Source: a virus
Lineage: Duplodnaviria; Heunggongvirae; Uroviricota; Caudoviricetes
Virus record (IMG/VR): IMGVR_UViG_2695420792_000007
DNA: 9,373 nt
Reading direction: 5' to 3' (one strand)
In this document: piece by piece, positions 1-9,373 of the stretch
Position numbering within the stretch: position 1 is the first letter of the stretch
How the letters are laid out: the number at the start of each line of letters is the position of its first letter
Made by a program: the position numbers and the translations under genes
Notes under the pieces: generated by a model
What the model saw: only the letters and a program-made list of their open reading frames with translations
Database searches by the model: none
Told to the model about the DNA's origin: nothing

Positions 1-344
1 GCCATCATGAAAGTTAATTGCGTGTCCCGCACCTCCGCCTATATTCCCGGCAAACTGAGAAAAGTTTGTAGCTTCCTGCCAGCTTAATAATTCGCGACCA
101 CCGTCTGCACCTCGCCCGTCATCCCAGATACGAATGAAATCACCGCGGGCTTCAGGTAATACCAGCGAAGGAAACACTTTCGCCAGCACAGGATAATCAG
201 TGGCAGAGAATTTCGCGCCGTTGAACTTCAAAAACACCATACTGGACCAGCTGTCGATTACAGTATTTGGCATTGCAGCGGACGGCCAGAAGAACGGAAC
301 GCCAATAGCTGGAGCACCTTCTCCCAAACCAACGTTTAAGAAAA
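1..344 (-). CDS. Phage tail fibre variable C-terminal cassette 'a' (partial; runs off the window start; silent orientation with no upstream constant part in the window)
   Basis: Manual minus-strand translation from the crossover site down to base 1 is open with no stops: ...GLGEGAPAIGVPFFWPSAAMPNTVIDSWSSMVFLKFNGAKFSATDYPVLAKVFPSLVLPEARGDFIRIWDDGRGADGGRELLSWQEATNFSQFAGNIGGGAGHAINFHDG. This matches the phage tail-collar motif pattern of P2 H / Mu S / P1 S tail-fibre C-termini (recalled). Upstream on this strand is the antisense of the invertase leader, so no promoter or constant part is attached here. Confidence 0.7.
319..344. other. 26-bp inversion crossover site (hix/gix/cix-like), copy 1
   Basis: Sequence TTCTCCCAAACCAACGTTTAAGAAAA is an imperfect palindrome with AAACC..AA..CGTTT halves, closely resembling hixL TTCTTGAAAACCAAGGTTTTTGATAA (recalled). 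It sits directly upstream of the invertase and inside the tail-fibre reading frame, as in Mu G / P1 C / e14 P segments. Confidence 0.65.
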
Positions 345-399
345 TGCAGAGGTAACAGCTAACTGGCATCATCTCCGGTTTTTATTCAGGGGGATGATC

Positions 400-966
400 A
401 TGCTTATTGGCTATGTACGCGTGTCAACAAATGACCAGAACACCGATTTGCAACGTAATGCACTGAACTGCGCGGGATGTGAGCGGATTTTTGAGGACAA
501 AATCAGTGGCACTAAGTCCGACAGACCGGGGCTGAAAAAACTACTCAGGACACTATCGGCAGGAGACACGCTGGTTGTCTGGAAGCTGGACAGGTTGGGG
601 CGCAGTATGCGGCATCTTGTTACGCTGATAGAAGAGTTGCGCCAGCGTGGTGTGAATTTCAGAAGCCTGACTGACAGTATTGATACCAGTACCCCAATGG
701 GCCGTTTCTTTTTTCATGTCATGGGTGCCCTGGCTGAAATGGAACGCGAACTGATAGTTGAACGTACCAGGGCAGGGCTGGCTGCAGCTCGTGCCAAAGG
801 CAGAGTAGGTGGACGCCGTCCTAAGTTGACCACCGAACAGTGGGCACAGATTGGGCGTTTACTCGAGGCCGGAGAATCAAGACAGCGTATTGCACTGATT
901 TTTGATGTAGGCGTTTCTACCATTTATAGAAAATTTCCGGCAAATAAGATCAATGAATCCCCCTGA
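400..966 (+). CDS. pin: Serine DNA invertase, Gin/Hin/Cin/Pin family, copy 1
   Basis: Translation MLIGYVRVSTNDQNTDLQRNALNCAGCERIFEDK...SLTDSIDTSTPMGRFFFHVMGALAEMERELIVERT is near-identical in its N-terminal half to Gin/Pin as recalled, with the catalytic Ser in VRVSTNDQ. Start is placed at the second ATG (400) because homologues begin MLIGY and AGGGGG at 388-393 sits 6 nt upstream; the ORF track uses the ATG at 394. Confidence 0.9.
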   Translation: MLIGYVRVSTNDQNTDLQRNALNCAGCERIFEDKISGTKSDRPGLKKLLRTLSAGDTLVVWKLDRLGRSMRHLVTLIEELRQRGVNFRSLTDSIDTSTPMGRFFFHVMGALAEMERELIVERTRAGLAAARAKGRVGGRRPKLTTEQWAQIGRLLEAGESRQRIALIFDVGVSTIYRKFPANKINESP

Positions 967-1004
967 ATCAGCATTATGTTGATTATCCCTGCAAGCAGAC
1001 AAAT

Positions 1005-1022
1005 ACCGTTATTTTGTGTGAA
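1005..1022 (+). promoter_or_regulatory. TGT-N12-ACA Ogr/Delta-type activator box of a putative late promoter (PF-like) upstream of the sheath gene, copy 1
   Basis: TGTgtgaataacgacACA lies about 100 bp upstream of the FI-like start codon, where the P2 F-operon late promoter is expected. P2/P4 late promoters carry a TGT-N12-ACA element near -55 (established knowledge). The -10/-35 elements were not confidently located. Confidence 0.5.
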
Positions 1023-1108
1023 TAACGACACAACTGCGCTTAGCTGTTTGTCAGGCACAATCACTTCAACATAGGGCGAAGCCTAATCCAATCAGGAGGT
1101 TCGCCACT

Positions 1109-1282
1109 ATGGCTCAGGATTACCACCACGGGGTGCGCGTTGTTGAAGTCAACGAAGGCACCCGATCTATTACCACGGTGAGCACCGCCATCGTGGGTAT
1201 GGTCTGCACGGGCGATGATGCCGATGCAAAAATGTTTCCTCTTAATAAACCCGTGCTGATCACTGATGTGCTGACTGCCAGC
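1109..1282 (+). pseudogene. Tail sheath protein (P2 FI-like) 5' fragment, about 58 codons, copy 1
   Basis: AGGAGG at 1093-1098 precedes the ATG at 1109. [58 protein letters not shown] matches the recalled P2 FI N-terminus (MSDYHHGVQVLEINEGTR...[10 protein letters not shown]...). After 1282 the reading frame continues into the antisense of tail-fibre genes, so the 140-aa ORF in the track is not a real sheath protein. Confidence 0.75.
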
Positions 1283-1458
1283 ACTGGTTTTCCATTCAGT
1301 GTTCCAATCTGTTTTCCTGGTGGAATATCCATAAATAACTTTTTATGTTCTTCCTCACTGACTATTACACCATCATCAGGCCACAGACCTGATGCCTCAA
1401 ATTTTTCTTTCTCCGATATGGGGAAAAAGCCATTTGCTTTAGCGCTCCATACGTACAT
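1283..1458 (-). pseudogene. Tail fibre assembly chaperone (Tfa/Caudo_TAP-like) N-terminal fragment, cut at the duplication junction
   Basis: Minus-strand ATG at 1456-1458 gives [58 protein letters not shown], the characteristic N-terminus of tail-fibre assembly proteins (YxxSAKxNAFYP...WPDDAVEV, recalled). It starts 1 nt after the stop of cassette 'b'. Homology ends at 1283, where the strand becomes antisense of the sheath gene. Confidence 0.65.
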
Positions 1459-1459
1459 A

Positions 1460-1767
1460 TCAATACCCCACCGCTATAATGTCCACATTAAATCCCCCGG
1501 GACCTGCCTGCCAGATGCTGGCCCCTGTTAATGATTTTGTTTGATGAACAACCGCCACATTTGCTGGCGATTGTGTTTCAGTTGTTACAGTACCGATATC
1601 ATTCCAGTTAATTGAGATGGAATAGTTCGTTGTTGTAAACGACCGGGGGAAAGTTATGTGTCTTACATTGGTGCCAACAGGAAATCCAAGATAAACACGC
1701 TGAATTATCATTCCTCCAGGTAACATAACCCAGTTAGCACCTTCTCCCAAACCAACGTTTAAGAAAA
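1460..1767 (-). CDS. Phage tail fibre variable C-terminal cassette 'b' (silent orientation), read through crossover site copy 2
   Basis: Minus-strand frame is open from the crossover site to the TGA at 1460-1462: ...[97 protein letters not shown]. It shares the GLGEGA junction with cassette 'a' and then diverges completely, and is followed by a Tfa-type gene, as in Mu Sv-U units. The track ORF start at 1795 is an antisense artefact of the invertase leader. Confidence 0.6.
1742..1767. other. 26-bp inversion crossover site (hix/gix/cix-like), copy 2
   Basis: Same 26-bp sequence as 319-344, in direct (not inverted) orientation relative to copy 1. Confidence 0.65.
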
Positions 1768-1822
1768 TGCAGAGGTAACAGCTAACTGGCATCATCTCCG
1801 GTTTTTATTCAGGGGGATGATC

Positions 1823-2389
1823 ATGCTTATTGGCTATGTACGCGTGTCAACAAATGACCAGAACACCGATTTGCAACGTAATGCACTGAACTGCGCGGGA
1901 TGTGAGCGGATTTTTGAGGACAAAATCAGTGGCACTAAGTCCGACAGACCGGGGCTGAAAAAACTACTCAGGACACTATCGGCAGGAGACACGCTGGTTG
2001 TCTGGAAGCTGGACAGGTTGGGGCGCAGTATGCGGCATCTTGTTACGCTGATAGAAGAGTTGCGCCAGCGTGGTGTGAATTTCAGAAGCCTGACTGACAG
2101 TATTGATACCAGTACCCCAATGGGCCGTTTCTTTTTTCATGTCATGGGTGCCCTGGCTGAAATGGAACGCGAACTGATAGTTGAACGTACCAGGGCAGGG
2201 CTGGCTGCAGCTCGTGCCAAAGGCAGAGTAGGTGGACGCCGTCCTAAGTTGACCACCGAACAGTGGGCACAGATTGGGCGTTTACTCGAGGCCGGAGAAT
2301 CAAGACAGCGTATTGCACTGATTTTTGATGTAGGCGTTTCTACCATTTATAGAAAATTTCCGGCAAATAAGATCAATGAATCCCCCTGA
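1823..2389 (+). CDS. pin: Serine DNA invertase, Gin/Hin/Cin/Pin family, copy 2
   Basis: 190-aa translation in the ORF track is identical to copy 1; same start-codon reasoning (track start 1817). Confidence 0.9.
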   Translation: MLIGYVRVSTNDQNTDLQRNALNCAGCERIFEDKISGTKSDRPGLKKLLRTLSAGDTLVVWKLDRLGRSMRHLVTLIEELRQRGVNFRSLTDSIDTSTPMGRFFFHVMGALAEMERELIVERTRAGLAAARAKGRVGGRRPKLTTEQWAQIGRLLEAGESRQRIALIFDVGVSTIYRKFPANKINESP

Positions 2390-2427
2390 ATCAGCATTAT
2401 GTTGATTATCCCTGCAAGCAGACAAAT

Positions 2428-2445
2428 ACCGTTATTTTGTGTGAA
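2428..2445 (+). promoter_or_regulatory. TGT-N12-ACA Ogr/Delta-type activator box, copy 2
   Basis: Same sequence as 1005-1022, upstream of the second sheath start at 2532. Confidence 0.5.
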
Positions 2446-2531
2446 TAACGACACAACTGCGCTTAGCTGTTTGTCAGGCACAATCACTTCAACATAGGGC
2501 GAAGCCTAATCCAATCAGGAGGTTCGCCACT

Positions 2532-2915
2532 ATGGCTCAGGATTACCACCACGGGGTGCGCGTTGTTGAAGTCAACGAAGGCACCCGATCTATTACCACG
2601 GTGAGCACCGCCATCGTGGGTATGGTCTGCACGGGCGATGATGCCGATGCAAAAATGTTTCCTCTTAATAAACCCGTGCTGATCACTGATGTGCTGACTG
2701 CCAGCGGTAAAGCGGGTGAGTCAGGTACTCTGGCCCGTTCGCTGGATGCCATCGCTGACCAGGCAAAACCCGTGACCATTGTTGTGCGTGTGCCGCAGGG
2801 TGAAACGGAAGACGAAACCACGACCAATATCATCGGCGCAGTGACTGCTGAAGGTAAAAAAACAGGTATGAAAGCCCTGTTACCCGCAATATTGAACAGC
2901 TCGGTGATGCGCTGA
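2532..2915 (+). pseudogene. Tail sheath protein (P2 FI-like), truncated after about 117 codons
   Basis: [12 protein letters not shown]...[30 protein letters not shown]...[19 protein letters not shown] follows the recalled P2 FI sequence to about ...TGLKAML, then gives [10 protein letters not shown] and a stop. The ORF is 127 aa against about 396 aa recalled for P2 FI. Confidence 0.75.
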
Positions 2916-2935
2916 ACTATCTGGATGATAACGCC

Positions 2936-4984
2936 ATGTCGAAAGGGGCAGACATCATTGATGTCATGCAACGCCTGGGCGGTGTGGCTGATCGTCTGGA
3001 TTATCGTAAAGCGGCGGCGCTGGGTTCCACCTTTCTGACACTGGGCGCTGCGCCAGAGGTTGCAGCCAGTGCAGCAAACGCGATGGTGCGTGAATTGTCC
3101 ATTGCCACCATGCAAAGCAAGAGTTTCTTTGAAGGGATGAATCTGCTGAAACTCAATCCTGAAGTGATTGAAAAGCAGATGACGAAGGATGCGATGGGAA
3201 CTATCCAGCGCGTACTGGAGAAGGTGAACGCACTGCCGCAGGATAAACGTCTGTCTGCCATGACCATGTTGTTTGGTAAAGAGTTTGGCGATGACGCGGC
3301 GAAACTGGCAAACAACCTGCCGGAACTGCAGCGCCAGCTAAAACTGACAGCGGGCAATGATGCGCTCGGCTCCATGCAGAAAGAATCCGACATTAACAAG
3401 GACTCACTTTCTGCGCAGTGGTTGCTGGTCAAAACCGGAGCGCAGAACACCTTCAGCAGCCTGGGCGAAACGCTGCGCCAGCCGCTGATGGATATTCTGT
3501 ACACGGTGAAAAGCATCACGGGGGCGTTGCGCCGCTGGGTGGAAGCTAACCCGGAACTGACAGGCACACTGATGAAAGTAGCCGCTGTGGTGGCTGCGGT
3601 TACCGTAGGCCTCGGAACCTTAGCGGTGGCGCTGGCTGCAGTGCTGGGGCCGCTGGCAGTGATTCGTCTGGGATTCTCTGTGCTGGGTATCAAAACGTTA
3701 CCTTCCGTTACGGCAGCAGTAACCCGAACCAGCAGCGCGTTGTCCTGGCTGGCTGGCGCACCACTGGCACTGTTGCGACGCGGGCTTGCTTCATCGGGCA
3801 ACGCCGCAGGTTTACTTACTGCGCCGTTGTCGTCTTTGCGCCGCACGGCATTACTGACGGGAAATGTCCTGAAAACTGTAGCAGGTGCGCCGGTTGCACT
3901 TTTGCGGTCTGGATTATCCGGTTTACGTGCTGTTGCTGTGATGTTTATGAATCCTCTGGCGGTACTGCGCGGTGGACTGGCCGCCGCAGGCACGGTGCTG
4001 CGAGTACTGGCATCTGGTCCACTGGTGATGCTGCGCGTTGCCCTGTATGCCGTATCTGGTCTGTTAGGTGCTCTGCTCAGTCCGATAGGTCTTGTGGTTA
4101 CTGCACTGGCGGGCGTGGCGCTGGTTGTCTGGAAATACTGGCAACCCATCACCGCATTTCTTGGTGGCGTGGTGGAGGGATTCAAAGCGGCGGCAGGTCC
4201 CGTCAGTGAAGCATTCGAACCGCTTAAGCCCGTGTTCCAGTGGATTGGCGACAAAGTACAGGCGCTGTGGGGCTGGTTTACTGATCTGCTGACGCCCGTT
4301 AAGTCGACCTCTGCCGAACTGCAGAGTGCAGCGGCAATGGGGCGACGATTCGGGGAGGCACTGGCGGAAGGGCTAAATATGGTCATGCATCCGCTGGACT
4401 CCCTGAAATCCGGCGTTTCCTGGTTGCTGGAGAAGCTCGGCATTGTCAGTAAAGAGGTCGCAAAGGCAAAACTGCCGGAAAGCGTGACGCGTCAGCAACC
4501 TGCGACGGTGAATGCAGACGGTAAAGTGATGATGCCATCGGGTGGTTTTCCATCATGGGGATATGGCTTTGCGGGGATGTATGACAGCGGCGGGTATATC
4601 CCGCGCGGGCAGTTTGGCATCGTCGGTGAAAACGGGCCGGAAATTGTTAACGGCCCGGCAAATGTGACCAGCCGGAGAAATACAGCTGCACTGGCTGCCG
4701 TTGTTACCGGAATGATGGGAGTTGCTGCCGCGCCAGCAGAGCTTCCACCGTTGCACCCTTTGGCACTTCCCGCGAAAGGTGGAGAAGCAATTGTGAGTCG
4801 CGCAGCCACTGTGCCGCCCGTTTACAGGATTGAGGCACCGACGCAGATCATCATCCAGACGCAGCCAGGACAAAGTGCGCAGGATATTGCGCGGGAGGTG
4901 GCCCGCCAGCTTGATGAACGTGAACGCAGGCTGAAGGCAAAGGCCAGGAGTAACTACAGCGATCAGGGGGGATACGACGCATGA
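2936..4984 (+). CDS. Phage tail tape measure protein (P2 gpT-like), 5'-truncated; first in-frame ATG at 2936, frame open from 2858
   Basis: 682-aa ORF with a tape-measure-like N-region (...LGSTFLTLGAAPEVAASAANAMVRELSIATMQ...LFGKEFGDDAAKLANNLPELQRQL...), a central hydrophobic region with repeated PLxxLRxGL motifs, and a C-terminal Gly-rich end. The stop overlaps the gpU start (ATGA at 4981-4984). It is about 100+ residues shorter than the roughly 815 aa recalled for P2 T and has no RBS-equipped native start. Confidence 0.8.
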   Translation: MSKGADIIDVMQRLGGVADRLDYRKAAALGSTFLTLGAAPEVAASAANAMVRELSIATMQSKSFFEGMNLLKLNPEVIEKQMTKDAMGTIQRVLEKVNALPQDKRLSAMTMLFGKEFGDDAAKLANNLPELQRQLKLTAGNDALGSMQKESDINKDSLSAQWLLVKTGAQNTFSSLGETLRQPLMDILYTVKSITGALRRWVEANPELTGTLMKVAAVVAAVTVGLGTLAVALAAVLGPLAVIRLGFSVLGIKTLPSVTAAVTRTSSALSWLAGAPLALLRRGLASSGNAAGLLTAPLSSLRRTALLTGNVLKTVAGAPVALLRSGLSGLRAVAVMFMNPLAVLRGGLAAAGTVLRVLASGPLVMLRVALYAVSGLLGALLSPIGLVVTALAGVALVVWKYWQPITAFLGGVVEGFKAAAGPVSEAFEPLKPVFQWIGDKVQALWGWFTDLLTPVKSTSAELQSAAAMGRRFGEALAEGLNMVMHPLDSLKSGVSWLLEKLGIVSKEVAKAKLPESVTRQQPATVNADGKVMMPSGGFPSWGYGFAGMYDSGGYIPRGQFGIVGENGPEIVNGPANVTSRRNTAALAAVVTGMMGVAAAPAELPPLHPLALPAKGGEAIVSRAATVPPVYRIEAPTQIIIQTQPGQSAQDIAREVARQLDERERRLKAKARSNYSDQGGYDA

Positions 4985-5466
4985 TGATGGTGCTGGGATT
5001 GTACGTGTTTATGCTGCGCACCGTGCCGTATCAGGAACTGCAGTATCAGCGCAGCTGGCGACATGCGGCTAACAGCCGGGTAAATCGTCGTCCGTCCACG
5101 CAGTTTCTGGGACCGGACAACGACATGCTGACGCTTTCCGGTGTTCTTATGCCGGAGATAACAGGCGGCAGGCTGTCGTTGCTGGCACTGGAGCAGATGG
5201 CAGAACAGGGGAAAGCATGGCCTCTGATTGAAGGCAGCGGCACGATTTACGGCATGTATGTGATTGAGGGACTGAATCAGACTAAAACGGAGTTTTTCCG
5301 CGACGGTATGCCGCGCCGGATTGAGTTCACCCTGTCGCTCAAACGGGTGGATGAATCCCTGTCCGATATGTTCGGTGATCTCAGTGCGCAGCTGAATAAT
5401 CTGCAGGGAACGGCAACATCAGCCTTAAGCGATATCAGTAAAACGGTGGGAGGGCTTCTGTCGTGA
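4981..5466 (+). CDS. Phage tail protein gpU-like
   Basis: 161 aa, MMMVLGLYVFMLRTVPYQELQYQRSWRH..., matches the recalled P2 gpU N-terminus and length (about 159 aa). Start overlaps the T stop and the stop overlaps the D start (GTGA), indicating translational coupling in the F operon order T-U-D. Confidence 0.85.
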   Translation: MMMVLGLYVFMLRTVPYQELQYQRSWRHAANSRVNRRPSTQFLGPDNDMLTLSGVLMPEITGGRLSLLALEQMAEQGKAWPLIEGSGTIYGMYVIEGLNQTKTEFFRDGMPRRIEFTLSLKRVDESLSDMFGDLSAQLNNLQGTATSALSDISKTVGGLLS

Positions 5467-6209
5467 ATTTCAGCTCTGAACTGCTTAACAAAGGCAACAA
5501 AACTCCGGCATTCAGCATCAGTATTGAAGGCAGGGATATCACCACTGTGCTGGACAACCGCCTGATGGGGCTGACGCTGACGGATAACCGGGGATTTGAA
5601 GCGGACCAGCTTGATCTGGAGCTGGACGACGCCGATGGAAAAATCGTGCTGCCGCGCCGTGGTGCGGTCATTACGCTGGCGCTGGGCTGGAAGGGGCAGC
5701 CGCTTTTCCCGAAAGGGGCATTCACGGTGGACGAGATTGAACACACTGGCGCACCGGACCGCCTGACTATCCGGGCGCGAAGTGCTGATTTTCGGGAAAC
5801 CCTGAATACCCGCGAACCTGCGAAGAAAGAAAGCACCACGGTGAAGCGTAAGCGCAGAACTAAGAAGCAGAAGAAAGAGCCAGAAGCGAAGCAGGGCGAT
5901 TACCTGGTGGGTACGGATGAAAACGTGCTGGTACTTAATCGCACTTATGCCAACCGGAGCAACGCCGAACGAGCGGCGAAAATGCAGTGGGAACGCCTGC
6001 AACGCGGCGTTGCGTCATTCTCGCTACAACTGGCAGAAGGGCGGGCAGATCTCTACACGGAAATGCCAGTGAAAGTCAGTGGCTTTAAACAGCCGATAGA
6101 TGATGCGGAATGGACCATTACGACTCTGACGCATACCGTCAGCCCGGATAACGGTTTTACGACCAGTCTGGAGCTTGAAGTGAGGATTGATGATTTCGAA
6201 ATGGAATGA
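5463..6209 (+). CDS. Phage tail protein gpD-like (late gene D), apparently shortened by an internal in-frame deletion
   Basis: 248 aa from a GTG start. N-terminal (...LTDNRGFEADQLDLELDDADG...VDEIEHTGAPDRLTIRARSADFRETLN) and C-terminal (...WERLQRGVASFSLQLAEGRADLYTEMPVKVSGFK...GFTTSLELEVR) regions match recalled P2 gpD, but the protein is about 140 aa shorter than the roughly 387 aa recalled. Confidence 0.75.
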   Translation: MNFSSELLNKGNKTPAFSISIEGRDITTVLDNRLMGLTLTDNRGFEADQLDLELDDADGKIVLPRRGAVITLALGWKGQPLFPKGAFTVDEIEHTGAPDRLTIRARSADFRETLNTREPAKKESTTVKRKRRTKKQKKEPEAKQGDYLVGTDENVLVLNRTYANRSNAERAAKMQWERLQRGVASFSLQLAEGRADLYTEMPVKVSGFKQPIDDAEWTITTLTHTVSPDNGFTTSLELEVRIDDFEME

Positions 6210-6299
6210 TTCTTCGCAATGGAGAACTTTTAAGTTTGCAAAATGGAATAATGCGGTATCATTATTGTGAATTTAGCAAAAATGGGGAGAACTCGAAAA

Positions 6300-6518
6300 A
6301 TGATGATTTGCCCACTGTGTGGAAGTGCCGCCCATACTCGCAGCAGTTTTCAGGTATCTTCATTGACCAAAGAGCGTTACAACCAGTGCCAGAACATTAA
6401 CTGCAGCCATACTTTTGTTACCCATGAAACTTTTGTTCGTTCGATTGCAACGCCAAAAGAGTCAAATCCGGTTCAGCCGCATCCAATGAAATCAGGACAG
6501 GTGGCGCTCTCTCTTTGA
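6300..6518 (+). CDS. ogr: Ogr/Delta-family zinc-finger late transcription activator
   Basis: MMICPLCGSAAHTRSSFQVSSLTKERYNQCQNINCSHTFVTHETFVRSIATPKESNPVQPHPMKSGQ... has the CxxC...CxxxxC zinc-binding pattern and matches recalled P2 Ogr (72 aa, ...CPLCQHAAHARTS...KERYHQCQNVNCSATF...RPHP...SGQ). GGGGAGA at 6284-6290 sits 9 nt upstream of the ATG at 6300; the track's 83-aa ORF starts at an upstream GTG (6267) that is probably not used. Confidence 0.85.
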   Translation: MMICPLCGSAAHTRSSFQVSSLTKERYNQCQNINCSHTFVTHETFVRSIATPKESNPVQPHPMKSGQVALSL

Positions 6519-6598
6519 CGCTGCCGCCATTTTGTCGCCATCGTTAAAAAACAGTGTTTCTAACATCATGATTTTAAACAGCTTAAATTTCAGGCAAC

Positions 6599-6641
6599 AA
6601 AAAACCCATCAACCTTGAACCGAAATGGCGGGGTTGATGGG
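6599..6641 (-). terminator. Putative rho-independent terminator for leftward transcription (ybjL), or att-associated hairpin
   Basis: A 10-bp inverted repeat, CCCATCAACC (6605-6614) and GGTTGATGGG (6632-6641), encloses a 17-nt loop and is preceded on the plus strand by A6 (6599-6604), giving a U-tract after the stem on the minus strand. It lies about 110 nt downstream of the ybjL stop, so the assignment is uncertain. Confidence 0.4.
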
Positions 6642-6753
6642 CTCCACAAAATGGGGACATCAAAGAAAAGCAGTGGCACTAATTAAGACTGATGCCCTGC
6701 GGAAAAGTTCTGCGGTTGTGCAAAAAAATTTCATTTTCAGGGCAACTTCAGTT

Positions 6754-8439
6754 TTATCCTAATCCTGGCCATACCATGACGATGATTGTCCCTGCCAGCG
6801 TCAGCAGGACGTTGGCGATTGCATAGGTGCCCGCATAGCCCAGCGCCGGGATGTTACTGCGAGCTGTATCACTGATGATCTCCATTGCCGGCGCGCAGGT
6901 ACGTGCGCCCATCATTGCGCCGAACAACAGCGCGCGGTTCATTCGCAATACATAAGCACCGAACAAGAAACAGATAACCACGGGCACCAGACTGACAATC
7001 AATCCGGCAATCAACATCTGACCGCCAATCGCGCCCAGGCCGTTATTAATACCGCTACCGGCGCTCAGACCAACGCCTGCCATAAACACCATCAAGCCGA
7101 ACTCTTTCACCATGCTTAATGCACCCTGCGGAATGTAACCGAAGGTCGGGTGGTTAGCACGCATAAAGCCCAGCATAATTCCGGCGAATAACAACCCGGC
7201 AGCGTTCCCCATGCCGAAACTGAATGTGCTGAACTGGAAGGTGATCATCCCGATCATCAGCCCAATAACAAAGAAGGCGCAGAATGCCAGCAGGTCAGTG
7301 ACCTGGCTGTGAATCGAGATAAAGCCGATGCGATCGGCGATGGTTTTTACGCGGCGGGCATCGCCGCTGACTTGTAAAACGTCACCTTTGTTAAGCACGA
7401 CGTTGTCATCTATCGGCATCTCAATCTGGCTACGAATGACGCGGTTAAGGAAGCAACCGTGATCGGTCAACTTCAGTTGTGCGAGACGTTTACCTACAGC
7501 GTTATGGTTTTTAACGACCACTTCTTCAGTGACGATACGCATGTCGAGAAGGTCACGATCGAAAACTTCTTTACCGTTACGGAAGCTGGGATCGAGTCGG
7601 GCATGGGCGTCGGGATAGCCTACCAACGCTATTTCATCGCCCATTTGTAGCACGGCATCACCGTCTGGATTTGCCAGAATCCCGTTACGTCGAATACGTT
7701 CAATGTAGCAGCCGGTTTGTCGATAAATACCCAGTTCACGCAGATTTTTGCCGTCGGTCCAGGCCACCAGTTCCGGGCCGACGCGATAGGCGCGGATCAC
7801 CGGTAAATAAACCTTACGGTTGGCATCAGTGTCCAGGCCACGTTCGCGGGCGATTTGCTGGGCGCTGGTCTGTAAGTCCTGATGCTGCAATTTCGGCAAG
7901 TAACGCGCACCAACAATCAAACTCACCAGACCGATTAAATAGGTTAAGGCATACCCGAGGCTCAGATTATCCAGTGCCAGTGAGAGCTGCCTGCTTTCCA
8001 TGCCGGAATGACGCAGTGTATCGCCAGCACCGACCAGAACCGGTGTCGACGTCATAGAGCCTGCTAACATACCGGCCGTCAGGCCAATATCCCAGCCAAA
8101 CAGCTTACCTAACCCTAAGGCGATCACCAGCGCACTGCCAACCATCACCAGTGCTAACATTAGGTAATTTTTCCCATCGCGAAAAAAAATGGAAAAAAAG
8201 TTCGGTCCGGCTTCGACCCCGACGCAGAAAATAAACAGCATAAAGCCAAGATTAAGCGCATCGGTGTTAATGCTGAAATGTTGTTGGCCTAATAACAGCG
8301 ATACGACTAAAACGCCAATGGAATTACCCAGTTGGATCGAACCAAGTCGTAACTTTCCGAGACATAGCCCAAGCGCGAGGACCACAAATAATAACAGAAT
8401 GTAATTCCCATTTAACAATTCGGCGACGTTTATATTCAC
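6754..8439 (-). CDS. ybjL: Putative transport protein YbjL (AAE/YidE-family membrane transporter with central TrkA-C-like domains)
   Basis: 561-aa ORF from a GTG start ([24 protein letters not shown]...VMVWPGLG) with hydrophobic N- and C-terminal halves around a soluble central region. Sequence, length and the ybjL-ybjM-grxA neighbourhood match E. coli YbjL as recalled. Confidence 0.9.
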
Positions 8440-8708
8440 GGAGGCTAACTTCTTGTTTACTAGTAAGCTGTTGAAAGAAATGGTAATTTACGATAATGTT
8501 TTTTACCGGAATTCAGGGCGCAGATTCATTCAGCGCACCTAAACGATAGTAAAGCAACAATATATTTTACTAGTGTAATCACATTAGGTATCAACGGCTA
8601 TATGAATTGCGTTGGCCTATATTAGCATGGAATGCGAAGCGGCTTTATCTTACTGAACGCCACACTGGCGAAAAATGTGTTCGATAGACGCAGTGTCAGG
8701 AGGAACGA

Positions 8709-9086
8709 GTGAAACATAAACAACGTTGGGCGGGGGCAATCTGCTGTTTTGTCCTCTTCATTGTGGTGTGCCTTTTTCTGGCGACGCACATGAAAGGCGC
8801 TTTTCGGGCTGCCGGGCATCCTGAAATCGGCTTGCTATTTTTCATTCTTCCTGGAGCAGTCGCCAGCTTCTTTTCACAGCGTAGAGAAGTCCTGAAACCT
8901 CTGTTTGGCGCAATGCTGGCGGCACCCTGTTCGATGCTCATTATGCGGCTGTTTTTTTCACCGACGCGCTCATTCTGGCAAGAGCTGGCATGGTTACTAA
9001 GCGCGGTGTTCTGGTGTGCGCTGGGGGCACTGTGTTTCTTATTTATCAGTAGTTTGTTTAAACCACAGCACAGAAAAAATCAGTAA
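8709..9086 (+). CDS. ybjM: Inner membrane protein YbjM
   Basis: 125-aa hydrophobic protein MKHKQRWAGAICCFVLFIVVCLFL... from a GTG start, with AGGAGG at 8697-8702. It lies between ybjL and grxA, divergent from ybjL, as in the E. coli chromosome. Confidence 0.85.
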   Translation: MKHKQRWAGAICCFVLFIVVCLFLATHMKGAFRAAGHPEIGLLFFILPGAVASFFSQRREVLKPLFGAMLAAPCSMLIMRLFFSPTRSFWQELAWLLSAVFWCALGALCFLFISSLFKPQHRKNQ

Positions 9087-9106
9087 AGCCCTCAACGCGA
9101 GGGCTT
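9074..9106 (-). terminator. Putative rho-independent terminator of grxA, overlapping the ybjM stop codon
   Basis: An 8-bp stem, AAGCCCTC (9086-9093) and GAGGGCTT (9099-9106), with a 5-nt loop sits just downstream of the grxA stop on the minus strand and is followed there by a T-rich tract (complement of A6 at 9074-9079). ybjM and grxA are convergent, so the hairpin may serve both. Confidence 0.55.
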
Positions 9107-9115
9107 GTCAGACGA

Positions 9116-9373
9116 TCAGGCGTCCAGATTTTCTTTCACCCATGCAGCAAAATCGGTATAGCCGCCGATATGTTGCTGATCGACAAAAATCTGCGGCACG
9201 GTTTCTACGGGTTTACCTGCCTTTTGTTGTAGATCTTCTTTAGTGATCCCTTCCGCACGAATATCTACATACTGATACTGAAAATCATCGCGTTCATTGC
9301 TCAATTTCTCAGCCAGATCTTTTGCACGCACACAGTAAGGGCAACCCGAACGACCAAAAATAACGGTTTGCAT
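9116..9373 (-). CDS. grxA: Glutaredoxin 1
   Basis: 85-aa ORF MQTVIFGRSGCPYCVRAKDLAEKL...GGYTDFAAWVKENLDA with the CPYC active site, matching E. coli GrxA. The start codon is the last three bases of the window. Confidence 0.95.
   Translation of the reverse strand: MQTVIFGRSGCPYCVRAKDLAEKLSNERDDFQYQYVDIRAEGITKEDLQQKAGKPVETVPQIFVDQQHIGGYTDFAAWVKENLDA

Follow-up and report, generated by a model that had tools for sequence, protein, structure and literature searches.

An invertase-bearing direct duplication in a draft Escherichia coli prophage is very probably a scaffolding artefact at an ordinary tail-fibre switch

The window analysed here, a stretch of 9,373 nucleotides at the end of the draft E. 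coli record CYEH01000023.1 (GCA_001284685.2), carries the same invertase-bearing unit twice in direct orientation, each copy preceded by a different silent tail-fibre cassette. Does this genome hold two recombinase genes in tandem, or has a single locus been written twice by the assembly? Based on the evidence presented below, the 970-bp tandem duplication is very probably not real in the genome. A literature search by assembly and run accessions found no paper on this assembly.

An exact repeat of 970 bp

Self-comparison of the window revealed a single maximal stretch of identity, offset by 1423, in which positions 313-1282 equal positions 1736-2705 over 970 bp with 0 mismatches, as the earlier note had claimed from the letters alone; a chance origin of such a repeat is impossible. 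The content that it had assigned to the unit was recovered by ORF, Pfam and pattern matches, each copy starting with a crossover site, followed by the Gin-like invertase, the late-promoter dyad and the 5' end (58 codons) of a sheath gene. The TGT-N12-ACA dyad is presumably an Ogr/Delta-type late-promoter box, an assignment that we take from published knowledge of P2 late promoters. The flanks were also as described, with cassette 'a' before copy 1 and cassette 'b' plus a Tfa N-terminus before copy 2. The window is organized as follows:

1..312, minus strand: silent tail-fibre C-terminal cassette 'a', running off the window (CYEH01000023.1 ends 1 base further left)
313..1282, plus strand: copy 1 of the 970-bp unit, 100% identical to 1736-2705, ending at the record's N
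319..344: crossover site of copy 1, a 12-bp half-site, an AA core at 331-332 and a 12-bp half-site (exact pattern match)
394..966, plus strand: Gin/Cin/Pin-type serine DNA invertase of copy 1 (Pfam and Gin structure matches)
1015..1032, plus strand: TGT-N12-ACA dyad upstream of the sheath gene, copy 1 (pattern match)
1109..1282, plus strand: 5' end (58 codons) of the FI-like sheath gene, copy 1, interrupted by the scaffold gap
1283: scaffold gap, 'N' in CYEH01000023.1 (position 1284) and 'A' in the window
1284..1458, minus strand: first 58 codons of the tail-fibre assembly gene tfa_b, presumed left end of the b-state contig
1460..1735, minus strand: silent tail-fibre C-terminal cassette 'b' (Pfam Gp53-like_C, 6.8e-06)
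1736..2705, plus strand: copy 2 of the 970-bp unit, both flanks contiguous in CYEH01000023.1, with its site at 1742-1767, invertase at 1817-2389, dyad at 2438-2455 and sheath start at 2532
2532..2915, plus strand: truncated sheath ORF, 127 aa (BLAST against the intact prophages L006 and L016)
2936..6518, plus strand: remainder of the P2-like tail and late-control block, followed by host ybjL
2936-4984, plus strand: tape-measure remnant
4981-5466, plus strand: gpU
5463-6209, plus strand: gpD, with an in-frame 354-bp deletion
6267-6518, plus strand: ogr

The minus-strand translation of cassette 'a' is a tail-fibre C-terminus, with a weak Collar match in Pfam, and the tfa_b fragment at 1284-1458 is collinear with the 142-aa Tfa gene of two intact relatives, L001 (8747-9175) and L016. 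The ORF of cassette 'b' (1460-1795) continues through the crossover site.

A textbook inversion switch in a decayed P2-like prophage

At 190 aa, the uninterrupted invertase ORF has the architecture of a Din-family recombinase, with an N-terminal resolvase catalytic domain (Pfam Resolvase, 2.3e-53) and a C-terminal HTH (HTH_7, 1.5e-15); its residues 3-186 match the Mu Gin structures 3UJ3 and 4M6F at an E value of 1e-92. The 26-bp crossover site reads TTCTCCCAAACC-AA-CGTTTAAGAAAA in both copies. Its natural setting can be read in L016, an intact P2-like prophage beside ybjL, the site that the window prophage also occupies. Window segments 1-312 (A) and 1284-1735 (B, which includes cassette 'b') are identical to L016 over 312/312 and 452/452 positions, respectively, and there make up the two ends, in opposing orientations, of a single invertible segment of 1,708 bp. 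B is the invertase-proximal end, while cassette 'a' lies at the distal end in the opposite orientation, fused to the H tail-fibre gene. L001 is arranged likewise, a 32-nt inverted repeat marking its sites, with arms 1,708 nt apart. In both relatives, the two 26-bp sites share an identical 2-bp core and are inverted, and the alternative tail-fibre C-termini 'a' and 'b', with their cognate assembly genes (encoding 197-aa and 142-aa Tfa), face each other inside the segment. Cassette 'b' is proximal in L001 and L016 and cassette 'a' in L002 and L007, so that both orientations occur among the relatives. The joint between 'a' and the repeated unit (R) in the window consists of A, AGCACCTTCTCCCAAACC-AA-CGTTTAAGAAAA and R, which is the exact recombinant of the distal and proximal sites of L016 exchanged at the AA core. 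These comparisons uphold the proposal that the two left flanks are the alternative neighbours of the invertase-proximal site.

The locus thus shares with the Gin/Cin/Pin/Hin (Din-family) switches of the Mu G, P1 C and e14 P segments a small serine invertase adjoining the segment, inverted 26-bp sites with a 2-bp core (as seen in the intact relatives), and two alternative tail-fibre C-termini placed face to face, each with its own assembly gene. There is no biological difference from the Mu and P1 switches, except that the backbone is P2-like. The tail-fibre switch itself is already known, a textbook invertible segment in a common P2-like prophage, and its layout on this backbone recurs across hundreds of complete E. 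coli genomes. Unlike the inverted sites of Din-family switches, the direct-repeat arrangement of the window is very probably no property of the locus: only the proximal site is seen in the window, and its directly oriented second copy belongs to the block that we regard as artefactual.

The backbone has the P2-like order FI-FII-E-T-U-D, with ogr by the attachment site, according to Pfam and to collinearity with L006 and L016 except for two deletions. Among 5,426 complete E. coli genomes, 826 match at least 80% of window 2400-7400, with a P2-like prophage beside ybjL in every listed top match. As in other P2-like (Peduovirus-type) prophages at this site, sheath, tape measure, gpU, gpD and ogr are followed by ybjL-ybjM-grxA. 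Compared with its intact counterparts, the window copy is decayed, lacking 354 bp of gpD and about 2.8 kb further upstream. BLAST comparison with L006 and L016 placed this larger deletion at 2881/2882, where it fuses the sheath gene to the tape-measure gene; what is lost is the bulk of the sheath gene, together with the tube gene, E/E' and the initial third of the tape-measure gene. The best matches left and right of 2882 differ, and a second false join at this point was considered; it was rejected, as there is no N and the joint, like the truncated sheath ORF, also occurs in the independent Logan assembly of the reads (see below).

The join at base 1283

In 9,373 bases, the window and CYEH01000023.1 differ once: the 'A' at window 1283 is an 'N' at position 1284 of the record. 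No other non-ACGT base occurs within the record's initial 16,210 bases, and the N coincides exactly with the right boundary of copy 1, between the sheath start and the Tfa fragment (GCCAGC-(N)-CTGGTTTTCC). The native base at this point is G in both parent contexts, and neither has A. The only join that creates the duplication was therefore never sequenced. Two earlier ideas fell with this observation. An overlap of 4-5 bases between the BLAST matches, first taken as microhomology, was dropped once the N was found, and a half-site-like stretch, GGTTTTCC, evaluated as a pseudo-crossover site, had any core outside the join and became moot.

Database searches gave the join no counterpart elsewhere. 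A 140-bp probe found no place with at least 80% coverage in the 5,426 complete E. coli genomes, where its matches split at the join, and no join-spanning protein was detected in a collection of 15 billion proteins. Exact look-ups of the two join-spanning ORFs returned no match, as expected given that the ORF of the record contains the N, and a search with the 140-aa fusion ORF retrieved only sheath N-termini (41-59% coverage), none across the join.

An independent k-mer assembly of the reads was available as Logan contig ERR178192_76 (16,425 bp). It starts at window 1900, shows 0 mismatches over the 1,656 bases retrieved (1900-3555), and runs for about 16.4 kb, crossing 2705|2706 unbroken. The read graph thus has no second exit at the right edge of copy 2, where the contig would have been interrupted if the repeat truly also led into tfa_b. 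The earlier note had left open a misassembly or a real rearrangement. The first is favoured and the second disfavoured, owing to the N at the join, the unbranched read assembly and the absence of the join from complete E. coli genomes and proteins.

We consider it highly probable (about 87%) that a single locus, present in both orientations in the sequenced DNA, was misrepresented when a scaffolder set an a-state path ahead of the b-state contig. The genome would then contain one copy of the site, invertase, late promoter and sheath start, in the decayed prophage by ybjL, as part of an ordinary Gin/Cin/Pin-type switch with two inverted 26-bp sites around a segment of about 1.7 kb bearing cassette a and tfa_a at one end and cassette b and tfa_b at the other. 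Through ongoing inversion, the sequenced culture would have held both orientations, so that reads would have supported both a-to-invertase and b-to-invertase connections; here, the distal site and the presence of both states in the reads are deduced from the intact relatives and the recombinant joint. A short-read pipeline may have assembled the b-state as the main contig (1284 onward) and retained a short side path for the a-state (1-312), extended by 970 bp into the invertase region. Read pairs, presumably handled by a scaffolder plus a gap filler, would have joined the two blocks, leaving a single N where no overlap was found. Since this N is rendered as 'A' in the window, the scaffold looked like a continuous tandem duplication. 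Copy 2 (1736-2705) is the genuine genomic copy, whereas copy 1 is most likely the a-state path built by contig extension or gap filling, with no second genomic copy behind it. Because no recombination site coincides with the sheath/tfa joint, which was also never read, the error is a false join by scaffolding or gap filling rather than a wrong route through sequenced joints.

Published pipelines of this kind use read pairs to link contigs, place N between them and then lengthen the contig ends on each side; their authors caution against the false joins that these greedy tools produce (PMC5320598). In GapFiller, the contig ends are extended from either side of a gap, which is closed only where the two extensions overlap (PMC3446322). 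Two traits of the record resemble artefacts of SSPACE/GapFiller-type improvement of Velvet assemblies, namely a residual N between blocks sharing a long identical stretch and a short side path extended into sequence already in the main contig.

Other origins of the second copy and their implications

An artefact could also have arisen from two loci, the a-state path coming from a second P2-like prophage or remnant with 'a' proximal instead of from inversion at the ybjL locus. We regard this origin as unlikely. This region is matched at several positions in many E. coli genomes (median 2, maximum 10), and prophages integrated elsewhere, such as L002 at ssrA and L008 near dcm, carry the 970-bp unit with 100% identity. 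Furthermore, ERR178192_76 ends at 1900, inside the invertase gene and not at the crossover site. This extra branch in the read graph means that other genomic sequence shares k-mers with the invertase gene, and a second invertase-bearing locus could have contributed the a-state path. However, generic invertase paralogues such as pinE (about 88% identity) could account for the branch, a second sheath start would be expected to branch at or before the 2882 joint, where the Logan contig is unbroken (1900-3555 and beyond), and A and B each match, at 100%, the two ends of one L016 segment at the same site.

Even less probable is a genuine rearrangement, in which a 1,423-bp block (the tfa_b start, cassette b, the site, the invertase and the sheath start) was first duplicated in tandem, after which the distal site recombined with the first of the proximal sites in an inversion, or, equivalently, sister chromosomes in opposite states underwent illegitimate exchange, the N being one unresolved base. 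The prophage would then possess a second, identical invertase gene and a second proximal site oriented like the first, in addition to the inverted distal site, a configuration to which we give very little credence. By sequence logic, duplication followed by inversion would yield precisely the arrangement of parts found in the window, the native G on both sides of the join would allow a 1-base overlap, and Logan graph cleaning could hide a junction found only in a minority of cells. Nevertheless, the duplication-and-inversion model was abandoned because the record has an N at the join. A genuine duplication calls for a novel joint that is sequenced and read through, and reads covering a fixed junction would have allowed it to be assembled or closed with no N left; here, 2705|2706 shows no branch in the independent assembly, the join recurs in none of the genomes and proteins searched, and the chance that the sole N in 16 kb would fall on an unrelated repeat edge is about 4 in 16,000. 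If the duplication were true, the invertase could invert a short or a long segment or delete a 1.4-kb unit, and the locus would offer a Gin-type enzyme a natural substrate with three sites.

With a false join at a single switch as the preferred reading, the biological weight of the locus is small, the underlying switch being the textbook segment of a common P2-like prophage. The case is instructive for genome mining, since phase-variable segments in scaffolded short-read assemblies can mimic the duplication of a recombinase, and an N silently turned into a base conceals the sole clue. Gap characters should be checked first when draft genomes are scanned for duplicated recombinases or unusual site arrangements. 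As a minor observation, the presence of the a-state joint suggests that the invertase is still active in a prophage stripped of most of its tail genes.

An exact direct repeat around an invertase gene

Self-comparison of the window revealed that positions 313-1282 and 1736-2705 are identical over 970 bp with no mismatch, this being the sole maximal identical stretch, with the copies offset by 1,423 bases. The exact direct repeat proposed in the earlier note was thus borne out, and its account of each unit (crossover site, invertase, dyad and sheath start, flanked by cassette a or by cassette b plus the start of a Tfa gene) proved accurate on the basis of the ORF, Pfam and pattern results.

Features of the two copies and their left flanks
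1-312, minus strand: tail-fibre C-terminal cassette a, left flank of copy 1
1284-1458: first 58 codons of the tail-fibre assembly gene tfa_b, left of copy 2, with cassette b
1460-1735, minus strand: tail-fibre C-terminal cassette b, left flank of copy 2
319-344 and 1742-1767: 26-bp site TTCTCCCAAACC-AA-CGTTTAAGAAAA, one per copy (pattern match)
394-966 and 1817-2389: serine recombinase ORF, 190 aa, one per copy (Pfam Resolvase and HTH_7)
1015-1032 and 2438-2455: TGT-N12-ACA dyad, one per copy (pattern match)
End of each copy: first 58 codons of the sheath gene

The 190-aa recombinase matches the Mu Gin structures 3UJ3 and 4M6F (E about 1e-92). The TGT-N12-ACA form is that of Ogr-dependent P2 late promoters, and the two dyads are putative late promoters on this basis. 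Besides the site-encoded motif, both cassettes contain short similar stretches (ATCATGAAAGTTAATTG and ATCATTCCAGTTAATTG, window 1-20 and 1598-1614), which may reflect a structural feature conserved at the fibre tip.

Two orientations of a tail-fibre switch

An intact P2-like prophage adjoining ybjL (L016, GCA_047619605.1) contains window 1-312 (312/312 identical) and 1284-1735 (452/452) at the two ends of a single 1,708-bp segment, in opposite orientations: cassette b adjoins the invertase, and the H tail-fibre gene is fused to cassette a. The same a/b layout occurs at another integration site in L001, where the arms, separated by 1,708 nt, form a 32-nt inverted repeat. In L016, the proximal site, on the invertase side, reads AGCACCTTCTCCCAAACC-AA-CGTTTAAGAAAA and the distal site AGCACCTTCTCCCAAACC-AA-GGTATGTGAGAA; the window joint between cassette a and the invertase combines the distal left half with the proximal right half, swapped at the AA core. 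Thus, the joint placing cassette a beside the invertase (a-state) genuinely results from site-specific inversion, that with cassette b (b-state) being the unflipped form, and both joints are present within one assembly. Carried on a P2-like backbone, the locus belongs to the Gin/Cin/Pin/Hin group of tail-fibre inversion switches, with which it shares the recombinase type, the structure and orientation of the sites, the pairing of cassettes with assembly genes, and the occurrence of both states.

The join at position 1283

Three strain-specific proteins (a tape-measure remnant of 682 aa, a gpD of 248 aa and a sheath fragment of 127 aa) identify the public counterpart of the window as record CYEH01000023.1 (92,182 bp) of the draft E. 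coli assembly GCA_001284685.2, the window starting one base from the end of this record. Base-by-base comparison over 9,373 positions revealed one difference: window 1283 is an A where the record (position 1284) has an N, the only non-ACGT character in its first 16,210 bases. This N is the single position separating the end of copy 1 (1282) from the start of the tfa_b fragment (1284); thus, the only join that makes the duplication was never sequenced and is a scaffold join. As the native base is G in both parent contexts, the A stands in for N and does not derive from reads. Gap characters were apparently turned into a base during preparation of the window, a conversion through which scaffold joins escape anyone reading the raw sequence.

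An independent read assembly (Logan, ERR178192) provided contig ERR178192_76 (16,425 bp), which likewise carries all three of these strain-specific proteins. It starts at window 1900, is identical over all 1,656 bases retrieved (1900-3555) and, judged from its size, spans some 16.4 kb from that point, crossing both the right edge of copy 2 (2705/2706) and a deletion joint at 2882 unbroken. A real second exit into tfa_b at normal coverage would break a k-mer-graph contig at 2705/2706, so that the absence of a break counts against the duplication; the same argument excludes a duplication that truly ends, on its right, within the following ~16 kb. A probe of 140 bp spanning the join found no place with 80% coverage in 5,426 complete E. 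coli genomes, its matches ending at the join from both sides. ORFs crossing the join were absent from a 15-billion-protein collection, and the 140-aa fusion ORF, used as a query for homologues, retrieved sheath N-termini only, with nothing across the join.

The earlier note had also offered misassembly of a phase-variable locus as an explanation, which is supported by the N, the unbranched Logan contig and the absence of the join from the 5,426 genomes. The direct-repeat, two-invertase arrangement is not present in the genome itself; we place the probability that the duplication is an artefact and not a real feature at about 0.94, with 0.87 of this total assigned to a single locus. The sequenced DNA would then have been a mix of both orientations of that locus. 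The b-state may have been built as the main contig, its start lying within tfa_b, probably at the boundary of a repeat common to other tail-fibre assembly genes, with cassette a left as a short separate piece. Read pairs from the a-state would tie this piece to the invertase region, leading the scaffolder to set it ahead of the main contig; extension of its end would have copied 970 bp of the invertase region and, with no overlap with tfa_b found, a single N would remain. Published scaffolding and gap-filling pipelines, cited here as a candidate type only, link contigs through read pairs with N and then lengthen the contig ends from both sides (PMC5320598; PMC3446322), and the authors of one such pipeline warn of false joins (PMC5320598).

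Possibly, the a-state path stems from a second prophage, as the 970-bp unit is also found, fully identical, in prophages integrated at sites other than ybjL and the Logan contig points to another related invertase sequence: it ends at 1900 (477 in copy 1), inside the invertase gene and not at the crossover site, which indicates that k-mers of the 5' part of this gene are common to another sequence in the genome. Candidate sources of that sequence are a pin-type paralogue and a second P2-like prophage. However, ordinary invertase paralogues such as pinE (~88% identical) may account for this branch, both flanks match one segment at this same ybjL site perfectly in L016, and the sheath start, which a second prophage would share, shows no branch in the Logan contig. 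A real duplication followed by inversion, in line with the rearrangement option of the earlier note, would yield exactly this order of parts but conflicts with the N, with a read graph that has no branch at the right edge of the repeat and with a join found nowhere else in complete E. coli genomes or the protein collection.

A decayed P2-like prophage at ybjL

At least 80% of window 2400-7400 is matched in 826 of the 5,426 complete E. coli genomes, and in all top matches listed for this query ybjL is adjoined by a P2-like prophage whose tail operon is intact; the window therefore holds a decayed copy of a common prophage. In the sheath ORF of this copy, ~117 codons remain before a ~2.8-kb deletion that leads into the tape-measure gene (joint 2881/2882). 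Lost with it are the bulk of the sheath gene, the tube gene, E/E' and the first third of T; the deletion is real, since the same joint is present in the Logan contig. The tape-measure remnant is followed by gpU, gpD and ogr, then by host ybjL, ybjM and grxA. gpD has an in-frame 354-bp (118-codon) deletion at window 5803-5813, giving 248 aa versus 366; its ends overlap by 8-11 bases in BLAST alignments, which suggests a short direct repeat. As 248-aa gpD variants occur in a few other E. coli assemblies, this deletion may predate the strain.

Left of the deletion joint (1736-2882), the best match was L002, a prophage at ssrA (100%), with 98.5% for L006, the ybjL prophage of E. coli FORC_081 and top match in the 2400-7400 search. 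The order is reversed on the right (2882-5813; L006 99.7%, L002 97.2%), and the corresponding values for L016 at ybjL are 99.9% (left) and 96.9% (right). This switch of best match across 2882 looks like ordinary mosaicism among P2-like prophages. In L006, an IS26 copy (6596-7990) splits the invertase gene, an insertion that would lock the tail-fibre switch in a single state.

Follow-up and report, generated by a model that had tools for sequence, protein, structure and literature searches.

Two unrelated tail-fibre C-terminal cassettes lie on the minus strand at the left end of a viral DNA stretch of 9,373 nt (IMGVR_UViG_2695420792_000007; the window hereafter is this whole stretch), each abutting an identical 26-bp site that is followed by an invertase gene. 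The locus raises the question of whether it is a working host-range switch, as the original prediction held, or whether its tandem layout has some other origin. The features of the interval are:

1..312, minus strand: cassette a', a variable C-terminal tail-fibre segment in the silent orientation, with about 50 C-terminal codons missing
313..1282, plus strand: repeat copy 1, which begins with the shared junction codons GLGEGA (313-330) and also contains the site, the invertase and the first 58 sheath codons
319..344, plus strand: crossover site copy 1, 26 bp, TTCTCCCAAACC AA CGTTTAAGAAAA
400..966, plus strand: DNA invertase (pin-like) copy 1, 188 aa; copy 2 is at 1823-2389
1109..1282, plus strand: sheath (FI) fragment in copy 1, codons 1-58, identical to 2532-2705
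1283..1284, no strand: novel junction, sheath nt 174, a single base 'A', then tfa_b' codon 58, with no usable microhomology
1284..1458, minus strand: tfa_b chaperone stump, the N-terminal 58 of 142 codons, matching PHROG tail fibre assembly at 7e-13
1460..1735, minus strand: cassette b', the second variable tail-fibre C-terminus, also in the silent orientation and complete including the stop codon
1736..2705, plus strand: repeat copy 2, in which 1742-1767 is the site, 1823-2389 the invertase, and the sheath begins at 2532

The two C-termini had been called unrelated, and the translations of 1-345 (minus strand) and of the ORF at 1460-1795 (minus strand) indeed have only the residues encoded around the site in common (GLGEGA, 313-330). 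Cassette a' is incomplete because the contig end cuts it, the window starting at base 2 of contig CYEH01000023.1, one base from the contig end. It is 97-99% identical to the invertase-adjacent a' of TW10598, IMT5155 and TUM9754. The tail-collar motif proposed for cassette a is upheld by PHROG matches to tail fibre (2e-44) and tail-collar fibre (3e-34), but not by the Pfam Collar match (E = 0.006), which is below the cut-off. Cassette b matches Pfam Gp53-like_C above the cut-off (6.8e-6, 27 bits); b' is 99.7% identical to the b' of an intact relative, L001, and in other genomes cassette b occurs fused in frame to the constant part of H. A chaperone of its own had also been assigned to cassette b, and tfa_b does adjoin it, but only as the first 58 of 142 codons, followed by antisense sheath sequence. 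The stump is identical to the N-terminus of WP_000289820.1 of L001 and has no Pfam match, the full-length relative being a Caudo_TAP protein at 1e-33; the ORF at 1120-1458 (minus strand) runs on from it into the antisense of the region of the first 58 sheath codons. An intact chaperone for each cassette is therefore a feature that the window lacks in the case of tfa_b, and tfa_a lies outside the window.

The invertase is located where the original prediction placed it, in the slot that fun(Z) occupies in P2, immediately upstream of FI. Pfam assigns it Resolvase (2.3e-53) and HTH_7 (1.5e-15) domains, it matches the PHROG DNA invertase at 7e-101, and it aligns to the Gin structure 3UJ3 at 1e-92 over 184 residues, including the YVRVSTNDQ catalytic motif. 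The architecture is that of the small serine recombinases: the catalytic serine motif is N-terminal and the HTH is C-terminal. Also characteristic of Gin/Pin/Cin/Hin (Din) inversion systems is a Fis-dependent recombinational enhancer located in cis in the 5' part of the invertase gene, where conservation of the coding sequence would confound an alignment. Identity to e14 PinE is 83.5% in protein (157/188 aa) and 81% in DNA. The 26-bp site, TTCTCCCAAACCAACGTTTAAGAAAA, is found at 319-344 and 1742-1767, with no chance matches in 200 shuffles, and matches both the right-hand site of L001 and the e14 P-segment sites. An inverted copy was sought in the whole window and none was found; both copies are on the plus strand. 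They share one orientation because each sits inside a direct repeat, 313-1282 being 100% identical to 1736-2705 over 970 bp with a period of 1423, and for the same reason the interval 1-1767 also holds an entire invertase gene together with 58 codons of the sheath.

Intact relatives are ordered differently from the window: H constant part, site, a segment of cassette-tfa followed by tfa'-cassette', inverted site, invertase and sheath, with the constant H part and the inverted site some 1.7 kb further left. The two sites of L001 are in inverted orientation: 7713-7738 has the core TT, and 9459-9484 has AA as its core on the plus strand. Of the 5,426 complete E. coli genomes searched, well over a thousand contain related sequence, and both orientations of the segment are represented; the a'-site-invertase junction is present in 253 of the 5,426 and the b'-site-invertase junction in 82. 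The predicted in-frame junction of the H constant part with flipped cassette b was found in complete genomes at 99-99.7% identity, and both H::a and H::b fusions are annotated as full-length fibres in relatives. One relative (L016) is the flipped form of another (L009), the two sharing protein accessions for the invertase and for each of the chaperones, and the sequence of the clonal isolate CUVET23-RF4 is a garbled consensus of both orientations in which the flipped junction is also present. For the source strain of the window, the a'-site and b'-site joins both occur in one assembly, suggesting that the culture was mixed for segment orientation. In the intact relatives, the constant 5' part of H ends in ...LTYLGLGE, where the 26-bp site is located, and the second, inverted site is just upstream of the invertase gene. 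Two cassette-plus-chaperone pairs lie tail to tail between the sites. Inversion of the segment by the serine invertase brings one or the other cassette in frame with H, so that it is expressed together with the chaperone of its pair.

In the G segment of Mu (Gin) and the C segment of P1 (Cin), a constant fibre part is accompanied by two C-termini, each with a chaperone, and the invertase gene lies just outside the segment. The switch of the relatives follows the same logic, although the phage families differ. Within P2-like prophages, the Fin invertase of Fels-2 is said to have been linked to tail-fibre phase variation by Kutsukake in 2006. Phage P2 and the window prophage share the late order FI-FII-E-T-U-D-ogr, and the G-to-FI slot is a cargo position in which P2 carries fun(Z), without an invertase or alternative cassettes. 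The e14 element of E. coli K-12 has a P segment and PinE (Plasterk & van de Putte 1985, cited in PMC4272514), and inversion of the e14 segment in culture is documented (PMC4272514). Window-type loci share with e14 the homologous crossover sites and the layout stf-tfa / tfa'-stf' - pin; however, the e14 remnant is lambdoid and is followed by mcrA, whereas the window invertase precedes a P2-type sheath, and the cassettes differ. Invertase-driven phase variation of tail fibres has already been published for P2-like prophages of EPEC E2348/69 (Goldberg et al. 2014, PMC4272514), one locus having three inverted repeats and three alternative C-termini (PMC4272514). Flipping was demonstrated there by read mapping and PCR, whereas for the source strain here we infer it. 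Given this publication and the relatives' layout in both orientations, the kind of system is already known. Escherichia phage 500465-1 (Peduoviridae, Wadgaonvirus; NC_049342) is 99.8% identical in DNA over site-invertase-sheath, and its order of H, tfa, tfa', cassette', invertase and sheath is identical to that of intact prophages at ybjL or ssrA (S1-CAM-01-A, WP8-S17-ESBL-05, 14EC007). Unlike the window, all of these combine a single invertase copy and an inverted site on the left with full-length chaperones and an entire tail operon. The proposed class, a Gin/Pin-type invertible segment with alternative receptor-binding C-termini, thus stands, but the layout in the window, with its direct sites, is not that of such a switch.

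Cassettes a' and b' of the window are one right-hand junction written twice in tandem, not two halves of one invertible segment. We consider it reasonably probable that the window holds the right end of a standard Gin/Pin inversion system whose true locus is single-copy and whose mixed orientations were mis-assembled as a tandem. The tandem two-cassette layout is probably not the true locus structure, and repeat copy 2 (1736-2705) is probably the sole real copy. The true locus would have a single copy of site-invertase-sheath'; with both segment orientations in the sequenced culture, reads would join a' and b' alike to that copy, and the draft assembler would have written both junctions in series through the sheath::tfa_b' join, which would be spurious or carried by a minority of molecules.

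Searches for this join outside the source assembly were negative. The sheath::tfa_b' junction had no match in the 5,426 complete E. coli genomes, nor among GTDB representatives or in JGI metagenomes. Across it, the ORF at 1109-1531 continues from the sheath fragment into antisense tfa/cassette sequence, and the resulting 140-aa chimeric ORF had no homologue with the junction in 5.8 billion protein clusters; exact protein look-ups were likewise negative. From three shared unique junctions, which are the sole basis, we infer that ERR178192 is the run behind GCA_001284685.2. The Logan contig ERR178192_76 (16,425 nt) begins at window position 1900, and its retrieved stretch is 100% identical to window 1900-3615. 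It crosses the 2705/2706 and 2882 junctions unbranched. A clonal duplication is expected to produce a full-coverage fork at 2705, at which Minia graph simplification would leave a contig break.

That missing fork bears directly on the unlikely alternative of a genuine, clonal tandem duplication of 1,423 bp, with two invertase genes, two direct sites and the inverted site further left. Two routes would give the observed order exactly. In one, tfa_b'(5')-b'-site-invertase-sheath(5') was duplicated illegitimately and a single inversion then placed a' by the left copy; in the other, a tandem double lysogen lost the entire interval separating the copy 1 sheath from the copy 2 tfa_b'. The junction is also clean, without Ns, and the prophage has two other genuine illegitimate deletions, with 2-8 nt of microhomology. 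Against such a duplication, besides the unforked Logan assembly at 2705/2706, are the occurrence of the junction and chimeric ORF in no other assembly searched and the ready loss of a perfect 970-bp direct repeat by homologous recombination, as is generally known.

The mis-assembly that we favour has difficulties of its own. A de Bruijn assembler needs shared k-mers to make a join, and therefore reads or a gap-closing step must have supplied sheath::tfa_b'. Moreover, the Logan contig ends at 1900, inside the invertase, rather than at 1736, where the a'/b' fork is expected. Creation of the join by the invertase at quasi-sites was rejected, since neither partner resembles the 12-2-12 site and the top-strand dinucleotides differ. 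A contig break from an internal repeat between the chaperone genes was dismissed as well, there being no repeat boundary at L001 position 9000. Nor can pinE of e14 be the cause of the end at 1900, as it shares no 25-mer or longer with the window invertase; among other invertase alleles, a mosaic boundary at window 1900 was not seen.

The end at 1900 does suggest a second invertase-like sequence in the genome, as would be expected if the source strain had two related P2-like prophages, one with a' and one with b' at the invertase, and the first 1,283 bases had been mis-joined onto the ybjL remnant. Many E. coli have at least two such prophages, with a median of 2 matching places per genome. Repeat copy 1 (313-1282) is 100% identical to the prophage of TW10598, which is located at the ssrA site, and base 1283 ('A') is a natural sheath SNP of IMT5155. 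Nevertheless, a shared invertase-sheath stretch should make the Logan graph branch, either at 2706 or at the deletion junction at 2882, and neither position has a fork; moreover, two prophages do not account for the sheath stopping after one extra base and then jumping into tfa_b'. We regard this origin as quite improbable.

Whether the inversion system could serve a phage depends on the rest of the prophage, the features of which are:

2532..2882, plus strand: truncated sheath, cut after codon 117 of 390, with the ORF continuing to 2915 in tape-measure sequence
2883..4984, plus strand: 3' two-thirds of tape-measure T, a 682-aa ORF from 2936, the intact gene encoding 1,025 aa
4981..5466, plus strand: gpU (Phage_P2_GpU)
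5463..6209, plus strand: gpD with a 354-bp in-frame internal deletion, 248 versus 366 aa, junction 5803-5813
6300..6518, plus strand: ogr/delta late activator, followed by the prophage right end, ybjL, ybjM and grxA

Judged by its sequence, the prophage is a member of the P2 family (Peduoviridae, 186/Wadgaonvirus-like) integrated downstream of ybjL. The P2-like assignment made earlier was correct: the late operon FI-FII-E-T-U-D, then ogr and the attachment site, is collinear save for two deletions, apart from which identity to FORC_081 and 14EC007 is 98.5-99.9%. The first is a 2,806-bp deletion from sheath to tape measure relative to FORC_081, with a 2-nt 'TA' microhomology, which is also in the Logan assembly. 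The joining of sheath to tape measure removed the tube gene (FII) and E, both absent, and FI, T and D are reduced to 117/390 codons, 682/1,025 aa and 248/366 aa, respectively. These deletions are real, because the truncated FI', T' and D' proteins occur in both the NCBI and Logan assemblies; the 248-aa form of gpD is present in other strains too.

The window prophage therefore lacks a functional tail to which a fibre could attach, and the prophage is dead. An intact, working host-range switch, with the constant part and inverted site just left of the window, is consequently very improbable, even though the invertase ORFs are intact with the YVRVSTNDQ motif, the sites are perfect and exactly such an arrangement exists in relatives. 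Without the tube gene and E, and with sheath, tape measure and D truncated, a tail cannot be built, and tfa_b is truncated as drawn in the window. With the tail module destroyed, a phage host-range function in the source strain is refuted, and with it the switch as a working device; the inversion itself may still occur.

The sheath deletion has parallels elsewhere. Sheath nt 351 is a recurrent deletion endpoint, with at least 12 independent deletions to different partners in other strains, and a mirror-image event occurs in strain SF10. The region showed no similarity to the crossover site, nor to any other part of the whole prophage including replication gene A, and only a weak 6-bp hairpin lies near it (z = -0.87). 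No report of a hot spot at sheath nt 351 was found in the literature, and to our knowledge no CRISPR protospacer, gyrase/topoisomerase consensus, Chi, DnaA box or IS target fits the position convincingly. A doubtful reading is that the switch module (cassettes, site, invertase and 117 sheath codons) is kept and flipping, and that the amputation of the tail reflects a recurrent site-specific break at nt 351, not random decay. The 1,423-bp unit might also be a real minority duplication or a circle from the fragile 5' sheath region.

As a switch, the locus offers nothing new, tail-fibre variation in P2-like prophages being published and annotated in phage records. It does call for caution, in that invertible segments that are heterogeneous in culture may enter draft assemblies as tandem 'duplications', artefacts that mimic multi-cassette shufflons with extra invertase genes. 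The sole lead worth a specialist's time is the clustering of deletions at one sheath nucleotide in P2-family remnants, which may indicate a specific mechanism of prophage inactivation; if the site-specific break were true, P2-family prophages would be exposed to an as yet unknown nicking or recombining activity, or to strong selection.

The invertase in the window belongs, as the original prediction had it, to the Gin/Pin family. It matches Pfam Resolvase (2e-53) and HTH_7, it matches the Gin structure 3UJ3 (1e-92) with the catalytic motif aligned, and 157 of 188 residues are identical to e14 PinE. Cassette a matches the PHROG tail-fibre and tail-collar fibre families (2e-44 and 3e-34), but its Pfam Collar match reaches only E=0.006; it is visibly homologous to another cassette with a Collar score of 3e-15. 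Cassette b was identified as Gp53-like_C (Pfam). The assembly chaperone thought to follow cassette b is recognizable (PHROG tail fibre assembly, 7e-13), but only its first 58 codons are present; the full-length relative has 142 aa and matches Caudo_TAP at 1e-33. The predicted correspondence of the invertase position, between G and FI, to the P2 fun(Z) locus was sound, fun(Z) lying directly upstream of FI in P2 itself.

The window represents bases 2-9374 of contig CYEH01000023.1 (92 kb) from the draft E. coli assembly GCA_001284685.2. Because it begins at the contig end, the source holds no sequence to its left. A P2-family late operon runs rightward through the window and is followed by ybjL, ybjM, and grxA. 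The features of the left part are as follows.

1-312, minus strand: cassette a', variable part of the tail-fibre C-terminus, cut by the contig end
319-344, plus strand: 26-bp site TTCTCCCAAACC-AA-CGTTTAAGAAAA, copy 1
400-966: serine invertase, 188 aa, copy 1
1109-1282: sheath gene FI, codons 1-58
1283: single A between the sheath fragment and tfa_b'
1284-1458, minus strand: tfa_b', first 58 codons of the tail-fibre assembly chaperone
1460-1735, minus strand: cassette b', a second fibre C-terminus unrelated to a'
1742-1767, plus strand: 26-bp site, copy 2, same as 319-344
1823-2389: invertase, copy 2, same as 400-966
2532 onward: sheath gene, second occurrence

Positions 313-1282 and 1736-2705 form a 970-bp direct repeat (100% identity) whose period is 1,423 bp. 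The two copies of the site share the plus strand and the whole window contains no inverted copy, so that the invertible-segment layout expected of a switch is absent from it.

The sheath::tfa_b' junction created by the tandem repeat was found in none of 5,426 complete genomes, in no GTDB representative or JGI metagenome, and, with the 140-aa chimeric ORF as query, in none of 5.8 billion protein clusters. The Logan contig ERR178192_76 comes from an independent assembly (k=31) and has the window's three unique truncations; its retrieved stretch is identical to window 1900-3615; it is therefore unbroken across the right boundary of the repeat at 2705/2706. In Minia contig building, a clonal duplication would produce an equal-coverage fork at 2705/2706, and the contig would break. 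The absence of a break implies that the reads lack the junction, or that only a minority of molecules carry it. A genuine clonal duplication of 1,423 bp is therefore unlikely, even though the join has no shared k-mer able to mislead a de Bruijn assembler and two other illegitimate joins occur in the same prophage. A chimera of two prophages is quite unlikely too. Probably, the culture contained both orientations and the repeat is an artefact or a minority variant.

The Logan contig ends at window 1900 (equivalent to 477 in copy 1), inside the invertase gene, whereas the cassette a'/b' fork would place its end at 1736. K-12 e14 pinE was rejected as the cause of this break, as it shares no 25-mer or longer with the invertase, and the other invertase alleles compared have no mosaic boundary at 1900. 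The A at 1283 coincides with a natural but rare SNP (sheath nt 175, GGT to AGT) found in IMT5155, DE17, and VTB96815v; this SNP is their sole difference from the window over the first 351 sheath nt. This match hints at a graph branch point and could be chance.

Judged by its sequence, the window's prophage is dead. With FORC_081 as the reference, FI breaks off after nt 351 and runs into mid-T across a 2,806-bp deletion with TA microhomology that takes out FII and E. An in-frame 354-bp deletion in D, with 8-nt microhomology ATACCCGC (window 5803-5813), leaves a gpD of 248 aa versus 366. Neither junction was found in any complete genome, but both deletions are real, because the exact truncated proteins are present in both NCBI and Logan. 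Other NCBI and Logan assemblies contain a 248-aa D' form as well, and the region of its right endpoint (before PAKKESTT) serves as an endpoint again in P0076 and P0140, two unrelated fusions of sheath to D. With FI, T, and D damaged and FII and E gone, the window does not contain the functional host-range device that had been proposed; the original observation is partly confirmed and its interpretation partly supported, the type of system having been assigned correctly.

Dozens of sheath proteins that are truncated or fused came up in a homologue search with the chimeric ORF and were mapped onto an intact prophage. At least 12 different junction partners, lying in FI, FII/E, T, U, and D, are joined to one and the same left endpoint, sheath nt 351 (codon 117), which is also that of the window's own FI::T deletion. 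The endpoint, ...AAAGCCCTGTTA|TCTGCC, was located in the compared loci as follows.

2882: window
12483: reference L003 (FORC_081)
6353: L020
5351: L021/L022
2552: L024
5351: L025
5001: L026

At the DNA level, 6/6 cases checked end at nt 351, with microhomology of 0-4 nt, and the cases span different FI alleles and upstream contexts. TA precedes 8 of 12 partner sites. The complete genome SF10 carries the mirror event, in which all sequence left of nt 353 is deleted, and a divergent sheath allele (87% identity) is rearranged at about nt 356. A second, weaker cluster of endpoints falls at sheath codons 62/63. Full coverage around nt 351 is missing from just 6 of 985 complete-genome records; per genome, then, such events are rare, but they are focused on one position. 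No resembling site was found elsewhere in the phage, the hairpin beside nt 351 is weak, and we found no literature on this endpoint. In L029 (4001-5016; GCA_039748975.1), two different tail modules stand head-to-head, J-I-H-tfa-sheath(1-356) meeting the 3' end of an invertase-tfa-H-I-J set that runs the opposite way. Such an arrangement points to inversion or rearrangement involving two prophages; the sheath hot spot again supplies one of the endpoints.

Of the 5,426 complete E. coli genomes searched, 1,968 contain sequence related to the query interval. Intact prophages share the order I, H, tfa, tfa'(-), cassette'(-), invertase, FI, FII, E, T, U, D, ogr, both at ssrA (S1-CAM-01-A, TW10598, IMT5155) and at ybjL (FORC_081, 14EC007), and Escherichia phage 500465-1, a Peduoviridae record, has the same I-to-ogr order. 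Locus L001 has its left site, TTCTCACATACC-TT-GGTTTGGGAGAA (7713-7738), within H and inverted relative to the right site (9459-9484). The junction predicted by inversion, the constant part of H joined to cassette b, was built in silico; it is in frame, and three complete genomes contain it at full length with 99.1-99.7% identity; the match in CUVET23-RF4 is 97.1%. Relative to CUVET24-CCU22 (L009), WP8-S17-ESBL-05 (L016) has the segment flipped, and the two chaperones and the invertase have identical protein accessions in both. In CUVET23-RF4 (L008 2622-3859, NZ_CM172035.1), which is clonal with CUVET24-CCU22, the segment consensus aligns to the clonal sister both ways (82% and 95% identity) and gene calls are broken across the invertible segment; from these alignments, the record looks like a polished mixture of two inversion states. 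The a'-site-invertase join is present in 253 genomes and the b'-site-invertase join in 82.

Inversion has been demonstrated experimentally in P2-like prophages of EPEC, one locus having three repeats and three alternative C-termini (PMC4272514), and a tail-fibre inversion system of this kind is therefore already known. The P2-family prophage of the window (186-like CI/CII; seen at window 6519-6753 and in the flanks in L003/L019/L026) occupies the interval from rcdA to ybjL in about 940 of 5,426 complete E. coli genomes; prophages closely related to it in the late region sit at ssrA instead. Among other ybjL remnants, a reverse transcriptase (RVT_1) adjoins a portal fragment in L020 (997-1971), and an acyltransferase replaces the invertase in the G-to-FI cargo slot (L020 4756-5658; L022 3756-4658). 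In FORC_081 (L003 10596-11990), whose ybjL prophage is otherwise intact, IS26 lies within the invertase gene, which would fix the fibre segment in one orientation.

Follow-up and report, generated by a model that had tools for sequence, protein, structure and literature searches.

Switching of phage tail fibres by DNA inversion has been understood since the 1980s. The system is already known in the P2-like elements of Escherichia coli, since inversion of their fibre segments has been published: the fibre segments of P2-like prophages phase-vary in EPEC E2348/69, and the co-existence of both orientations in clonal E. coli cultures has been documented for e14 as well as for P2-like prophages (PMC4272514).

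Here we describe a locus of this kind in a stretch of 9,373 nucleotides (the window, IMG/VR record IMGVR_UViG_2695420792_000007), which corresponds to positions 2-9374 of contig CYEH01000023.1 of assembly GCA_001284685.2 and thus begins at the contig end. By every sequence criterion that could be applied here the locus is a member of the Hin/Gin/Cin/Pin class, apart from the presence of a partner site, for which the contig begins too late. In our reading, positions 319-344 are very probably a crossover site, the one nearer to the invertase, in a tail-fibre switch of the Pin/Cin/Gin/Hin type carried by a P2-like remnant, and both orientations of the invertible segment were probably present in the culture. 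Related sequence is widespread: of 5426 complete E. coli genomes, 1953 have a match to at least part of window 1-1760.

A pix-type crossover site at the edge of a tail-fibre cassette

The window consists of two scaffold pieces. Piece X (1-1282) runs from a silent fibre cassette, A, through the site and the invertase into the sheath gene, of which it has the start, and piece Y (from 1284) begins with a fragment of a chaperone gene, B, and silent cassette B, and then passes through the site and the invertase into the sheath gene and beyond. The sites and the fibre genes that they border are the following.

319-344, plus strand: 26-bp invertase crossover site, pixR-like and invertase-proximal, with half-sites at 319-330 and 333-344 and the core at 331-332
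1742-1767, plus strand: identical copy of the crossover site on scaffold piece Y, found by motif search of the window and comparison with the contig record
1-330, minus strand: silent tail-fibre C-terminal cassette A (GLGEGAPAIGVPFFWPS...), from translation, open to the start of the window and contig
1460-1753, minus strand: silent tail-fibre C-terminal cassette B, ending AVGY*, from translation; Pfam Gp53-like_C at 4.5e-6
1284-1458, minus strand: tail-fibre assembly gene of cassette B, first 58 codons, cut by the contig end; aligns with the annotated gene in two of the reference loci (L009 and L001)

The site at 319-344 reads TTCTCCCAAACCAACGTTTAAGAAAA and has the 12-2-12 layout around a central AA, at 331-332, that an earlier note on this DNA had claimed for it. 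Its half-sites are TTCTCCCAAACC and, reverse-complemented, TTTTCTTAAACG, so that it shows the organisation by which the site class is defined, two imperfect inverted 12-bp half-sites of the form TTNTCNNAAACC around a 2-bp core. For comparison, the reference sites (gix, cix, pix and hix) were taken from sequence records: cixL and cixR are annotated in the P1 record, pixL and pixR come from e14 in E. coli K-12 and gixL and gixR from Mu, and hixL and hixR were read in a Salmonella contig, in which they were located by a search with the sequence of hixL, and where hixL is found directly upstream of hin. The alignments, for which the earlier note had called, gave identities of 15-25 of 26 positions and assign the site to the hix/gix/cix/pix class. 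The likeness to hixL at most positions, which had been claimed, holds at 19/26, though e14 pixR is closer, with 25 of the 26 positions identical; the remaining values are 21/26 for e14 pixL, 19/26 each for P1 cixL and cixR, 17/26 each for Mu gixL and gixR and 15/26 for Salmonella hixR. The AA core is common to the window site, pix, cix and hix, and the right-hand site of Escherichia phage 500465-1 is identical to the site at 319-344. Judged by these alignments, the window site is essentially pixR with one substitution.

Searches of both strands of the window with the exact sequence and with a degenerate invertase-site consensus returned, at up to three mismatches, no further match beyond 319-344 and 1742-1767, and neither pattern was matched in any of 200 dinucleotide-preserving shuffles. 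The absence of matches in the shuffles bears on the view that the site is a chance resemblance, or the result of coding constraint on the fibre motif (L/V)GLGEGA, and has no function in recombination. This view, to which we attach a negligible probability, draws on the site being coding on the minus strand and on the conservation of GLGEGA among cassettes; it is opposed not only by the shuffles but also by positions 333-344, which are non-coding in the expressed configuration and yet fit the half-site consensus, by collinearity between genomes, which switches precisely at the site, and by the canonical distance between site and invertase, as in Mu and e14.

The site lies inside a minus-strand tail-fibre frame, as had been proposed, and translation places it at the 5' edge of the C-terminal cassette. 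Read on that strand it encodes I-F-L-N-V-G-L-G-E, followed by G-A and then by cassette-specific sequence, PAIGVPFFWPS... in cassette A and NWVMLPGG...AVGY* in cassette B, and the peptide GLGEGA is conserved among the cassettes. Cassette A shows a weak match to the Collar domain, under the Pfam cut-off. Chaperone genes are annotated adjoining each cassette.

Only the invertase-proximal site is carried by the window; the contig starts 318 bp to the left of the site, and the fibre constant part and the partner site, where sequence near TTCTCACATACCTTGGTTTGGGAGAA is expected, lie beyond that point. In five related prophages and phages there are exactly two sites each, mutually inverted and with TT and AA cores, of which one is inside the fibre gene and the other before the invertase, ∼1.75-1.8 kb apart. 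The partner site in the fibre gene of the complete genome L009 reads TTCTCACATACC TT GGTTTGGGAGAA, and base 1 of the site falls at codon position 2 both there and in the window. As the sites are in the same codon phase, inversion would swap the fibre C-terminus together with its assembly chaperone in frame. Indeed, when the inversion was modelled with strands exchanged at the core of the site, an uninterrupted fibre fusion ending AVGY* resulted, and the 652-bp junction predicted in this way is present in one piece in three complete genomes, at 98.2-99.7% identity, and in a fourth at 96.4% over 97% of its length. In the complete genome L010 the predicted fusion is annotated as a single fibre gene. 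The in-frame swap of C-termini that the earlier note had foreseen is thus borne out by the equal codon phase, the open modelled fusion and the occurrence of the same fusion as one annotated gene.

L009 and L010 are the informative comparisons for the flip states, and their alignment changes from collinear to inverted within an overlap of only 23 bp, in which the centre of the site is included. Cassette B is silent beside the invertase in L009, L001 and the window, and L010 and two more complete genomes have it joined to the fibre constant part. For cassette A, L009 has the fused form (3222-3556, inverted, 97.3% identical), and L003 and piece X have the silent one. Both orientations of the segment therefore occur across genomes, with the joint at the site; within this isolate it is the scaffold structure that points to them. 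L003 was also considered as the flipped state of the same segment and was rejected, since its other cassette differs.

The scaffold joint and the apparent duplication

The window, as given, contains the invertase twice. The features around the joint are listed below.

1283: scaffold joint, N in CYEH01000023.1 and A in the window, the sole difference from the record
1109-1282, plus strand: tail sheath gene, first 58 codons, at the end of piece X, from alignment with references
400-966, plus strand: serine DNA invertase of 188 aa on scaffold piece X; Pfam Resolvase at 2.2e-53 and HTH_7 at 1.4e-15, Ser9 in YVRVSTNDQ
1823-2389, plus strand: the same invertase gene on scaffold piece Y, with the equivalent of the predicted enhancer at 1841-1912 and of its Fis-type cores at 1845-1859 and 1893-1907

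Positions 313-1282 and 1736-2705 are identical (100% over 970 bp), and taken at face value they are two direct copies, 1423 bp apart. A true tandem duplication would turn the region into a three-site multi-inversion locus, Min- or shufflon-like, with two invertase genes, as the linear sequence is written; multi-site P2-like switches do exist in EPEC (PMC4272514). We nevertheless rejected it as highly improbable. The public record has an N at the exact discontinuity, 1283, and the one-piece version of the duplicated arrangement is found in 0 of 5426 complete E. coli genomes. Collinearity with the reference prophages breaks at 1282/1284, where the sheath gene meets an antisense fibre-assembly gene, so that the joint interrupts the sheath gene to its left and the chaperone gene to its right, and in related prophages the number of sites is exactly two. 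The open reading frame that spans the junction, 1109-1531, had no match in an exact-protein look-up, and that of the sheath fragment led to contig CYEH01000023.1. The N at 1283 and the absence from complete genomes indicate that the second invertase and the direct repeat of the site are not genomic: a single site of the genome is shown two times in the window, in two contigs joined by the scaffolder.

Comparison with L009 accounts for the two pieces. In this genome one segment holds both cassettes, cassette A as the reverse complement of window 1-335 (97.3%) and cassette B 99.4% identical to window 1284-1800. By this alignment, piece Y is the L009 orientation, and piece X has the look that is expected of the flipped orientation. 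The sequenced culture probably held both orientations of the segment, a reading that is founded on the scaffold structure and not on reads; if so, the switch would still be active in a defective prophage. We also observed that the stretch between the two pieces is 945 bp in L009, near the length of the duplicated fill, which may reflect a gap-size estimate followed by gap filling.

The same junctions could have a different origin, in which the site is of pix type by descent and now a fossil, and the two junctions represent two P2-like prophages, each fixed, that share an identical invertase/sheath flank. E. coli genomes often contain several elements of this kind (up to 6-7 places matching the window per genome); moreover, the prophage has two internal deletions, cassette A is paired with differing partner cassettes in L003 and L009, and a scaffold joint proves nothing about the sequenced population. 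We consider this origin unlikely, given that the invertase has an unbroken reading frame, with 99.5% identity to its counterpart in phage 500465-1, and that the 970 bp are shared at 100%, whereas independent relatives differ by 0.2-3.5% there. It is also at odds with the complete genome L009, which has exactly cassettes A and B in one segment, and with co-existing orientations being the norm for e14 and P2-like switches in culture (PMC4272514).

The preferred reading, one switch captured in both orientations, has a consequence for the use of such assemblies. Invertible segments break short-read assemblies, and scaffolders can write both flip states consecutively, which gives rise to phantom gene duplications; here the phantom consists of an invertase gene and a crossover site that are each written a second time without being present twice in the genome. 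Phantom duplications of this kind can be read as indirect evidence of a switch that was active in the sequenced culture.

The invertase and its predicted Fis enhancer

The crossover site at 319-344 is placed 55 bp upstream of the invertase, whose full-length identity falls from 85.3% with PinE through 77.4% with Cin and 73.4% with Gin to 67.0% with Hin, and whose best relatives of solved structure are the Gin entries 3UJ3 and 4M6F (1e-92). Membership of the shufflons (Rci, sfx), which are characterized by a tyrosine recombinase and multiple 19-bp sfx repeats, was rejected, since the recombinase here is a serine resolvase/invertase and there is a single type of site, in two copies in the relatives. 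The enzyme carries the wild-type His106, the equivalent of Hin H107; mutation of H107 to Tyr renders Hin Fis-independent (PMC3798978). A promoter scan found no sigma-70-like promoter upstream of the invertase gene. Between the site and the start codon of the invertase there is a weak terminator-like hairpin with a T-run (361-380, plus strand), which is within chance, as two terminator-like hairpins were found vs 1.0 ± 1.1 expected.

In the first part of the gene we located a region that resembles the recombinational enhancers of the known invertase genes.

418-489, plus strand: predicted recombinational enhancer, the counterpart by homology of cin nt 19-90, which the P1 record annotates as the enhancer of Cin-mediated inversion
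422-436: Fis-type core I, TGTCAACAAATGACC, 15 bp
470-484: Fis-type core II, GCGCGGGATGTGAGC, 15 bp

The first 140 nt of the invertase gene were compared with pinE, cin, gin and hin, and there is no indel between the two relevant blocks; over 418-489 the closest is pinE (63/72 identical), followed by cin (56/72), hin (54/72) and gin (52/72). The assignment of the cores in hin is ours, made from what is known of the Hin enhancer together with the Fis motif. The centres of cores I and II are 48 bp apart, and a 48-bp spacing of Fis sites is ascribed to Johnson et al. 1987, as cited in PMC3798978. Regulatory Fis motifs have G/C at ±7 and Y-R steps at ±3-4 (PMC4784862), and both cores fit these rules apart from position −7 of core I, which is T here and in hin. 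Between the Fis sites of the known enhancers there is an AT-rich element that is approached by the helix-B region of Hin; in the window its TAATG is conserved and its ATTTA is present as ATTTG. From the centre of the site to core I the distance is 97.5 bp, vs 96.5 bp in Mu and e14 and 106.5 bp in hin.

The codons of this region are also more alike than those of the rest of the gene. Among same-amino-acid pairs in the five genes, codon identity is 0.51-0.57 in codons 1-30 vs 0.39 elsewhere, and the eight best 24-codon windows of codon identity all begin at codons 1-9. The raised codon identity is consistent with a constraint at the nucleotide level, though not specific to one.

A Fis-dependent enhancer had been expected by the earlier note in the 5' region of the invertase, at both copies of the gene, and a scan for two Fis sites about 48 bp apart had been suggested. 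The expectation stands for 418-489, where the homology is free of gaps and the two cores have the 48-bp spacing; the second region, 1823-1970, falls away, as it is the same gene repeated by the scaffolding artefact. As for the scan, the pair at 422-436 and 470-484 was located, but the degenerate motif does not discriminate: with the consensus GNNYRNNWNNYRNNC at up to one mismatch there were 209 matches vs 233 ± 14 in shuffles, no better than chance, and pairs of motifs at 48 bp numbered 7 in the window vs 5.8 ± 2.4 in shuffles. Because the scan fails to discriminate, the enhancer call is based on positional homology and not on the motif, and from this homology we infer that Fis binds at 418-489.

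The centre of core II sets the P2-like loci apart. It is CGGGATG in the window and in L001, L002, L003 and L009, whereas it is CAGGATG in cin, gin and pin and CAAATTG in hin. It is more G/C-rich, with one extra G compared with cin, gin and pin, and by the published rules (PMC4784862) weaker Fis binding would be predicted in the P2-like lineage.

The defective prophage, the proposed mechanism and the known systems

To the right of the site the window continues with the tail end of a P2-like phage (sheath, tape measure, gpU, gpD, ogr) and then with the chromosomal genes ybjL, ybjM and grxA. From this gene content, the host element is a defective P2-like (Peduoviridae) prophage remnant adjoining ybjL in E. 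coli. The P2-like late order (fibre, chaperone, invertase, sheath, tube, E/E', tape measure, U, D, ogr) is kept apart from internal losses, the larger of which has created the following fusion.

2532-2882, plus strand: N-terminal part of the tail sheath, joined at 2882/2883 to mid-gene sequence of the tape measure through the loss of 2.8 kb

A further 344 bp are missing, compared with L001, from gpD (late control D; window ∼5803-5813), between 8-bp direct repeats ATACCCGC. With the sheath/tape-measure fusion and the loss in gpD, the prophage is defective and the switch is without obvious use for a virion.

Two observations were made on the surroundings of these losses and on the related prophages. 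The P2-like prophage of E. coli F719 beside ssrA (L002, position 7283) has the same left breakpoint, directly after ...CCCTGTTA, with the right one 43 bp further. The common breakpoint suggests either that breakage recurs at this place or that a shared defective lineage has moved or undergone recombination. The related loci also contain differing minus-strand cargo (L001 2646-4166, L002 25-1011, L003 455-1291 and L010 1-228) at one and the same spot, flanked by the virion-morphogenesis gene and baseplate V; the cargo is of the SIR2-family, DUF6602, pentapeptide-repeat or AAA ATPase type, and the spot may correspond to the variable cargo and defence-gene spot described for P2-like phages.

By analogy with the known invertases, we propose a mechanism in which dimers of the 188 aa invertase would bind the site at 319-344 and its inverted partner in the fibre gene, ∼1.75 kb to the left and beyond the window, and two Fis dimers would bind the predicted enhancer, at invertase codons 7-30 and ∼97 bp from the site. 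The two sites and the enhancer would then form an invertasome on supercoiled DNA. The invertase would cut both sites via Ser9, with a 2-bp stagger at the central AA/TT, upon which the subunits would rotate by 180 degrees and the strands would religate, leaving the segment inverted. The inversion would replace the fibre C-terminus and its cognate chaperone with the alternative cassette.

In a tail-less prophage that keeps an intact invertase, the site and a predicted enhancer, and that apparently flips, the switch might have been retained for the host, with alternative free fibres blocking receptors, or the invertase could act in trans on the segments of other prophages. We offer this as a speculation with little chance of being correct. 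Blocking of receptors against incoming phages by free fibre protein has been reported for PinQ, e14 and StfE2 (PMC12529663).

Among the known systems, P1 Cin/cix, Mu Gin/gix and Salmonella Hin/hix share with the window the 26-bp, 12-2-12 class of site and have invertases that are 67-77% identical. Cin, Gin and Hin have their enhancer in the same place of the 5' coding region and with the same 48-bp spacing, where that of the window is predicted from sequence, and Gin and Cin likewise switch the C-termini of tail fibres. The sites themselves differ, with 15-19 of the 26 positions shared by cix, gix and hix, and the gix core is GA, not AA. The arrangement differs as well: in P1, cin is directed at the segment and its 3' end is overlapped by cixL, whereas hin is inside its own segment and switches a promoter rather than a coding end.

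The closest deposited phage is 500465-1 (Peduoviridae, Wadgaonvirus), with 98% DNA identity over the shared tail region. It has the identical right-hand site and the two-site architecture with the partner inside the fibre gene, and this architecture recurs in the many P2-like prophages of E. coli whose fibre segment is invertible. Compared with 500465-1, the element in the window is without the C-terminal part of the sheath, the tube gene, gpE/E', the N-terminal part of the tape measure and part of gpD.

The P segment of e14 (pinE, pixL/pixR; stfP/tfaP, tfaE/stfE) differs in belonging to a lambdoid element, whereas that of the window is P2-like, in its cassettes, in one base of the site and in the extra G that the window has in core II. 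It is alike in pixR (25/26), in PinE (85%), in the order of silent fibre cassette, site, ∼55 bp and invertase, and in the distance from site to core I (96.5 bp, vs 97.5 bp here), and it too is a defective prophage. The e14 pin/pix switch is the closest known system to the one described here.

Follow-up and report, generated by a model that had tools for sequence, protein, structure and literature searches.

The question raised by this locus is whether the joint at positions 1282/1283 of the window, at which codon 58 of a phage tail sheath gene meets the interior of a tail-fibre assembly gene lying on the opposite strand, is a junction in DNA or a product of assembly. (The window is the whole stretch of viral DNA analysed, 9,373 nucleotides of IMG/VR record IMGVR_UViG_2695420792_000007.) It corresponds to positions 2-9374 of a draft contig, CYEH01000023.1 (92,182 bp), of the E. 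coli assembly GCA_001284685.2, and it carries a P2-like prophage remnant inserted beside ybjL, ybjM and grxA; E. coli genomes match the chromosomal part at 99.6-99.9% identity. A single base of the source contig precedes window position 1; the contig thus terminates within the Collar-type tail-fibre cassette Hv, probably at a repeat boundary common to the fibre genes of other prophages. The features on either side of the joint are these:

1-312, minus strand: C-terminal variable cassette Hv (Collar-type) of tail-fibre gene H, flipped, beside hixR
313-1282, plus strand: repeat copy 1, with hix, the invertase gene, an intergenic region and sheath codons 1-58
319-344, plus strand: hixR-type crossover site of copy 1, TTCTCCCAAACC AA CGTTTAAGAAAA, scoring 26/26
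400-966, plus strand: serine DNA invertase of 188 aa, copy 1 (PF00239, PF02796)
1109-1282, plus strand: codons 1-58 of the P2 FI-like sheath gene, the duplicate copy, ending at the gap
1283, no strand: scaffold gap, N in the public record and A in the window
1284-1458, minus strand: tail-fibre assembly gene tfa', codons 1-58; the scaffold piece begins within the gene
1460-1795, minus strand: alternative tail-fibre C-terminal cassette Hv', unflipped; its 111-aa ORF runs through hix copy 2
1736-2705, plus strand: repeat copy 2, with hix at 1742-1767, the invertase gene at 1823-2389 and the sheath 5' end
2532-2882, plus strand: authentic 5' portion of the sheath gene, up to the deletion joint 2882/2883

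The segments 313-1282 and 1736-2705 form an exact direct repeat of 970 bp (offset 1423, identity 970/970), each copy of which contains a hix-like site, the gene of the 188-aa serine invertase and codons 1-58 of the P2 FI-like sheath. The flanks of the two copies are unrelated: over 100 bp, the left ones agree at 16% and the right ones at 19% of positions. With the sheath ATG at 1109, position 1282 is the final base of codon 58, and 1109-1282 matches genes annotated as 'phage tail sheath protein' in many genomes at 100%. Beyond copy 1 come the antisense codons 1-58 of tfa' and then the 111-aa Hv'; beyond copy 2 comes authentic sheath sequence (...CAGC/GGTAAAGCGGGTGAG). The original prediction described this arrangement accurately. 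In the window, sheath codon 58 does abut an antisense Tfa N-terminus (1282 closes the codon, and the minus strand of 1284-1458 encodes Tfa residues 1-58); Tfa is truncated there to ~58 residues, the protein of intact relatives having 142 aa; and copy 2 does pass into authentic sheath. It was also right that the joint is without a hix-like site and so is not itself an invertase product: the best 26-mer over 1270-1295 scores 12/26, which is background, versus the 26/26 that is reached in the window only at 319 and 1742, and a scan of the same interval for a hix-like site at 1282/1283 found only AAACCnnGGTTT, matching at 7/10.

Where the original prediction fails is in treating 1282/1283 as a junction in DNA, since the record carries an N at that base. 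Compared base by base with CYEH01000023.1, the window differs from its source at position 1283 only, A standing in place of N. This N is the only non-ACGT base within the 16.2 kb of the contig that were read, it is present in all three retrievals of the record (L005/L006/L007), and its position coincides with the edge of the repeat, the joint lying near the end of the contig. Because the record shows N there, the A at 1283 is the placeholder of a one-base scaffold gap, the N having become a nucleotide in the preparation of the window; the joint as written therefore reads ...GACTGCCAGC, then (N)CTGGTTTTCC. In relatives, the tfa' base that corresponds to 1283 is G (in the intact prophages L008-L010) or A (in E308). 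Some sheath alleles, in IMT5155, DE17 and VTB96815v, have A, not G, after codon 58. BLAST matches to sheath alleles of that kind reach 1283 by chance, because A is the base that follows codon 58 in them, and this coincidence could mislead an analysis of microhomology at the placeholder base. The microhomology for which the original prediction proposed to look comes down to an imperfect resemblance of CAGC to CAGT(G), the bases at the joint being ...CCAGC/ on the sheath side and ...TCAGTG/ on the tfa' side, with no exact shared bases at the breakpoint.

Searches for the joint elsewhere have been uniformly negative, and they do not all carry the same weight. A search of 5,426 complete E. coli genomes gave no place that covers it. 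A scan of the representative genomes of GTDB for the 37-mer at the junction was also negative, which is weakly informative, as few E. coli/Shigella representatives are expected in GTDB. Neither the chimeric 140-aa ORF nor the 112-aa antisense ORF was found by exact look-up; the gene called at the joint (140 aa) probably carries X at the N codon, so that negative results of exact look-ups would say little.

An independent assembly bears on the question more directly. Logan contigs are the products of k-mer graph assembly in which repeats are left unresolved. The last 1,716 bp of one of these, ERR178192_76 (16,425 bp), equal window 1900-3615 with 0 mismatches, and the contig crosses 2705/2706 unbroken, running from sheath codon 58 into GGTAAAGCG.../GGTAAAGCGGG..., that is, into authentic sheath sequence. 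A fixed junction of sheath codon 58 to tfa' would create a branch at 2705/2706, and the contig would end there; ERR178192_76 does not. It also includes the isolate-specific deletion joint 2882/2883, which is taken up below, and the deletion-specific proteins of the locus (127, 682 and 248 aa) are likewise found in a Logan assembly. Exact identity of sequence, together with unique deletion ORFs common to both, makes it probable that run ERR178192 comes from the isolate that is behind GCA_001284685.2. (A literature search for ERR178192 gave no match.) At its other boundary in the window, ERR178192_76 stops at position 1900, equivalent to 477 in copy 1, a point that lies within the invertase gene, ~80 bp from its start, rather than at hix. 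The stop at this point suggests k-mers shared between the 5' region of the invertase gene and some other locus of the genome, possibly a second invertase gene.

Why the record should contain two copies at all is something that the original prediction missed, and the answer lies in the organization of the tail-fibre locus. In intact relatives the order is H (constant)-hixL-(Hv, tfa, antisense tfa', antisense Hv')-hixR-invertase-sheath-tube-...-tape measure-U-D-ogr, the parentheses enclosing the invertible segment, and the H proteins carry the Collar domain (PF07484). The invertase combines a Resolvase domain (PF00239) with a C-terminal helix-turn-helix (PF02796, HTH_7) and matches the 'DNA-invertase' of PDB entries 3uj3/4m6f at E = 1e-92. 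In L008-L010, hixR pairs in inverted orientation with hixL (TTCTCACATACC TT GGTTTGGGAGAA), and the two sites, 1,731-1,836 bp apart, flank the alternative fibre cassettes and tfa genes. The window carries hixR only, written twice. A related prophage at the same ybjL site, L002 (NZ_CP029057.1, FORC_081; positions 8083-9477), is otherwise intact and has IS26 near the 5' end of its invertase gene; the insertion splits the gene into a fragment of 66 bp and a remainder of 558 bp, the latter of which the annotation lists as a second recombinase gene.

The nearest intact relative, L008 (GCA_047619605.1), contains all three window segments at 99.7-99.9% identity, with window 1-335 reversed. Hv (1-312) is matched in reverse complement by L008rc 6880-6546 (99.7%) and by E308 L003 4061-3727 (98.2%), the DNA of the second piece (from 1284 onward) agrees with L008rc 7825-9423 at 1598 of 1599 positions, tfa' residues 1-58 are identical to those of the 142-aa Tfa of L008 (PF02413, Caudo_TAP), and the exact Hv' protein (111 aa; 'gp53-like' according to the sources) occurs in all three intact prophages, L008-L010. 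The 1,746-bp segment of L008 was inverted in silico at the central dinucleotides of hixL and hixR. Flipped in this way, L008 reproduces window 1-1282 with 1 mismatch; unflipped, it reproduces window 1284-2882, also with 1 mismatch. Since L008 thus reproduces both pieces, the part of the window that precedes the gap (piece A) represents the flipped state, and the part that follows it (piece B) the unflipped state, of one locus. Each is also a valid arrangement in other genomes: window 1-1282 is contiguous at 99.2-99.5% identity in finished genomes, for example TW10598 and IMT5155, and the layout of piece B is that of L008-L010. The left edge of the repeat, at 313, consists of the hix site with 6 conserved bases added; on the right, the repeat is bounded by the gap. 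Because that left edge is at hix and because two alternative cassettes precede the copies, flipping by the invertase is the underlying cause of there being two of them. Both orientations of the segment have been captured by the assembly (window 1-344 and 1460-1767; L008rc 6537-8308), and we infer that they coexisted within one culture. Their capture would imply that this heavily deleted remnant still has an active invertase, or had one in the culture that was sequenced.

Very probably, then, the 1282/1283 joint is a scaffolding artefact of a short-read draft assembly and not a biological breakpoint. Three lines of evidence support this: the N at the joint, the absence of the joint from the independent assembly, and the derivation of both pieces from a single relative by a hix flip. 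That the copies agree at 970 of 970 positions is expected if the same DNA has been written twice. The cell itself has no sheath-to-tfa' joint, and the 970-bp 'repeat' is single-copy DNA represented twice, copy 1 being the DNA of copy 2 written a second time. Of the two readings that the original prediction had offered side by side, the chimeric assembly join has therefore gained, by the N at the joint and by its absence from the ERR178192 assembly, and the illegitimate-recombination breakpoint has lost, no contiguous sequence crossing the joint. The C-terminus of tfa' is most likely present in the genome, just off this scaffold.

The way in which such an artefact would arise can be outlined. 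The isolate very probably contains one defective P2-like prophage by ybjL, with a cassette resembling the Mu G segment that is flipped by its own serine invertase, and in a culture with both orientations the reads would place either Hv or Hv' directly to the left of hixR. Piece A (1-1282) stands for the flipped form, with Hv, hixR, invertase and sheath codons 1-58, and piece B (1284 onward) for the unflipped form, with the tfa' N-terminus, Hv', hixR, invertase, sheath and what follows; a read-pair scaffolder would have chained A ahead of B, with a residual one-base N between them. The most likely route begins with read pairs from flipped cells, which would link the contig containing Hv to invertase and sheath sequence lying ~450 bp inside the contig of piece B. 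The scaffolder would then set the Hv contig before contig B with a gap of very small or negative size, and a gap-filling program would extend the Hv edge through hix, the invertase gene and the 5' end of the sheath gene without ever overlapping the tfa' edge, so that an N would be left over. A single residual N is typical of SSPACE/GapFiller. A high-throughput Illumina pipeline for bacterial genomes, of the kind behind ENA/ERR short-read assemblies, that makes its joins with SSPACE, leaving N gaps, and then runs 120 GapFiller iterations has been described by Page et al. in 2016 (PMC5320598), and the authors of the pipeline warn that greedy tools of the SSPACE/GapFiller type 'can lead to false joins' (PMC5320598). 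GapFiller extends both edges of a gap by k-mer overlap, and an overlap of 10 nt or more between the two extensions is its condition for closing the gap (PMC3446322). The pipeline of PMC5320598 may be regarded as a candidate model for the origin of CYEH01000023.1.

An N formally means 'unknown sequence', and a real, unsequenced connection between the two pieces may, as a matter of logic, be what it stands for. Several forms of this and of other readings have to be weighed against the artefact. The isolate might have a second P2-like prophage, in tandem with the first or elsewhere, that has hix, invertase gene and sheath 5' end in common with it, piece A coming from this second prophage in flipped form and being mis-linked through the shared repeat. 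Many E. coli genomes do hold several such loci, with up to 5-6 matching places each, and the end of the Logan contig at 1900, within the invertase gene, suggests k-mers in common with another locus. A second copy that is identical over 477-1282 must nevertheless diverge downstream, and this would break the Logan contig, which is unbroken from 1900 through 2705 to 2882; moreover, both cassettes are found in the one invertible segment of L008 at 99.7-99.9% identity, and the copies do not differ at a single one of 970 positions. On this evidence two prophages are a very unlikely source of the repeat. Were they its source, the joint would still be artificial, and the 970-bp repeat would truly exist in two copies.

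Less likely again is a real tandem duplication of 1,423 bp (from tfa' codon 58 to sheath codon 58, window 1283-2705) by illegitimate recombination, followed by inversion between hixL and the hixR of copy 1, with the N a miscalled base. These two steps reproduce the whole layout of the window on paper, and the two genuine microhomology deletions elsewhere in this prophage mark the locus as one prone to rearrangement. Duplication followed by hix inversion was an early working model of ours; it was dropped on account of the N and of the unbranched Logan contig. A fixed duplication would force a branch at the right edge of the repeat, and the k-mer assembly has none; the base at the joint is N in the record; the two sides resemble each other there only imperfectly, with no exact shared bases, and none of the other genomes searched has the joint. 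To the left of the copies the sequences differ (16% identity), which makes the additional inversion necessary, and the reading as a whole requires two rare events where the artefact requires none. A variant of it has the N concealing a real 1.4-kb tandem duplication of tfa'N-Hv'-hix-invertase-sheath5' that arose by blunt illegitimate recombination and was then partly flipped, and we give this a similarly slight chance. If it were true, the locus would have three hix sites and two invertase genes, and it would represent a natural step on the way to multi-cassette, shufflon-like tail-fibre loci.

The scaffolding artefact at 1282/1283 shares the window with two joints, at 2882/2883 and 5813/5814, that are genuine prophage deletions; neither has an N in the record. 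At 2882/2883, a deletion of 2,806 bp with TA microhomology fuses codon ~117 of the sheath gene to the interior of the tape-measure gene T, removing the rest of the sheath gene, the tube gene, E/E' and ~1 kb of T. This joint is directly confirmed by Logan contig ERR178192_76 and occurs in none of the 5,426 complete E. coli genomes. At 5813/5814, an in-frame deletion of 354 bp in gpD (late control D), between 8-bp direct repeats (ATACCCGC), leaves an ORF of 248 aa. Its product is also found in Logan, near-identical 248-aa gpD variants occur in a few draft isolates (P0017, P0022, P0023), and a strict 60-bp search found the joint in no complete E. coli genome.

An unrelated P2-like prophage, inserted at ssrA in strain F719 (NZ_OY754392.1; L004), also has a sheath-to-tape-measure deletion, with its joint at 8183/8184. 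That deletion has a left end identical to the one at window 2882 (...GCCCTGTTA/), and on the right it extends 48 bp deeper into T. Common ancestry with a secondary deletion of 48 bp and a hot spot of breakage are both candidate explanations of the shared endpoint. A 112-aa sheath fragment of Shigella boydii (P0003) was considered as an instance of the same deletion joint and rejected: it ends differently (...AEGKKQV), diverging at a run of A, and its sequence looks like that of a frameshift.

Three kinds of known system offer themselves for comparison. Misjoins made in scaffolding and gap filling (SSPACE/GapFiller type) resemble the present case in having an N at the joint, a location at a contig end, flanks that are each valid by themselves, no counterpart of the joint in an independent assembly, and, on one side of the gap, a duplicate of single-copy sequence. 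The difference is that the gap is here a single base, so that the sequence looks contiguous once the N has been made a nucleotide. This is a reason for caution, since a single-N gap that is turned into a nucleotide in preprocessing mimics a clean illegitimate-recombination breakpoint, complete with a chimeric ORF (of 140 aa in this instance) and an apparent gene truncation. Tandem duplication at microhomology and illegitimate recombination in decaying prophages offer a likeness in the apparent head-to-tail unit of 1,423 bp and in the genuine deletions of this prophage (TA at 2882/2883, ATACCCGC at 5813/5814), but there is no sequenced novel joint and no exact microhomology, and the left flanks of the copies differ.

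The third comparison is with the Hin/Gin/Cin/Pin family of invertible segments (Mu G, P1 C, e14 P), with which the locus shares a serine invertase, 26-bp inverted sites with a 2-bp core, and alternative tail-fibre C-termini that each have their own tfa, both orientations being represented. (Hin and Gin systems also have a Fis-dependent enhancer, located within the 5' end of the invertase gene.) The host is in this case a defective P2-like prophage at ybjL, and the 1282/1283 joint, unlike a product of these enzymes, is not at hix; a system of the Hin/Gin type explains only the left edge of the repeat and the existence of two versions. Artefacts like this one are to be expected at invertible phage segments, where a culture contains the two orientations side by side and scaffolders are confused by them. 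As far as can be read from the sequence, flipping of the tail-fibre cassette probably persists in the heavily deleted P2-like remnant at ybjL; the segment is of an ordinary, well-known type, and cassette flipping by cryptic prophages is already familiar, for example from e14.

Follow-up and report, generated by a model that had tools for sequence, protein, structure and literature searches.

Among the defective prophages of E. coli are the P2 remnants of the K-12 and B strains, and the defective prophage pool of O157 Sakai is reportedly an example of prophages that have been disabled by internal deletions while some of their genes stayed intact. In P2 itself, the genes of the F operon run FI (sheath), FII (tube), E, E', T (tape measure), U, and D, with ogr following. 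In the group of P2-like phages considered here, the sheath gene is preceded by a DNA invertase and an invertible tail fibre segment instead of the fun(Z) found upstream of FI in P2, and T has 1025 aa compared with 815 aa in P2.

Two intact members of this group served as references. The first, which we call L001, is the prophage next to ybjL in E. coli 52F4 (NZ_CM147848), whose genes run invertase, sheath (390 aa), tube, E, E', T (1025 aa), U, D (366 aa), and ogr. The second, L002, is Escherichia phage 500465-1 (NC_049342; Peduoviridae, Wadgaonvirus wv5004651), in which the full order invertase-sheath-tube-E-E'-T-U-D-ogr is also complete, and which carries inverted crossover partners at 2224-2250 and 4054-4080, one of them inside the tail fibre gene, confirming a Gin/Cin/Pin-type tail fibre switch in that phage. 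About 546 of the complete E. coli genomes have a closely related prophage at the ybjL locus, and phages with related genomes are known as well. The literature was searched for a P2-like prophage at ybjL that bears a name, and none came up. SIR2 and P-loop NTPase genes lie upstream of the baseplate genes in the 52F4 prophage and in a further reference locus (L004).

The DNA analyzed here, hereafter the window, is a stretch of 9,373 nucleotides (IMG/VR record IMGVR_UViG_2695420792_000007) corresponding to bases 2-9374 of contig CYEH01000023.1 in the draft assembly GCA_001284685.2, with its left edge at a contig end. Window position 1 is base 2 of this 92-kb contig, whose end falls inside a tail fibre variable segment, probably because an invertible or duplicated region broke the assembly. 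The right part of the window is chromosome of the E. coli/Shigella type, with ybjL, ybjM, and grxA and an identity of 99.5-99.9% to E. coli genomes, and the left 6.5 kb belongs to a P2-like prophage, of which it forms the right end. As judged from its open reading frames (ORFs) and Pfam matches, the prophage part contains a resolvase-family DNA invertase in two copies and sheath 5' fragments, likewise two, along with part of a tape measure gene, gpU, a shortened gpD, and ogr. With high confidence, which applies jointly to this identification and to the deletion described below, we assign the window to a defective prophage of the P2-like kind (Peduoviridae, Wadgaonvirus-type), whose right end it carries, beside ybjL in an Escherichia coli or Shigella chromosome. 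The features on which the argument draws are listed here.

313-1282, plus strand: first copy of a 970-nt repeat, with a crossover site, the invertase gene, a late-promoter dyad, and sheath codons 1-58, ending at junction J1
2438-2455, plus strand: TGT-N12-ACA dyad TGTGTGAATAACGACACA, candidate activator site of an Ogr-dependent late promoter (P_F-like), from a pattern search, with an identical copy at 1015-1032
2532-2882, plus strand: sheath (FI-like) remnant, codons 1-117 of 390, by blastn against L001, BLASTP, and Pfam (PF22671, Gp18_domIII_N)
2881-2882, plus strand: deletion junction J2, a TA common to both parental sequences, from a three-way junction alignment and blastn coordinates against L001 and L002
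2883-2915, plus strand: continuation of the sheath ORF past J2, 10 tape measure codons in the wrong frame, with TGA at 2913-2915
2882-4984, plus strand: tape measure (T-like) remnant, codons 326-1025 of 1025, by BLASTP against the L001 T protein and blastn against L001
4981-5466, plus strand: full-length gpU-like tail gene, 161 aa, 98.8% identical by tblastn over residues 1-161 of L001 U (PF06995)
5463-6209, plus strand: gpD-like gene, 248 aa instead of 366, with an in-frame internal deletion of 354 bp (118 codons), by blastn, junction alignment, and tblastn
6300-6518, plus strand: intact ogr/delta-like late activator gene, 72 aa, 100% identical to L001 Ogr and 51% to P2 Ogr by tblastn (PF04606)

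Relative to both intact references, the window lacks 2,806 bp at a breakpoint that blastn and protein alignment place at about 2881-2883. Window positions 1284-2882 correspond by blastn to L001 6001-7599 and positions 2881-5813 to L001 10404-13336, and the comparison with L002 returned the identical 2,806-bp gap. The DNA and protein alignments agree that the removed part comprises codons 118-390 of the sheath, all of tube, E, and E', and the first 325 codons of T, such that codon 117 of the 390-codon sheath gene is fused, in the wrong frame, to codon 326 of the 1025-codon tape measure gene. The two genes lie in one reading frame in the intact phage, and the change of frame at J2 arises because the length of the deletion is a multiple of 3, plus 1. 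A tblastn search of the whole window with FII and E of P2, and with the L001 proteins for tube, E, and E', gave no match.

On the left side of J2, the sheath gene begins normally, with AGGAGG upstream of its ATG at 2532, and its ORF (2532-2915) runs for 127 codons before the TGA stop at 2913-2915. BLASTP against the 390-aa L001 sheath gave 116 identical residues out of 119 aligned, and the identity to residues 3-124 of P2 FI is 64%. A full-length contractile sheath of the gpFI/Gp18 family has about 390 aa and includes C-terminal lattice domains, of which the window retains residues 1-117 only, followed by 10 unrelated ones. On the right side, the T frame has a TAA at 2855-2857 and is open from 2858 through 4984, its first ATG, GTG, or TTG being the ATG at 2936, which is codon 344 of the intact gene; the 15 nt before it, CTGGATGATAACGCC, hold no AGGAGG-like or Shine-Dalgarno motif. 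The remnant matches residues 322-1025 of the L001 T protein with 688 of 705 aligned residues identical, while the T protein of P2 aligns with the C-terminal region only (46% over 153 residues). A complete gpT has its own start, coupled to upstream E/E'; here residues 1-325 of 1025 are missing and E and E' are absent.

A sequence-only reading of the same DNA had already proposed that a sheath gene runs into a 5'-truncated tape measure gene after loss of the sheath 3' part, the tube gene, E/E', and the T 5' end, and the alignments and tblastn searches bear this out. Its description of the T frame as open from 2858, with a first ATG at 2936 and no convincing ribosome binding site, agrees with the ORF and with the upstream sequence. 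The stop that it placed at 2913-2915 is likewise correct, although the "about 117 codons" that it gave for the FI-like frame is the length of the sheath-derived part of a 127-codon ORF. Its estimate of roughly 2 kb for the missing DNA was too low, the actual figure being the 2,806 bp obtained by alignment to intact relatives, since P2 is a poor ruler for T, with which it aligns in the C-terminal region alone. The protein alignment that it suggested for finding the breakpoint establishes that the sheath ORF does not encode a small protein of full length and that the T ORF is without its N-terminal third, and tblastn found no tail tube gene anywhere in the window.

Downstream of T, a second, independent lesion affects the tail operon. 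Gene D retains residues 1-117 and about 235-366 (tblastn matches 1-117 and 232-366), and the junction between them, J3, lies at 5806-5813 within the 8-nt repeat ATACCCGC, beyond which window positions 5803-9373 correspond by blastn to L001 13680-17249. With no usable sheath, tube, E/E+E' chaperones, complete T, or complete D, the locus cannot build a contractile tail, a conclusion drawn from what the F-operon genes are established to do in P2 (annotation of NC_001895). The sequence-only reading had taken the prophage to be incapable of building a contractile tail and likely cryptic from the sheath-T fusion, and this holds for the locus in the window, where it is reinforced by the deletion in D; the phage would presumably no longer be viable. 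Set against the order FI-FII-E-E'-T-U-D followed by ogr, the window has FI, T, and D in part and U and ogr present, all in the right order, with FII, E, and E' absent, and it thus holds a remnant of a P2-like cluster rather than a functional member. The affiliation of this remnant with the Peduoviridae is clear, its identity to Escherichia phage 500465-1 being 97.1-99.8%, collinear on both sides of the junction.

An intact 72-aa homologue of the Ogr/Delta zinc-finger activators is encoded in the window together with the two dyads at 2438-2455 and 1015-1032, each centered 85 nt upstream of a sheath start; in P2 pF the annotated activator site lies at a distance of about 83 nt. Judging from this pattern and spacing, the dyads are candidate Ogr activator sites. 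As they and ogr are intact, the gene fragments could still be transcribed.

Both dyads belong to a perfect direct repeat of 970 nt, in which positions 313-1282 are identical to 1736-2705 with a period of 1423. Through this repeat the invertase gene (PF00239) and the 26-bp crossover site TTCTCCCAAACCAACGTTTAAGAAAA each occur twice, in direct orientation, whereas the counterpart of the inverted partner seen in phage 500465-1 would fall beyond the contig end. At J1 (1282/1283), the right edge of the first copy, sheath nt 174 abuts a truncated tail fibre assembly gene in antisense, close to codon 58 of that gene; in some relatives the parental sequences overlap by 4-5 nt at this point. The left flanks of the two copies differ, both being C-terminal variable segments of tail fibre genes on the minus strand, that at 1-317 like strain SA31-1 and that at 1460-1740 like 52F4. 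This arrangement is compatible with a 1,423-bp tandem duplication and one inversion of the tail fibre segment, and also with a large deletion between two tandem prophage copies. If the population were simply mixed for the orientation of the tail fibre segment, this would explain the left flanks and not J1, for which a real duplication is still needed. The DNA invertase acting at pseudo-sites was considered for J1 and J2 as well and set aside, because no partner is a true crossover site and only GGTTTT, beside J1, resembles the consensus.

We consider it very probable that a single deletion of 2,806 bp made the sheath-T fusion; the outcome is ordinary prophage decay. The breakpoint, the loss of genes, and the relation of the frames are seen directly in the alignments. 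From the anatomy of the junction, the best mechanism would be illegitimate recombination or replication slippage at the 2-nt (TA) microhomology, an overlap so short that illegitimate recombination is likely and an assembly misjoin unlikely. Lost in the deletion were two-thirds of the sheath, all of the tube gene, the genes for the E and E+E' tail assembly chaperones, and the N-terminal third of T. What it left is a 127-aa sheath stub and a promoter-distal T fragment whose first start is without a ribosome binding site. Short microhomologies may well lie behind all three lesions, with 2 nt at J2, 8 nt at J3, and up to 5 nt at J1.

The nearest relative of the window is the defective prophage at the ybjL locus of E. 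coli FORC_082 (NZ_CP026641; our locus L008), which differs from it by 1 mismatch in 2,933 nt of T-U-D and by 4 in 3,571 nt of the chromosomal flank. It likewise is without tube, E, and E', and in contrast to the window its T and D are complete. Of its two deletions (L008 12267-12973), one joins H nt 591 to sheath nt 51 and the other joins sheath nt 757 to a point just upstream of T; these breakpoints differ from those of the window, which means that decay at the ybjL locus was independent in the two and that the sheath-tube region has been lost more than once. The FORC_082 prophage also carries genes for a retron reverse transcriptase, an AAA ATPase, a PtuB HNH nuclease, and a TIR-domain protein (L008 3345-6594 and 8377-9177), a cargo of anti-phage defence located at the position that the SIR2 and P-loop NTPase genes take in L001 and L004. 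The near identity of T-U-D to a relative with complete T and D, the T frame open over 700 codons, and the intact U and ogr suggest that the deletions in the window are recent.

The same comparison gives a reason to consider a different origin of J2. The sheath DNA to the left of J2 (about 2706-2882) is ~93% identical to FORC_082, and to its right the identity jumps to 99.97%, so the two sides may differ in ancestry and J2 could have formed when two related copies of a P2-like prophage recombined, as in a tandem double lysogen at ybjL, with the invertase/sheath duplication stemming from the same history. That the copies of crossover site, invertase, and sheath 5' end are identical, each behind a different tail fibre variable segment, is in line with this proposal. 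However, the tandem duplication and single inversion described above give an equal arrangement, and P2-like phages are mosaic, for which reason a change in identity need not mark the deletion event. We regard recombination between two copies as unlikely; the outcome for the tail genes is unchanged under either history. A chimeric contig, with the real prophage intact, appears very improbable to us. The source is a draft assembly, the window lies at a contig end, and a perfect 970-nt repeat stands just upstream of J2, all of which could invite a misjoin, but the overlap at J2 consists of the TA plus a 9-nt motif, ACAGCTCGG, that lies downstream in both parents 2 nt out of register, and this is too short for a k-mer-based misjoin. 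Furthermore, records from two contigs, possibly not independent ones, exist for each of three proteins, the chimeric ones of 127 aa and 682 aa and the D protein of 248 aa, and two other microhomology junctions in the remnant fit real decay. For the 140-aa chimeric ORF at 1109-1531, the protein look-up found no record in a second contig, and J1 therefore rests on one contig. None of J1, J2, and J3 is present in 5,426 complete E. coli genomes, so that no closed genome confirms the arrangement, and the exact 24-nt J2 junction had no match in a collection with one genome per species, which says nothing on spread within a species.

The last reading of the locus, that the 127-aa sheath-like and 682-aa T-like ORFs are complete native genes of an unusual tubeless tail module, starts from the observation that both ORFs are uninterrupted. 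It is refuted by the alignments, and we give it practically no credence: the match to 390-aa sheaths of 97% identity ends at residue 117, the T ORF matches only residues 326-1025 of a 1025-aa protein of 98% identity, and the DNA flanking J2 is collinear with intact phages that carry 2,806 bp in between.

Returning to a single deletion as the preferred explanation, it could be asked whether the remnant might be kept for dominant-negative interference with superinfection by P2-like phages or P4-type satellites. Under such a scenario, ogr and the two dyads would drive expression of the sheath stub, the 140-aa ORF at 1109-1531, truncated T, U, and D, which would poison the tail assembly of an incoming phage. 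We find this far-fetched, and any function of the fragments is unlikely. Recent, neutral decay accounts at least as well for how closely the remnant matches functional relatives. In practical terms, an annotation should treat the 127-aa "sheath" and the 682-aa "tape measure" as pseudogene remains left by a single deletion, and should call the prophage defective. The kind of event is already known and will not surprise a phage specialist.

Among named systems, the window is close to 500465-1 and 52F4, whose gene order it shares with 97-99.8% DNA identity over the invertase, the sheath 5' end, the T 3' part, U, D, and ogr, and the 52F4 prophage has the same ybjL-ybjM-grxA neighbors. In contrast to both, the window is without the 2,806 bp and the 354 bp in D and has the extra invertase/sheath 5' duplication with its 1,423-bp period. 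The P2 F operon (NC_001895) contains homologues in like order at lower identity (FI 64%, U 48%, D 58-65%, Ogr 51%, and 46% for the C-terminal region of T). The set of junctions is the window's own, its absence from the complete E. coli genomes setting it apart from the general kind of defective prophage, and three private microhomology-mediated rearrangements, together with other deletions in the nearest relative, point to fast and independent decay of one P2-like lineage. In its overall state, the locus resembles the cryptic prophages of E. coli generally, with internal deletions and yet intact ogr, U, and invertase genes.

Follow-up and report, generated by a model that had tools for sequence, protein, structure and literature searches.

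The stretch of 9,373 nucleotides analysed here (the window) carries, at positions 6300–6518, what its sequence identifies as a genuine and intact ogr gene of a P2-like prophage. We are highly confident that this gene encodes an ordinary P2-like late activator that was left intact at the edge of a decayed prophage, with no sign of special preservation. Position 1 of the window is position 2 of the draft contig CYEH01000023.1 (Escherichia coli assembly GCA_001284685.2), and the window constitutes the first 9.4 kb of that contig. The listing of open reading frames, the Pfam matches and the comparison with complete E. coli genomes show that it contains the right arm of a P2-like prophage and the chromosomal genes beyond. 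From left to right, these are part of an invertible tail-fibre segment, a Hin-family invertase, the late promoter pF with the tail operon, ogr, the prophage end, rybB, ybjL, ybjM and grxA. Prophage genes, promoter elements and activator sites lie on the plus strand unless stated otherwise.

By these comparisons, the gene belongs to a prophage of the P2-like type (Peduoviridae) that has inserted at the 3′ end of rybB, beside ybjL, in the chromosome of an E. coli isolate. In E. coli genomes that lack the prophage, the match to the window does not begin before position 6584 or 6596, which places the right end of the prophage (the attR region) at 6584–6596. The small-RNA gene rybB follows on the minus strand (6596–6674; Rfam RF00110, 105.3 bits, with the hairpin visible in the sequence), and the prophage abuts its 3′ terminator. 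Scans of the region for tRNA genes and Rfam families returned nothing besides rybB. Integration at the rybB 3′ terminator is a habit of a group of P2-like phages that about 20% of complete E. coli genomes carry, and resembles the placement of the K-12 element PR-X, with ogrK, beside cyaR. A literature search for rybB as a P2-like integration site found nothing specific.

Ogr is a 72-residue protein in which zinc is held by four cysteines. The gene at 6300–6518 encodes such a C4 zinc-finger activator of late transcription, and its Ogr_Delta match marks it as a likely real coding sequence. The frame that ends at 6518 matches Pfam PF04606 (Ogr_Delta) over model positions 2–47 of 47, with 77.6 bits against a cutoff of 26.3 (E = 6.7e-22), and is open to its end; the intact ogr-type reading frame reported in a preliminary description of this DNA is thereby confirmed, as is the conservation of its zinc ligands. 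Cysteines 4, 7, 30 and 35 of the 72-residue form are arranged as CX2CX22CX4C, and all four are kept in an alignment with P2 Ogr and the K-12 protein OgrK. This zinc motif defines the Ogr family (PMC3931495). As is typical of the family, a single-domain protein of about 72 residues is encoded after D at the att-proximal end of the tail operon; the order D–ogr–att of P2 and of the intact relatives appears here as D′–ogr–attR, the prime denoting a truncated D. The proteins 186 B, P4 Delta, PSP3 Pag and phiR73 Delta belong to the same Pfam family, P4 Delta being a covalent two-domain form, unlike the single-domain Ogr of the window.

The gene had been placed at 6267–6518 and credited with its own ribosome-binding site. 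The latter stands, in that GGGGAG at 6284–6289 is located 10 nt before the ATG at 6300, whereas the earlier start does not. The GTG at 6267 is in frame but lies further upstream, and it was rejected as the start because it lacks a Shine–Dalgarno sequence and because all annotated homologues are 72 residues long. The ATG equivalent to that at 6300 is the start in P2, in K-12 OgrK and in all RefSeq relatives (72 residues).

RefSeq WP_000972391.1 matches the Ogr sequence of the window with 100% identity; SA31-1, HS and ECCHD184 encode it in prophages that look intact and occupy the same place next to rybB and ybjL. The Ogr proteins of the isolated Klebsiella phages ST512-KPC3phi13.2 and 4LV2017 are likewise 100% identical to it, and at least 1000 contigs are known to carry exactly this sequence. 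At the nucleotide level, the gene has four differences from that of SA31-1, all of them synonymous, and a 431-bp region comprising ogr is 100% identical to the intact prophage of ECCHD184. Identity is 51–55% to P2 Ogr and K-12 OgrK, which are nearly identical to each other, and 54% to 186 B, which also shares the four cysteines. Residue 42 is His in the window protein and Tyr in both P2 Ogr and OgrK. We take Tyr42 to be the residue changed in the ogr52 mutant, a suppressor of the rpoA109 block that concerns interaction with the alpha subunit of RNA polymerase. In view of this substitution, contact with the alpha subunit may differ in detail, and the interaction of the window allele may be somewhat different from that of P2 Ogr.

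The tail operon upstream of ogr is heavily damaged. The breakpoints were mapped against the intact prophage of SA31-1, and they bear out the earlier view of a tail-defective prophage with broken structural genes. A deletion of 2805 bp relative to SA31-1 has removed the region from FI codon 118 to T codon 325, together with FII, E and E′; at its junction, 2882/2883, FI codon 117 runs out of frame into T codon 326. According to the breakpoint map, FI is reduced to codons 1–117 (to 2882) followed by 10 out-of-frame codons (2532–2915), and this product is also found in Logan. T, identified by its open reading frame, by Pfam and by comparison with relatives, retains the C-terminal 682 of 1025 codons and has lost its natural start (2936–4984). 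U is intact (4981–5466; Pfam Phage_P2_GpU, 150 bits). D (5463–6209) carries an in-frame deletion of 354 bp, with an 8–11 bp direct repeat around 5803–5813; it has lost 118 codons compared with SA31-1 and retains 248 of 366. Both NCBI and Logan list the shortened products of FI, T and D.

The 248-residue form of D also occurs in other E. coli isolates whose prophages decayed differently, and the D deletion is for this reason taken to be real and older. One such prophage, in GCA_021916765.1, has an F operon that is complete save for the D deletion (10001–10747 of the compared stretch), and its head genes are gone. From these comparisons, the D deletion seems to be an older first hit that is shared by the lineage. 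The FI/T junction was found in none of 5426 complete E. coli genomes, and an exact-match scan of species-representative contigs, a set that does not include this strain, gave no match. The complete FI–FII–E–E′–T–U–D tail operon of a functional P2-like prophage is thus not present. The F operon between pF and ogr has been wrecked by the FI–T deletion, the D deletion and possibly a duplication of 970 bp that is considered below. Since the FI–T and D deletions destroy the operon, tail production is impossible, and the prophage, judged by these lesions, cannot make tails.

The preliminary description attached significance to the retention of ogr although its targets are broken. The mode of decay does not sustain that emphasis. 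The damage consists solely of deletion and rearrangement, in two or three recent events, and there is no point damage in the surviving frames, which are all open (both copies of the invertase, the 682 codons of T, U and the 248 codons of D). The surviving DNA is 96–100% identical to intact prophages, and over the 431 bp around ogr the identity is complete, as mentioned above. The gene measures 219 bp and is the last before attR, about 66–78 bp from the prophage end. Because ogr is small and last before attR, and because the decay is recent and deletion-only, its intactness is expected without selection; a deletion that removed it would have to end inside a very small target of about 300 bp or run into rybB and ybjL.

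Selection would be the alternative, with ogr kept as a domesticated trans-activator that acts as a tripwire by firing the late genes of incoming P2-like phages prematurely, as a helper signal to P4-like satellites resident in the cell, or in the regulation of host genes. Independent remnants at the rybB site and at the cyaR site do keep an intact ogr after the loss of most or all structural genes. This ogr region is present in 1119 of the 5426 complete genomes but at least 80% of D plus ogr in 942, several complete genomes besides BL21(DE3) and K-12 retain ogr with a D stub only, and such recurrence of ogr-only remnants could reflect selection too. The edge effect, however, gives the same pattern unaided. 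The ogr sequence is, moreover, identical to that of intact phages, which leaves no time for selection to show, and there is no TGT-N12-ACA element at a host promoter within the window, the matches at 8400 and 9055 being located inside ybjL and ybjM. We consider selection for such a role very improbable. Slightly less credible still is the broader proposal that the attR-edge ogr genes of the window, of BL21(DE3) and of K-12 PR-X have been selected as standing trans-activators that mis-time phages or arm satellites, in the present case with a compact positive-feedback switch, which the surviving and perhaps duplicated pF would form by transcribing through the shortened operon into ogr. Survival of an ordinary activator at the prophage edge is the reading that we adopt.

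An intact ogr next to attR, with the structural genes upstream deleted or truncated, is the hallmark of a cryptic ogr remnant. Such remnants are already known, and the one in BL21(DE3) even encodes the identical protein. In that strain (NC_012892.2, 875885–892600, beside ybjL), a prophage at the same site encodes an identical Ogr, with the tail operon destroyed and ogr intact next to attR; as in the window, an invertible tail-fibre segment and an invertase are located upstream. The difference is that in BL21(DE3) a single deletion has fused what remains of the invertase with a C-terminal portion of D (15763–16712 of the compared stretch), with the loss of pF and of FI through U. In the window, pF has survived (in two copies if the assembly is correct), as have pieces of FI, the C-terminal two thirds of T, the whole of U and a D with an internal deletion. 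K-12 PR-X is similar in having an intact 72-residue ogrK (b2082) with four cysteines, a D fragment upstream (yegZ, a gpD pseudogene) and a small-RNA attachment site. It is much shorter, with 629 bp against over 6 kb of tail-region DNA retained here, and it is located at cyaR instead of rybB. Given the same configuration and identical protein in BL21(DE3), and the more extreme case of PR-X, the idea of an ogr gene persisting in a decayed prophage is not new. The pattern is familiar: owing to its place at the prophage edge, the late activator is left when the structural genes have gone. The gain is mainly one of annotation, in that the gene is now defined as ogr (72 residues, 6300–6518) and the locus as a defective P2-like prophage at rybB/ybjL, with little beyond.

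Phage P2 itself (NC_001895; ogr at 24036–24254) agrees with the window in gene order, in the size of the protein, in the CX2CX22CX4C motif and in the presence of a dyad upstream of FI at a similar distance. Its pF has TGT-N12-CCA, whereas the dyad of the window is a perfect TGT-N12-ACA. The strong terminator that follows ogr in P2 is missing in the window, and the place of the Z/fun region upstream of P2 pF is occupied by the invertase and the invertible tail-fibre cassettes.

At P2-type late promoters, Ogr contacts the C-terminal domain of the alpha subunit from a dyad centred about 55 bp upstream. The window has Ogr-type activator sites of pF at 1015–1032 (copy 1) and 2438–2455 (copy 2), both with the sequence TGTGTGAATAACGACACA, in which TGT-N12-ACA is part of the extended dyad TTGTGT-N8-ACACAA. 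They had been reported at 1005–1022 and 2428–2445, and are actually located 10 bp further to the right. TGT-N12-ACA is the consensus of Ogr-type sites (PMC3931495; PMC3152322), and activators of this type bind at about −55 and activate via the alpha subunit of RNA polymerase (PMC3152322). The number of motifs was discarded as evidence for Ogr boxes. The window contains six TGT-N12-ACA elements against 2.68 expected, a count of six being reached by 9 of 200 shuffles, and the counts in related loci are likewise at chance level. Only position and conservation are informative, and it is because of these, and not of the count, that the box is taken as real.

For this comparison, the regions upstream of FI from eight phages were aligned, anchored at the FI start codon; the identity of the FI N-terminal protein sequences to the window ranges from about 64% to 95%. 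In this alignment, TTGTGTGAATAACGACACAA of the window aligns with the activator-binding site of P2 pF as annotated in GenBank (17555–17583). All eight diverged phages share TTGT and CA without exception, and downstream they also preserve a −10-like element, A..AT(A/G)G. Aligning the pF region with P2 only, by pairwise MAFFT, gave a misleading picture, which the FI-anchored alignment of eight sequences resolved. The distance from the dyad centre to the FI ATG is 85.5 bp here and 82.5 bp in P2. On the strength of its position and conservation, the dyad at 1015–1032 and 2438–2455 is the activator site of pF.

A −10 element of pF is predicted at 1067–1072 in copy 1, where CAACAT aligns with GAAAAT of P2. 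The P2 element (17614–17619) sits 7–9 nt before the annotated pF start at 17626–17628; by analogy, transcription from pF in the window would start at about 1079–1081, with the centre of the box at about −56. Perfect dyads also occur in the relatives, among them BL21(DE3) with its identical Ogr; one lies between P and O, the other 55.5 bp ahead of the ATG of V.

The claim that matching boxes stand upstream of both sheath fragments needs to be qualified. The boxes do align with the P2 pF site, but they constitute a single observation instead of two, because they are the same sequence inside a direct repeat of 970 bp (313–1282 and 1736–2705) whose copies are 100% identical. The repeat comprises a hix-like site, the invertase gene, pF and FI codons 1–58. 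It begins 6 bp to the left of a hix/cix-like crossover site of 26 bp that was read from the sequence, TTCTCCCAAACCAACGTTTAAGAAAA (319–344, second copy at 1742–1767), and that presumably resembles the consensus of Hin-family sites. The invertase (copy 1, 400–966; copy 2, 1823–2389) belongs to the Hin/Gin/Cin family (Pfam Resolvase, 180.6 bits, and HTH_7); its RefSeq relatives have 188 residues. Copy 1 of FI codons 1–58 (1109–1282) is joined at 1282/1283 to the antisense strand of a tail-fibre assembly gene. The latter is part of an alternative tail-fibre cassette, B, on the minus strand (1283–1795), which consists of the N-terminal 58 codons of the assembly gene (1283–1458) and a C-terminal exon of the tail fibre (1460–1795; Pfam Gp53-like_C). 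Cassette B is 99.8% identical to the invertase-adjacent cassette in E. coli S1-CAM-01-A. The serine invertase, the 26-bp site and the alternative cassettes are the components of a Hin/Gin/Cin/Pin inversion system, whose left-hand site and constant H part are located outside the window.

The two copies of the repeat are preceded by different cassettes, copy 1 by cassette A, as in SA31-1, and copy 2 by cassette B, as in S1-CAM-01-A and others, so that they look like two inversion states in tandem. Such an appearance, with a repeat that starts at the hix-like site, is also what would be expected if the two sheath fragments and two boxes were an artefact, in which a phase-mixed culture with a single invertase–pF–FI copy was mis-assembled at a contig end. 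The duplicated region is less than 3 kb from the end of the draft contig, at whose second position the window begins, and the duplicated arrangement was found in none of the 5426 complete E. coli genomes. A 140-residue FI::tfaB fusion frame that spans the junction is absent from the protein collection, where the other truncated products of the contig are present; it is listed in the gene table of the contig itself. Its absence is hard to interpret, and the look-up lends the duplication no independent backing. The junction between FI codon 58 and antisense tfaB codon 58 (1282/1283), on the other hand, shows at most 3–4 bp of homology, whereas a de Bruijn-graph chimera normally joins at a repeat of k-mer length. 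In addition, the other two rearrangements of the contig are backed by a second source, and exactly this structure would arise if sister chromosomes in opposite inversion states had undergone an unequal exchange. We lean slightly towards a real event, which could be an exchange of this kind, and hold mis-assembly to be a substantial possibility that falls somewhat short of an even chance. The apparent two promoters and two sheath fragments may accordingly stem from the assembly of a phase-variable segment at a contig end.

At 1268–1284, the join between FI and tfaB gives rise to a short palindrome, GTGCTG-ACTGC-CAGCAC, followed by TGGTTTTCC, with a terminator-like score at chance level. At this palindrome, the window has CAGCACTGG where the natural tfaB has CAGTGCTGG, the central two bases being reverse-complemented.

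Expression of ogr could be driven by a sigma-70-like promoter of its own or by read-through from pF over the shortened operon. The candidate promoter, TTTGCA-16-TATCAT at 6235–6262, was identified by a consensus scan and has its −10 element ending 37 nt before the ATG. The scan is weak evidence when taken alone, as it returned one site against 1.0 expected, with a consensus match of 9/12. The candidate coincides in position with the annotated Pogr of P2, in which the −10 element ends 34 nt before the ATG. A terminator search from 2455 to 6300 found none that was convincing, and in P2, according to its annotation, one terminator is common to ogr and the F operon. As pF should read through to ogr with no convincing terminator between them, the positive loop in which Ogr activates pF and pF transcribes ogr is probably still formally intact here.

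These observations bear on the possibility that ogr is a dead relic, a sequence that is intact but is never expressed and has no activity in this strain. P2-type late activators are kept low in lysogens, which would agree with a relic, as would a promoter that matches 9 of 12 consensus positions and occurs at chance frequency. Against it, the candidate promoter sits at the position of P2 Pogr, and copy 2 of pF would be able to read through into ogr. The cryptic ogr genes of K-12 and B are, furthermore, reported to be transcribed; in 1992, Slettan et al. reportedly showed that they are expressed and complement a P2 ogr deletion. We regard a dead relic as unlikely.

Downstream of ogr, no clear intrinsic terminator was found, the hairpin detected 3′ of the gene having a z value of −0.98. 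This weak-hairpin arrangement is shared with the intact prophages. Transcription of ogr and from pF is directed antisense into rybB without a strong terminator between, and may continue past ogr into that gene.

Members of the Ogr/Delta family activate one another's late promoters (PMC8628076). The Ogr of the window, if expressed, should accordingly be able to activate pF and other late promoters of the P2, 186 or P4 type in the same cell, and, by analogy with the family, may plausibly cross-activate further elements of the P2-like or P4-like kind. If orphan activators are expressed, they could affect infection by P2-like phages or the mobilisation of P4-like satellites in about one fifth of E. 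coli strains. This question has already been posed for K-12 and B, and the window adds nothing special to it.

The variable regions of the related prophages contain differing defence-type genes. In BL21(DE3), the region (1999–4047 of the compared stretch) encodes the reverse transcriptase of a retron St85 and an effector, and that of GCA_021916765.1 (587–2332 of the compared stretch) encodes a GmrSD-type nuclease. The prophage of SA31-1 (1–985 of the compared stretch) has a P-loop NTPase at the orf30 position.

Follow-up and report, generated by a model that had tools for sequence, protein, structure and literature searches.

The 3' end of the small RNA gene rybB as attachment site of a P2-like prophage between ogr and ybjL

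The analyzed window, a stretch of 9,373 nucleotides, contains a 235-bp spacer at positions 6519-6753 which parts the convergent genes ogr (+) and ybjL (−). This spacer is almost certainly the attR of a P2-like prophage that was inserted site-specifically by a tyrosine integrase into the 3' end of rybB. The spacer contains the sRNA gene rybB (6599-6677), and the 3' stem arm and U-tract of the RybB terminator make up the att core. Everything to the left of the junction, ogr and the tail genes, is prophage. The element is P2-like and belongs to the Peduoviridae (Felsduovirus in the literature) with a 186-type regulatory and integrase module. The rybB junction as such is already known as a published and common integration hotspot of P2-like/Felsduovirus phages.

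The following genes were assigned in the window.

394-966 and 1817-2389: serine-invertase genes, two identical copies (ORF listing and Pfam)
2532-2915: tail sheath gene, truncated (ORF listing and Pfam)
2936-4984: tape-measure gene, truncated (ORF listing and Pfam)
4981-5466: gpU (Pfam GpU)
5463-6209: gpD, shortened (Pfam GPD)
6300-6518, plus strand: ogr, late-gene activator and last prophage gene (Pfam PF04606 Ogr_Delta, E 5e-22)
6754-8439, minus strand: ybjL, chromosomal, aspartate:alanine antiporter family (Pfam Asp-Al_Ex and TrkA_C)
Beyond ybjL, at the right end of the window: ybjM, then partial grxA

According to Pfam the late tail genes T, U and D together with ogr are the final phage genes ahead of the junction, and the prophage side matches P2-like prophages and phages that are already annotated, with 96-98% nucleotide identity. 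For ogr the ORF listing contains an alternative GTG start at 6267; the 72-aa form is the RefSeq annotation in the lysogen ECCHD184, which is 100% identical here. The original prediction had described ogr and ybjL as convergent and 235 bp apart, with which the ORF listing and Pfam agree.

In order to locate the junction, window positions 6200-7000 were used as a megablast query against 5,426 complete E. coli genomes. The ybjL side was matched in 5,419 of them, the ogr side too in only 1,115. In the genomes without the ogr side the match ran only rightwards and started at query base 385 or 397, which corresponds to window position 6584 or 6596. Therefore, the junction lies inside the interval 6519-6753, as had been predicted. 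The start at 6596 is found with empty sites of the K-12 allele and the start at 6584 with the O157 allele. Positions 6596-6753 are identical to MG1655 (158/158). In MG1655 and in K-12 NBRC 3301 rcdA is followed directly by rybB and ybjL without a prophage, which confirms that K-12 is unoccupied at this locus, and in O157:H7 rcdA is followed by ybjL without phage genes between them. Empty sites, about 80% of the genomes, show a clean 174-bp rcdA-rybB-ybjL spacer. The spacer is thus not colinear with prophage-free E. coli over its entire length, and comparison of the attL and attR of lysogens with empty sites defines the core.

The elements of the spacer are given below.

6522-6543, plus strand: two tandem 11-bp direct repeats, TGCCGCCATTT and TGTCGCCATCG, putative arm-type Int-binding sites of the attP P arm
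6561-6573, minus strand: candidate IHF-like site AATCATGATGTTA, 1 mismatch to WATCAANNNNTTR, in an A/T-rich stretch between arm repeats and core
6584-6609: extended att core of 26 bp; O157-type empty sites have the same sequence as their attB
6596-6609: minimal perfect att core AACAAAAAACCCAT, 14 bp, common to every attL, attR and attB examined
6599-6677, minus strand: rybB, sigma-E-dependent Hfq-binding sRNA gene, intact, identical to MG1655 b4417
6605-6641, minus strand: RybB intrinsic terminator hairpin (folding, Rfam and arm complementarity)
6684-6710, minus strand: sigma-E-type rybB promoter with −35 GAACTT at 6705-6710, a 16-bp spacer, −10 TCTTA at 6684-6688 and +1 at 6677

The annotation of MG1655 puts rybB (b4417) between rcdA and ybjL. 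The Rfam model RF00110 matched at 6674-6596 with 105.3 bits (gathering score 40) over model positions 1-79 of 79. Most RefSeq PGAP tables carry no feature at this position. The original prediction had treated the target as an anonymous rcdA-ybjL spacer or as a feature of ybjL; according to the MG1655 annotation and Rfam it is the annotated 3' end of rybB. We take GAACTT-N16-TCTTA to be a predicted sigma-E promoter on the basis of the consensus GGAACTT-N16-TCnaA and of the RybB literature.

The two arms of the hairpin (6605-6614 and 6632-6641) are complementary at 10 of 10 positions. Folding yielded −23.4/−24.1 kcal/mol with z values of −3.7/−3.2, and none of 200 shuffled sequences folded as well. 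On the minus strand the hairpin is directly followed by the U-tract TTTTTTGTT (6604-6596); the minus-strand sequence after the hairpin, UUUUUUGUU, is complementary to the left-hand portion of the core. Consequently, the strong hairpin that had been noticed at 6605-6641 exists and is far stabler than shuffled sequences, but it is the chromosomal RybB terminator and not a phage or att structure. A generic terminator scan missed it because the loop exceeds the limit of the scan, so that folding and Rfam were decisive here. The att core comprises the last 11 nt of rybB, or 14 nt by the Rfam model, and rybB is intact at attR because the phage brings its own copy of the core bases.

The core AACAAAAAACCCAT is present once in the window, which stops short of the int end of the prophage. 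The attL sequences were taken from ECCHD184, CFT073 and the Klebsiella phage 4LV2017. ECCHD184 is 99.7% identical to window positions 5803-9373, which span attR, and 99.7-100% at the right end. In every related lysogen examined (ECCHD184, CFT073, 4LV2017) the core is repeated at the int-proximal end, where such a repeat had been anticipated, and the attL/attR annotation of 4LV2017 in GenBank (19-20 bp) overlaps it. To the left of 6596 in ECCHD184, a lysogen on the K-12 allele, attL reads host TAAGTTTTAGAT and attR reads phage TAAATTTCAGGC. To the right of 6609 the alignments showed host CAACCTTGAACC in attR and attB and phage TTATGTAAACGGG in attL. The flanks thus switch between host and phage on either side of 6596-6609, and strand exchange therefore falls inside these 14 bp.

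E. coli is dimorphic in the 12 bp that follow the rybB U-tract on its 3' side (6584-6595), with four differences between the two types. The K-12-type left half is TAAGTTTTAGAT, whereas the O157/CFT073-type is TAAATTTCAGGC, identical to the phage core. Since the host left half in CFT073 and at O157-type sites equals that of the phage, the core there is perfect over 26-27 bp. In CFT073 the perfect repeat of attL and attR is 27 bp long, since it extends leftwards by one more base, which is A in CFT073 and T in the window. Among empty sites the phage-like allele is about twice as common (16 rows versus 7 in an evenly spaced sample of hits), and lysogens are documented on both attB alleles, on the K-12-type in ECCHD184 and on the O157-type in CFT073. 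Two 81-nt chimeric attL queries matched about 1,100 genomes each; megablast bridged the four mismatches, so these counts mix the alleles. The phage-like attB allele of empty sites was also considered as a scar of excision; this interpretation was dropped as unnecessary, since normal Int exchange within 6596-6609 would not transfer the bases concerned.

On the phage side of attR the repeats TGCCGCCATTT and TGTCGCCATCG begin right after the ogr stop codon and match the arm consensus tgccGCCActt. For the 186-type P2-like phages Nilsson et al. reported at least two direct arm repeats with this consensus on each side of the core (PMC3448106). A matching pair, TGCCGCCACTT and TGTCGCCACTT, adjoins int on the other arm in the attL of ECCHD184, CFT073 and 4LV2017. 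In strain 2c3 the cargo downstream of ogr is different and the spacer has diverged; the arm repeats and the core are nevertheless kept, which supports them as functional parts of attP. The IHF-like motif occurs 8 times in the whole window with 7.7 expected, no more than by chance; therefore, position alone supports the site at 6561-6573. In 2c3 a 1-mismatch IHF-like site, TATCATTAACTTA, occupies the same alignment columns despite the diverged spacer. Altogether, 6519-6595 looks like the P arm of a 186-type attP. Binding of Int to the arm repeats, binding of IHF and the exact 6-8-bp overlap region are inferred by analogy. In the 2c3 locus ogr and the arm repeats are separated by an extra 120-aa minus-strand ORF (L005, 5447-5809) and by some 600 bp of A/T-rich, unrelated DNA, which makes this a third cargo position at the edge of attP.

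At the other prophage end the relatives carry a tyrosine integrase gene (Pfam Int_N and Phage_integrase) and CI and CII genes. An 89-aa ORF without Pfam match is located between int and the P' arm repeats in ECCHD184 (L003, 15995-16264) and CFT073 (L007, 2505-2774). 4LV2017 lacks this ORF, and there the 3' end of int overlaps with the arm repeats.

We propose that the final ~14-27 bp of the rybB region are duplicated in the phage attP; this copy would comprise the 3' stem arm of the terminator, the U-tract and a few bases beyond. The tyrosine integrase would recombine attP with the 3' end of rybB, with strand exchange within AACAAAAAACCCAT (6596-6609). Following the paradigm of P2, 186 and lambda, Int would bridge arm and core sites, IHF would bend the P arm, the exchange would take place in a 6-8-bp overlap inside 6596-6609, and excision would require an Apl/Cox-type factor on the P' arm. 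The resulting attR would be ordered as phage P arm (6519-6595), core and intact rybB. The corresponding attL beside rcdA, outside the window, would retain only 14 bp of rybB as a stub, with the P' arm and int of the phage behind it. In this manner the target gene would be regenerated by the same logic as in integration into the 3' ends of tRNA or tmRNA genes.

Two other explanations of the junction were considered. The hairpin and the core might represent the terminator of ybjL, or of rcdA, in an otherwise featureless spacer, so that the phage would target the terminator of a protein gene. The hairpin does lie downstream of ybjL on the same strand, in empty sites it is found 16 bp downstream of rcdA, and most PGAP tables show nothing else there. 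However, rybB is annotated in MG1655 exactly at the hairpin and core, the Rfam covariance model matches at full length with 105 bits, and a sigma-E-type promoter is suitably spaced upstream of rybB. We consider the protein-gene terminator very improbable. The hairpin may also halt read-through from ybjL; the gene overlapped by the core is nevertheless rybB. A substitute rcdA terminator formed by phage sequence at attL was looked for by folding as well and was dropped, the hairpin there being weak (−5.5 kcal/mol, z −0.66).

Alternatively, the phage DNA might be ancestral and K-12-like genomes might have lost it by deletion, with 6584-6609 as the deletion scar. The dimorphic left half of attB could be taken as a footprint of the phage, the commoner O157-type empty allele being equal to the phage side for 12 further bases. 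On the other hand, the roughly 80% of genomes that are empty have the clean 174-bp spacer, and at the occupied sites an integrase is present and the core is directly repeated, with arm-type sites on either side. Moreover, near-identical phages reside at the homologous rybB of Klebsiella, and according to the literature of Salmonella Typhi too, and lysogens on both attB alleles are what repeated independent integration predicts. Loss by deletion is thus extremely improbable, and site-specific integration into rybB is retained.

Three queries found the prophage at this site in 1,115, 1,120 and 1,101 of the 5,426 complete E. coli genomes, i.e., in about 20%. The designation as strain-specific accessory DNA in the original prediction was therefore overstated. 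Archer et al. described the "rybB ncRNA" as insertion site of the P2-type prophages Rybb*W, Rybb*B and Rybb*Cr of E. coli W, B and Crooks, with none in K-12; Rybb*B carries the retron Ec86 (PMC3032704). Hochhauser et al. listed hotspot #29 within rybB, with Felsduovirus occupants only, in 109/1,351 genomes (PMC10121019), and Hudson et al. placed the Klebsiella element Kpn38RybB "precisely within the gene for RybB" (PMC4048246). PhiECO1/2/3 are among the P2-type prophages at rybB in E. coli, and Nilsson et al. located PhiECO3 in CFT073 at 908870-942351 (PMC3448106). PhiECO3 is the rcdA-ybjL prophage of CFT073 analyzed here, and the ends published for it match the position where the 14-bp core begins. 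The phi-b0847 of CFT073 of Wiles et al. is the same prophage (PMC3573123). Literature searches under the names ybjL and ybjK returned nothing relevant; the site is indexed as rybB and b0847.

With the other P2-type prophages at rybB in E. coli the window shares the rcdA-ybjL site, the core and the arm repeats; the int family matches, and ogr is identical (WP_000972391.1 in both ECCHD184 and CFT073). These prophages differ in that none of those in the 5,426 complete genomes has the three rearrangements of the window copy. At the "moron" position between fibre and sheath genes the window copy carries an invertase instead of neaT (PMC3573123). The Klebsiella phage 4LV2017 (KY271398, Elveevirus) exhibits 97-99% nucleotide identity over tape measure, U, D, ogr and the P arm. 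Its host flank is Klebsiella rybB, its GenBank attL/attR span the same core, and the core identity extends over 19 bp, CAGGCAACAAAAAACCCAT. Differences are the other host genus of 4LV2017 and Kpn38RybB, Klebsiella, and the position of int, which directly adjoins the P' arm in 4LV2017 but is separated from it by the extra 89-aa ORF in the E. coli elements.

The coliphages 186 and P2 have the same ogr-attP-int layout and a CI/CII-type regulatory region, and two direct arm-type repeats of the consensus tgccGCCActt on each side of the core are found in the 186-type attP and likewise here. Coliphage 186 integrates into tRNA-Ile genes and P2 at locI/locH. The target here is rybB, and therefore the core-binding specificity of Int differs. 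The P2 sites locI/locH were listed under a cyaR RNA insertion site (PMC3032704). Integration into the 3' ends of tRNA or tmRNA genes (e.g., Fels-2/SopE-phi at ssrA) is similar in that there, too, a small structured RNA gene shares its 3' end with the core and is regenerated by the phage copy. Unlike those targets, rybB encodes an Hfq-dependent regulatory sRNA, and only the terminator stem arm and the U-tract, 11-14 nt, are duplicated.

The prophage copy in the window shows three rearrangements that were observed in 0 of 5,426 complete genomes. A 1,423-bp insertion consists of an exact 970-bp direct repeat (313-1282 = 1736-2705) and, between the two copies, a tail-fibre/assembly cassette of 453 bp (1283-1735). 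The repeat unit contains the invertase gene together with 174 nt from the start of the sheath gene. In strain MB20 the 453-bp cassette adjoins pinE in an e14-like element, where the cassette is 100% identical and the invertase only 83%. The junction 1282/1283 was contiguous in 0/5,426 complete genomes; the insertion is either genuine, a duplication-insertion, or an artefact that arose in assembling an invertible region. The sequence TTCTCCCAAACCAACGTTTAAGAAAA is found just upstream of each invertase gene, at 318-343 and 1741-1766, and presumably resembles the 26-bp crossover sites of the Hin/Gin/Cin/Pin invertases. To its left the two copies differ, which is what one would expect where an invertible tail-fibre segment ends.

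Compared to intact relatives, an out-of-frame deletion of 2,806 bp joins the sheath gene to the tape-measure gene at 2882/2883. With it the tube gene and E/E' are gone, as are the greater part of the sheath gene and the initial third of the tape-measure gene. The junction was found in no complete E. coli genome, and a 35-nt pattern across it had no match in viral, genome and metagenome contigs. Gene D has an in-frame deletion of 354 bp (118 codons) at ~5803-5813 between the 11-bp repeats TGAATACCCGC and TGCATACCCGC, which match at 10/11 positions. In all 323 genomes whose match covered 80% or more of the flanking query gene D was full-length, the match consisting of two pieces over a span of 425 bp. 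Tail genes are lost, and therefore the prophage as written cannot build a tail or form virions. The three rearrangements reflect either a decayed prophage or a faulty assembly, and the attR assignment is unaffected. The ability to excise depends on int and the excisionase gene, both outside the window.

The loop of the RybB terminator contains CCGCCATTT (6623-6631, minus strand), which reproduces the phage arm-type repeat at 6524-6532 exactly in inverted orientation. Klebsiella RybB has CCGCCACTT at the position of CCGCCATTT, still closer to the arm consensus, and the RybB body contains a one-mismatch copy of the arm motif, TGTCCCCATT (6650-6659, minus strand). The background of the arm motif in the fetched loci is ~0.07 per kb, and the match in the RybB loop was noticed post hoc; it is probably a coincidence. 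An active host side, on which the N-terminal domain of Int would bind these host-encoded sites, is speculative and very unlikely. The same applies to a separate idea on ogr: no terminator belonging to ogr precedes rybB, and read-through of the late genes might therefore yield an antisense RNA to RybB. The loop motif is the only route to anything new at this junction. If the Int N-terminal domain did bind host sites, attB and attR would be "arm-assisted", and an arm-assisted attB could explain the fidelity of this phage family to rybB across genera.

The junction itself adds little beyond the publications; the value of the analysis lies in the correct annotation of rybB and the att core. Annotators should call attR at 6584-6609 and rybB at 6599-6677, and not an anonymous ybjL-proximal junction. 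According to the cited papers the P2-like occupants carry variable cargo, including defence systems, the retron Ec86 and neaT. As a common hotspot with variable cargo, occupied in about one fifth of the genomes, the site is therefore a landmark for accessory-gene hunting.
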